NCBI GenBank assembly: GCA_022813865.1
Contig: JALDZX010000002.1
Coordinates: forward strand, 62,001-126,000
Reading direction: 5' to 3'
Length of the DNA: 64,000 nucleotides
Origin: Xylographa opegraphella
Taxonomy: Eukaryota
Part shown: piece after piece, positions 1 to 64,000 of the stretch
Layout: each line of letters starts with the position of its first letter
Numbering within the stretch: position 1 is the stretch's first letter
Made by a program: the position numbers and the translations under genes
The notes under the pieces: model-generated
Told to the model about the DNA's origin: nothing
Database searches by the model: none
The model's input: the letters and a program-made list of their open reading frames with translations, nothing else

Positions 1-580
1 GCAGCCCGCCCCACCACACACCTCCCCCCCGGGGTCCCATCCCTCCCTTTTGCAGGAAAATGCTACGCCGCTGCCACACAGGCTAGCGTCGCTGCGAGGC
101 ACAGTTCGCTGCTGCAGAGGGAGACCGGTTAATGGGCGCGGTGCCGGCCGGACGGACGGACGGGGGGTCTGGGGGTGGTGCAGGAGACGCGTATGTGTGG
201 GCGAGATGGGGGATGAAGATGGGATATTTTCCGGGGGGGGGGTGTTTTAGGAAAGTCGGACGTTGGGGTGGTTTGGTGAACGGAGGTTTTTGATGGTTTG
301 GGTGATGGGTTGGGGGGACCTCGAAGGGGTTTTACCGGGTTACCTTTACGTTCTACGTATCGCTTCCCGTGGGCGGCTCTGGATGCTTGGTATCGGGCGA
401 TTCATGCTCGATCAAGGTTGCTCGTGGGGATCTTTGTCGGGTGGGCAAAGGGGCCGTGTTTATGTACTCCGTAGCTAGATTATGTACAATATGTATATGG
501 ATATTTGAAAAAATGAAGGACCCTTCCTTGCGCTCTGAAAACAACAAGTGCAATATGTCTTGATGAAGTAAATAGCTTCG

Positions 581-1947
581 TTATACCCAGCACTCCTCCG
601 CCGCGGCATGCACCTTCCATTCTCGAGTATACGTGATCCCGCTGGCCCCCCTCGTCGCTTCTGGTGGCACCACTGGACCGTCTACGCCTACTGCATAGTA
701 GTTGGGCGTTGACGGGAGGGGTTTCTTGCTGCTGACGTACACCTCTTGGAGGGGATATCTATCGTCGTCCAAGCGCTGGAATTGCTTCTTATCGCCAATG
801 GTTGAGGACGGAGAGGCTTTGCTGGATAGGGGGGAGCGCATCGATGGTCTTGACCGGTTTCCAGAGCTGTTCTTGGTCGTGAGTCTCTTGGCCCAGGCAA
901 GAGAGGGAAAGTACTTGTTCAGCACTGGGCGAATCGTGGGGAAGCAGGAGTTGACGATGGCGATGGTCGGTTCGAGGATACTCCACTGAGCTATGATTGC
1001 ACCGCTGATTGTGGGATCGGTGTCTGCGAGATTGGTGTTCTGGATTCTAATAATGCGTAAAAGGGTCACAACGCATGTACTAAAGAGGTTGATGATGTGA
1101 GAAATGGTCTTCCGTAATGATCCTGCATTTTCGAGACTTACAACGCTCCAAGGCTGAACATGATTACTAGTCCAACCTTTTTCCAGATGGGTAGTTGTAG
1201 TCTCCACAGCAGTGGAAGCGGCAGTACCACTATTATAGCATCGATAATCAAGTTGGCTGCTCCGATCATAAGTAGGGCCAACGTCTGGTTCCCGCAAGTC
1301 CCCTCAATCATTTTATTCCAGTTGTAGACGAAGGGCATGCAAAGTAAGAAAGTCTCAAGCAGTATGCTGATGAAGTAGAGGGTGGACACCGCCATCATTG
1401 TGTAGCATATCTTCCGGAATGTCGGACTGGGAAAAATTGTGACATATAGATGGAGTATTGATATCTTCACCAAAGTATTGGCTGCACCCCAAACGGGCGT
1501 CTCGATCACAAAGGTCTATTTCGGTTAGTGTTCATGATATGTAGAGACACAAAGTACTCGGTTACCATGAAGATCCTGCCTTGGTCCTGCGGCGGAACAT
1601 TTTCGAAGGCTTGACCTTCTCCAGCCCATGCAACCGCTAAATGAATGTAAGGTAAGCAGCCGTTCATGTGCATATAATCCATGGACTGACATAAGATAAT
1701 GATGCCAACCAAGCCGGTCGTAAAGAGCTTCGAGGCGACATGTTAGACACATTTTCCCTGTAAGCATATATCAAGAGCATACCAACGCAGCAAGAATCGC
1801 AAAATCGTTGAGTACGAGTGCGGTTCCCTGTATTCGCCGTGACCATATTCGCAAGACGACGGCAATAACGGCCAATGATTCAAAAACCACTGAAATAACA
1901 ATGACACTGATTCCCAACTGCGAATTCCACAGCGCAGGATAATCCAT
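581..1947 (-). CDS. PTH11-like integral membrane protein (fungal rhodopsin-domain GPCR, no CFEM domain), multi-exon
   Basis: ATG at 1947 gives MDYPALWNSQLGISVIVISVVFESLAVIAVVLRIWSRR. Later exons carry family motifs LVKISILHLYVTIF, WNKMIEGTC, NLIIDAIIVVLPLPLLWRLQLP..KK and WSILEPTIAIVNSCFPTIRP. Stop TAA at 581-583. Confidence 0.9.
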
Positions 1948-2783
1948 CTTGTGAGACTATGAAGCGGAAGGAATAGACATCGCGAGTGGGAAAGCTAGAG
2001 AGCCGCCACCCAGTTAAGGTACAGAGTGCTCCCGACCGCGTATGCCATGTGGGTGAGCAGCATACCTATAAAAGTTGGATTATGCGGCATGAAACCGGCG
2101 CTTCCTTCATGGCTGCTACCACACCGCTCGATCGGGCTTCCATGGGGCTGGTAGAAGACTTGCTAAGTGTATAGGGTAGCACTTAGCAGCACACTCTGAC
2201 AACGGACATGAGGCACACATTGAGCGATGATGAAGCCAAGAAAGATGGGTTCCGCATACGCAACCGGCCCCTTGCTTAGCTCGTTGCTATCGCAAGGAAC
2301 CGTGAAGATTTATGTCGACACCGGGCCGGCTGTATTTTAGAAGCCACCGTGCCACAGTGCTGAAGTTCATCAGAATAGCTGTTAAACTAGTTAGTTCGTG
2401 TCCGGCGCGGCGTTGTGGTGGTTTCGGATACGCTTAAGTTTGGGTGATAAGGTAGGTAATAATGCATTCAGATTTGTCCTACAGCGTAAACAAGGCAGTT
2501 ATTCCCGAGTCTTAATGCCAGACAGGAACCCAACTGGTCAATTGGCTTTGTTAACAGCGATGGACGGAAACTCTGCTCTCTGCGCGGACATGTATCTCGA
2601 CTCAGGCGCGAGGTCAGCACAATGGAGTGTGTGTAATCATGCTTGGAGGGGCATCTTGGAGCCTTTTTGTCGGCGGGGTCATCACCAGCTCTCTGATTGG
2701 CTGCACCATCATTGACCTCATGATAATTGTCCGTTCGTATTTCTGAATTCTCCCATCTCCTACCTTGATTCATCTCATTTCTC

Positions 2784-4685
2784 ATGCTCACCTACCCTTT
2801 CTCTTGCAGCACCTACCGCGCACTCTCCAGAGCTTCCTGCCTTTTCAAAACTCCAATCGTGTACGAGGCCGTCTCAAGCCGCGTGAAAGCTTTCAGCACC
2901 ACAAGTCACATCATGGCGCAAGAGTATAAACTCAAGGGCATCTCGTCCCTCGACCTTAAGAATGGTGAAAAGCGTGAGGTGGAGGTAGATGGCATTGAGG
3001 GCGGGAAGGTTCTGCTGGCCAAGATGAACGACAAAACCCATGCGATGAGTGCGAACTGCACCCATTACGGTGCACCGCTAAAGAACGGAGTCTTGACGCC
3101 AGATGGAAGGCTGACCTGCCCATGGCACGGAGGTTAGTCAGCCAATGGAGCCTTCATGTGTACAAGCAGATGAAATTGACAGGAGATTGCTCTAGCTTGC
3201 TTCAACCTAGCCACTGGAGATGTCGAGGATGCGCCAGCGCTGGATCCCCTGGCGAAGTTTGATATATTGGAGAAGAATGGTGGCGTCTATATCAAGGGAG
3301 AGGAGGCAACGATCAAAGCGAGCAGAAGGTCGCTTAACCACAAGTGCTCACCTCAAGGGCCGGAAAAAGTGGTGATCGTGGGAGGGTAAGTCGGTCTATG
3401 CCGAACGTTATCCTTCTTGGAATAGGGCACGACTAAACAACGTATAACATCTAGAGGGAGCGGAACCGTTGGCACTGTACAAGCTCTCCGCGAAAACGGC
3501 TACAAGTCTCCAATCACCATTATCTCTCGAGAACCCTACCTTCCCATTGATCGCACGAAGCTCTCCAAAGCCTTGATGAAAGACGTTTCCAAGCTTCTCC
3601 TTCGCCCTGAGGATTACTACACGTCCGCAGGTATAGAGAAGGTTACGGATGAAGTCACCTCAGTAGATTTTAACAAGAAGGCTGTCTCGACCAAGTCTGG
3701 CAAGTCTTATCCGTACACGAAACTGGTCCTCGCATCAGGCGGAACACCCAAAAAGCTCCCACTGCCTGGATTCAAGGAGTTGAACAAAATCTTTGTTCTA
3801 CGAACCATTCAGGATGTGGAGGCAATACTTGCTGCTGTCGGTGATGGAAAAAAGAAGATCGTCATCATTGGCAGCTCTTTCATTGGTATGGAAGTTGGTA
3901 ACACCCTATCGAAGGAAAACGATGTTACTATTGTTGGAATGGAAAAGCAACCAATGGAACGGGTTATGGGCGAAGAAGTTGGTAAGATATTCCGTGGCCT
4001 GATTGAGAAGAACGGAGTCAAATTCCGGATGGAGGCTGGAGTTGACAAGGCCACACCGTCCGAATCCAAGTCTGAGGATGTTGGTGCCATACACTTGAAG
4101 GATGGAAGTGTACTGGATGCAGATCTTGTAGTCCTGGGTGTTGGTGTAGCACCTGCCACGGAGTACCTCAAGGAATCTGGTCACGTGAAATTGATGGACG
4201 ATGGATCTCTGGAATGCAACGAGCTCTTTGAGGTTCAGGGCCTGAAAGACGTCTATGCCATTGGGGATATCTCCACATACCCATATCATGGACCCGGAGG
4301 GAATGGCAGTCTCACCCGCATTGAGCATTGGGATGTTGCTCAGAATGCCGGACGTAGTGTCGGCCTATCCATTGCGCAACCAGCCTCGAAGCCGAAGTCT
4401 TTCATCCCCGTTTTTTGGTCCGCCCTTGGTTCGCAACTGCGGTACTGTGGTAACACAGTCAATGGATGGGACGACCTAGTTCTGAAAGGACAACCGGATG
4501 AAGGGAAATTCGCAGCATACTACGCCAAGGGCGATGAAGTCGTGGCTGTTGCGAGTATGCAGATGGATCCCATCATGACTAAGTGTGCAGAATTGATGCG
4601 TAGGGGAAAGATGGCATCGAAGAGTGAGCTTCAGAATGGCGTGAATCCATTGGAGCTCAGTCTCCCAGCGGAGGTGAAGATATAA
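2784..4685 (+). CDS. aif1: Apoptosis-inducing factor-like oxidoreductase (Rieske 2Fe-2S domain plus FAD/NAD-binding domains)
   Basis: Rieske motif CTHYGAPL...CPWHG; IIGSSFIGME, YAIGDI and RIEHWDVA motifs. Introns at about 3134-3195 and 3386-3454. Confidence 0.93.
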
Positions 4686-4760
4686 GTTTGTTGATCATTT
4701 CGGCATTGCGGTTGCATTTTCGGCGTAGCTCATTCATCAACATAGCTCAATAATGAATGA

Positions 4761-5057
4761 TCAACCTGAACTGACGGGTGGAATTATTGCAACCTCATCC
4801 CCTTCTTGAATCATCTGATCAGCCAGAGGCGCCTCGTCCTCCGTATCTCTTTCGATATCGACATACTCTAGATTTATTGTGACAGCGCAGCTACTGAGAA
4901 CTCTCTTGTGAAAGCCAGGATATCTATCTTCTAATATCTCGAACAACTTTGATGCTTCTAGTGGTGCAGGGATGTGCTCGGAAGTTTTTCCCGTGAATGT
5001 CGATGCGGAGGCAAAGTAGAGGAGGGTGAAGGAGCCAGCAGGCGGCTTGGAGGACAT
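4761..5057 (-). CDS. cnxG: Molybdopterin synthase sulfur carrier (small) subunit, MOCS2A/MoaD
   Basis: 98-aa ThiS/MoaD-like protein with LLYFASAST and the C-terminus GDEVAIIPPVSSG. Confidence 0.93.
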   Translation of the reverse strand: MSSKPPAGSFTLLYFASASTFTGKTSEHIPAPLEASKLFEILEDRYPGFHKRVLSSCAVTINLEYVDIERDTEDEAPLADQMIQEGDEVAIIPPVSSG

Positions 5058-5623
5058 TTTGTACTATTTCTATACAGAAATTCAGCCTTGCGCGCTCAGT
5101 CTGTCACAAGAGACACGCGTTCTATGATATTGGGATTGATCAGGATCGAGAAAGTTTCCACACAAAGACCACCATTAAAGGTAGACTAATTGGATAATAC
5201 ATGCTATTGTATGGGAATCATCAAGCTCAACTACTCAACGCAAACGATTCGGAACGACTTACATTAACTGTTTTGCTGAATCTGAGGGAAGCAGACAAAG
5301 TTTCGGAGTTAGAAGGAGCTGTCAGGAACAGACTCTAAAAGCACGGACCACAAAAACTTTTTGCCTCAATCTCAGATTATTTCTGAGCACATCATTGCAG
5401 TGTAGCTGCTCTAAGGATGAGGGGGTCCAAATTGAACATCGGCCGCTAGTGGGGCAGTATTTCCGCTCCGATCAGTACAATATTCCGTCTTTAGGTTTAG
5501 CTTCCTCCGGGCCTTGGCTTTCCACAACGCTGCATATTGAGCGAGAGGTCCCCTCACGCTGGATCACCTGGTTGCACTACGATGTTGGCGCACTGGGGCT
5601 GCAATAGAACCTCGCGCCGATCG

Positions 5624-8600
5624 ATGAGCCATGCGGAACGTGTATGCCGGAAATGCAGAATCCTGCTCCAGCAACGGGCGCCGTGCCACACCTCGCCTCT
5701 ACGTACGGAGAGTCCTTCCCCAAAACGCCACAATCTATGGCATCCCGTCCGTGGATCTAAAACTGAGAAGGATGCTCATTCTATTCGAAAAGGAACCTCC
5801 AACAGGCAGTTTTCAGTTACCACAGCGGGAGTGAGAGTACATACACAGAATACTGGAGTTATTGAAGATGATCATGCCCCATTAAACGGAACGGAGCTTG
5901 GGCATGATCCAGATTTCCTACTGAATAAGGTACGGGCCAGGAAGCTTAAGGCTAGCAGGGTTACGGAATTATTACCTACTGTACTTTTGACCTATGGCTT
6001 GAAAACGTTCCATGCCGGATCGGAAGAGACAAGGGTGACTACAAAAGCCAAAGGAAATCAGGAGCTTCTTAGGAGAAGGATGATTTCAAGTCGTGAAGAA
6101 ATCAAGCTCCTTCTGCTACGCTCATACAGTACCACCAGATGTACCATTAAAGCTAGGAAATCTACCAGAGCGGGAAACATCCGTTCCGATAAGTCTCGAG
6201 TCAACAAAGATGACACTGTCAGAAATCCAGGATCAAAGAGGTATGATTTACAGACTCAGAATAATGAACTGGCTGGGCCTATAGCAGCTGTGGCATCCGC
6301 AATTCAGTGCCAAACGCCAATGGGACTCTTCGCTGCTGTTCCCGAAAGGATTTGTTCTACAAATTTTAATGAGCCAAATTTCGGACGACGACGTCTGCTG
6401 CTTTTATCAGATACAAAGCAAAATAATCTCCTTCCATACAACAACCACAACTCTCTGCTAAAAACCTCTTGTCACTTCAATGCGAGATATCCATATATTA
6501 AATTTGGCTTTCAGAGACTTCAGCACGCTTCAACCTCCGTAAGTCGGCACCTCAAGATGAATTTGTCGTTGCCTACCTAGCTTATTAGCATAGACTCGTA
6601 ATGTCTTACGTTCAGGTGGACAAACGCCGGGTATTTTGAGAGGGTGGCCCGCACACTGGAGGCCACCCAACTCTAACGTACTTTCAATAAGGGACGAGCT
6701 ACAGGCTTGGCAGGAGAAACATGGAAAAGAGCCACCCACTAAACCCTTCTCTATGGAGGATACTCGAAGCGAACCGGACAGTCTCCAAAATCTTATCACA
6801 CGATCTCATGGTGCTAATGTTGTCGACGAGCCTATTGCACCAGAAGCAGACGCTAGGGATTTACGAGATCGGAACGGAATATATATAGACAATGACCAGC
6901 TCATAGAGAAGATTGATGACGACGCATTTCTAGAACCAGGAGACATGGTGGAATTAAGGTATTTCATACTTGATACCCTGTTAGAACTTCTTGTTTCTTA
7001 CTGAGGCTTTTTCAGTGCCGATGGTAGTGTTAAATTGGCCGTGTATATTCGCACTTTGGGACGACAAGCTCAATTCTATACTGCTGAGGGCGAGTGGTGC
7101 CATAGATACCTTGGCAACCTCTGGTGGGCGCATCGCCATTTTGTAGATGCTTCGGAAGTGGCACCTATCTTACCCTATCTACCCAGCACTGAAATACCCA
7201 TGGAAGAGCTAAATGAGCTGCATTTTATAGGCATAGAAGTTCCAAGGGAAGCAGGAGCAAAACTCATAGACAAAATGAACAAATTCCTGCGGGCAGCGAA
7301 CGAAATCTACCGCGCTCATGCTGATAGACTCGACCACGTTTATGACCTTGTTGCCGATGAAAAACACCTAAAATATGCAACTTTAACTCAAATCGCATGC
7401 AAAGTTTTACAAATTTCAGATGTTTCCAAAATCTCTCAGCCCGCACTCTTTACCACACACCGTTCTTGTATGCAGGCCGACGCCGGATTCGGAGTGGAAT
7501 CAAGTAATCATTGGGCCAGCGGAGAATATGAGATAGTGTCGAAAAGAGAAATGTCTGTGCTCCACCAGGTTCGGAACTGGCTACGAGAATACCAGGAAGA
7601 ACTTACGAAACGAGTCGACCAGAATGTTAGGAAGGATTTCGACTCTTCTCCGAATACTGGAGTCGTTAGTGGTGCACAAATAATACCGGAATTTGTGGAA
7701 AAGGCCCGTCAGATTGTGACGAATAGCCGTAAATTTCGTCCTTTCACAGATTCGGGGGGCATTGGTCCCAGCCGTATTCAAGTGGAGCCACAATCGTCGA
7801 TTTTCCGCAAGAGTGATGGCGTGGCCATTAGGCATGTCGTTCTGGGTTCATTCACCGATAAAGAAAGTATTCTTCTCAGATTCCTTGAGATCTGGACCGC
7901 AAGACGGTGCTTACGGGCAAGGTCACAGCTGAGTGCCATGGGTCCATTGCTGCTTCGAGCCATCGGAATGTATGAGGGCTCCGACCTCGATCAGCGCACA
8001 GGGTTTACATTTTTGCAGGAGATGGGCGTTTTCGCACCATGGGAGAATCGAGTCGCCTTCAACACTCGATTGGCTCTACCTGGGTACCATTTTGACGTGG
8101 TTTCAGACGAGTTACACGCCAATGCGATCGAGAGTGTGAAAAACTGGATCCCTTACGACTCTATGAAGCATTTACGCAAAGACTGGGGCGATCTCGAGGT
8201 CTTCTGTATCGATAATGTAGCTGCACAGGAAATCGACGATGGTATCTCACTCGAGAAAATAGAAGGAGACGACTCGAACTTCTGGATTCGTGTTCATGTC
8301 GCAAACCCGACTGCCTTCTTCTCACCCGAGCATCCTATGGCAAAATACGCAGTGCAACTGGTCGAGACTTTGTACTTACCAGAGAAACTATATCTTATGC
8401 TGAATTCATACATTACACAGAAGTACTTCAGTCTCGGTAAACATCGTCCAGCATTAACATTCAGTGCGAAAATAAACACGAACGGGGAAATTCTTGAGAC
8501 AAATATTGTCCCGAGCATGATACATAATGTCAAGCACTTTTCTGCCGAAACTATTGCGCAAGAGCTTGCTCCGAAAGACTTTGAGTTGTCACCCATCAAT

Positions 8601-9764
8601 CGGCTTGTGGTAGGCCATAATCCGATTCCAACAAACACTATCAACCAGAGTTCAAACAAACACATGAGCACTACATTAGACGACCCTCAAAGGCAGACAC
8701 TGAGGATTCTGAAAGAGCTTGGTGCTGCGCGACAGCGACAGCGTCAACTCAATGGTGCTGTGAATATATCGTTTCGGGTTCTGGACGCTTCCGTCCACTG
8801 TATGGAGCTGACCCAGCCATACCGCAGAACGATTCGCAGAATTGAAGGAGATCCGACAATTGTGGTGACGGCTGGAGAGTTCGATCCTGCCCCGAACGAC
8901 AAAACCCTGGATCCATCTGCAGGAGACAGTCTGGTGACCAACATTATGCTCCTGACGTGTGAAATAGCGGCACTCTGGACGAGCAGCCGAGGGATCCCCG
9001 TAATCTACCGAGGAACCAGGGAGAACCCAGATCTTCCTTCACCATATGAATACAAAAGGCTCGTCTTGGACCCCATGGTGGGCCCGAATGGTGTCCCTCC
9101 ATTCTTGAAGACGATGGAGTACATGTCCTTGGTCGGGCGCGCATACTCGTCCGTCACCCCGGTCCGTCATCAGATAATAGGCACAGACGCATACACCAAA
9201 GTGACGTCTCCTTTACGGCGCTATGGAGACATGGTAGCCCACTGGCAAATCGAAGCCGCCCTCCGCCACGAAGCAGAGACCGGGAAGTCCCTGGTCGGCA
9301 CAACTGACCACTCCTGGCTCCCCTTTTCGCACGACCAACTCTCCGGTATGCTCCTCCACATCTCGAAGCGCGAAAGCCACATCTCGCACGCCAAGCGGAA
9401 CGCGCAGCTCCACTGGGTGATGCAGGCGGTCTTCCGCGCCTTCTACTTCAAGGAGGCCAAGTTGCCGGAGACGTTCGAGGTCTACATCTGGGCGGTCGAC
9501 ACGGTCAACTTCGAGCAGATGCAGGGCATCACCAAGGAGTTGCGTCTGGACGTGCTCGTCAAGGAGAACAAGACCACCAAGGCGCACAAGGGACTGGAAC
9601 GAGGGGACTGGTGGCAGGCGAAGGTCGAGCAGGTCGACCTCTACAAGCGGCAGATCATCATGACTCCGCTGCGGTTGATCTCGAGGGCGGAGCCGGAGGT
9701 GCTGGCGGACTCGATCGCTCCCTTGTTCTCGGGCCGGAAGGGATTCATGCAGTCACCGCGGTAA
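5624..9764 (+). CDS. cyt-4: Mitochondrial RNase II/RNB exoribonuclease (Dss1/Cyt-4)
   Basis: RNB motifs FCIDNVAAQEIDDGIS, VHVANP, ETLYLPE and YTKVTSPLRRYGDMVAHWQI. Frame-compatible introns 6539-6593 and 6959-7015. The N-terminus is Arg-rich; the exact start codon is uncertain. Confidence 0.88.
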
Positions 9765-10788
9765 GAGATGTGTATCACCAGAACGTATATAGCCCACTCT
9801 GTAATATAGTAATATAATTCTCCAACTTCTTGTCGACTCAGGCCGAATGCAACTCCAGCCGTCCGTCCCTTGCTTTCTGACTGTTGAACAACAATAGCTG
9901 AAGCACACCCCCCCCGCAGCTCAGAGCTTTCTCCCCCCTAGCTATTCGAACTCGCCAGCTCAGCATCACCAGATATCGCACGCCCCCATTCCTACACCGT
10001 CTCTCGTCCCTGATCCTCAGCAACTACCTGCTCCCCACAGATCTACATCAAACCGCCAATCTCCCCTCCTCGCCCACCAGCGCCCCACCTTCTAGAAGCC
10101 CTCGCCCAGCCAGCCAAGCGTCAACCGACATAACGGCTCTAACCCGAAACAGGGTATTTGGAATTCCCACTCATCCTCCATTTCACCCGGCGCTCCAGAC
10201 CGCTCTCATGGCACGCACAGCAGCGAGCGGAGCCGGACCGAGTGTGCCTTCCTTCCCCAGCGCGCACTTACGCTCTGACCGTGGGATTTATCTGATCCGA
10301 TCCGACCTGATCCGACGACGATAACCCCCGTGCCTTTGGTTGTTACTGCCGGCCCGGGGCCATCCCCGCCTCCTTTTCCTGCGTAGTGTTTTCCCGCATA
10401 GCATGGGAGCGTTATTTGGAAGACCTGCAGCGCTGCTTGCCCCCTTTGGGCGTGGAGCGCAGTGTCCGCTGGGCCTAGCGGGCGGGTGGGCAGGACGCGG
10501 TGCGTCCACTGCCGTGATTTGGCAGAGGAGGCAGAGAAGTGACTGGAGGAGGAGGAGGGGCTAAGGGTTACGGGACCGAGATGGACGACGATGGTGTTAG
10601 TGGGGGTGGTCTCATGGAAGGAAGCGGAGGAGGGGCAGGTTTTGGATTGTGGGAGTCGGCGTCATTAACTCGCACTGGTCGTGTTGCTGTATATCCTCTT
10701 CTGTGCTTGCTGTTTTTGCCCGCTCAAGTCCAATATATTTGCGAAATATAGTAATTCTCGCAACTTTCTTCCATCGCACTACCAGACC

Positions 10789-11449
10789 ATGTCGGCAATC
10801 AAGGGAACATGCCACTGCGGCCAGACGGAGTGGGCGGTCAAGCTCGAGGACAAGTCTCACGTTATCTGGTGGGTCGAGGTTTCTGTCACGGGAATGGGAG
10901 AAACAGTGGATTGGCGACCTTGCTGATAAAGTTGGTGATGCCTAGCCACTGCGATACCTGCAAGAGCCTCAGTGGAGGAGCCTACACCCTCAATACCATC
11001 ATTCCCGACAGCGACTTCAAGCTCACCAAGGGCGACCTCAAGCACTACACCTACAAGGGTGACTCAGGTAACTCCTCCGCTCCCTGTATATCAGAGGCAG
11101 ATTGTTTGCTGCTTCGTGCGTCATGCTCGGGTCGCTTCGTGCAATTCGATTGTAGAACTTGGTCTCCCCCTATCAATCCGCGCTCGCTCTCCTCTAGCAT
11201 GGTCCATGTCCTGTCTGCGAAAGCTGACCATATTTTCAAACAGGCAAGGATGTCAACTGCTACTACTGCCCCAACTGCACCTCCCATGTCTACCACCATC
11301 AGACGGTCATGGGCCCCAAGTTCGTGGTCCGAACCATCCTCCTCGACGGTGCGAAGGAGTGGAAGCCTGCTGCCGAAATCTGGGGTAAAGCTAAGATGGC
11401 ATGGGAGCCAGAGATTGCGAAAACCTTTGACATTATGCCCCCCGAGTGA
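10789..11449 (+). CDS. GFA/Mss4-like (CENP-V/GFA family) zinc-binding protein
   Basis: Spliced product MSAIKGTCHCG...CHCDTC...YYCPNCTS...IMPPE*. Introns 10869-10945 and 11068-11243 keep the frame. Confidence 0.92.
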
Positions 11450-12635
11450 AGTGCAGTTGAGATGTGCGAAGAAACGTATGATGGGAAATCGTGTGTGACA
11501 CACTTAGCTCTAGCCAAGAATAACAATCGAATGTGCACCTGAAGGTTTCCTGACCATGGCTTTTTCATGGCTGTATTGCTTTCCCGTGACTAGGATTTAC
11601 TCGCGGCCGTCCTCGATCGAGTAGCAATACGCTGCGATTGGAGTACTGGTGGCTCCGGACTTCGATAATTTGATAGACCAAGGGACGATTATTTTCGTTG
11701 CCCTGGGCCGTGTATGAGATATACCTGTACTGGATCTTCTTCGGATGTAGGAGGTCCAATAGACTATAACTCGATATTCCGCTACAACAAATAGCTATAT
11801 CTATGTTGAAGTCACAGAGAGCCTCCATGTTGATCTGCAACCAGAAGTAAACCCAGGTTGTAGCCCTGGAGTCTTGGAAGGTGCATGCAGAAACAAAATA
11901 ATATTGTATGAGACCGAGCTAGTGGTGGTGAAAATATGGAATAAATCTGCAGTTCTAAGAGGTTCCAGTTCGCCCTGTGCGATCCAGTTTATTTTGTCCG
12001 AACACAAAGACCAGGAAACATGAAGTCCATGTGTGATTACTGTAGCTATAGTGGTTAAACCTGCGCAAAGCTAGTACACATCAACGCCCCTGATGCACAT
12101 GGAAACCCTGGAACCTCCAGTCTAGCAGAATCGGGAAACAACAGAAAAGCCGAAGTAGTCTGTCAACCAATTATCAAAGATTTGAGACTCGGTCTTGACC
12201 TTCAAACGAGGTGAGATCAGAAATATTATGAACGAGCAGCAGAGCGATAGCAAATGTTCTGTTTTCAGACCTGCTACAGCTGCGTGGATAGAGTAAGAAA
12301 TGAACAGCCAACACAACCAGTACTCTGGTCTCTTGACATAACTTGCTGAGACCGCAGGTCATATTCGAAAAGGGAATGTACTAGAATCAGTCTGCAGAGC
12401 GTCGTAGATCGCGCAGGGTTCTGTCGTTCTCTTGCGTACGATTACCAATGCACTTGACGCAAGGTAGTATTCGGGAAATGTCCAGAAGCAATGATCCATT
12501 TCGAGGTCAGCAATCTGGGAAGTGCCTCTAACGGGGCAGACAGAACACTATCCTACCAACGTAGAACTTAGTCGAGAGTCACGGCAGCCGAGGGGCGACT
12601 ATTCACAATCGACATCTTTTGAATGACTTAATACA

Positions 12636-13223
12636 TCACGCTTCACTCGTGAGAGGTAATGAGCACGTCAATCCAGTAGATACGGTTGGTATCGACTGAA
12701 AAATTGCGAGAGGGGATTGCAACATACCCATAGTCGAGTGAAAATGAGGTGCGAATAAATTGCAGCGTAATCGGCGAATATCATTCAAGATCAAGGTCAT
12801 GTTATAACGATGAAACCTGTTATAGTGGGAATGGGATAATTGGGCCTTGAGTTTCTGCTCCTCTTCTTCATCTTGACCGAAAACCTTGATGTACGAACCA
12901 ATAGCTTCTCTGAGCTTTGTAGTCTTGACTAGTGCACCAGTGGTCGTGGTGAACACTCCAATGTGAAGTTTCTGCTGAAATACCGCTCCAGAAAAGCCGA
13001 AATGAACCGGCGTTACAACGTTGCCTGACAAGAAACGCAGTCCCGTGTAACAGCTATACCATTCTTTGAGAACGTCCGACTGGTCAGGCGTCCATCCACA
13101 AATTGAGCGAATTGTCGGTAACGCTGGTAATACTATAAGCATATTTATCATGGCAAAACCAAGACATCGAAGAACATAAATGCTCCACTCATTCCGCTCC
13201 ATTTCTAGGACGCGATGTTCCAT
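12636..13223 (-). CDS. Hypothetical ORF or degenerate gene remnant
   Basis: 195-aa ORF with no recognisable motif; downstream frames are broken by stops. Confidence 0.25.
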   Translation of the reverse strand: MEHRVLEMERNEWSIYVLRCLGFAMINMLIVLPALPTIRSICGWTPDQSDVLKEWYSCYTGLRFLSGNVVTPVHFGFSGAVFQQKLHIGVFTTTTGALVKTTKLREAIGSYIKVFGQDEEEEQKLKAQLSHSHYNRFHRYNMTLILNDIRRLRCNLFAPHFHSTMGMLQSPLAIFQSIPTVSTGLTCSLPLTSEA

Positions 13224-13835
13224 GCTGGTACTGTACTGTCAAATCAGACCTCGGACTGCTTTGCTTATTACTTTTACTATACGGGGATAACTTGGCACCA
13301 TGAACGCTTTTTGGCAATCTCGTTTTGACATCTAAACAAAGACATTATACATTGCGATTGTCGTCAACATCATGAAGCGAGCGTTAAGAATCGAGCATGC
13401 TTCGAAGACTCAAGCCAGCACAGGAGCTTTAGACTCGATTAAAGGCAAGCAATTGACTCTGCCGAGATAAGACCTATCCTAAAGCATGAAACGGCAGGAA
13501 CGCAGCATTATAACTCAAGACACGGCTTGGCTGATAATCCTTCTAGACAATTGACTACTCGCAGAGCATATAATCTCGCCGCCCTGGATTATAGGTGCAG
13601 CATTCAAGAAGCCAACATGAATACTCGCTAAACCCGTACTAAAGCTGCTTCTCTGCATAAAATAATGTAGTCTACCAAGCTATCATCCATTCTGCATAAC
13701 TTACCGCATCGAAATTTCGTCCTAGCCCTCAACTCCATCCAAAGCTCTCACAACCACCCCCCCAACACCAGAACACACACCCTACCCACATACACCACCA
13801 CCTCCGACCCAATCCCCCATACTCCACCCGCCAGT

Positions 13836-14432
13836 ATGGCCCCGAAACGAGCCCAAAGCGCGCAAACCCTGTCTACATCCTCCTCCTCGACCGGATCGGG
13901 CTATCTGCAAACCGTCTACCGAGAAGCCATGGCGCCGGAGAACAGGAGCGTCATCCGCAGCGTGGCGATATTCGGGGTAAGTGAGCCCCATCCCGTCTTT
14001 TTAGTCCTTGATGTCTTCGAGCGTGCTGTCACTGCGGAGACAATGTGGACATCAGGCCGGCGGAAAGGTACACCCATTCGGTGGGGACCTTTTAGAAACC
14101 GGCCTCCACGAACAAATCAACCGTCGCCGCACGATCTCCCAAACCTCCCCGCCCTCCACCCTCCCGGCAAACTCGTCCGCGTCCCTCTCCCGCCCAGCGC
14201 GCCGGGGAAGCATCAGCCATGATCCGTGCGAACGACCCAAGCCGGGAATTATGAATCCCCCCATCACAGCGAAGCACAGAAGCACCCACAGCTAACACCT
14301 CCCTCCCCCTCACAGGCCGCGATCGCCTTCTTCGCCAGCAGCTGGAGCGAATACCTCCTTCCGCCGTAAGTGGGCTTCCACTCCACATCTCCCCTTCCAG
14401 CCACTGACACCTCTTCCCGCAACAGCGTCTAA
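13836..14432 (+). CDS. tom6: Mitochondrial outer membrane translocase subunit Tom6
   Basis: Exons 13836-13976, 14316-14365 and 14426-14432 give MAPKR...ENRSVIRSVAIFGAAIAFFASSWSEYLLPPV*, which fits the fungal Tom6 pattern. Confidence 0.88.
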
Positions 14433-15339
14433 AGCGCCCCCAACGCCCCCAACAGCAAAAAAACCGAATACCCCAACCCCTCTCCTTCCTTTCCGTTGAT
14501 TCCAGAACCCCCCCGGGCCCGCAACGGCGCCAGGAACGGAAGCCTGGCCCGTCGAAGGGCAAGCTGGATATTCCGAGGTAGAAAACTTGCAGGTCTGGTG
14601 TACGATAAACGCGCGACATGGAGAGCAAGCGGCAGCAGGCTGCATGTGTCACATACATAATATATTATCGAAGGGGTGCAAACCAGCGTGCCAAAAGGAC
14701 AAGAGTTCTAGCTAGCTAGCTTTGCCTTATACAGCTACCATCTATCCTAGGTCCCACATCTCTGCTCACGGTCGCCGAAGGATGGCCCGTGCTTGATATC
14801 CGATCATCGTAGATAACCATGATTGACTTGGGTGTCATTGGCCGTGAACCCGTCGATTGATTTCGTTGCATAAGGGGCTGGCTGGCTGCGCTTTTTGCCA
14901 CTGGCGTGGGTATTCGACGGAGGTAGGTAAGGTAAGGTAGGCGGCTATTCCCCGTCTGGGTAGATGAACCCACCATACGTGCATGGTACACTCCGTGAAC
15001 CAACAGTCCCCGGCACAGCCACTCTCCTACATGTCCCAAACTCCGGAGCTCCATGGACCAGTCATGGCAATTACAAGTCCACATACCAGAACGCACACAA
15101 GGACACAAGCACAAGCACAAACACATCCACGACGCGCACATGGAAAAACCACGTATACTATATACTCAAATCCTGCCTCACTCCCCCCCACCCCACGGAC
15201 TCTAATCATCATAAAAAAATCTATAGATGCCAAAACGAGCTTTTTCCGCCCTCGTAGCTATATGCTCATTCCCCGAAAAAAAACCCCCAGAGTATAATTT
15301 CCCACCATCCCCCCCCACCCACCTCTCCCCCTTTCCGGC

Positions 15340-17633
15340 TCAACCACAATACTCCATCGCCGGACACCCAACCGCAGTACCGTAATAATTCCCCGACACC
15401 TTCGCGACCTGCAACACGGCACCCACGATCCCGCCCAAGCCCTCGCCGGCAATAAAGCCCGCCGCGACAGCGTAGCAATACATGCCAAAAGCCATGGGGT
15501 AATTCCTGCGCCAGAGGTAAGCGATGGTACTACCAAAGGCCATAGCGGTGGGATAAGTGGTGGTGTTCAGGATGAAGGCGATGCCGATGGCGTTCATGTT
15601 GGGGACCCAGACGTGCTTGTGGACGGGCACGAAGCGGTACTTGACGACGGTGACGAGGACGGCGAGGATGCCGAAGGCGATGCTGGTGTAGCCCGACGAG
15701 GGCGGGATGGGCAGCGTGGGGCTGGTGACGGCGACGGCGATGACGCGCCAGGCGCCGACGTCCGGGGCGGGGAAGCTGCAGAGGCCCGGCACCGCGAGGT
15801 CGTTGATGCACGGGTACGCGGCCGAGAAGAGGACGTACATGCCCACCGACATGAAGATGGAGACGATGGCCCCGCACAGCTGCGCGTAGAACTGCACCCG
15901 CGGGCTCGCCCGCAGCAGGTGCGTCGTCTTGAGGTCGCCGAGCATGTCGGCCGACTGCTCCGACGCGCCGAGCGCCAGCATGCCGCCCGCGAGGTTGAGC
16001 ATCTGCGCGTCCTTGACTGGGTACTTGCCGCGCGTGACGCCGCCGATGACGAGCTGCGACGCGTTGCCGATGGAGGTCACGGGCGTGATGTTCGTGCGGC
16101 CGGAGCTCTCGCACCCGATGAAGGAGAAGATGAAGGCGAAGACGATGGAGAGGATGGTGACGCCGACGGACTGGCCGAACTGGAGCGCCAGCACGAGGCA
16201 GGAGAAGAAGGCGCTGAGCACGATGAGGCCCGTCCACTGCCACCACGGCACTTGCTCGTGCGCCGGCGCGGGGTCGTAGATCAGGTCTTTCTCGTCGACT
16301 TCGATGCTGCGGAAGCGGCGGAACAAAGGTTGGAGCACCTGCACGAGAGACGCCCAGAGCGTGCGGTAGTTGGCGCCCACTTCGGCGAAGGAGCCGCATA
16401 GCAAGAGCATGGTGCCGGGCCTGGCGCGGTGGTTAGTCTTGGTCGCGTGATGAAATCGGTAACGGGGCGCGTGCTTACCATACGAGCCAGTATCGAGGAC
16501 TAGGAGCGTTAACGGGATCGGCCAGAATCATGGAGTTATAATTCATATATCCCGGGTACTGCGCGGAAACAGCCTCGCCAAAAGCCTTGCCTGTAGTGAC
16601 CAAAGCGGGGCCGATGATACCCCACGCCAGAGCGGAGCCGCCGAGGAAGGACCACGAGGCATTGAGTCCAGTCAGCATCCCGACGCCGATGAACGCGGGG
16701 GTCCACTCCCAGATCCAGTTCCAACTTTCGACCGCGATGATCCAATCCCAGCCAAGACTGTATAGCGTCCAGCTCCAGTGCCAATCCCAGAGTATGCCCG
16801 GGGCGTACTCGGAAACACATCGCAGGGTGATCGCTGCACAGAAGGCGATGATCAGGGCATTGGTCTTCTTCTTCGCATTGGCTTCCGCGTTCTTCCCCAC
16901 GTGGAGAGATCGAATGGTGTGCGCGGCGGCCACGGCGCTGGGGAAGACCAGCTTCTGCTTCAGGATGTAAAATTTGCGCAAGGGAATGGCGAAGGCCATG
17001 CCGTAGAAGGCACAGCAGAAGGTGAAGGTGATCAGCCTGCCGAAGTCTGCTTGCGGGGAGGCGCCCAGGAGGCCAAGCTGATACGCAGCAGGGAATCCGG
17101 AGGTGAAGAGCAATCCAAGGGAGCCGGCCGCCGTGGCCGCCGATTGACAGCAGACATTCTCCTTGGGTCCAAAGTAGCCGCCGCCAAAGTGTTTGGGAAG
17201 CGCTTTGGAAAGGGGCTTGAGGATGGCGTAGCCGAATATGGAGCCGAAGAGGGAGGCTCCAAAGGTCCAGCCAGTCTTGAGACCGAGATAGACGCTAGCA
17301 TCACCGTCAATGGATGTTGCTTCGGGTCGACGAACGGGCAACCTACTTCGATGCAGCAATGACGCCACCCAACATGCATCCGACCAAGACGGCGCGGACG
17401 GTGAACTGCTGCGTCTCCAGCTCCTCATTCGGGTCGAGTGGGAATTGCTCATCGTGGTAGAGAATGGGAATGGCCTGGTCCTCTTCCTCGACAGCGACAA
17501 CTTCGCCCTTCTCGACATTGATGCTCGGGTCGTTTGAGCTCGTCTTCTCGCCCTTGATGATATTGCGGATGGTTGCATCGGTCAGAGTCGTGGTGGACCC
17601 CGTCCCAATCGCTCCACCCACGGTGCCACTCAT
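15340..17633 (-). CDS. OPT-superfamily (YSL-type) oligopeptide/metal-chelate transporter
   Basis: FTVRAVLVG, YLGLKTGW, PKENVCCQSAATA, FPSAVAAAHTIRSLH, DLKTTHLL and AGFIAGEG motifs. Introns at about 17291-17346 and 16421-16478. Confidence 0.93.
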
Positions 17634-19372
17634 GATGAAAGCAACAAGATCGATATGAAATCTAATCTAACAAGAAGGCATGAAATCAAATTGCATGGAA
17701 TTGCAGGTTGATAGAGGAAACATCGCCAGCACGGAGAGCATATATCCATTTCCTCCCCGGTCCTGCCTCCAAACATCTGACCGAGCCATGATGCCATCGT
17801 GCACAATCACTATCTACGGTATCTGGTCGCTCGTGCAACTCGTCGACGTCTTAGCCCGGCGGGTGCAGTCCGCGCAGCAGCTGCCCTATCTGTGTATAGT
17901 ACATTCCAGATCGCCCAGATTGGGGCTAGAGATTGGTCGTCGAATTAGGAAGGACGACAAGTCTTTCGCCTGGCTTCTGCATAGCGGGACTTGGACGTCG
18001 TGGGTTGTGGTAAATACTGCCGATCCCAGGGAAGGGCAGAACATTGGAGACATGCATCGCGCCAAGCATGATGGCCCGATCGGAGACTTGGCCTGTATCA
18101 TGTACCACAATAAAATAACCGAACTTTCTGTTGAGGAGAAAGGGAGAAAGGCGGAGTTTAGGTCCTATGGCGGCGATTGCGTCGTGGCGGCTAATAGTGA
18201 TTACATAAGTAGCTTAGCCTCTTCGGGCGACTGATATCGCGTTCGGCGGGGTAAAATAATAAGGCTCTGATACTTCACGCTAGACCGTCTACACCAAGGA
18301 CGTCAACTCAATCTGACGTACTGCCTCTCTTTACCTACCTCCCTACCTCCCTACCTCATCCTACCTCAAGGTATTTACTTCCACCGTCCCGTAGTACAAC
18401 GTGCATGTGAAAATAGCGTCTAGCATCAGAATCTAACCGAGAAGCCTCCGATAAGGCATTTGATAAGCTGGAACTTTCTTCCTGCTCTCGCGCCCCCATC
18501 CCTAAGGTATGCAGACAGCCTCCACAAGTTTTGCAAAGACCGCCGATAACAAGCAACGCCTACAACGCCCCCCCTCTCGCCGTGAAGTCCGTCCCTATCG
18601 ATAAACAACCGCTTCTCTCCCGTCCAAGCCCCGTAGGTCAGCAGACGGGATGAGGAGAAAACTAGTCCTGGTCGCCGTTTATAATGTTTTTCTTCCACCG
18701 GTTTGAAGCTTTTACTTCCTGAGCTTAGCCGGACGGGCGTTCGCTGATCGGCGCCGGAGTTGGGGGCTACGAGCGCCATCGCGTCAGCCATTGACGTGCG
18801 CGGAAACCGACCACAAAATGTGGTGGCGCGGGGTCGAGGTCAACTTCCACCAATACACGTGCATTCGATGGTCATCGTAGAATAAATTACAGGGTAGAGT
18901 TTACGTGGGGGTTCGCAATCAGCAAAGGGACAATAATCACGTTGGACGCGCTTTCTTGGTTTCAAATGACTGCATCGGGTTACACGAAGTGTAGATATGT
19001 ATCCCTATCAACACAGCCAGACCGAGCGTAGAGAGCCGAGACGGGCACGGGGCAAAAGTGACAAACACGAGGAAAGAAAAAGCACGGGCCGAAAGGTTCC
19101 CTGTTTGACCTTCAATCGGCCGCGCGAGATCAGACTGTGGAACTGAAGGGAGGAAATGGTCGTCAGTCGTATGGTTGCCCATCGTTGCTTTAGCTCTGCC
19201 GTAAATCGTGAGGCGCATAGAATTCATGTCGGGCAAAATGGATGGCAGCCGGGGGAATAGCGATACTGCAGACGGAAAATGTAGGTGAGAGGGTTAGAAA
19301 ACAAGACGAACAACTTTGCGGTGTCGTCGATCCGAGAAGTCGATCTGGTGGGTGGTGTCGTTGGGAGGCGCC

Positions 19373-22300
19373 TCAATGCGGATTCGAATATCCTTCGTAT
19401 GGCACCTGCCACGACATATTGGCTGCATCCGCGTCGGCTTGCGTGTTGCTCGAGCCAGGCGCGTTGGTCTGGCCGAAGAGAAGGTGATGGAAGGTTTGCC
19501 CGTAGGGATCTGGAGCGATATGTTGAGGCAGGCATCCGGGCGGCCGGTGTAAGGACTGGTGGTGCTGGTTGATGGGTAGGTACAGGTGCGGCGAAGCGGG
19601 CGAATCTGCAGAACCCTGTGACTGCGGAGGTGACGGGAATTGCGAGAATTGGTGAGCGGCACCCCCGGCTGGGGGTGCTTCGCCGGAGCACGGCAAGAAA
19701 GAATTGCGTCGCATCTCTGGTACGTACTTCTGGGAAGCCTCTTGATGTTTCGCGGCCGTAGATATCTGAAACGGGGTCATCTTCCGGTAAACATGGGCAT
19801 CCGTCGCCGCCGTGGGCATTTCTGGGAAAACGGAACAATCCAAGTTCGTGTAAGGGACGGCAGCTGTGGCTGGTGACAGAACGCCGGGGGTCGTGGAGAG
19901 ACCGTTTGGAGCGGCGAGAAATGACCATGGCAGAGCGGTTTCGAGCATATCGATGTGCATATTGGAAGCGGCGACGTCTAACGATTGCATGGGTGACTTC
20001 GGATTTTCGTCCGGACTGGAATTCTGTTGTCGTCGATCTTTCACCGAGCTCACACTATTTCGCTTGTGTGCTGCAGTTGATGTCCGCTTGTGCTTTTCCG
20101 TCGTTCTCTTTTCCGATGACCTCTTCTCCAAAGCCTTGTTTGGAGAGCCTGATTTGGCATCGGTCTTGCGGTGCTTTCTCACCTTGTCGGACAGTGTGCT
20201 GGAACACTCTTGTCCGCCATGGTCATGTGCAGCGCTCTTGGGGCTCACAATTTGAGGCATATCTGGGCGAGATATCCCATGCGTGAAGGGCGAAAGAACA
20301 AACGGTAACGTGCCAAACAGTTCTGCATTTTCAAGCAACCTCGAGCCATGCGTTTTAAGCGTAGCCACTTCCAATCTGTTCCCTGCTCTGTGCGCAGCCA
20401 GAAGCGCGCCGAGACTCTCGATAGCTTCACTCATTAAGCTGTGCAAGCTGAAGGTATCCAGCTCCATGAAGATATTATAGGTATCCCGAACCATTCCAAT
20501 GTCCTTGTCTTCTCCTGTCTCAATCATCATGGTCCAAGCTGCATGCAGGGCCTGCTGTCGGGTGGCCCAGCCTATCATCGGGGCTGAATCACAGCAATTG
20601 AACCACGCGAAGACTTTGAGTATTGAACGGCACGACTTGAAGATTTGCCCTGAAGGGGCAAGTTCAACATCAACAATGTGACTTACATTATTGCCGGCTC
20701 GTTGACCACTATTGTCTTTGGCAATGCGGGTAACATTGCGTTGCTGGCGGAAGAGCATTAGCAAAAGATGATGCGTTTCACTGTGCAGCAGGGCGGCATC
20801 TTGGTTCTCGAGTCCGAACTTGCCGTCGACTATCCAATCATCCTGGAATCTCATCGAAGTAGGTATGGCGTTTTGCAATTTTATTACAAAATCCGCAAAT
20901 TCTCCAGACTGCGCAATCGATGAGTTATTTTCGGACAAGATTTTTCTCGCGAGTAGGGTGAAGTGATTGGTGTAAGCGTTCAAGCAGCGCCGTTCTAAGC
21001 CGTTCTCGATCAAGTTGGTCCATGGACAATCCCCGACGCTGGAGACTACCAGCGGCCGTCCAAGAGCGATAGAGTACTGTTGGTCCATGTGCAACATCCA
21101 CCACCACAACCTTTGTCTAGTGCAAGCCTCTGTAGGCGATACAGGCGGACGAAGCTGGGCCGGATTTCGGTACACTGTGAAACTTAGTGATTAGACCGGC
21201 CTGCAGCGGTTCCACTTACTACCAAGCCCTTGAGCCAATCTGACCATAATGGCGAATAGTGACGAAGCATCCAGGGATCTGCCCGTGTTGGCCAGGTATG
21301 CATCAATGATAAGGAGTGTTTCGACCACTCGTATGGTAGGTCTGCTCATAAAGGATGCGGTCCTAAGCGCTTGCATAGAGGCCGCAACTAACCTTATTAT
21401 TAGTATACATAGACCTCAAAAGCGTGGTGGGACTCATACCGAACAAATCTCCCTTCTGTTGATAGTTCTGCTTCGATCCCATAGCGCTTCTCTTATTATT
21501 TCGCGCATGGCCCTCACAGACCACGCCTACTGCTAACGTGGCAAGCAGGAGGGCAACTCGATCGGGGTACACAGTGGAACTGTGCTCAAAGTTCCCAAGG
21601 AACTGCTCTACCTCCGGCGAAGTGCATTCTTCCGGAATATAGGGCAAGAACAGAGCCTGGGCTCCGTATCTGAATGCGTCCAGTAACATGAACAGGTCAT
21701 GTTTGGTGGGAAGAAGATCACTAAAACCCGATGTCCCTTGGATCGCGCGCCAAAGTGTGGGAAATGGGTACGTAGTGGCCATCTGAAGGGGGAAGCACTT
21801 TGTGATTGTAACATCCGAGGATTCGAGCTCGGTTGTCTTTAGTTCATCTCCTATACTCGACTGCCTTCCAGTATCAAATAAAGGAGCGGTTGGGTTTCCC
21901 TGTTGTTTCTTGCTTCCATCTGCAATAGGCCTCACTTCAACTGATGCCTCTGCTGGCTTATCGCGATAATGTCGCCTTGAGCTCTGATGAACCGCGGATT
22001 TCCCTAATTCTTTAGACAAAAGGTCTGCCTTTCGTTTTCCTAATTGTCGCTGATCACTATCTGGATGTCGAGAGATCTTAGAAGACTGTTCCTCCAGCAT
22101 TCGAATCTCTTCTCGAAGCCGAGCAATTTCTCGGTCCTTACCCTTCAGAGCCTCTGCTTGGAGGATCGGATGTCTCTCAGCCTCAGTAAGCTCATAATGA
22201 CAGAGATCTGCTTGCTGATGCAACGAACAGGCAGTACAAGGCTGTATGCGATCACACTGAGAAGAGTCAATACCAAGAACCGAAGTCCACCACCAGCACC

Positions 22301-22465
22301 AAGCTGCCATGTGCGTACCTTGACCTTACGAGTTCGGCATGCATTACAAGATAGCTGTGGACGTTTCGATTTCTCTCGCGTTGTGAGCAACGGTCTCTCC
22401 GATGTTGTTGAAAGATCAGAAGGCGAAGTAGACGAGCTGACGGGCTCGGTTTTGACTACTAACAT
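19373..22465 (-). CDS. Zn(II)2Cys6 transcription factor with fungal-specific TF (middle homology) domain
   Basis: CNACRTRKVK|CDRIQPCTAC...C across intron 22257-22318; RQRLWWWMLHMDQQYSIALGRP motif. Further introns 21388-21439 and 21175-21219. Confidence 0.9.
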
Positions 22466-24854
22466 GATTTGATGTTAGGGGGAGTGACAGCAATTTCACG
22501 CAACGCCAGCACATCAGGCATGAAGAATCCGTTACAGAAAGCTATAGCTACATAATTGCAGCTCCAAGGTTTAGTCTAAAGGGGAGAAGGTCGGTCATCA
22601 TCCAATCAGCAAATGATGGTAATATGTGATGGTAGCCCCAAAAGCCCCGCATAAGTAGCCGCATTTCTCGGGAAGCAGGTGCAGTATGTAGAGACAAGAC
22701 CCAAGGTAGGAAATCAATGTCCACCGCACTTGGGCGATACCGTCCACAGGAAGGTGGAAGAGGCGCCACGAACGAAGCGATTGGTGCGCAGTAGGCACGG
22801 CATAGGGTAGGCGCATGGCTGCAAACCATTCGGCTAGACCTAAATACGACAACCTCCTGGCAATGAAACTCAAAAGACACGGCCTTTGAGCCCTCGATAT
22901 CGGCGTCAGCTTTCGAAATGAGCACCAGATCTCGAGCTAATGTGTGGACGCCGAGCAGATTGTCGGCAACGAGAAGTCACACGATCGATGAAGAGCGCCG
23001 AGGAGTGGCTTGCAGAGAGTCATGTCTCTACTGATTGGGAATGCGCTTGTAACATGGCACAAAATGAACGACTCGTAAACCACGAACGTGGGGAGAGAGA
23101 GGACACATGGCAAGGTATTTCCATGCCATCCACCTCAGCCAGTGTAGATCATGGCTAGTACAATGCAACAAGAGATGCGATGAGAGGTCGGCAGGCTCCG
23201 CAAAAGGCAGCAGGAAAAAGCGTCCGCAAGACCGAGATGCTCCCTCTGCGGCGTGAGAATGCAAGACATTCTCGTGACCATGGTGTGTTCGTGGATCAGC
23301 AGCGAGGAGAGCTAGAGCAGCAAGAGCGCCCTGAGGTCGAGGTGGTCAGCCTGAAGGGGATCATTGGTCTGGGATGAAGGAGAGCGTGTGAAGAATAATC
23401 ATATGGATGCGATCTGGAGTTTGGAATCCGACAGGTGGAGTCACGCCAGCCGATATCGGGTCTAGGCTACGTCGATAGTGCGCCGGAACCGGGACAGGGA
23501 AGTGGGCGGGCCATCATCATCCTAAATCCACACGCTTTCAATCCAGTCAACAACAACGAGAGCACACCATCCCCGTCTTCACTTCAGCGTTCTCGATCAT
23601 GCGGCAGCAGATTGTGGCGCCGTCGCACCTGGGGATCCTCGAGATCCCGGCTACCAGGTTGCCGCCGCGTAGACCTTGCAGGCGGCGGAAAGACCCCAGT
23701 CCGAGTATTTGTCATCTCGAGGACTCGAGGATTCGACGAATCGACGAATGATCTACCCACCAGCATGCATGCACTTACGCCCGCGGTCCTAGAGAAGGCC
23801 GGGCGAGATCTGGCGACGAAGGCCTGTTGGCTGCCATTGCCACAGTTGCGATGCATCACATTGATCCGGGCAAAGAGGACGGCGCGGACGCTGTTCCTCG
23901 TGTGGTGTCGTATTCTCCCACACAAGCGATGAGATTCGAGGCATAGGTAGCAAAGCTTTCGCACCTCATCCATGGTTCGGAGCAACGCGCATTGTGTGGG
24001 CCGTGGGGTCCGGACCCGGTATCTGGGTCCAGTCTGCAAGAGACCCAAAGAAGAGACAATCTTGGAGAATGCTGCAGCGGAGATCTTCCTAGCCGTCAGC
24101 CAATGATCTACTACTCATGCACACTCTCATCAGAGACAGCCCCATTTTGTTCCCTAAAATTGGGGCTTCAACCGGGAGTTCCCGCCCTGGCTCCCTCTCG
24201 CCCTTCGGTGAGGGAATTGATCCGATAGGAAGGTTTGGGTCGTACAGACTGTGGAACTCCACATTACATGGACGCTGAACTAGCTGACAGGGGAAGGAAC
24301 AGTCATCTCATAGGCCATGAAAGCGTCGCTACTGCTTACTGCATGCGCGGACGGACGAACTGGCCGGGAGAGCATGCAACCATCAGCTAATTATATTCAG
24401 GTCCGCCCCAATACAGGTGTTCAAGAACGTCATCGAGAATCTCTCCCAAGTGCTTCTCCGCCTGAACGTGCTATGAAGAGGTCAGGGTATCGTGAAGATA
24501 ACCTTGTTTGCAGAACCACCTTTGAAATCCAACACCATGAAAGCTACCACTCGTGTCTCTTTCACATCGTTTCGAGAAGCCAGTCATACTCGAAGCATGC
24601 CGATAATCTGTTGAATAGGCGTCCGATTGGCCTCCAAGGCCATAACCTGCGGCAGTCGCATTCAACAAAGCTGCCACTTTCCTTGCGAGGTATCGTATCA
24701 GCAAGGTATGCGCAAACAGCAACGTACTCCTCGAAGCACTTTTGAGGTTGTTTCAAAATCCAGAAGCGAACATTTTGTACGTAAGAATGTAATTATCGTT
24801 ATATTTTAAACATGGCCATTCCAGCAGCCACAATATATTTCTTTCCACATGTCG

Positions 24855-26008
24855 TTAGCTAAGTGTGACTTTCTGGCTTTTTGCGCCGGCGTTGTCGGCC
24901 AGGTACAAGAGGGCGCTGCCGCCGAGGCTCAACAAGCCAGGCCAGCTCGTCTGAGGCTGAAAGACATCGATCTTGTTTCCCCAAGTCATTCCGCCGTCTC
25001 GACTGGTGACAAGTTTCGCAGCTTCCACCACTTAGCACGGCTCCTAGGATCGCTCGGTTCTGACTTACCAGTTCCTGCTGTCGCATTGTACCCTTGAAGG
25101 TCTTCATTTTGAAGGTCTTCATCTGACATAAAGCTTGTACATAATATTCCGCCTACATTGACCACTTGCGGGGCGTTGGCGTTGTGGTTGGCGCCTGTGG
25201 GCGCGTACACGATCTGTCTGTTGCCCCACGTCGTGCCGTCGTCTGCCGAACTGACAGAGTTGACGGTAAAAAACCCGTTTTGCTCGGATTCGAAGACAGC
25301 AATGAGCTTGCTCCCGGAGACCGTTGCCACGCCGAGCATACCATCGCGGGCAGTTATACCTGCGCCGGAGATGGTGGTGGGCAACGACCATGTCCTTCCG
25401 CCATCTGTGGAGGTTCTCATCAAGCTGTCTTGGTCCACCGGAGAGTTCTCTCGCGAGTAGAACAACTGCAAGCATCCGTCCTGAGCATTGCGTAGGAAAG
25501 GTTCCCAGTTCCCATTTGGCTCCCCTGGATCGCTGGCCGGAGTCGATAGATAAGACCAGGTTGCCCCAAAGTCATCGGAGTACGAGATTGTGATCCGGAA
25601 GTACGTGTAGAGGCCTGTGGCAGGATTCTTGTCATGATTTCGATAAGCTAGAAGAACCCTTCCACTGGGCAGCTGGAGAGGGTAAGGATTGTCGAGGTCG
25701 CTCGAAATGCTTGGCCTGCTAGCGGCCGTCCCGGTGATTCTCCAGCTCGCGCCATTGTCAGTAGAAGTGGTGAGAGTCAGGACGTTGTTGCCATTGTTGA
25801 ATGCTGTGTAGGCGCCTAAGATGTGCCCGGTCGATAAGAAGTTGGCTCTCGGGTAAGTTCCACCTCCTCCAGAAGTCATGTCTGTAGCTACACCGGAGAG
25901 AGCCGTGATACCACTCGCACATCCGATGGGAGCCGAAAGTGAAAAGCGGATAAGGCATAGGAAATAGTATGCGAGAGGCAACGTACAGCAAACCATAGAA
26001 CAAGCCAT
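24855..26008 (-). CDS. Secreted BNR/Asp-box beta-propeller glycoside hydrolase (GH93-like exo-arabinanase)
   Basis: Signal-peptide-like N-terminus; repeated Asp boxes (STDNGASW, SDDFGATW, STDGGRTW, SADDGTTW, SRDGGMTW); GNWEPF. Intron 25022-25068 restores the C-terminus ...KSQKVTLS*. Confidence 0.9.
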
Positions 26009-28226
26009 GACAGTTGGTGTAGGAAATGCAAATTCCTCGGCGCCTTAGGAGTACATCAGATTGGTAGTAACAACTTGGACGGCATGCGAGAGATTTATGT
26101 ATTGAACATAGCTGAGTGAGAAAAGTTTCGGGACATTTGGGCTTCGACCGCAATAAACAAGTCCATCTGCTCAATCTGAAACGGAGGATGTTAATCCTCC
26201 GCTTCTCGGACCAACAGGATGCCGCCGCCTATACAGATGATTGCAGTGTAGGCCAGTTCCGCATCGGAAAGCAAAAGGTGCCGAATAGATCATTTCGACC
26301 ATCAGTCTGATAGGTCAACGTAGTGCGAAAGACGAACGCGGTTTGTAGTCTGGACTGAGTACTTTATGAGAACAGAAGGAGCATTGCGAGCCGAGCCAAT
26401 CATCTTTGGCGAAACATCCATGAAATACGTTGCTCCTTGGTGGTTACAGTATGTATGAACCAATTTCTGGCAACTCTAGATCAGAGGCTCATGAGAACCT
26501 CCGTCCATTGGGTCACCGCTGTTCATCCTCAACAATGCTTAGCATCGTACCTGCAGCAAAGAACATTCCGGGCTTGCAAGAACATGTCCTGTACCTTAGG
26601 CTGGTGCACAGAGCCGCAGTCCACGTCGCACGATTTTAGCGCAGCACTCGGCTACATCCCGAAGCGGAATTCAGTCTCCTTTCGGTGAGAACTGGCGAAA
26701 GTGAAAGTTGCTCCAAATGTCGTTGCAAATGTTGCCTCATCTGTGTGCAACATCGGCCACCTAGGTGTTGTCGATGCTGATTGGATATGGCCATCTGTGT
26801 ATCAAGGCATGTACCACAACCACATCATCGATATTGGCAACCTTAAAAATCCACGACCGTTCGTCCCAAGCATACGGAACCCACAACTTAAGCGTAACGG
26901 TTCCAGACAAACAGGTCAATGTCGTGCAGACGGGAATGGCCAAGAGTTCCATATCTGACTCACAGGCCCGCATATCCCCCACGATGACCTCAATGTCAAC
27001 GGCCGCATTGGTGCTGCTTCTATCATTATCCCCCTTTACTCTGCAGTCCCTCATTAGTATCTGCATCGAGTAAAAGCTACCTCTGTTTTGCCGCTCGAAC
27101 AGCTCTCCATGATAGAAGTCATACATGCTAACCTCACACCTGCATTTTGCGTTATTTACTTCAGACTGCTACAAGAGAAATGACACTTGGTCCGGGACGG
27201 GTTGAAGCAGTGAGAACATATGCCACACTGCTGTATGGGAACCCCGGATCGCATGGCGCGACGCGCGAGGGAATGGGTACAGAAACGGGCTATTACATGC
27301 AAGAACACAGAAGGAGCAGACAAGCGACAGAAGAATGATTTAGCAATCGAGCGACAACTGCTTTGATACCAGAACGTAGAAGGTAGTCATGGTGTTGCAG
27401 TAGCGTTCAAATCCTGTGTGATTGTAGCTATTTCTTGACTGGCGCTGTGAAAACGGTGATCCAATAGGATAGTGAATCGGCTCCTATGATTGATGACTGG
27501 AATTGTTGGAGCCAGACCAATGAAAACAAGACGTATGATATGTAACCATAAAAATTCCCGATGATCCTGATATGCAGCTTGACGTCAAGGAAATTCAAGC
27601 ATGAGTTTTATCCTTCAGAGTCTGGACGACCTGATTGGCTGCTGGGAGGTCGACGGACAGACCGAGCGGACGGGTGCAGATTCTGTTTAGTTCGAAGCCG
27701 CCAGGGGCCGAGAGTAATCACGTCTTATGTCAGAACTGTATCGACCAGACGCAGGGACAGGCAAAGGATCATTAACGTGCCTTTAGTACGTAGTCGAGTA
27801 AGGTAAGCATCCAGGAGATCTTCCGATGTCGCCGCCGGAGCCAACGTCTAAACTCCAGCAAATATCTTCATAACTCCGCCCACGACGAGCTCGGATCATC
27901 ATCTGCTTGGCACCGAATCATTCTTGCATTCTTACACCCGCAAACTCCGGCTCTTTCTCGGCTCAAGCCCTGCCATCGCCGCTACATCTGCCATGATCTC
28001 ATCCGCCACAGGCCCTTTCTCCGATAAGAAGTCGTCATGAAGCAAAAACTGTGTAATGTAGCTGCCGTGATTGGCGGGGCGAGCAAAGGGGCAAGCATGT
28101 TCTGCTCGATTGATTTATTAAGGCTTCCACAAAAAATATTATTCCTATCTGTTCTTCACTCTCAATCATCTTGAAAACACCACAAAATTAAAACATCACA
28201 AAACTTTCCAACACTTCCTAGCAAAT

Positions 28227-29484
28227 ATGAGCACCGACTACAAATTCCAGGGATGGATGGGCCTTGACCCTAAGTCTGTCGATGGCAATATGAAATGGCA
28301 GTCCTACGAGCCCAAGGAATGGAAGGAGACGGACGTCGACATCAAGATCACTCACTGCGGCATCTGTGGCTCGGATCTGCATATGCTGCGGAGCGGCTGG
28401 GGAGAGACTGACTATCCTTGTGTCGTTGGCCACGAGATCGTTGGAACAGCCGTTAGGGTGGGCAGCAAGGCCGAGGGTGGAATCAAGTAAGAACTACTTC
28501 CTCCACGGTACGCGGCCACCGCTGGTTGGCAGGTGACTAATGATGCTTCTCAACAGAGTTGGCGACCGCGTCGGTGTCGGCGCCCAGAGCAGCTCCTGCT
28601 TGAAGCCCGACTGTGCAGAGTGCTCCGACGGGCACGAAAACCACTGCACAAACTCAACTAACACATACGGCGACAAGTTCAAAGATGGCAGTGGCAAGTC
28701 GTATGGTGGCTACGCTGACTACAGCCGCGTACCATCCCACTTCGTCTTCAAGATCCCAGATGAGATTCCTTCCGCAGAGGTAGCACCCATGCTCTGTGGT
28801 GGGATCACTGTATTCTCGCCGCTGAAGAGAAATGGTGCAGGGCCTAACACAAAGGTCGGAATCGTAGGAATTGGTGGTCTCGGACATTTCGGGCTGCTGT
28901 ATGCTAAGGTAGACGACCCGAGTTCCATGAAAAACCTGAGCTGGTACTAAATCTGCCTATGTAGGCTCTCGGCTGCAAGGACATTGTCGCCATCAGCCGT
29001 ACCAGCGGCAAGAAAGAGGACGCCATGAAGATGGGAGCTACTAAATTCATCGCGACGGACGAAGACAAGGACTGGGCCACACACAACGCCATGTCGCTCG
29101 ATCTCATCATCAGCACGGTCTCGTCGCCCAAGATGCCGCTGATGGATTACTTCCAGCTCCTCAAAACTTACGGCCAATTCATCCAGGTCGGCGCTCCAGA
29201 GGACTCACTCGCCGGAATCAACTGCTTCGCACTGATTGGCAAGGGAATCAAGATGGGAGGATCTATGATTGGATCTCCATCCGAGGTCGGTGACTCTGTC
29301 CCATCACCACGTGAATCGTACTGACCATAAGCAGATCCGGGAGATGCTTGATGTGACTGTGAAGACGGGCGTCAAGCCTTGGATCCAGGAGCGTCCCATG
29401 AAGGATGCGAACAAAGTGGTAGTGGACATGGTCGACGGCAAGGCTCGGTATCGCTACGTGCTCGTCAACGAAGCCCATGCATAG
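28227..29484 (+). CDS. adh6: NADP-dependent zinc alcohol dehydrogenase (CAD/Adh6 family)
   Basis: CGICGSDLH, GHEIVG, APMLCGGITV, GIGGLGH and RYRYVL motifs over four exons. Confidence 0.95.
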
Positions 29485-30130
29485 GTGCATTTGTCATTCT
29501 CCATAGCCATTACGAAGCGCGTGCTGTCTTAGACCTGGGTTCGCTAGATGGACGGTGACGGTAGAGGTTACCAGCTGAATACGACTCATGATAAGACGAC
29601 CATTCAGACGACACTCGTGCCGCGATGAAATGTATCCCTGATCCTAGCATGTTTTGTCTAAATGGCAGAACGTAAACGGAAACATCAACACGCTTCAACA
29701 CATGCTTTGTGCATCCGAGCCCAAAAACCATGAATTATATCTCCCCCCCCCCCCACTCTCTCCCCTTCTGTAGAATACCTCTCCGCCATAGACCCAGACC
29801 CCTTCCTTCCTCATAGTCACCCCCCCTTCTTTTCCGCTCCCCCAAAGGAATCCCCCCTCCAGGAGCTTCGGTCCCGATTCCCGAACGACCATCCGGGTGG
29901 GCATGCCTACTTTATAACCCCGGGATCGATGAAATAGCCCTTACTGACTACAGAACCAACTCAAGAACTACCTAGATATACTCCCAAAGGGGGGGCAGTT
30001 TGAGGACGGGGTAGATATGGATTATGCAATGAGGATTTGTAGCCCCGTGCAGGGGAAGGAGGGAGGGTTGGATGGATGGCAGTGAGCGGGACAGCGCTGC
30101 GTGCTGTGGGTGTTAATAAGGGGGGTAGAG

Positions 30131-30376
30131 CATTGCCACGCGGTAGGGCGAATGCGAGACTAGAGTAGGATACGGGTTTCAGTGTCATGATACAGGGGGT
30201 AATAGGTCGTGATACAAACGTGTCTATTGCTAAGCCCGATGTAGCTATAGGAGACTCTTAATAGCCACTTGGTGAGGAGAACGCGACATTAGAATACGTG
30301 TTTCAGTCGCACGATACAAGGGGCAATAGGTCTTGTTGTCCATTGCCAAGCCTGATGTAGCCAAAGCAGACTCTCA
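30131..30376. repeat. Degenerate tandem duplication (two units of about 120-130 bp) downstream of the NUP85 stop codon
   Basis: The block tttcagt...gataca.gggg.aataggtc...attgc.aagcc.gatgtagc.a.ag.agactct occurs twice in the same orientation. Confidence 0.75.
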
Positions 30377-33300
30377 AACCTCTCCCGGATCGATCCACGC
30401 CTTGGCCACATCCTTCGCCAACCCGATGCGCAGCATACGCAGGAGATCCTCCCCCGTGGCGCCCTCTTTCATGCCGACTCTCCAATCCCAGCCTCGCTTC
30501 TCCGGAGTCGTCGTACGCTCGTGCGTCCCGTTTGTCAGTCCGTTTGCACCACCACTGTCGGAAGCATCGTTGTGGTCTTCCAACATTGAGCTACCGATGA
30601 GGGAGAAACCACTACTCGAGGTCAGGGAGCTGATGCTCTTCTTCATCAGCTCGTGTGACGAAAAGGATGGCCGAATGTCCTTCGCAGCGGCGATGGTGGA
30701 CCGAAAACACTCCTGGCATTGGTCGTAGATGCGAGGATGGACGGTCTGCAGATCTTCTATTGCCGAGAGAAGCGATAGCATTTGAGGAAGTGACAGCATG
30801 CGTGAGGATTCTGTGCGACGCTGTCAGTATGCTGACAGTGTGGGAAGAGGTTAGGGGTAAGTGAAGACTCACGATCCACGAAAATCGTTGCTTCGCCTAG
30901 CAGTGCCAGTAGGCCGTCTACCTGCACGACGGTTTGCTTCGTAGCATCATGTAAGCCTCCTTGGATACTATCCGCCGCGCTAGCAATAACTGCAAGAAGG
31001 GCAGCAGCAGCGGCCTTCCCTCGAGCTTCATTCCGAAGGCTTGGCTTCTGTCCCTCCTGTAGATTTACTTCCTCGTCTCTTAGATCGTAGAATTTCCGCA
31101 ACGTAGCATATCCACCGAGGTGGAACTGCAGGAGTTCCGCCGCTTCTGGGTCGTCTTCAGCTATCTCAAGGATGCTGTCACGAGGTGTAGTTATCAGTGC
31201 TCTCAAGGTGTCGTCGATGGCTGGTAGAGGAGGATAAGCAATAGACCGGACAAGACACAAGGATACAAGCAGATCAAGGACACCTTTGACCTTCTTTGCG
31301 TTGTGCGACTGGGCATAGAATTTAAGCGCAGTACCATAATGGTCGGAATTTTCTGCAACCGTATCGGCGTATTTCTGTGACGTGTAAGCGGAGTATATCA
31401 AGAAGACCGTCACATCGACTCACTTCAGCAATCTCACAGGCATCTCGAGGAAGACAAAGAGTTCGACATAGCTTAACGATCTTCTCTGCACGCATATCCG
31501 AATCCAATGGCAGCCTGCTTAATATTCCTCCCATATTCCTGCATCCCAGAGCAACGTCGTCCAACCTCTCCAATATCTGTATGGAGAGTTCCCAGCCCTC
31601 AATGCTGGCGTCGAGCCTGGAGTCTCGAAGAAATTCTCTCCTGAAGAGCTCCTGGGCGTAATCGACCAGCAGACCATCGCGGCTGAGGCTTTTTTCAACG
31701 CGACCATAACTCAACACCATAAGATCATTCTCATCAAAGTCGTCCATTACACCAGTCTCTGGCGATGGCTCGTACCAGCCGACCTGTGTGGCCACCTCCA
31801 TAACCGCGGCTGTTATAGGAAGTGACCATCCGCGCAACAGATCCATGACACTTTCGATGTTGCCCTCGAATATGGAGGCAAGCCCGACTTCGACAGGATT
31901 CGTGGAGTCAATCTGGAACGCATCCTCACCCGCACTATCTGTGACCTTATCAAAAGAAGTGGCAAGACGTCGTAGGTAGGCAGGCCCGGGCTCTGTGTCC
32001 ACCGAACGTGGACCACGTCCTCGCGAACGTTTCAAAGATCTTCGAGTCATCGCCAAGCTACCAACCGCTATTCTATCATCATCCTCACCATCCCACCATA
32101 CTGTAAGTGCTATTGTAGCTTCTGCCCAATCCTGAGAGAAGGATAACAATTCTGTTGTGCTTCCGAGTAAAAGACCGTACATAACCTTCAAATTCTGGTA
32201 AACAGTCCAAGGTACATTACTCTGGACTTGACGTGCCGTTCTGCTCAGGGTTTTGGATGTGCTTCGCATCCCAAAGTTCTCTGCTTTAAAAGTAGATTCT
32301 ACAGGATCTAGATCGCGATCTCTACCCTCAGCAAAGGCGGCCAGGTCTGACATTGCCTGCGCGACACGGTGGCGAAATATGCTCCACTCGTTACCAGCGA
32401 TATCCCAGTCTTCATCTTGCAATGCTGGGCATGACTGCACAACATCGATAGCTCGATTCACAACTCGGGTTACGTTGTTAAGCTGCACTCCTCGGTACCC
32501 ATCCTCAGTTTGGCCTTCTTCCTGTGCTGAGCGAGCATGTCTGAAATTAGCGTCACGGAAGATATGAACCACGTCTGCGAGTTTGCCACGTAGCACTGCC
32601 GAGAAAATGATATCCCAGAAGTTCGGATGTGCTGTTGCATTTGGATAATGGGACCTTAGATCTTTCATCGCCGTTGGATATGGATTGTGATTTTGGTCAA
32701 GCCAGTCTAGTAGAACTTTAGGAAAGGGTTCCTGTCGAGCGGCTGTACCATCTGGACGCAAGGATGCCGTAAATTGAGAAGGAAACTTGTTCTGAGGAAC
32801 TGCGAACGCCTGCTTACCCTTTGCTGGCGGAGGGTGATGAAGTTTCAACAGTAGCGAACCAAGGAAGCTTGCCATGTATAACGAAGGTTCATTTTCCCCA
32901 GGCCCGATACCTACAGAATATTCTGTAGCTGATGGTCGCCTGCTCTGGTTACAACAAGACTGCCACAATGTACACAAAGCGGAAGGGATAAAACTGAGCG
33001 CAGCACTCAAAAGTTGATTTGCATCTTGCCCTCCGGAAACATCTGGGTATAATTCGCTGACCAACTTCTCAGTCTCAATTATCAACTCATCAGACTCGGT
33101 GAGATGGCAAGGTCCAATCTGCTTCGCTAAATTTTTGGCAACAGCAGGAATGGCCGAATCCTTGTGTTTGACCAGCTGCAAATCATCACGATATGTGGAA
33201 GCATGGGAGATGCTTGTACCTCCGCGCGACTGCCTTGTACCTCCGCGCGACCGCTTCGTCCCTCGTGGAGGTTGGCGAACCATAGCTAAAAATCCGCGTC

Positions 33301-33928
33301 GTGCCCAGTTGACTGCAGCTGAGGACTGGATATCTCCCATACTTGATTCTGAGCGACTTTCTGCCTCGGAAAAATCATTATCAACTGAGTCTATTTCCAT
33401 ATCTCTATCTTCTGGATTCTGACCATCCCGTTCCCCTCGACCGCTAGATTCGTTCCCAATATCATGCTCTGAGTCTGTATAGCCTTCTGCATCACTGGCA
33501 TTACTAGTAAATGACCTTCTCCCCGGAGTAGATAAAGTAGAATGTAGACCTCGATTGCGATCAGTACCATACGTCCCTGGATTTTGAGAGCGTGGGCGTG
33601 AAGGCGAATTGTCGGTCACGCCAAAGACATGGGGCACTGCCTCACTATGAGCAAGACTGGAGCCATTTGTCTGCTGTGTCCGTGGTTTGGGCTGAAATAA
33701 GTGAGTACCGAAGCTGGCAGGAGAACTCCCGAAGACTGAGCTAGGAGGTGGACCGGCGGGAGTGAAAGATCTTGCAGAGGATGGCGGAGGTCCAGCAGGT
33801 GTGGTGGATGGGTTCTCAGCGAAGCTTGGAAACGATTTGCCTTTTCCTGCCGATTTACTTCCGCGGCTATCTGGTGTTGATGGGAGGCTCGATGAAAACG
33901 GTACAGTGAAGCCTCCAGGGCCGGACAT
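30374..33928 (-). CDS. nup85: Nucleoporin Nup85 (Y-complex)
   Basis: S/P-rich N-terminus followed by a helical region with FWDIIFSAVLRGK, SQDWAEATIALTVWWDG, GWELSIQIL and YGTALKFY; three exons. Confidence 0.82.
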
Positions 33929-34426
33929 GATGAGCGGTTGTTGGTCTTGTTCTTGTTGTTGTCGTGGTGAAAAGGTTGTGTATGAGGAAGTTAGGATACA
34001 GACATTGTGAAGCAGTGATCAAGCTTTGCAACCCCACACTCCCGGTGACTTGCGAAGAACACTGTGCCTTGACTAGGTAGAGATGTGGTGAAGTAGCAAA
34101 ATAAAGAAACCGTGAATGTGATGGGCGCGTCACAGTTAGCTCGCAATATTAACTCTTGGCATTGATGACAATTGCTCGCTAGAAATGCGTGTCACCAATC
34201 AAGAACTTCCCCCACAAAAGTTGCCCTTCTTGGCGGCCTGGTTCCCCTGGAACGGAAGCTAAACCGTGCTTCGCAGCGGGCTAATCCAAATTCAAAAGCC
34301 ACTAATTTTTGTATGTCGTGTCCCGCTGTTTACTTCGGCTATTCAATTTGTGTTGAAAGTGAGGTAGGTGGACGACCGCTACTACACTATTACAAAGTAT
34401 TCTCAGCGCTCCGCTATCCACAACAA

Positions 34427-36174
34427 ATGGACTCCACGAACCTCCAAACAGCCTCGGATTACGTGAACAACCTCCTTCTATCACGAGGCCTGCTTCGCAA
34501 TGGCACTCCCATCGCGTTCGCCAAACCCTCAAAGGCAGAGGGCGGCGCAGACGCTACGATGGCCCAGATCATAAACCTCGTCCACGACATGGTGCTACGG
34601 CGAGATGTACGAATCCTCGCTATTGCCGCAATTTCTACACGTGCTGATTAAACAGTAGCGAGAAACTGACACCCTGGCTTCCCTCTCCCACAACATGCAA
34701 ACGTTACGGTCCACAGCAGCCCAGCAATCGCATGTCATCTCTCGGCTCGAAACGCGGAGCTCGGACTTTGAGCGTCAGCTAGCACTGTCCGTTGCCCAAG
34801 AGCGCGCCGCGAAGGCCAGTTTGCGCAGTGCGGAGAACCGGAATCGAGTCCTACGAGAAGAAATGGCAAAGCTGAAGCTGTCCGTGGCGCAAATTCGAGG
34901 CCAATGTGCAAACGACATCCGAAAACGAGATGGAGAGATGAAGCGCCTCAAACGCCATCTGGAGGGAAGAAGGGGACAGGAAGGGAACAGAGCGCAAGTG
35001 GGAGTGGTGGTTGTGACGCCCGGGACAAGCAAGCCGTCAATCGGAAGCGGCATCCACAACGCGGATAAGGACACGGAGAATCCTAGCTACCCCCTCAAAG
35101 CAGAGACAAACGAGTTCCTCACACAGCTTAGCCAGAACCTCAGCCACGAGAACGACGCCTTGACCGACCTCGTCAGGACAACTCTCGCGACGCTGCGGAA
35201 TCTCCAAGGCCTGCCGGATCCGTTCGACAACGGGCCCGAAGCACCAGTAGAGAGCGACCTGAACGTCATCCTCACAATGCCACCTTCCTACGAGCGACTC
35301 GCAACCGACATGGATGAAGTGCTCGAGCAGCTACGGACCCTCCTCACCAACCCCTCATTCGTCTCCCTGGAAGAGGTAGAGATCCGCGAGGACGAGATCA
35401 TACGCCTACGCAAGGGATGGGACAAGATGGAAGCGCGGTGGAAAGAAGCCGTCACGATGATAGACCGGTGGCGGAAGCGCATGATAGACATGGGCGACAC
35501 GATCAACCTGGAAGATCTACGGAAAGGGCTGGACCTGGGTGGACCAATTGCTCCTCCGAGTGCGGAACTTCAACTGGGCAGTTCAGTGCTGGGTGGTCTG
35601 GACGACAGTCTCCTGTCAGCACCAAGTCCTCCCCAGGACGCAAGCGAAGACGAGCTTGCCGCTCTGCCAAGCCCCGATCCACAACCGCCTCATCTCTCCT
35701 CGCCAAGCAACAGCTTCGGCACCGCTCTCTTCCCAGCTCCTAGCATCCTCCAGCCCGCCAGCGGCAACCGGCGTCGCTCTCGCTCACCACGAAAGGTCTC
35801 TCCTCAAGCCGTTGCTTCCACAAGCAGCGACGCTGTCGATTTTCTCTCTGCAATCGATAGCTCTTCCTCGCCCGCGACCACCGGCTCCACTCCGTCAAAG
35901 TCCAGAGTCCATGACCGCTGGGTGCAGGTGAGATCAAGCATCGTGTGCATTGCAACGGAGAGCTAACACAGCCCAGGACAGTCCGAACGGCCGGCCCCTC
36001 TCCGTGCAGGAGAAGCTCGAGAACGCGCAGCAGGAAGCAGAGGAGGCGCAGAAGAGGCACGCGAGGGCCCGGCCCACGTCACTGAAGTCAACCTTACCGA
36101 CGGCAAAGTCGAGGCTGGGCAGACGGCGAAGCACGTTAAGCCAGCAGGAACTGGAAGAGCTACTGGGGCTGTGA
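34427..36174 (+). CDS. tinA: NIMA-interacting protein TinA-like / ADIP (SSX2IP/Msd1) coiled-coil spindle-pole protein
   Basis: MDSTNLQTASDYVNNLLLSRGLLRNG, IINLVHDMVLRRD, QCANDIRKRD and LTNPSFVSLEEVEIREDEI. Introns 34607-34658 and 35928-35976. Confidence 0.8.
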
Positions 36175-36492
36175 AAGAGGCGTCACGATGATGTCAACCG
36201 GGATCGGAGCGGGTCACAAGGACCGAGGACTCAGCAATCGAACATGTTGGATACATTGGAAGAAGCAGCTGCTAATTTTGTTGCCACGGGTGAAAACATT
36301 GAATGGACAGCAAACTTCCTGCTGTGACCAACATACCAAAACCCGTTCTGGGTATTTCAATCCTTCTGCGCTTCTGACGAGACGCCAGAATCCCATCCCG
36401 TAGCTCTGAGCAACCTTTTATGTTCATATCTGAAGCTCATGCACACCCTAGCCAGGGATCGACGCGGTGCATCATTTCATGCTGCGGTAGCT

Positions 36493-37420
36493 TTAGATCC
36501 TGCCACCAAAGTGCTCTTTAGCGTACTGCTCGCAGGCCTGTGCTGCACGTAAGCTGGGTATGCCTTTGGAAATAACGTGCGAAGTAGCTTACTTTCGCCG
36601 GCTTGCCAACCTTTTGCCCGATCACCTTCCATTTGCTTGCCTCATACTCTTTGATCGCAGCTAAGAGAGCTGCGCTCTGACAGCAGAGTTAGATTGATCA
36701 GTAAATTCCTTGCAGCGATGTGACATACCTCGTCCTCAGCGAAATCCGCATAATGCATGTCCTGCGAGTGTTAGCCGTGGGACTGCAGCGAGATAGAAGG
36801 TCGAAATAATGTACCTTGTACCAATGCTTCTTAACGCTACCCTCAGTCCGATTTGGGAAGGTCTGGCACTCCTTCAGGTCTTGATGTTCATAGTTTTTGG
36901 AGTGATGCAAACCTTGGCTATCTCATTCCAGCTATTCCCAGCGTCGCGCATCGTCTTCAGTCTCCGCTCCTCTGCAGGGGTCCATGGGGTATTGGTTCGG
37001 CTTTTCTTCGCAGTTGTCGGGCTTGTGCCTGGCTCACCGAGTTCTGCAGTTCCCGCACCCTCGGTAGTACCGCCAGGGTCGCCAGGTCCCGAGACAGATC
37101 CTGTAGCTTCTGTTGTGATAATTGGTTCAACCTGTTTGCGTTTCAAGGACTTCCGTGTGGGAGAGGTCGTCGCTGAAGCGGGCGCTGCAACGAGTTGGCT
37201 TTCGGACTGATCCATGGATGAGTCAGCTGGTATGGGGGTTCGCTGTTGTGGGAGCGGTGGTGAGGTGCCGCTCGAGGAGATCCTCGGGTGACGTCTGGAA
37301 GGAGGGGAAGAACTGCGCAGGTGAAGCCTCGACTCAGCCCAGGTTCGTCTTCATGAGAGTGAGGTTGAGCTGACGGGTGAAGCTCGGATTGAGATGATCG
37401 CTCCCCAGAACTTACGACAT
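36493..37420 (-). CDS. Myb/SANT-domain DNA-binding protein (six coding exons, 5-nt first coding exon)
   Basis: NTPWTPAEERRLKTMRDAGNSWNEIAK|TFPNRTEGSVKKHWYK|DMHYADFAEDE|...KWKVIGQKVGKPAK|ACEQYAKEHF. ATGTC|gtaagt at 37420-37416 splices in frame to 37312. Confidence 0.88.
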
Positions 37421-38277
37421 GTTGCGAAAATGCAGAACGAACTTTGCTTTTGTGGTAAAACTGGTGTCATAAGTACAAAAACGTGGTGTCTCGTGTTTGG
37501 TGATGTAGGCAGGTTCTCGACGCTGGCGGCTATTGAAGTCGACCGATGTCAATCAGACTCATCTGGCATTGGAAGTATTCGGGAATGAACCAGAATTTGG
37601 TAATCGCCATCGACTCCATGGGCAGGCGGACAACGCAACGCGGATGATCTGAGTTGCAGTGAAGGGACGCTGTTGGTTGAGTCGCATGGGCAGCATCTGT
37701 CCAGCATGGACGTATGGAGTGACGGCGTCTGCATAGTAGATTTCGCTAGGTCGGGTCATGGAGTAAGGTACTTGAGGACTGGTGAAGAACCGGGCCACAC
37801 CAGAAGTACCCATTTGCATCAGAAAAACCGGATGAGTTGATCATAGTGCTGTGTGACCTTCTGGGGGGGGGAATGCGGGGTCGGGTGGCCTCGTGCGGTT
37901 GGCTTGAGACGAAGCTTTGGAGTACCGTGGAAGTCACGATGTGGACGAACATGGCGCTCACCGAGGGTAGCAGTGTGAGCCATCTCCCAGCAACGTCGGC
38001 GATCCCAAGGCTCTGAAGGAAGATCCGATGCTGTGGTTCATAGCACGTCTAGGGAGCGGGCAGCCACAACATGACTCAATATGATGCTGTTTAGGTACGA
38101 TGGAGGTACGTCGAGACGTGGTTGTCGAGCCGGCCGCTAGAGAATGCCCGCTTTGCAAAAGCCATTAAATCCGGCAACACATACCGCCAGCTCTGATTGG
38201 GCGGGTAAACGAGAGTCTCTGGCAGCCTCCGGTGTACTGGTCTTGGCATTATAGCTTAGTCAGCGGTTTAAGACCCA

Positions 38278-38305
38278 CAGACTTGGCAGACTTGGCAGAC
38301 TTGGC
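38278..38305. repeat. 9-bp tandem repeat (CAGACTTGG)x3, each unit with GCCAAG on the minus strand (PacC-type site)
   Basis: cagacttggcagacttggcagacttggc read directly; another CTTGGC at 38242-38247. Confidence 0.8.
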
Positions 38306-39659
38306 TTTCGAGTTTCGACCAATCGAACCCTTTTCTGTTTCGATACTCTGGCCTTGTGTGGTTGCATGCCTCCTCGTCGTCAGCTTTGTAAAACACACAG
38401 TCCAAGGAGATTGCTCTATTCACGGTCTTCAATGCACGTCCCTCCCGATGCCCCGAAGAGTGCATCGGCATGAATGTTGTGCTTCTTCGGGCTTAGCCAG
38501 CACGGAATCGAAACACCAGCGCTCTCGTTCCCGCAGGATCTTGAAACAACGTTGCTACCTCGCAATGGCACTGTAATTTGGCAACGCCAATTGCGCAATG
38601 CTCCATTCATTTAAAGATCTAAGGTGGCGATGTACTCAATGCTCAACCTTCGCTGTCTGTCCACCAGCTGGGGTGCTCCATCACCCAAAATACGGAGGCG
38701 GAAGGTAACGATGTTCGTTCAGTGTGCTGAGCTTCATATTCAGAGTGTGCCGCCGTCCAGTGATAACCGGAGTAATACGTGCTTTCGCCGCCAGCATATT
38801 CATGCACGCTGTCATTGTCCTTTGATACCTTGTATCTTTTCATGCGTTTCGTGCTTTGGCGCTAGATTGGTGTCTTCGTTTGCTACCTTAACGTAGTATG
38901 GGCAGGCCTAAAGTCTCGAAACATGACCCTCGACACAACACTCCGCCACTGACAAGGTTCCTGCTGTCGCTGAGACTCCTACAGTCGGACTAAGCCAAGG
39001 CATAGCGTTCTCGAAGTCGCCACAGATCTCGCACTATGCTTCTTCGGAGCTGTTCAGGCCTTTTCTAGGCCTCGAAGCATGCGTCTCAGCTCCTATCACC
39101 ATCTCATGCGGTTTAGTGTGGAACTTTTGGCATGACCAGCAGCCCACCGTTATAAGGCTAGAGGCAAGAGTACTCGTAATCCCCCTGAGCTGAATGGCAG
39201 AAGTTTGTAGCGAGTGTACCAGGGGTTTGGTTGCTCAGAAACACGGTTTCCACCGGTCCGTGATCAAAATCATGCAAGAACGGTCATCGTCGTGGCCCAC
39301 ACGCAACAGAAGTTGGTATAGATAATGTTCTTACCCTCCATGAATAATGATGTTGCTTCTCCATTGCGACAACTTTCTTCGTTGATTACATTCTTTACTG
39401 CTCTATTCTTATCTGCTTAGCATTCCACTGGTTGGGTTGATGATAGCTGGTCTGCATATATTTTTATCACACACGACTAGAAGGAATCTCGGAAGTTTCG
39501 TGTGCCTCTTACTATCTTTGGCCAGTTTTGCTCAGCAGCCCTTTCCATCTTGGATTGTATCCTCACTAGACCCCGAGACTCTATCAAAAGTCTTGTCTAT
39601 CTTTTTCGTAAAGATCTTACCTCACGTTCATTACGGTTATCTTCGATATCGGCCCCGAT

Positions 39660-40619
39660 ATGTCTTCCATCGGGTCCCCCAGTTCCCAAGCGTATCATTC
39701 TCCGGACACGAGCCTCGTCGAGGATCAGCAGACATCTCTTTACACGCGCCCACGGACCGCATCCACTGGTGGCGGTAGAGCATGGTCAGAGGAAGAGGTG
39801 AGCTTGTGCACTAGCAGGTTTCCTGAGCTTGAGCTGATCAGAAATTAGGAATCTTACCTGATCGAGACTCGCCTACACAAGATGCCTTACAAACATATTG
39901 CAGCCCATCTGCAGAAAACGGAACTGGCTTGTCGCTTGCACTATCACCAACTCTCTTTCGGTACTAAACGGCGAAAGCGCAACTCGTCTACCTCGTCCGT
40001 AAGATCGGCTTGCTCGTCTACAGTTACACATGAATTAAATCTTCAACATCAACATCCACTTCCAGCTTTGTCTCCCCCAAACAGTCCAGAGAACATAATT
40101 GCTACCACTACACTTGTTCAATCACCCCACAACCCTGTACCTATTCTGCCGAAGCCTATCGCCAGATCCCAGCACGCCATCCATTCATCCAACTCGCTGC
40201 ATCTGATTACTCAAGATATCGAACGTTTCGAAGAGCGCTCACGAATAAATAAGGACCGCTTGGCGCGAATTTACGAAGCGCACCGGACCCACTTCTGGTC
40301 TACCATTGCTCGGGACTACGGCGACAACGTCTCACCAGCTTTGCTCGAGGACGTCTGGCGACGGGACTGTGGAAGACCATCGTCCAACTACCCCCCGACG
40401 CCACCGAACCGGAGTCCCCGCAGCTCGCAAGCTCCATCATCCATCCTAGGCTCTGCCTTCACTCCTCTCAAGCTTGGCAGCGCATTCAGTCCTATCAACG
40501 TCTCAAGGAGCACAGTCTCCACGCCCGGTGTCCCGTCGCGAAGCTCGTTCGCCATATCCTCGCTCCTGACAGAAGACAAGGAGGTACGAAGTCCAGGCGA
40601 GCGACGAATAGAAGCTTGA
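39660..40619 (+). CDS. Myb/SANT-like domain protein
   Basis: GRAWSEEE|ESYLIETRLHKMPYKHIAAHLQKTELACRLHYHQL; intron 39798-39848; later FWSTIARDYG motif. Confidence 0.88.
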
Positions 40620-40638
40620 CTCTGCACTCGATTGCTTT

Positions 40639-40680
40639 ACGTTTTGTCCACTACTGCACGTTTTGTCCACTACTGCACGT
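40639..40680. repeat. 19-bp direct tandem repeat (ACGTTTTGTCCACTACTGC)x2 in the 3' UTR
   Basis: Read directly from the sequence. Confidence 0.85.
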
Positions 40681-42231
40681 CGCATATGCGCATTGTTACG
40701 GAGTTCTAGAGCTGCTAGCAGCTGTTTTCTGCTGAATTGAACAAAGGAGGGGGTGTTCCATTGCAAATTTCTGGGTGATGGACAAGCGTTCTACGACAGC
40801 GGCATTGACTAGTTGAGCCGTGGTCGGTGTGGGCAAATAGGTTCTAGGATACATCATGACACGTATGAGCAATGGAAATGAATGAAAAGGTTACTCAAAT
40901 GTGCGTGCAAGTGCGTGACTCACCACTCGTATTCCCCCCTAACCGCTGGGATGAGCAGACCCAACAATGAGTTGTGGGCTGTGCTTTGATGGTTTTTAAA
41001 TGCACAGCAGTCCTCATGCAGATGCCACATCCACGCGTGTGCTGGCGGTTCGTGAAACGCCGCGATATGATGTCCCGTGTCGATTGGTAAAGGAGGTTAA
41101 TAAGACTGCGTTTAGTTATCTCATACCTAGTATGACATCACTTTTCTCCTGGACCCCCTAAACTTTTTGCTAGCGCGAAGGGTTTAGTGCATTTTTAAAC
41201 ACGACTAGGTACCTAAGGTACCTGACTTCGTAAAGCGACTCTTGGTCTCTGATATGGACTCTCGCGAGCACAACCCGGTGGGATGGCTTTTGTTATGGTA
41301 CCTTAGCCATTTCTGGAGCTGCATTGGTAAGGAAATCAGGTAGCTGTCCCGAAGGGAGTTGCATGATCGTGGATGTTGTGTCACCTGAATACCCGAAAGT
41401 GTCTCCACACCTGAATGAGCTTCAGACCCTGTTATGAAATGCAACGCGAACTCGTGATCTTCATTTATTTTTTTTCGTTTGCTGAGATTCAGCAACTACT
41501 GATACAGACGATTCAGACACGGTCTAGAATACGGACCGAGATGGATGTTGACTGTATATAAGCCAAAGCAGTAGCGATGGTTCTTGATTAAACAACGAGA
41601 GTGGCGATGTCTAAGCAAGGTTTCTTTGTTATTATGTATCACGATTTGCAATATTGCCTATATTCGTAGTCTGGATGTTAAGATTCTACTATCCGTTCAC
41701 ATTTACTTCTTGTGGCACTCGATTCACCTGGTCGCGCCCGAAGCCCGTTAAGTCCCTCGAGTGGCTCTGTTGGAGCCAATCCCGTCCGTCCCCGACTAGC
41801 TATCGTATCTCCACCAACTGCCAGGAGGTTGAATAAGACGTACAAATCGCTCTCAGAGAAATCAGATTTGTAATCGACGATAAGAGTTCTTTGGTCCGTA
41901 AGCAGCTATCAGTATTAGATCGGAGCGAGGAAGCAATATTAGTACACTCGTAGTCCAGTCATTGTCCATGTGATGCAGGGCCTACAGGGCCATAAGATAC
42001 AGGCAATATCCAAAAACATAGGAAACGCCGTTTGGTATCAGCTTCCACAAGTCACGTTAAACAGTAGTTATCACTCGGACTTTTGGTCAGAAAAATCGAC
42101 CTGTTCGATCTCCAGCCTTGATTCGTGTCGGTAATCACGTGACACCCACAGCTATGGACTTCTCAAGACTTCCGGCGCAAAGTGCGAACGACGGGTCCGT
42201 CACGTTGAACTCGATGAGTCTCGAGGATAAG

Positions 42232-42855
42232 CTAAGTAATGGCAATGCACATATCGTAGTCGCTGGCATGTACAGAACTATAGATCAATGGGATTACTCG
42301 CAGCAGGTCTTCGCTGCATTTTTTCAAGTCAGCGCAACCTTTTGCTGGTCTTTATCAGTGGTAGGAGTCGCGGAACTTCACGAAAGCAGTTTCGTTGAGG
42401 CTCCAGATGCATAGCTGGTCTGCGAAGATATACACCATGGCATCGCATCTAAAGCCTCGAGCTTTGCTGTACTGGTTCTGTCGAGCCCCAGTCAGGTTCG
42501 GGCGTCGTTCTCGACTGTGGAGTGTGGATCGAGGCTGTGAACCCATGAATGAGAGGATATCCTCACAGTCGTTTTTGTAGAAGCACTGGTCCATTCGGTG
42601 GATCGATTGCCTATCTTCTTCATCCAGGTTCACATTAGAGTTTTTAGCCCCTTGGTGACCAGGTATCTTAGAGGTATAGTAGGCCTTCAACATAAGCTCG
42701 CTGCCGCATCCCCTGACTAACTTTAGCCCAGAATAAGGTATATGGCCATATGGAAAAAGTCGGACCGAGAACAAATACAAGCACACTGTATGTATGCTTA
42801 AGATGTAGAACCCTCCATCACGGACTCCACATGCCGATCCTCCATGACCTTCCAA
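42232..42855 (-). pseudogene. Degenerate BTB/POZ-domain protein gene
   Basis: YSGLKLVRG, VNLDEEDRQSIHRMDQCFY and MVYIFADQLCIWSLNETAFVKF resemble fungal BTB motifs. After in-frame TGA-TAA the frame continues DLLRVIPLIYSSVHASD, which resembles the BTB C-terminal helix motif. Confidence 0.6.
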
Positions 42856-42878
42856 GGGACCATAATATCAGAAGTCAA

Positions 42879-42986
42879 TACATTCATAGTATATCTTGAA
42901 GTCACGCGTGCCTACATTCACAGTATATCTTGAAATCACGCGTGCCTATATTCACAGTATATCTTGAGATCACGCGTGCCTACATT
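42879..42986. repeat. 34-bp minisatellite x3, each unit containing CACGCGTG (MCB core ACGCGT)
   Basis: Units at 42879-42912, 42913-42946 and 42947-42980, differing by a few substitutions. Confidence 0.95.
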
Positions 42987-43532
42987 GGCTGCAGTGATAC
43001 AAGCTCGGTGAAAAATTCAAAGTACAATAACACCTATATAATGTCAGTGCTTCTGTCCATGAAGATTGGAGGTTGGTTGCATATTGATCAAAAGTTTTTC
43101 CAGTGGCGTCCAGCGCATTATGGAAATAAGTCCCAGTGTCCGTCACACAGAGTTGAGCAACGGTTTGTTGCCAAAAAAAGACACGAAGATGCTAGACCCT
43201 TTCAGGAATTAGTTTACTCCGCATGTGTGGCGGCCCCCTGCGACCTACAATTCAGTCGTGCCTGACATCAAATATTTTGTTTCTATTATTTTTCTTCTCT
43301 CTTTCTTTTTGCAACGATTACATAGTAAAGCATCCTTACACTCGCTCAAGGTTCAGCATTTCAATAATCCACGCTTTCTGTTTTGTTCTTGTCGTGTATG
43401 CTTGTCAGTGGCTCGAGCGAAGGTATTCTTCCACCTTGCACACACGGAAGGTCTCCTACCAGTGGAGCGGAATAGGCCATCCCCACCCATAATTGGTTTT
43501 ATGAGTGGCACATAGCGACGTATCTTGGAAAG

Positions 43533-44996
43533 ATGGTGCAGCTCCTGTGGCTAGTCACCACTGGGACTCTCTTCTGTACTATGGTTCTTGCTCAGACAAA
43601 CATACCGACATGCGGGCAAGGCAACAACTGCCCAGAAGACCTACCATGCTGTTCACGTAAGTTGTGTGAATCGCACTGTCGAAAACTTGGAGCTAATTTA
43701 TTCCCGGAACATAGAATACGGGCAATGTGGTGTCGGAGCCTATTGTCTAGGCGGCTGCGATCCTATGTTCTCACACACTCTTGACTCTTGCGTTCCAGCA
43801 CCTATCTGCAGATCGGAGGACTATAAGCTGACTTCTCTTGATGGGATAACGCCGAACACTGAGTATTTGGGAGATGCGTCCAAGTCTAATTGGGTCTCAA
43901 GCGGAGAACCAGTTTTGTACAACGATCAAGTGCTTTTAACTATGGCGGAAGGCACAGTCGGTACTTTGCTGGCGAGCACATCGTACGTGTGGTATGGAAA
44001 TGTCAAGGCGACTTTAAAGACAAGCAGGACGGCCGGAGTAGTAACGGCTTTCATTTTGCTCTCCGACGTCAAGGATGAAATCGATTTCGAATTTATAGGA
44101 ACGGACTTGAATACTGCTCAGTCAAATTTCTATTTCCAGGGTGTTACTAATTGTAGGTACATCTGCATCTCGTCTCTTAGGCCTAAGGCTGACAACATCC
44201 AGACACTAACGAGGTGAACATCTCCGTCACTGATACTTTCGGAACCTATCACACTTATGAAGTTGATTGGACCCCTGATACGCTTACATGGTTGATTGAT
44301 GGTACACCGCACCGTACTTTATCTAGGAATACTACATGGAATGCTACCTCGAACCAATATCAATATCCTCAAACGCCAGCCCGCATCCAGCTTTCACTTT
44401 GGCCAGCTGGACTCAGCTCTAATGGACTAGGGACCGTACAGTGGTCCGGTGGTCTCGTAAACTGGCAATCCCCAGACGTTCAGCATGCTGGCTATTTCTA
44501 TGCTATGGTTAATGAGGTCAATGTGCAGTGCTATGGTCCGCCTTCAGGAGCGAAGGTTTCTGGTTCCACATCATATATTTACGACAACGCGAGGGGGACC
44601 AACGACACTGTCGAAACGACGAACCATGGCACAGTTCTCAAATCGCAGCTTGGTACTGGTACGAATATGTCCGCAGCGTATCCAAGCCAAATAGCTACTG
44701 GAACTGCTTCCGGATCGAACCCAGCTTCCACTAGCGAGATACCAACTATACCAGGTCTGAATGGAGCTGGGACTGGCCTCAACGGACAAAGAGGAGACCC
44801 TGGTTCTGCGGCCTCGAGCATAGGCGGCTCTACTCCCAGCGGAACCGCCTCAGTTGCGGTGTCAGCCTCGACAGGGTTCCATGGATTCGCGCAAAACCCT
44901 GGCTCAAGTATGGCTTCATTACCGCAAGGCCAGAACGTGCTGCTAGGATCTCTGTTTGCCGTTATAGTCTCCGTCATTGGTATGTTAGCGATTTAA
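43533..44996 (+). CDS. utr2: GH16 chitin transglycosylase Utr2/Crh2 with CBM18-like domain and probable GPI anchor
   Basis: Signal peptide; Cys-rich CPEDLPCCSQYGQCGVGAYCLGGC; catalytic DEIDFE; YPQTPARIQLSLW; S/T-rich tail and hydrophobic C-terminus. Introns 43657-43714 and 44153-44202. Confidence 0.95.
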
Positions 44997-46084
44997 ACAG
45001 CATTGGGAACTGGCATATGCATCGGGTTGGTGTACTTAATGGGTCTAAGAATTACAACATTATTTAGCGGTCTTAGCATCGGAAACGGACATTTGCATAG
45101 CGTTGAGATTGTTGGCTCGATGAGTGAAATTAATGTTTAGTGTTTTTTGTACTGTACTATCAATAAATAGTCGCTCGTTCACCCCCCACGGATCGGCCAT
45201 CAGCTGTTTGATAGCCTTGGGGCCCGGATTTACTCGATTATCTCACCATGTGACGGAAAGCTGCATTATCTTGCTGCCTTCGGCCTACTTGCTTTGCTGA
45301 CGGCTCCTGTCATGACCTTGGTATATATGACCTTGGTATACGCGAGGTTTCTACGTTGCCTTCTCAGGACCTGACTCGATAATCTCGCAAACTCCCGCAT
45401 CGTTGATGTATCTCGGAATTGAGTAAGCAACGAGAATAAGGAATCTTCATTATAGGCTGGTTTGTTGTCCAATCGGGCGATATTGCCAGATGAGGTTTGC
45501 GCAAAAGAACACGGCGAATGGGCCAACAATCGCACTTATTCAGCCGACCGGATCTCCTTCATGATGACAACAATCCACAATGACTACATCGACATGGCTG
45601 CCTTGTGGTTGGCGTGTTCACAAACATTCCGTCCTGGCTTTGGGATTCAATGTTGAGAGTTTGCTTGCTGATTCACTGAAGTCATGGGCCCGAACATTCT
45701 TCAATTCAACGATAACAAATCCCAGATCATGCCAATGGGGACACTACCGGAGGCTTCCGACGGTCTGATGGTCTTCAACCAAAAATATATGCACGATGCG
45801 CTTGTCACTCCTCTCCAACTGCTGGCGTGAAGTTTTCACAGCGGAGTTCGGCTTGTCGGTAACCTGAGATATAAGCAACGATACACCCAGATGGCTTCAA
45901 TTGGCTGGCTTGTCTTTTCCCTTTGTACCATACCGCTTTCTTTGGCTACAGATCTGTTTCCAGTGTATACAGAAACGCAGACTTCACCAAAAAATGCCCG
46001 CATCCCAAAATCCCGTTGTTTTAGCTCATATCTAATCGTTAAGCTCTCCCTGACGCTTTCATACGGCAGCAGTTCTCCCTCATT

Positions 46085-46375
46085 ATGTGCTACTATATCA
46101 TCGACACCTTCTCATGCGGTCACAATAGCGGTATCCAGTACGTCCACGGATGCAACAACAGTTGGGAACAACTCATGCGTATATATGACCCACGAGAACA
46201 AGGAATATGCTTCGACTGGTCAGATGAGTGCGCCCCGAAACTCAAAAAGAACGTGCAAGAACATCGTCATTGGAGACACTGTGAGAGATGTCGTCGAGCT
46301 GTTGAAGCGATGGATGGGTGGAAACCTCTTAGGGCCGGGGGGGAGTACTGTCCTAGAGGCAGAAGTGCAGCCTAA
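46085..46375 (+). CDS. Small Cys/His-rich protein (MC...CxH...C...C...CxxC), paralog 1
   Basis: 96-aa intronless ORF MCYYIIDTFSCGH...CERC; shares its pattern with the ORFs at 47513 and 49059. Confidence 0.7.
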   Translation: MCYYIIDTFSCGHNSGIQYVHGCNNSWEQLMRIYDPREQGICFDWSDECAPKLKKNVQEHRHWRHCERCRRAVEAMDGWKPLRAGGEYCPRGRSAA

Positions 46376-47512
46376 TTAGGAATTCTATTTCACTTACGGA
46401 TCTTCCTAAGAGCAGAATTCATTGGACCTGGAGCCGTTGCTGCTTTTATCTTGCGTGCCAGACTAAATCATACTGGGTTGTGGAAGGCACGAAACACTGT
46501 GATTTAATTGTAACTCACAGGGAACAACCAAGTACGCCCAGCATGAAATTGGGGTTAGGTGAATGCAAAACCACGATTCATACCCGCAACACTGTCATGG
46601 CTATCCAGCTGAGCGCCTCATGCGCCTTTGATCTTTACCCTGGGGCGATCGGCCCTTATGTTAATAGTGTGAGTGAGAACAAACATCTTCGTCCCAACCA
46701 ACAAGCGATCGGCATCACTGCCCAGTGGGTGACTGTATCCGAGCACTACTCTGATTTCATGTTTATTATGAGCAATCACCTCGTCATCCGCCATCTCTGC
46801 AGTCTATGAACTTTACCACTTCGTGAGTTTGTCAGTGTGGATGATGCTCTGCATCACAGCTTTCCCTGAGCACACTGGGTATCGCAATTGGATTCTGTCT
46901 TTCGCCCACATGGCTAGCAAACTCAAAGGTACCGTTCTCTAAAACTCCTGGTATTTTCACAGCAAGACATCAGTGGTCGCTACGAGAGGCTCTTGCTGCG
47001 TCAAAGGACTCACAACTTAGTACTACCTAATCATCATGGACCAAGTGCTCGGGTCTTGAACGCTTTAGGCTCTCACGTGTGCTGAGTACAATACTGAGCA
47101 AGCGCGGCTGAAGAGATGGACTTTTCAGTAATCGTAACCGACCCTACATGAGGTGACTCAGTACATCTGTGTTGTTGTGCAGTATGCCCGAAGCATGATA
47201 TTCTCATATAGTCGGATTTCTCTGCATCCTTCCCGCTACATACAGCTCTACACCTCTTCGCTCCAAGATTTCCCTATTACTTCCAATCTCTGCTGGAATA
47301 CTGGCTAATCTCTGCTATTTCTTCTGTTCCAACTTAACATCAAGCGATATAGGCATCGTGACTGTCTTGCTCTCGGGTCAGGTCGTCAACTAAGATCATT
47401 TGCTGCTTTAGCCAGGGACCGATTGTCCAGTGCTACTGTCGAACCTTCAAGTCTCTGACGACCAAAATTCACGTTTCTGATACCTTTAGCTTCAGCCCGG
47501 CATATCCTCAAG

Positions 47513-47827
47513 ATGTGTTATTATCGCGAGTCCCGATTCGAGTGCGCTTGGTACCACCCTAGACATCGAGAGCTACATCTCCTGGCCTTCTGTTCCGATA
47601 TTAACCTACAGTTATCACGAATTCAACCAGTGACACCTGGAATTCCATTTGACGACTGCGTCCGTTTCGATGTCGCCGATGTTGCGTATAGAAGAGGGAT
47701 TTGCATGAAATGTAACAGCGAGCTACGACAGCATCAAGAGATGCAGAGGCGGGAAACGGAATGGCGAAATGAACTGGCGCAGAATGGTTGGCGCCCAATA
47801 AGAGATGGCGGTGGTTCGTGGAGTTGA
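47513..47827 (+). CDS. Small Cys/His-rich protein, paralog 2
   Basis: 104-aa ORF MCYYRESRFECAWYH...QLSRIQP..GIPFDDC...CMKC...GWRPIRDGG. Confidence 0.7.
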   Translation: MCYYRESRFECAWYHPRHRELHLLAFCSDINLQLSRIQPVTPGIPFDDCVRFDVADVAYRRGICMKCNSELRQHQEMQRRETEWRNELAQNGWRPIRDGGGSWS

Positions 47828-49058
47828 ATATTGGTACCGAAGAACGGAATAGCTTCTTGATTGATATGATTGCAATCTGGAAAAACCGAACATTTCCCCG
47901 GTTATCATATCTCACGGCTTAAACTGAACGCCTTGCCGTTGCGTTGATTCTTGGCTAGATATGTATGACAAATTATAAAGTTTCGATTTTCGTGTTCTAT
48001 CACTGCGCAAGATTCACTTCTGGGTATATGGAATTCATGACCACCACAGCCAATGGCACCCTGCTGACCCAAATCTACTCGCATCGCCGTGAATCGTCTT
48101 TTAGCGTGCTGAAGAACGATCCGAGCCGGTGGTCGTCTATCTTCGCTGTCAAATCACTCACGACGATCATGGCAAACAACCACCTGGCCACCCAATCGTC
48201 CACCAAACATGGTCACTCAGGCACGCCGACACAGCTATGCCACCTTTGCTGTCAGCCAGGCATTTGAATCTCGCTCGACAAAGCCGAGATATCCATTTCC
48301 ACAGAAACGGGTCCACCGCATTCATCCCCATGCCCCAAAACAATCCGGAGGCGTCGCCGGCATTCACTTTCCCAGGTCCTCAGATGTGACCCTCCCGCCT
48401 GCGCACTTTGACACACGCCGAGGCATGTTCGAGCACACAACCAGTCGGACGCCGAGTTTGCTCCCCCCCTCCCATCATGACTGGCTCCGACTTTACGATC
48501 CATACCTTGGCGTCACCACTTTGACTCTTTTGCTTTGCTTTCTGGTCGGGGCTGGTTCCCTTTCTATTTGTTTCTGATCTTCATTACATGCTTTAGACTT
48601 CTGCGTCTCTTACCTGTTATCAGCATTACATTTCTGAGGAGCTTTATCCTATTCTGGCGTGCTACATATCCCCACAGTCGAGGGTGTATACCGCACCACG
48701 CGATCGCACCACACGATCAAACTCCAAACGACATTTCAATATACCTAGACAGCTTCGAGGTAGATAATCTAGCGGACGGTCTTGAGTACCTGCTGACCGA
48801 CATGTAGCAACCTCCTCAGCTACGGCCACCAGACCTCACAAGTGCACAGAGCCACCGCAGCGGACTCGACAGAGGAGCACAACACCACCATCCTAGCCAC
48901 AAAGACATCCTCCCCACCAATAAACCCATCCCAGCTCGCCCAAGCCCTTCCAAGTCACCATACCCACCCGCCACCACCTCAAAACCCCCTCTCGAACCCC
49001 AGCCAATCCAGCATCACCACCGCTCGAACCAACCCCAACACCCCCCCATCCACACAGC

Positions 49059-49625
49059 ATGTGCCTCCACACCACCCACACCTACTTCACCCTATGCGCG
49101 CACCTCCTCCCCATCCCACAACTAGCACCCTTCTTCATCCCGCCGGAGCGCTGCCACCGCCTGACGGCCGCGCTGCGCCACTACCACACGCAGCCCGACC
49201 GCCTGCCGGAGCAGTTCCCCATCCCGTTCCCGCACCCGTGCGCGCCCGCGCCGGACAACTGCCGCATGTTGGTCGTGCAGGGCCTGTGCGGCGGGTGCGC
49301 GGAGGAGCGGTGGTGGCGCGAGAGGGAGTGGTTCGCGGGGCTGGTGGGCCGGATGCGGGTGCAGTGGGAAGGGGAGCCCGGGAGGGGAGGGCGCGGGTGT
49401 GCTGCGGGGGACGAGGACCCGGCCGTGGCCGAGGAGTGGCCGTACGGTGACAGGGTTAGGGTGTCGCCGCTGCCGTCGCCGAAGGTGGGGCCCGGCGCCG
49501 TGGGGCCCGGCGCCGCGGCGCCCGAGGCGGAGCCGGTGGGTGCGTGGTGGGTGGACGGCGGCCGAGTCGTGGGTGTGCGATGGGATGGGGCGCGGACGCG
49601 GAGTGAGAGCTTCCGCTGGGGATAG
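49059..49625 (+). CDS. Cys/His-rich protein, divergent paralog 3
   Basis: 188-aa ORF MCLHTTHTYFTLCAH...C...PFPHPCAP...CGGC; very GC-rich codons. Confidence 0.6.
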   Translation: MCLHTTHTYFTLCAHLLPIPQLAPFFIPPERCHRLTAALRHYHTQPDRLPEQFPIPFPHPCAPAPDNCRMLVVQGLCGGCAEERWWREREWFAGLVGRMRVQWEGEPGRGGRGCAAGDEDPAVAEEWPYGDRVRVSPLPSPKVGPGAVGPGAAAPEAEPVGAWWVDGGRVVGVRWDGARTRSESFRWG

Positions 49626-50018
49626 ATATCTGGAGACCGGGGGCGCTTGGCGGAGGTGGTGGATATGTGTCGTTTAGCATCGGCGTCCGCGGGTGCATCC
49701 CGGGAGTATGGAGTGCACTGTAAGTTGGTTATGCCTGTGCATGCATAGCGTCGGGTTGGGACTCGTTGGACAGACGAGGTTCCGTCTTAGAAAGGGTCTG
49801 ATTTTTGGGTTTTCTTGGGGCGAGTTTTCGGGGGCGTTATTAGCATGGTACTGGCAGCGATTGGCATTGGGATATAGATTTTTCCAGGCGCTCTAACATA
49901 GATTGGTTGGCTTAGGGTATCAATGTATGAATATCGACAGGCAAGTGAGAAAACGACGATCAAGAATGTAGGGTAAAACTCCATCGCTATGCAGCACGCT
50001 GACTCTCTCTCCTTCCTG

Positions 50019-51915
50019 TCAATGATTGCAGTCCAGACTCCGCTTGAAGTCCCCGTGGTAGTGATCCATCTTATCAACTACCTTGGACTCTGGTACTGGT
50101 TTACCCATCCAGCTTTCTCGTGATCCATCAGCGGCGAAGGTATCGAAGAAAGAACCTTTCTCAAGTAGCTCTTTGGTGATGGGCTCTAAATCAAGATCAA
50201 GGTAGTCTCGCAGAAAATCGCCAACTTCGGTATTCTCATGGTTACCGATAAGCTTTCTGGCATCCCTAGGATGGGAGGCATAGATATTCACATCGGCGGC
50301 TGGTGAGATATTAGCAGTGCATAAATAAGTTGGACATGAAGCAACGACGCACCTGAGTGTCCATGAGTGGCCCAGCCGGATTGAGCGCGCCGGCTCACAA
50401 TATCCGCAAAGATATAAGAAGCCGGCCACGGATCTGAGTGGTCGATCAAAGATTTCATCTCTGCGTCTGTCACATCGTGCACACCCAACCCTTTCTGAAT
50501 GAGCTCTTGTTTGATGTATTCCCTAAGCTCGGATTCTGTGGTATCTTGGTGTTGTGCAAGATAGTCCCGTAATTGATAAGCCAAGTTCTCTGCAGAATGA
50601 GTGACGTTGGCTAGTGTTTCTGGATACCACAAATATTCGGGGTAAGTTCTGTGTAGCTCTATTCAAGGTCAGCGAAAAAAAAGCATAACCGACTGCCTCG
50701 TTACTCACGTCTAGCTGTGGCTAGTCCTCCTGTCTCATGGTCGCTGGTGCTTATAACCACTCCTGGAACATCATCATTTTCCAAGAACTCTAAAGCACTC
50801 GCGAAAGCCTTGTCATAGGCAAGGACTTCGTGTACTTGGGCTGCTGGATCATTACCATGTCCCGCATGATCGATCCTGCTGCCCTCGATCATCACAAAGA
50901 ATCCTTGATCACTATCCTTCGTTGCTTCAGATAACGCTTTCAATGCTGTTTTGGCCATCTCATCCAATGAAGGATACACATCTTCAACTTGACGTCTATC
51001 TATCTCATACGGGATGTCGGTTTGTGCGAATAGACCGAGCAGCGGAAGTTTAACAGCACTTCCTACTTGAAGTCCGTCAAAACCTGCTCGATCATGGACA
51101 TAGCTGAAACCATTATCCTTAGCCATTTCGATAACGTCGACCGTATCCGCCCGGCAGGAGCCCGGTGTCCCTTGCGGTAGGAAATGACATCGACCACCAC
51201 CAAGAAGTAGATCAACCACATGCCCCAAAGGATGATCCCCAATCAACTGTCTAGCAATCTTGTCTTCCTCGTCCCTTAAGTTGACGTGTGCAGCAAAGCA
51301 GGCTGGTGTAGCGTCAGTAATCCTCGTTGTCACCACGAGGCCAGTCGTGTATCCTGCCCTTTTTGCAGCCTCCATCACTGTACCGCACGGGGTATGGTCA
51401 GGAAGCACAGAGATGGCCCCGTTGTAACTCTTGTGACCGCATGAGAAGGCCGTAGCACCAGCAGCAGAGTCCGTAATAAGACTGGACGTGCTTCTTGTCC
51501 TTGAAGAGCCTATCAGATGCTGATCCAGCACAAGTATATCGTCTGGCGGTAGCCCGCTCTCAAACTGCCGAAAACTTCTTGTGAGTGAGAGGCTCGTAGG
51601 ACCCATACCATCCGACACCATGAATATAAGATTTCTCTTTCCGCTTGGCTTGGCCCCCTTCCAGCTTCCAGAACCTGGTGGGCGCGCGGTCTGCTGATGT
51701 TGATACATTACAGCAACGATGATGACACCCGCGGTTGCAGCGACAGCCCACACGAAGATGCCGATTTCGCGCCAAAAGGGCCAGCCATATTTCTGAGTAG
51801 ATTGTGGCTTATGCTTTCCAGTGAGGAGAGCATCTTCTTCCTCAATAGTGCGCTCGTCTGAATTCTCCGATGACGGTCGATCCGCAGCCAGTAAAGGTTC
51901 ATCGTTCCGCGCCAT
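50019..51915 (-). CDS. pho8: Vacuolar-type alkaline phosphatase
   Basis: N-terminal TM anchor; MVSDGMGP, TDSAAGATAF, EGSRIDHAGH, SDHETGG and THGHS motifs. Introns 50659-50708 and 50300-50352. Confidence 0.96.
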
Positions 51916-53292
51916 CGTGCCCAAAGTGAGATGTAAGGACTATTCTCAAAGCGCGTGTCCGGGGCAAACCTGAGCAGGATGGTCGTTGTCGTCAGACGTG
52001 GATGTTTGCAACAGCATACACTACTAGGTCATTGGTCACCGGGGATCTACGTAGTAGGGCAGCATGATCTATGAGTACCTTTTGATTGGTCAGTTGTCCG
52101 CTACCGCACTAACCATTCTAGAACTTAGCGGTATCGGTTGCTGGCAAAGACTTGCGGCTATGTTTCCTACGTAGTGACTACCATGCCTGATATGTCTTTT
52201 GTGCTTCGCTACCTCGAGGCCTGTTTCAGCTTGCATGGCAGATCTTGTGTTGCCAATCAAAACTTCCCGATGGTCTGGGGCAACATCGAATCCACTTCAG
52301 ATTATTTCAAAGCATGCAGGGTAGCTGTAGAGCTATTATTATAAAGCTGGCCCAGACCTGGTTGGGTCGACAGAACTCATCACCAGCAAGTATATATTGG
52401 AAGATTGACCTCTAGCAATCAGTCAGGGAGCTCGATGATTTCAGCAAAAAGACTAATAGTTATCTTCTATATTTATTACTTCTCTCCCTTCTTCCTATTC
52501 TATCGAAGTATGCCCTTTGATTATGGTGCCTTTTTCTTCTTCTTCTTTTAAACTTTTTAGTGTTCCAAGCGCTTCTCCCAAATCATTAGCTTCCGCTCAC
52601 GTTGCATAGCGTAGTAATCTATGATCTCTGCTCAGATATCTATCCAAGAGAGCAAGGAACCGCTTGCATGCTACTGGTGCTTGCCTTTGAGACTTCATGT
52701 ATGGTGTCCATCGCTCCTTAACGTCGCCATCAGCATGAATAGAATGTCCAAGGCACTCCCATCGTGAACATGGACCTTAGCGCTGACCTAGCGTCGTGCC
52801 TTACTACGAGCCGCTGGGACTATAGAAGAACCTCCCACTAAGCCGAAGATCATCCAAAATGACTGGTAGTCAGCAACTGTGCCCCTTGAAAGACTCGAGC
52901 CTGTGCGGCTACGTTGCACTACTTTCGTGGGATATCAGACAAAGTCTTGTCCGGTGCCTTGCCATCATGCGAGGATGGAATGGGTGTAAGGAAGTTGGAT
53001 GTAAGAATCAAGTGGGAGTGAAGTTGTCAAACGCTGAACTACAGAATGACAGATAGACCACATGCCTCATCCGGTGTACTAGTAATAAACACTGATTAAG
53101 CACAATCGAATGAATCATGATTGTATACGGCACTATAGATATGCTTAACACCGTCCATCATGAGACTCGCACACCCTCCCTTCGTGAGAAGGTAATCGTG
53201 AAAAATCTGACGTGGTTTTCCGCCCCGCTCCAATCCAAATTACTGCTGAGAAATCTTCCAGTGATTGTACCATTATCATGAATGACAAAGAT

Positions 53293-54039
53293 TCAATCCT
53301 GAATAGGCTGATCGTACATAAGCTTGTCCATCAGATCTGTGAAGCTCCCGTCCGGGTTCATAAGCTGTGCGGCTGGACTAACGAAGGTGTCCGGAGGCTG
53401 TCGCATACATCCAAAAAACCCGTACTCAAACACCCAGTCTGCCCCATCCATATAGTTGGCCAGTTGTGAGGTAAAGCCGAGAACGCTCGCTCCGTTTCGA
53501 TCGATCGAAGCGATTTCAGATACAATGATCGGCTGCGAATACTTCGAGTGCATATTTTCCAGAAATTGAATCGCGGCGTTCCCATCGGTCCCATAGTAGT
53601 GGAGGCCCAGATAATCTGGAGCTTTGTCGGAGACGCGTCCCATGAAATCTGCAATCCACGCCTGGCCGGCGTCGTCATTCGAACAGGAAGGACTGACGAG
53701 TTGCTTTCCTTTCTGCTCACGAAGAGGCACCATCTGGTTATGCCAAACATCTGCCGCGTGTTCCGCAGAAATTCCGGCGCGCTCGGGCTCGTTGAAGAAG
53801 TGAATGATCGGCTGATCGGTGTTTTGAATCATGTCCCAGTCGTTTCCAGAAAGCTGGGCTTCCAGATGTACCATTGGACGAAATGGAGCACGGCCCTTGA
53901 GCTCGGGAGGCACCCATGCGTTCCAGTTACTCACAGATGATGCAGGCCCATCAAAGTTGACCTTGTCCATGGCCCATGGAACACCCGAGTCGCCGGTATT
54001 TGTACAGTCCCATAAGAGGCAGCGCTTTTTCACTGCCAT
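53293..54039 (-). CDS. GH128 beta-1,3-glucanase without signal peptide (resembles subgroup VI, from memory)
   Basis: MAVKKRCLLWD, SNWNAW, FRPMVH, FFNEPE (acid/base), LGLHYY, IIVSEIA (nucleophile) and EYGFFG; intronless. Confidence 0.9.
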   Translation of the reverse strand: MAVKKRCLLWDCTNTGDSGVPWAMDKVNFDGPASSVSNWNAWVPPELKGRAPFRPMVHLEAQLSGNDWDMIQNTDQPIIHFFNEPERAGISAEHAADVWHNQMVPLREQKGKQLVSPSCSNDDAGQAWIADFMGRVSDKAPDYLGLHYYGTDGNAAIQFLENMHSKYSQPIIVSEIASIDRNGASVLGFTSQLANYMDGADWVFEYGFFGCMRQPPDTFVSPAAQLMNPDGSFTDLMDKLMYDQPIQD

Positions 54040-55395
54040 GTTATTGCCTTCGTTCACCAAGTTCTGCCAAATAAAACAACTGTTACAAGTCGAATAAATC
54101 AGGATATTGGTCAAATATAATTAAGGATAATATCACTATCAGAAAGCGGAAACAGAATTATGTGAGTCAAATGAAAGAACTGGGTACGCTGCAGCGGTAC
54201 TTAAATATGTCGGGCGGCTGTGCATGCTGCATCGAATTCGGCTTTTGTGTTTGGAGCTGAAATATACTGTTATTTTACCGCCTACAACTGTAGGGTTAGC
54301 AGAAGTGGGTTAGTACAGCATGAATGGGGGTCGCTAAAGCACAACTTCCATGCGGCAACCTCGTTCCGAAGGTAAGGATTGTCGGGTTACATTCTGGCTG
54401 AGCTCGAGTGATAGGTCCCTATTATCGTAGAGCTGAGATGCAAAGATGTATCATTTTCTCAATCCTGAAGGTATACAAAGCGGTGAACGGCGGCAATCCT
54501 CATTTAGTATCAGTGTAACGCACAGTCAGTCCGGACAACGTGTTTGATTGGCAGTCGTAGACACTAGATGGTCTCGACGCCAGGAATTCAAGGCTGCGCT
54601 GAGGCTGTTTCGCAGAAAGGATTACGCCGTCGGCTCAACAATACATGTTTGCTGACACCACGACGTCGAAGGCACCTTGTACCTGGGCGCGGCAATTTCT
54701 CCACTAAGGCAGATTAAGCCTAGTGCAACGCGTAGGACTTATCTGGCGGACGCTGAGGAGTCTGACACGCCGTGCAGGCTTCTGGGGCTTCTGGGGCTGG
54801 GTTCTTGTGCTGTATGACATTATGCGACACACGTCCCAGAGACGGCAGCTCTCTGACTTCAGGTGTATACCAATAGCGTGGCTGTAGCGGCACTGTCTAC
54901 CGAAAAGTAGCGTGAAGACGACACATCCTGCTCAGGATCATTGCATAAGGCACCTGGATCCTATGCTGGATCCTGCATTGCGTGACTTGCCTGAGCTACT
55001 TCCAGTTTCCTATGCACCGAGATCGCACATGATGGTGGCATGTACACAGGATCAAGACTTTGTTTCATGATGCGCTTACTCTGCCTTGCCTTATTACATG
55101 AGTTTTGGGGATTCATGGCGTCGAGCCCTCGCTCTGAGCTCGCATGGGGGTTCGTTACTGGCTGCACTAAATGATATAAGACTGCAAATCTCCGGTACAT
55201 CTATTCGAGTTTCCAAAGTGCTCTGCCTGTTATACGCAAGGCATTATATATTTTTCACTTTAACTCCCTATATATAACACTGTATCGCTACTGTTCTCCA
55301 AGCTCTACCAATCAAGGTAATACTTTATTATTTCCGTCGAAAGCCTCGTACTTGCTATCTCAAATCCATGAAGCATAGTGGCACCGCAAAACACA

Positions 55396-56054
55396 ATGGC
55401 GCACAATATCAATATCACCAATTTGTCAGGCCACGATCAGGAGTTTGAAGTACACGGATGGAACAACAGCAGCAACCTGACTGTCCAAGCGGGCGCAACT
55501 GTCAGTATCGAAGCAAACGATGGATCATCTGGGGCTATTATCGCATTACATGAGGGACATGAAGGCGAACAGGCAGAGATTACGAAATGTGGATTTGGTG
55601 GTAGCACGCCTACGGAATTTCCTTTTGAGACGTTAGCCATATACTGATCATTTAGCCAGGAAACGATTTTTTCGACATCAGTAACATCTGCGGTGCAGGC
55701 GGTAATTTAACTATACAACAAGCTGGAAAACCGGAAACGAGGAAAGGTGCCCCAACCTTCATGCAGCAGTGCAACGACGCCTATCAGCAAGCGGATGAAA
55801 ATACGAAGCAATCCCTGCAAGCTTGCGTGCACCTCGACGGTTCAGGCAATGTGGTCAGAATCGATGCGTGCAAGGACTTCCCTCAACTTGAGGCGTTCGT
55901 GCGCACGTTCGCGGATGGCAAAACATATATCGGTGTGGGCGCCTGGGATGGCAGTGCAGGGGCTGCCAGCGACAACAACCAATCATCTGCTGCGCAGGGT
56001 AGTACAGATCTGCAAGTCACGTATAATGATGGGGATGCCACTCCGCCATCTTGA
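55396..56054 (+). CDS. Thaumatin/osmotin-like protein A without signal peptide (hypothetical)
   Basis: Exons 55396-55600 and 55660-56054 join in frame: MAHNINITNLSG...EQAEITKCGFGGNDFFDISNICGAGG...KTYIGVG. TATATAA box at about 55271. Confidence 0.72.
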
Positions 56055-56588
56055 ATGCGACTCACTAAGTGTAATACCGGGAAGTAAAGGATGGAAATAT
56101 GTCAATCTCTATTACCAAATATTCTATTACTAGCTTCACGTCTCAAAAAGCCATCTGTTTGGTCTCTTTTGTTAGTATTCTATAATGTACGGATTTACAG
56201 CTGTCTTCCTGTGCAAAGCGTGACGCCGGGTCTTGCAATTGCAATTGGTCCGGTGGGTCGTGAGCCAGATATCTGTAGCAATGGGCGACCAATATTTGCG
56301 AAAGGACGCCATCACCCTTGCAGATCCTTATGGCACAGATTCCGCTGAGCGTCAAGGCGGATTCCATCAGACATGGGGGCCATTTTTGGCACTCCTAAGA
56401 GAAGCTGCGACGCTGTCGCCTATATAATGCACTGGAGGCCCTCATGATCTGTTTCGTTTCTATTTACTGCAAAATTCGGATCTAAAACCCGTTGCAGCAC
56501 CAACTCCCCTTCTCTAATAGGTCAACATCTTCATCAAACATTAGCCAGACTAATCATCAACGAGAAACCTCTACCTACACGACCCACC

Positions 56589-57161
56589 ATGTCCGAACCG
56601 AATGGACCCGGCATCATATTGAGCAACAAATCGGCCCAGGAACAAACCTACGTCTTCTACGACAATTTCTGGAACGGCGTCGGCACGGCCGGCGCGAATT
56701 TCGATCACCCCGGCACTTCCGTCACCCTTCAGCCTGGGGAGACTCAGTTCGTCAGTCTTCCAGACACGTTCAAAGGACGAGTCCAACGCGGCACGCAGCT
56801 TCCTGCCACATGGGTGGAATTCCAGGTCAAGGCTGATAACGATGGTGCCGCTCACGGTGATATCAGTCTGGAGCAGGGCTGCGATGGGGCAGCGACCATA
56901 AGTGCTACTGACGGCAGTGGGCGTTCGAACGGGTTTTCAGATGATATCCTGTCCGGAGCGCCTGATGCCGCTCTCGGGCAACGGTCGGATGGGGTGAAAG
57001 CTCTGGCGACCACGATGGGGAATTGGACTGGCGGTCCGAATCAGGCTGCGATAAACTACTTGAATCAAGTTGTGGGACAGCAGAAGGCGTATATTGTTGG
57101 AGGTACTGGGACGGATGACGTAGCTTCCAGTAATATGTGTCTGGCTGTAGATTTCTATTGA
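56589..57161 (+). CDS. Thaumatin/osmotin-like protein B without signal peptide (hypothetical)
   Basis: 190-aa intronless ORF with IILSNKS, TLQPGET, FKGRVQRG, ATWVEF, HGDISLEQG, KAYIVGG and terminal LAVDFY, which parallel thaumatin beta-sandwich motifs. TATATAA at 56421. Confidence 0.75.
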   Translation: MSEPNGPGIILSNKSAQEQTYVFYDNFWNGVGTAGANFDHPGTSVTLQPGETQFVSLPDTFKGRVQRGTQLPATWVEFQVKADNDGAAHGDISLEQGCDGAATISATDGSGRSNGFSDDILSGAPDAALGQRSDGVKALATTMGNWTGGPNQAAINYLNQVVGQQKAYIVGGTGTDDVASSNMCLAVDFY

Positions 57162-58936
57162 GTTCCTACTGCGGAAGGACTAAATTATCAATTATATCCT
57201 TGTTCGATTGGAAGCGGGTGGTCAAAGGACTTGACCATAGTCGTGTCCTGTTGGTATGCTTAAATATGCAGTTGTTTAATTCTGTAACTTCAACTATTGT
57301 ATTCCGTATGACTATCGTAAAGGATAGTCTGGTGACATTACATTGAAACGTCTGTGGGGTTTATACTTCCGTTTCGTAACCCGGCGGCACAGGAATTATC
57401 TCCCAGGCGATCAACGGCGTATGATATTCAGCTCACCTCGGCGGCCTGCACTCTGACATGCAGTCGAGGCACAATCAGCTGGTCATATCTACGTGCATGA
57501 GCTGCTAACAAGTTCAGTCGAGTAGCCGGTAGCCGCCGAGTTTTGGGTGCCTCATCCTGCAGCAGTGTCAGCGCTATGGACAGCAGGATCATGAAATAAC
57601 GGCTCAGCTACGCGGGCTGTTCCAGATCCTTTGATTTGGACTCGTCACCCATCAGCGGCTTTGATAGCCCTTTATATAGCCCCAGAGCCAGCGAATTAGC
57701 TACAAGCACACAACCCGGACCGGGCTCTCTTCTGGAGAAAGTTTCTCGACTGCAGGTATTGAGAGCCTTGTGCACCGCTCTGCCTTTGTCGAGGCCCCCA
57801 TTTCGAGCTTCAATCGTTTGCTCGAACATACTATTCATTGATGGCGCACTATCCGATGAACAGAATACCCATGATGTGCTCCAATAGTGTACCTATCTCG
57901 TCCGTGTCCAAGTGATCTTTCTTTCATGATCTTTCAGATTTACCAAAAGACTGCTTCTCCCACAGCTCGTCAAGCCGCTCAGGCTCAGGGCGATGACCGA
58001 CAAGACCGTCAGTGGACGCTACAGCACAGTAGGATCCCACGCGCAAGCGCTCGCCAAGGCCAACGACGATATCAACCATCGCGGTGTAATATGCCAGGGC
58101 AGGAATCTGTATTGAATCGGCAGCAATATCGACACGTTGAGTATAGGTGAATAAACAGACAAATTATCTCTGGCATAGCATCGGTGACGTGTCCTTTGGA
58201 AGTTATGGTCACTGCATTCAGGTATGTCTCCGGTATGGAGCATGAATAAGCTACAAACTGAGCGCTCGCACAATAAGTCATAAAACCAGCTACCACAAGC
58301 GTAGGCATCGGTCCTGTAACGAAAGGGACACAATCGTTGTGATTCAACATAACCCACAAGTAGGCTGGATATAAGAACGCCTACAAATACTCCAGCTGGC
58401 ACTTCACAAATCGAAATCCGGTTTCCAATGCCAAGGAGGCAGAAAATAATCCCATACCAAAGGAGAAGGTGGCGAGCGCATTAGATAAGATAAGCTGTGA
58501 TAGCCTAAGGTAGTTGTATAAGTGTTATGAATCCCTACACATTCTGCGTGTAGCGATGTATGTGTCCACGATTGTTTTAGCAAGCGTAATGGTAATTGTG
58601 TGACATAGACACTGATGCATATTCCCTCTCTTGTATTTCCAACTTCAAAGCAAGATTACAAGCTGAGCAAACCGAGATGAGAATCGCTTCGTTCTGGTAC
58701 AGAAATGTAGGTACGCTCCGTAGATTGAATAGAAGGTTAAGCGGAGGAAAATTGTAATCTCGTTAGGTCCGTTGGGATATCGTGTTACCCCTGCTACCTA
58801 AATTCGCGCGCTAAAGCGGTAGAATAGGCGCCAGACGAGCCGTAAATGCATTATCTCATACTTCAAAGCATTCTATTTTCCGAAACAATAACCGCTTGGT
58901 CTCCAAGCTTTATTGAGGCTCTCAATAACATCAAGG

Positions 58937-59709
58937 ATGAGGGCTCCCAGTATCCAATTAATCAGTTTACTCAGGTATGTTGAACATGGGCAAAGCTGTT
59001 GTAAACTGCAGCGGCGAATTCTCTCCCATGCTCAGCATGCTGTCCCACCATTTCGAAGGGATTTGAGCCAGTCCGTTCATAAAGCCCGATTCTCCTCATC
59101 GGCGACTCTTCGTGATACAACGACGGCTGCCAAGTCCACAGACCGGGGACCGTCATCAGAGGAGGATACTCAGACTGATTTTGGCTCAATGAACGTCCTG
59201 GGCAATACTCCTCCGCCAACTACGTCCATCGATGCTTGTCTGACTGACGGCTTCCACCTTGATAACGGTCTGAAAGTTGGTGGTGGATCGGGTTGTCTCC
59301 TGGTTGCTGGGGAAGCTTTCAGCTGGAGACCCTGGGAAGCATCGGCCACATCCAAAAAAAGGCAGATGATAAATGCTCAAGGTCAATGGGAAGTTGAGAG
59401 AGAGGCCTGGGGTATACTAGATCTCGTCTGGCCGAAGCCTGGTACGATCGCATGACATGACATGTTCCACTCTCGAATCCTAGGTTCGCACACTGACTGC
59501 CTTTATGTATAGATATGTTGATATTGGGACTGGGTGCTTCGACTTATCCAATATCACCGGAAACTCGGAAGTATATCAACTCGCTAGGTATAAAAGTTGA
59601 TATTCAGGATACCAGAAATGCTGCAGCGCAGTTCAACCTGCTAGCCACGGAAAGAGGCGTTGGTAGTATTGCTGCAGCTTTGATTCCAATTGGGTTCAAA
59701 GGACGTTAG
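58937..59709 (+). CDS. NDUFAF3: Mitochondrial complex I assembly factor NDUFAF3 (Mth938 domain)
   Basis: Mitochondrial-type presequence; LVWPKP|DMLILGLG...DTRNAAAQFNLLATERG. Intron 59442-59512. Confidence 0.92.
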
Positions 59710-61675
59710 TGCCAAGCGTGACGGACATCAACGTGCCAGGAATGGTCATGGGCTTACGGTCCTCCAAGGTCGATATGGCATATTTTGTATGTTACGACGC
59801 ATTCTGAAATGGCGAATGCTCAACCTACTGAGGATCTGGCCTAAGTCTTGATTGCTCGGCTTGAGAGCTGGCTCCATTCAGTGCAAGAATAGGTGTTTGC
59901 TGAAGATTCCTTGTAGATACTTGCTTTAAACCTATTCATGGGCTGACTTCTGTGATACTGTGTATACTATCATATCATAGCGAAAGCCATTCACCCTTCG
60001 AAAATCATCAATGTCTATATACCACCTACGAGTTATACTATCGTGTCGGTCATCTTGACGGGCTGTTCTATTCAGCTGTTTACCCCTTTTAGTTATATTT
60101 TGTAACCGGTTTTCTACACCATATGTCATACCTTGGGCTCAGTATCATCTTACTCCTTGGCATTCCTTGATTGCCTTTCTATGGGACCGCTCTGTAACGT
60201 GCAGCAGCTTTCGCTGGCAGTGTCAGTAGTCATGCGACTGCTTTCGTGCTTTACAGTTTTCAGTTATCAGGCAGATATTGGCCTCTTACGTATTATATAA
60301 GCACTCGTTTTTTTCCCCCACAATACCTAGTCCATTGTGCAAGCTGGTCGAGTAGATGACCCCAAGCCCTAAAACAAGCAAGCTTGTTCTCGAAGCGGTT
60401 GTGAGCCTATTTCACAGATCTATATTGTGTGGCGTGGTATACAGTAATCATATGTCCATTCGAGTCCGTGACTCCCTTCCTGTCGAATTTGGAGCTTCAC
60501 TCATGGAAGCAGGAGCAGCCACTCCTTTTTTCTCCTGTATTATTTGCCTAGTGGGCATAGTCATCCTTCACCTCCTGTCTCCGTCCTTCAACCTTCTTTA
60601 GGAGTTATATATATCAGAAACAGACGACAGCCACATCTTTAAGGCTGAATATCCGATGGTCCATAGCTACCTTATGTCTCGCAGCTTATTTTCTTCCTAA
60701 ATTCGTCTAATGGCTGCATTATATAAATTTGTCACGATACCTAGCCCTAGGCCATCCCATGCGTCAGAGCTTTGACGATAGCGAAGACCGAGAATCGATC
60801 TTGTGCTGCGCTTGAGATACTCTGATCCACGAGTGTCTGCTACTTCAACGCGTTAAAAGCACAGCTTTTAGCCCCTGATAGAGATATAGACTCGTCTTTA
60901 ATTGTTACAATCGCTTATCCGCTACAACCTGATATGAAAGGAGTTACAACTTTAGACCGTCGATACAGTTGCAAGATCACAGTATTCATGGGACAAACAT
61001 CAAGGAACAAGACCGAACGCTTTGAGAGATAATATAGCGAGTCCTTTGCATGGACTCGAATTGATCGTCCTCCGAGAGTCGAAGAAATGATGAGGAAATG
61101 AGCTTTCCTTTGCAAGGGTGGGTCTACGCTACTCGTCAGGATTATATTAGCATATCATCGTCCACCTTCGCTCACTCCCAGTGTCTCTCACTTTATACAA
61201 GAAGTCAACGCTCGACCCAGACCACAACTGGAGTAGATTTTCCAAGAAGAAAAAGGGAAAAGGAGCATATTATACAGGGCATTCAAAATAATTAAGAGAT
61301 TATTGGAGACTGTGAGACATGATCCAGAATTTTCTATAACCCATCCAGGGGCGGCGACCAGTGGAGTTTGATAAGCAGACAATGGAGCAGTTCATGCCGG
61401 TGTTACATAGTGGCAAAAGCCATAGCCAAGCAACAAACAATACTGAAATATGCAGACGCAGGGGGGAATTTGTAATGCTTCACCGCCTCTGAACCACCAT
61501 TCTTCTAGGCGTGGTTGACAATCAGTAATTTGACCATTGCCGCGAAGAGGTCTTAGGTAGCCAGACAGTGTTCTCAGAACCAGCTCAAATTGTCTCCCAT
61601 TATAGGAATTGTTGAAAACGTCCGGAACATATTGTATTGTGTAGCTAGGACATGTGCTAATCTAACGCTCACCAT

Positions 61676-62326
61676 CTAACGCTTCTTCTGGTTCTCCTTC
61701 AGCACCTTCTTTACGATCTTCTGCTCTTCAATCAAGAATGCCCGCACTACCCGATCCTTAACACAGTTTGAACATCTCGAGCCCCCATATGCACGCTGAA
61801 CCGTCTTCTTTGGTTTGGAGATTTGGGAGTATTCTCGGGGTCGCAGAGCGGGGATCTATATATCGAAAATCGTCAGCACACGGTTGTTTTAAGAACGTCT
61901 GCCAATATGGGAGCCATGGGCTGTAGCGCTTAAGATTTCAGAGCCGCTGGTGGCCTGAACACACTATTTCGCCACGAGTTCGCCACGAGGTCCATTCTTT
62001 GTGGTGACAAGCTGGCTCGATCATGGGGCACCTACACCGGGAAGTTTGATGCCGCAGTCACCGCATTTTGGTGCGGTTCCCTTCTTTTTGATGTGTAGAT
62101 AGCGTAATTCTCCTCCGGGCGTCTTGATCACACGGACTTTGTTCGAGCGTGTATTGTATCTGAACTTTGGTGTTAGATTATCCCGGGGATACCTCCACTT
62201 CAATATAGGCCCAACTAGATAAACGAGGGACTTACGGATTCCTCCGGCGCTGAGAGACGTCGATTAGCACGTGCATTATAACATTGTAGACACAGAGCTT
62301 ACATATGTCAGTCTCGACGACGGCAT
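61676..62326 (-). CDS. rpl34: 60S ribosomal protein L34 (eL34)
   Basis: Exons 62326-62303, 62249-62236, 62159-62036 and 61855-61676 give [20 protein letters not shown]...[16 protein letters not shown]...RAYGGSRC...KKR*. Confidence 0.97.
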
Positions 62327-62702
62327 GATGGCTTAGAGAGGATGTTGTAGAGATTTAGAGTCGTTGTCGCGAAATTCGCTGCGCTGATCGCGAATCTGAT
62401 GTTGAATTATCGATGTGTGGGTGCTAGTCCTAGAATTGACTAAAAGGGTAACTAGCGCCGTTCCGCGAAACGTTCCATATTGAAGGCAAGACGAACGCCA
62501 CTTTTTTCGACAGCTGTGATACCACACCAGAGTGCTGTGTCTACAGGCTCCGTGTTTGTAAATTCCTTGTTGTCTCTTCAGTTTACATTGGACCATCATC
62601 ACTGGAGGCTTCTACAAGGTATCAGTGTCTGAACGACACTCACACGTGCGCGTCGACAGGGTTTTTCACCTCTTGAAGCCCACCAACATTCTTTCTATCG
62701 AT

Positions 62703-64000
62703 ATGGCATCATTACCCCCTCCTCCTCCAGGATGGGGTGTATCTGCGCCACCAGGCATGCCTTCAGCTCCGCCTCCTCCAGGTTATCGACCGCCAGCTGA
62801 TCCGCAAGTTGCGAAGTTTGCGCAAAAGAAGAAGGAATGGCTTCGTTCGCAGCGAAACCGCTTCGGAGAGAAGAGGAAAAGTGGATTCGTGGAAACTCAG
62901 AAGGCCGATATGCCACCGGAACACTTGAGGAAGATTGTGAAGGACATTGGAGATGTTTCACAGAAGAAGTTTAGCAGTGACAAACGGAGTTATCTCGGAG
63001 CTTTGAAATTTATGCCACACGCTGTACTGAAGCTGCTGGAAAATATGCCCATGCCTTGGGAGTCGTCTCGGGAAGTTAAAGTGTTATACCACGTCAACGG
63101 GTGTCTGACACTGGTCAATGAGATTCCGAGAGTCATCGAGCCAGTCTTCCACGCACAGTGGGCTACGATGTGGGTGTGTATGAGAAGGGAAAAGAGTGAC
63201 AGAAGGCATTTCAAACGTATGCGTTTTCCCCCATTTGATGATGAGGAGCCACCTTTGTCGTGGTCAGAAAACATTGAAGACGTTGAGCCTCTTGAACCTA
63301 TTCAGATGGAGCTTGACGAAATAGAGGATGGGCCTGTCTTGGAATGGTTCTATGAGCATCGACCTCTTCTGGAAAGTCCCAATGTCAACGGGGCGAGCTA
63401 CAAAGAGTGGAACCTCACTCTTCCTCAAATGGCAACACTTTATCGGTTAAGCCACCAACTTCTCAGCGATCTAGTCGACGAAAACTACTTTCATATGTTT
63501 GATCTTAAAAGCTTTCTTACTGCAAAGGCCCTTAATGTTGCCATCCCTGGTGGACCGCGCTTCGAGCCTCTGTACAAAGATGTTGATCCGAACGACGAAG
63601 ACTTTGGGGAGTTCAACGCGATCGATCGAATAATATTCCGTGCGCCCATCAGGACGGAATACCGGGTGGCCTTTCCTTTCCTTTACAATTCCTTGCCCCG
63701 AAGCGTTCAACTATCTTGGTACTCCTACCCACAGGTCGTATATGTCAATGCCGAAGACCCAAACCTACCAGCGTTCTACTTTGATCCTGTAATTAATCCG
63801 ATATCGTCGCGTTCCGTCGCGCCTAAGAATCTCACTGTTAGCCACGAAGATGAGATATTTGGGTATGGCAATTCCGAAGACGAGGAATTCAAGCTACCTG
63901 GCAATACGGAGCCTTTTCTGGCAGACGAGGAGCTTTACACTAGCGAAACCTCCTCTGCGATCAAGCTTTGGTGGGCACCATTTCCTTTCGACCGCCGTTC
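62703..64000 (+). CDS. prp8: Pre-mRNA splicing factor Prp8, 5' part (runs off the window)
   Basis: Pro-rich N-terminus, then [63 protein letters not shown] and [11 protein letters not shown]. Confidence 0.98.

What the first reader, a model, noticed from the sequence alone, without database searches (positions are those of the whole stretch)
53293..57161. Three-gene beta-glucan module without signal peptides: GH128 plus two divergent thaumatin-like proteins
Seen: a GH128 gene with both catalytic glutamates is transcribed divergently from two tandem small genes. The two proteins share a skeleton (N-terminal IxxxNxS strand, a conserved Glu strand, a DIS..G motif like thaumatin DFYDVSLVDG, and K[AT]YI.[GV]G). 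None of the three has a hydrophobic signal peptide; all appear Asp/Asn/Gly-rich by eye, and the island is flanked by gene-poor DNA. Known: GH128 enzymes and thaumatin-like proteins act on or bind beta-1,3-glucan, and most are secreted; from memory, some fungal GH128 enzymes also lack a leader. Inference: a co-regulated intracellular or unconventionally secreted glucan-binding/processing system (defence, storage glucan or partner-wall recognition) that I do not recognise as described.
Basis: partly seen in the sequence, partly recalled or inferred. Interest (0 to 1): 0.75.

Follow-up and report, generated by a model that had tools for sequence, protein, structure and literature searches.

The report
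Leaderless glucanase plus split double-thaumatin protein
A lichen fungus carries a widely conserved, undescribed gene module that pairs a beta-1,3-glucanase with a two-domain thaumatin-fold protein (here split into two genes); all of them lack secretion signals and disulfide frameworks, which suggests fungal wall glucan is handled outside the normal secretory route.

Summary
Gene A (53293-54039, -) is a GH128 enzyme, about 60% identical to the solved chain 6UB8. Gene B (55396-56054, +, one 59-nt intron, 199 aa) and gene C (56589-57161, +, 190 aa) give confident models (pLDDT 89 and 92). Their best PDB matches are thaumatin-like proteins only (Z 15.2 and 17.0), yet both lack the disulfide framework and fall below Pfam thresholds.

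Two corrections. In most fungi B and C are one protein, B-linker-C, of 415-614 aa; one relative carries a LysM domain after its B domain. The Xylographa window holds a gene fission. The flanks are ordinary intergenic DNA, not unusually gene-poor.

The synteny is strong. In 47 metagenome loci (32 distinct groups), B sits upstream of C in 24 of 24 informative groups. GH128 lies divergently upstream in 17 of 19. The flanks are not shared.

Both GH128 and B start at a conserved Met just before the first strand in every locus read. A stand-alone sister clade of C does carry signal peptides.

The shared promoter is enriched for GAGGCTG, the Crz1/calcineurin element.

Function is inferred, not shown: co-regulated beta-1,3-glucan binding and trimming outside the classical secretory route. 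I found no description of this module in print.

The parts
53293..54039 (-). Gene A: leaderless GH128 (Glyco_hydro_cc) beta-1,3-glucan hydrolase, 248 aa, one exon
   Evidence: PF11790 E 5.7e-31. E 8.2e-95 and about 60% identity over residues 3-246 to PDB 6UB8, with NEP and SE Glu motifs aligned. Orthologs mostly 245-253 aa. Conserved start Met with unrelated upstream sequence in 19 loci plus the window.
54040..55395 (.). Divergent intergenic region, 1356 bp, presumed shared promoter of gene A and gene B
   Evidence: The same head-to-head layout, with a gap of 508-1339 bp, occurs in 23 loci. No ORF with a family match lies here.
54601..54607 (+). GAGGCTG, a Crz1 CDRE-type motif; a second, weaker AAGGCTG at 54590-54596
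   Evidence: Top 7-mer in an unbiased k-mer count of the orthologous intergenic regions. Positions. Enrichment controls. The motif's identity comes from passages of PMC11868491 and PMC2873923. One site in this window alone is not significant.
55396..55600 (+). Gene B exon 1 (residues 1-68 and the first base of codon 69)
   Evidence: the spliced product equals P0122.
55601..55659 (+). Gene B intron, 59 nt, GTAGCA...CAG, with a CTGAT branch-point-like site
   Evidence: Read from the sequence; printed. Splicing restores the conserved GNDFFDISN motif and gives P0122 exactly.
55660..56054 (+). Gene B exon 2. Whole protein is 199 aa, a leaderless, disulfide-free thaumatin-fold protein that corresponds to the N-terminal domain of the fused protein of other fungi
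   Evidence: AF2 pLDDT 89.2. Foldseek: 28 thaumatin-like chains on top, best E 3.8e-8. VIA Z 15.2, rmsd 2.5 A, 159 residues aligned to zeamatin 1du5. No Pfam family.
56055..56588 (+). 534-bp spacer between B and C. It stands where other fungi have an in-frame 22-55-aa linker. It holds TATATAA at 56421-56427 and an in-frame stop at 56445-56447 upstream of the gene C start
   Evidence: Sequence; comparison of junctions. No GT lies between the conserved TYNDGDA codons and the stop codon, so the stop cannot be spliced out (reading).
56589..57161 (+). Gene C: 190 aa, leaderless, disulfide-free thaumatin-fold protein that corresponds to the C-terminal domain of the fused protein of other fungi
   Evidence: AF2 pLDDT 91.7. 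Foldseek: 28 thaumatin-like chains on top, best E 2.6e-8. VIA Z 17.0, rmsd 2.6 A, 164 residues aligned to thaumatin 3e3s. Sub-threshold Pfam Thaumatin (13.3 bits against 27.4) and Asp_f_4 (15.6 against 27).

Best explanation
This is a conserved fungal module of two functional partners.

Partner 1 is a small, leaderless GH128 beta-1,3-glucan hydrolase.

Partner 2 is a leaderless, acidic, disulfide-free protein built of two different thaumatin-fold domains, B and C, joined by a disordered linker. In Xylographa it has been split into two genes, and C has acquired its own start codon and TATA box.

The partners are transcribed head-to-head from a shared promoter of 0.5-1.4 kb. That promoter carries Crz1 (calcineurin) type GAGGCTG elements.

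Shown here: the folds, the absence of leaders and disulfide frameworks, the fusion/fission relation, the conserved synteny and the motif enrichment.

Inferred: the thaumatin-fold domains bind beta-1,3-glucan in their clefts, as thaumatin-like, GH64 and SUN proteins do. In at least one relative a LysM domain follows the B domain (it sits in the linker in P0237, where the match is partial), which may add chitin binding. The domains hold or present the polymer while GH128 trims it. The pair is switched on together by calcium or cell-wall stress. They act where no signal peptide is needed, either in the cytosol or at a wall reached from the inside.
For: Enzyme:
- PF11790.
- About 60% identity to the solved GH128 chain 6UB8, with both Glu motifs aligned.

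Fold:
- Confident models.
- Thaumatin-like chains are the only top PDB matches; GH64, MoHrip2, TLXI and SUN4 come next.
- 20 of 48 C-family members give weak Pfam Thaumatin hits. For the window's own protein the hit falls on residues 68-108, the stretch holding invariant E77 and D91.

Fusion:
- B and C lie in one open frame in at least 13 of 24 distinct locus groups.
- Predicted fused proteins of 415-614 aa exist.
- A LysM domain (PF01476, E 1.6e-13) follows the B domain in P0236.

Synteny:
- B lies upstream of C in 24 of 24 informative groups.
- GH128 lies divergently upstream in 17 of 19; it is absent in L008 and L016.
- tblastx shows no shared flanks.

No leader:
- Conserved start Met directly before strand 1 in 19 loci (GH128) and 30 loci (B), plus the window. 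Upstream frames are unrelated and often closed within a few codons.
- 4, 5 and 2 Cys in A, B and C. In B and C only one position each is conserved.
- The stand-alone sister clade of C does have classical signal peptides in 6 of its 7 loci; L045 shows none.

Regulation:
- GAGGCTG occurs in 14 of 18 intergenic regions, 23 sites in 17,976 bp.
- The 3' flanks hold 3 sites in 24,776 bp, and the rest of the loci 0.19 per kb.
- 0 of 1000 dinucleotide shuffles reach 23 sites (mean 3.2, max 10).
- The motif's meaning comes from PMC11868491 and PMC2873923 (passages read).
Against: - No expression, localisation, binding or activity data exist for B or C. No RNA run was listed.
- B has no Pfam match at all, and C is below every gathering threshold.
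- By motif alignment, one Asp position of the thaumatin acidic cleft appears to be an invariant Gln (Q96) in C and Cys/Val/Thr in B. The cleft is therefore not canonical. This is my reading and was not tested structurally.
- GAGGCTG was found post hoc in the same data. Four pairs of regions are alignable and so not independent. The window itself holds only one full site.
- Two informative loci have B-C without GH128 (L008, L016).
- No substrate for a cytosolic beta-1,3-glucanase is established in filamentous fungi.
Confidence: 0.5

Rival explanations
1. Inside-out wall lysis (endolysis). The proteins are stored in the cytoplasm and meet their substrate only when a membrane is lost or a wall is attacked from within, as in ascus or conidiophore dehiscence, hyphal autolysis or cell death. 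This resembles the fission-yeast glucanases Eng2 and Agn2, which open the ascus wall.
For: All three proteins are leaderless. Eng2 is a beta(1,3)-glucanase that hydrolyses the ascus wall and forms a cytoplasmic complex in vegetative cells (PMC8429772, passages). Ascus wall endolysis needs agn2 and eng2 (PMC3846778, passages).
Against: The module also occurs in Agaricomycetes (Mycena, Roridomyces), which have no asci. There are no stage-specific expression data. A Crz1-type promoter points to stress rather than a developmental programme, although the two can overlap.
Confidence: 0.18
2. Unconventional secretion. The proteins reach the wall without a signal peptide and remodel beta-1,3-glucan there, like ordinary wall glucanases and secreted thaumatin-like proteins.
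For: The closest characterised relatives, GH128 Glu1 and GH152 Tlg1 of Lentinula, act on wall glucan (PMC10282164, passages). LysM, found after the B domain of one relative, is typical of extracellular chitin binding (recalled).
Against: The loss of essentially all disulfide cysteines fits a reducing compartment, while the sister clade keeps signal peptides. That contrast suggests the two clades differ in destination.
Confidence: 0.15
3. B and C regulate or inhibit the GH128 enzyme rather than bind glucan. The precedent is the wheat thaumatin-like xylanase inhibitor TLXI.
For: TLXI (3g7m) is among the structural matches of both models, Z 10.5 and 12.2. A tight, conserved gene pairing is typical of enzyme-partner pairs (inference).
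Against: B-C occurs without GH128 in two loci. The LysM insertion points to a polysaccharide ligand. The matches to full-size thaumatin-like proteins are clearly stronger than the match to TLXI.
Confidence: 0.1
4. The thaumatin-fold proteins have a role unrelated to glucan, for example stress protection (osmotin- or antifreeze-like) in desiccation-tolerant fungi, or a cytoplasmic defence protein against grazers. On this reading the adjacency reflects only a shared stress regulon.
For: Named sources are mostly lichen-forming and rock or black-yeast fungi: Xylographa, Calogaya, Ikaeria, Endocarpon, Baudoinia, Aureobasidium, Elasticomyces. B's beta-sandwich also resembles aegerolysins and Cry34 weakly, Z 6-7.
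Against: Z 6-7 is in the range of common arrangements according to the tool's own note. Pairing with a glucanase in 17 of 19 groups, and the LysM insertion, both argue for a wall polysaccharide.
Confidence: 0.06
5. Chance adjacency or a gene-model artefact.
For: None found. Before the comparison with other loci, a single window could not exclude it.
Against: The same order and orientation appear across loci whose proteins are only 44-76% identical and whose flanks are not shared. NCBI models of three Xylographa species agree with the gene models.
Confidence: 0.01

Closest known systems
GH128 enzyme of PDB 6UB8/6UBA/6UBB. From recall this is AnGH128_VI of Aureobasidium namibiae (Santos et al. 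2020, Nat Chem Biol); that paper is not held and was not read
   Same: About 60% identity over 244 residues with both catalytic Glu motifs. The crystallised chain aligns from its residue 22 to residue 3 of gene A, so nothing but about 20 residues (a tag, I presume) precedes the same leaderless start. Loci L027, L031, L034 and L039 have a GH128 N-terminus nearly identical to that chain and carry the B-C genes next to it.
   Different: As far as I could check, the solved enzyme was studied on its own. I found no report of the neighbouring thaumatin-fold gene or of the enzyme's cellular location. The searches behind this were made; only listings and abstract starts were seen, plus passages of PMC10956234 and PMC10282164.
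Thaumatin-like proteins (PR-5, Pfam PF00314, CAZy GH152), e.g. Lentinula edodes Tlg1
   Same: Whole-chain fold match, Z 15-17 with 159-172 residues aligned. The conserved Glu strand and the D-I-S motif fall in the segment the Pfam model aligns. Tlg1 and GH128 Glu1 are both linked to wall glucan breakdown in Lentinula (PMC10282164, passages).
   Different: No signal peptide. None of the 16 (or 10) framework cysteines (PMC13148976, passages). Below the Pfam thresholds. Two unlike domains in tandem, and obligate pairing with GH128.
SUN-domain wall proteins (ScSun4/Sim1, CAZy GH132)
   Same: They contain a thaumatin-like subdomain used for beta-glucan binding, have acidic surfaces, lack the canonical cleft motif, and depend on a Glu and a Gln in a polar canyon (PMC13251364, passages). 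They are structural matches at Z 6.6-7.6. C likewise has an invariant Glu and Gln.
   Different: SUN proteins are secreted, disulfide-bonded and carry a sushi-like subdomain. Whether the Glu/Gln pairs are equivalent was not tested.
GH64 laminaripentaose-producing beta-1,3-glucanases
   Same: Their barrel domain matches both models, Z 9-12. They are enzymes acting on beta-1,3-glucan.
   Different: About twice the size, with a second domain, and bacterial. No sequence similarity was detected.
Fission-yeast Eng2 (GH81) and Agn2
   Same: Eng2 is a glucanase found in a cytoplasmic complex that still acts on a wall (PMC8429772 and PMC3846778, passages). This is a functional precedent for a leaderless wall hydrolase.
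   Different: Unrelated families, with no thaumatin-fold partner. The statement that both lack signal sequences is recalled; the primary paper was not held.
Allergen Asp f 4-like domain (PF25312) and Bys1 (PF04681)
   Same: Weak sub-threshold Pfam hit of C to PF25312. A Bys1 cluster is a low-scoring Atlas neighbour at 0.82.
   Different: Scores are below the cut-offs (15.6 against 27 bits; 5 of 48 members with E below 1). This gives no basis for membership.

Membership tests
GH128 (Pfam PF11790 Glyco_hydro_cc) | Match to the family model above the curated cut-off | tested here: met
   108.3 bits against a cut-off of 21, residues 33-237.
GH128 (Pfam PF11790 Glyco_hydro_cc) | Two catalytic glutamates (NEP-type acid/base and SE-type nucleophile) | tested here: met
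   FFNEPE and VSEIAS align column for column with 6UB8 and with the Lentinula chain 6UB2. That GH128 is retaining with two catalytic Glu comes from PMC10956234 (passages). Which motif plays which role is recalled.
GH128 (Pfam PF11790 Glyco_hydro_cc) | Hydrolysis of beta-1,3-glucan or its oligosaccharides | not testable with these tools
   Inferred from about 60% identity to a crystallised family member.
Thaumatin family (PF00314, PR-5, GH152) | Thaumatin fold over the whole chain | tested here: met
   B: Z 15.2, rmsd 2.5 A, 159 aligned. C: Z 17.0, rmsd 2.6 A, 164 aligned. 27-28 thaumatin-like chains lead both lists. These rest on predicted models, pLDDT 89 and 92.
Thaumatin family (PF00314, PR-5, GH152) | Match to the Pfam model above the gathering score | tested here: not met
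   C 13.3 bits against 27.4; B no hit. 20 of 48 C relatives have E below 1, best 8.6e-4; 0 of 44 B relatives match.
Thaumatin family (PF00314, PR-5, GH152) | 16 (L-type) or 10 (S-type) conserved cysteines forming the disulfide framework | tested here: not met
   B has 5 Cys, only C124 conserved (75%). C has 2 Cys, only C98 conserved (90%). The feature is taken from PMC13148976.
Thaumatin family (PF00314, PR-5, GH152) | Acidic cleft of one Arg, one Glu and three Asp | tested here: inconclusive
   C has invariant R64, E77, D85, D91 and Q96; B has conserved Glu in QAEITK and Asp in NDFxD. Equivalence to the cleft positions rests on motif alignment and on the Pfam hit to residues 68-108. It was not checked on a superposition.
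Thaumatin family (PF00314, PR-5, GH152) | N-terminal signal peptide (secreted protein) | tested here: not met
   No hydrophobic N-terminus. The start is conserved and upstream sequence unrelated in all loci read.
Allergen Asp f 4-like (PF25312) | Match above the gathering score | tested here: not met
   C 15.6 bits against 27; 5 of 48 relatives with E below 1.
Calcineurin-Crz1 regulon | CDRE-type GAGGCTG / CAC[AT]GCC elements in the promoter | tested here: met
   14 of 18 orthologous intergenic regions; 6.7-fold over the rest of the loci; 0 of 1000 dinucleotide shuffles reach the count. This is a family-wide result. The window has one full site, at 54601.
Calcineurin-Crz1 regulon | Crz1 binding and Ca2+/calcineurin-dependent induction | not testable with these tools
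   No RNA run was listed.

The most novel reading that the evidence does not exclude
A cytosolic beta-glucan surveillance and repair system. Calcium influx through a damaged membrane would activate calcineurin-Crz1, which would induce a leaderless tandem thaumatin-fold glucan (and, with LysM, chitin) binder together with a leaderless GH128. These would recognise and process wall glucan that becomes exposed to the cytoplasm. Such exposure could occur at wounds and septal plugs, or on hyphae of mycoparasites, lichenicolous or endohyphal fungi that penetrate the cell. That would amount to an intracellular, innate-immunity-like recognition of beta-1,3-glucan by a fungus.
Probability: 0.1. Interest if true: 0.85.

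Novelty: new variant of a known kind. Interest (0 to 1): 0.62.

Why it matters
Thaumatin-like proteins and GH128 enzymes are treated as secreted, disulfide-stabilised wall or defence proteins. This finding shows a sharply bounded clade that differs on several counts:
- Only 77 representatives (E <= 0.001) of the B family were found among 1.84 billion proteins.
- The clade has lost both the leader and the disulfide framework.
- Two unlike thaumatin folds are fused into one protein.
- Its gene stays locked head-to-head with a leaderless GH128 across several ascomycete classes and some Agaricomycetes (source names).

It gives a genomic context, and so a testable biological role, to an already crystallised GH128 enzyme.

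It also offers a natural experiment, because the same protein exists in fused and split forms. Crz1-type promoter elements make it a candidate output of cell-wall or calcium stress signalling.

If the proteins really work in the cytosol, this would open the question of what beta-1,3-glucan is doing there.

Tried and rejected
- **Complex prediction of B with C**: no verdict. Score 0.29, under the mark of 0.34; controls were not run. It is not used for or against binding.
- **RNA evidence**: no RNA holder was listed for 53000-57400, so the gene models and co-expression could not be checked with reads.
- **Own genome**: none is held, so paralogs elsewhere in the genome were not counted.
- **Sequence tests of B against C:**
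  - The untrimmed hhalign gave only a spurious match in read-through tails.
  - The trimmed profiles gave E 0.0094 at probability 4% in local mode, and probability 0.1% in global mode.
  - BLASTP gave a best E of 4.4.
  - Paralogy of B and C is therefore not shown by sequence.
- **PDB sequence searches:**
  - The A2 profile hit only OmamC, E 0.0012, over a C-terminal stretch. I take this as chance.
  - The fused protein P0238 hit only a POU domain, E 0.93.
  - A residue-level alignment to a thaumatin chain could therefore not be obtained this way.
- **Protein Atlas**: the top clusters were unnamed 'hypothetical protein' clusters. Thaumatin (0.88), GH64 (0.83) and Bys1 (0.82) clusters score below 0.9 and are leads only.
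- **Earlier findings of this scan**: nothing on record.
- **Literature:**
  - The GH128 family paper (Santos et al. 2020) and the Eng2 primary paper are not held. What I say about GH128 subgroups and about Eng2/Agn2 lacking leaders is recalled.
  - Searches found no description of a GH128 / thaumatin-fold gene pair or of leaderless, cysteine-poor thaumatin-like proteins. For most hits only listings and abstract starts were seen.
- **Alternative partner in loci without GH128**: ORFs upstream of B in L016 and L008 gave a ubiquitin hydrolase and no other family. A Zn-cluster transcription factor lies downstream of C in L008. No other glycosidase was found.
- **Splice that joins B to C in the window:** rejected. 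No GT lies between the conserved TYNDGDA codons and the stop codon (reading).

Full report
**What is there**

The window comes from a lichen-forming fungus of the genus Xylographa. Gene B's product is 100% identical to a protein that NCBI names Xylographa opegraphella. Genes A and C are 96% and 95% identical to X. vitiligo proteins with locus tags MMC15_003261 and MMC15_003263.

- **Gene A** (53293-54039, minus strand, 248 aa) matches Pfam PF11790 at 108 bits against a cut-off of 21. It aligns over residues 3-246 with the solved GH128 chain 6UB8 (E 8.2e-95, about 60% identity by my count of the printed alignment). The FFNEPE and VSEIAS glutamate motifs are conserved there and in the Lentinula chain 6UB2.
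- **Gene B** has one 59-nt intron (55601-55659, GT...AG). Removing it restores the conserved GNDFFDISN motif and gives exactly the 199-aa database protein P0122.
- **Gene C** is a single 190-aa exon (56589-57161).

**Fold**

Both small proteins were modelled from alignments of 44 and 48 relatives. The confidence was high: pLDDT 89.2 with pTM 0.85 for B, and pLDDT 91.7 with pTM 0.88 for C.

Foldseek against the PDB puts 28 thaumatin-like chains on top of both lists, with best E 3.8e-8 for B and 2.6e-8 for C. The second aligner gives these best matches:
- B: Z 15.2, rmsd 2.5 A, 159 residues aligned to zeamatin.
- C: Z 17.0, rmsd 2.6 A, 164 residues aligned to thaumatin.

Both alignments span the whole chains. 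The next matches are GH64 beta-1,3-glucanases (Z 9-12), the elicitor MoHrip2, the xylanase inhibitor TLXI and the SUN4 domain.

It is not right at the level of family membership:
- C reaches only 13.3 bits against the Pfam Thaumatin cut-off of 27.4, and B matches nothing.
- The disulfide framework that defines thaumatin-like proteins (16 or 10 cysteines; PMC13148976) is gone. B has five cysteines and C two, and only one position in each family is conserved.

B and C are not detectably similar to each other in sequence.

**One protein in most fungi, two genes here**

Database relatives of C longer than about 300 aa begin inside the B domain and run without a stop into the C domain. Examples are P0004, P0007, Baudoinia P0103 and Roridomyces P0070. 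A profile search with the B family over 1.84 billion representatives found only 77 proteins at E <= 0.001. Among them are complete B-linker-C proteins of 415, 434, 437, 462 and 614 aa.

In the metagenome loci, B and C lie in one open frame in at least 13 of 24 distinct groups, with a linker of 22-55 residues rich in H, P, A and Q. Several of the other groups look like they have an intron in the linker.

In P0236 a LysM domain (PF01476, E 1.6e-13) directly follows the B domain. P0237 has a partial LysM in its linker.

In the window, gene B ends in a stop codon that no splice can remove. A 534-bp spacer follows, and gene C has its own ATG, preceded by TATATAA at 56421-56427 and an in-frame stop at 56445. 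NCBI models in three Xylographa species show the same split: C as 190 aa in two species and B as 199 aa in a third. The 'three-gene module' is therefore a lineage-specific fission of a two-gene module.

**Conserved neighbourhood**

A scan of metagenome contigs with the C alignment returned 47 loci. I located the three proteins in them by tblastn and collapsed loci whose C gene is at least 95% identical in DNA. That gave 32 groups.

Twenty-seven groups belong to the clade of the window's gene C. Identity is 54-76%, plus L047, where the contig cuts C after about 40 residues (44%).

| Question | Result |
|---|---|
| B directly upstream of C | 24 of 24 groups with room to see it (3 groups are cut) |
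| GH128 upstream of B on the other strand, 508-1339 bp away | 17 of 19 groups with room |
| GH128 absent despite room | L008 (3.2 kb upstream) and L016 (5.9 kb upstream) |
| Groups too short to tell about GH128 | 5 with B visible, plus the 3 cut groups |

tblastx of 20 kb of the window against all loci shows shared sequence in these three genes only; a few single-locus hits elsewhere are not recurrent. The block, and not its surroundings, is what is kept. Contig sizes suggest the same co-location in further records, for example Xylona heveae.

**No leader, and a sister clade that has one**

In every locus where the start is visible, GH128 (19 loci plus the window) and B (30 loci plus the window) begin with a Met one to four residues before the first conserved strand. 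The upstream frames are unrelated between loci and are often closed within a few codons. GH128 orthologs are mostly 245-253 aa long. The crystallised chain also starts at the same point, behind about 20 extra residues.

By contrast, five groups (7 loci) carry a more distant C-like gene (41-50% identity) that stands alone, with no B and no GH128, even with 4.9-10 kb of upstream sequence in L041, L042 and L045. Six of these seven loci encode a classical signal peptide in front of the domain; L045 shows none. Periconia P0066 looks the same.

The leaderless, cysteine-poor state is therefore a real property of the clustered clade and not a gene-model artefact.

**Shared promoter**

I counted all 6- to 8-mers in 14 orthologous GH128-B intergenic regions.
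- The top 7-mer was CAGCCTC, in 12 of 14 regions; the best 7-mer in 20 shuffles reached 8.
- The top 8-mer was ACAGCCTC, in 9 of 14 regions; shuffles reached 5.

The reverse complement, GAGGCTG, is the consensus found upstream of calcineurin/Crz1-dependent yeast genes (PMC11868491, passages). The overlapping CACAGCC fits the CAC[AT]GCC motif of Magnaporthe MoCRZ1-bound promoters, whose targets include wall synthesis and maintenance genes (PMC2873923, passages).

In 18 regions there are 23 sites in 17,976 bp, and 14 of the 18 regions have at least one. Three controls:
- The 3' flanks of the same genes hold 3 sites in 24,776 bp.
- The rest of the loci hold 0.19 sites per kb.
- No dinucleotide shuffle out of 1000 reaches 23 sites (mean 3.2, max 10).

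Caveats: the motif was found in the same data. Four pairs of regions are alignable; dropping one of each pair leaves 11 of 14 regions with a site, by my count. The window has one full site, at 54601.

**How it most likely works**

*Shown:*
- A GH128 hydrolase with intact catalytic motifs.
- A partner made of two thaumatin folds.
- Both are leaderless and lack a disulfide framework.
- The pairing is conserved head-to-head, and the promoter is enriched in Crz1-type elements.

*Inferred from what thaumatin-like proteins, GH64 and SUN domains do* (PMC13148976, PMC13251364, PMC10282164; passages) *and from the LysM insertion:*
- B and C bind beta-1,3-glucan in their clefts.
- They work with GH128 on the same polymer.

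C is very conserved: 29 invariant columns in 48 sequences, many of them polar or aromatic, including R64, E77, D91 and Q96. That fits a precise ligand site, or even catalysis.

*Where they meet the glucan is open.* The candidates are the cytosol, the inner face of the wall after membrane damage, lysis from within as with fission-yeast Eng2, or unconventional export. I put about 0.5 on the general reading and divide the rest among the rivals listed.

**Novelty**

The GH128 enzyme itself is a new member of a known and structurally solved subgroup. The B and C families are unnamed ('hypothetical protein' in every source name seen). They fail the membership tests for the thaumatin family while sharing its fold.

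I found no paper describing the pairing, the tandem architecture or the leaderless, disulfide-free state. The searches behind this were made, mostly seen as listings only. I rate it a new variant of a known kind.

Noticed in passing
L037, L040, L041-L044 (L045 is more distant); also protein P0066: A stand-alone sister clade of gene C (41-50% identity) has classical signal peptides and no neighbouring B or GH128. L045 shows no signal peptide. This is probably the secreted counterpart of the clustered, leaderless clade.
   Followed up: partly
Proteins P0236 (residues 233-275) and P0237 (215-236): A LysM domain sits after the B domain in P0236 (a 277-aa prediction that ends in the LysM) and, as a partial match, in the linker of the fused B-C protein P0237.
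   Followed up: partly
Proteins P0057 (Mycena vitilis) and P0070 (Roridomyces roridus): Basidiomycete copies of the C domain are 66-67% identical (alignment A2; BLASTP 67% and 64%) to the ascomycete window protein, as close as many ascomycete copies. This could reflect strong constraint or horizontal transfer. No tree was built.
   Followed up: no
window 43555-44996 (+): Two adjacent open frames both match GH16 (PF00722, E 3e-24 and 2e-18). This is most likely one GH16 wall transglycosylase or glucanase gene with an intron, 8 kb from the module.
   Followed up: no
window 48000-50000: There is a sharp composition change: GC 0.54 with GC skew -0.30 at 48-49 kb, then GC 0.65 at 49-50 kb. Overlapping long open frames lie on both strands, and the two that were scanned (48797-49450 and 48924-49625, +) have no Pfam match.
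   Followed up: no
window 50701-51939 (-); 58892-59455 and 59515-59709 (+); 62562-63998 (+): The neighbours are an alkaline phosphatase (PF00245), a DUF498/NDUFAF3-like gene split by a short intron, and the N-terminus of Prp8. None is conserved next to the module in other loci.
   Followed up: partly
window 56448-56588: The frame of gene C is open for 47 codons upstream of its ATG and reads ...HQTLARLIINEKPLPTRPT. This may be a remnant of the ancestral linker; other fungi have a recurrent LAHR motif there.
   Followed up: no
L002:5631-4882 (GH128 ortholog): In L002 the GH128 reading frame shows an in-frame stop at the codon where the near-duplicate locus L003 has Trp (LLWD*TNT against LLWDWTNT). 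This is either a sequencing error or a pseudogene copy.
   Followed up: no
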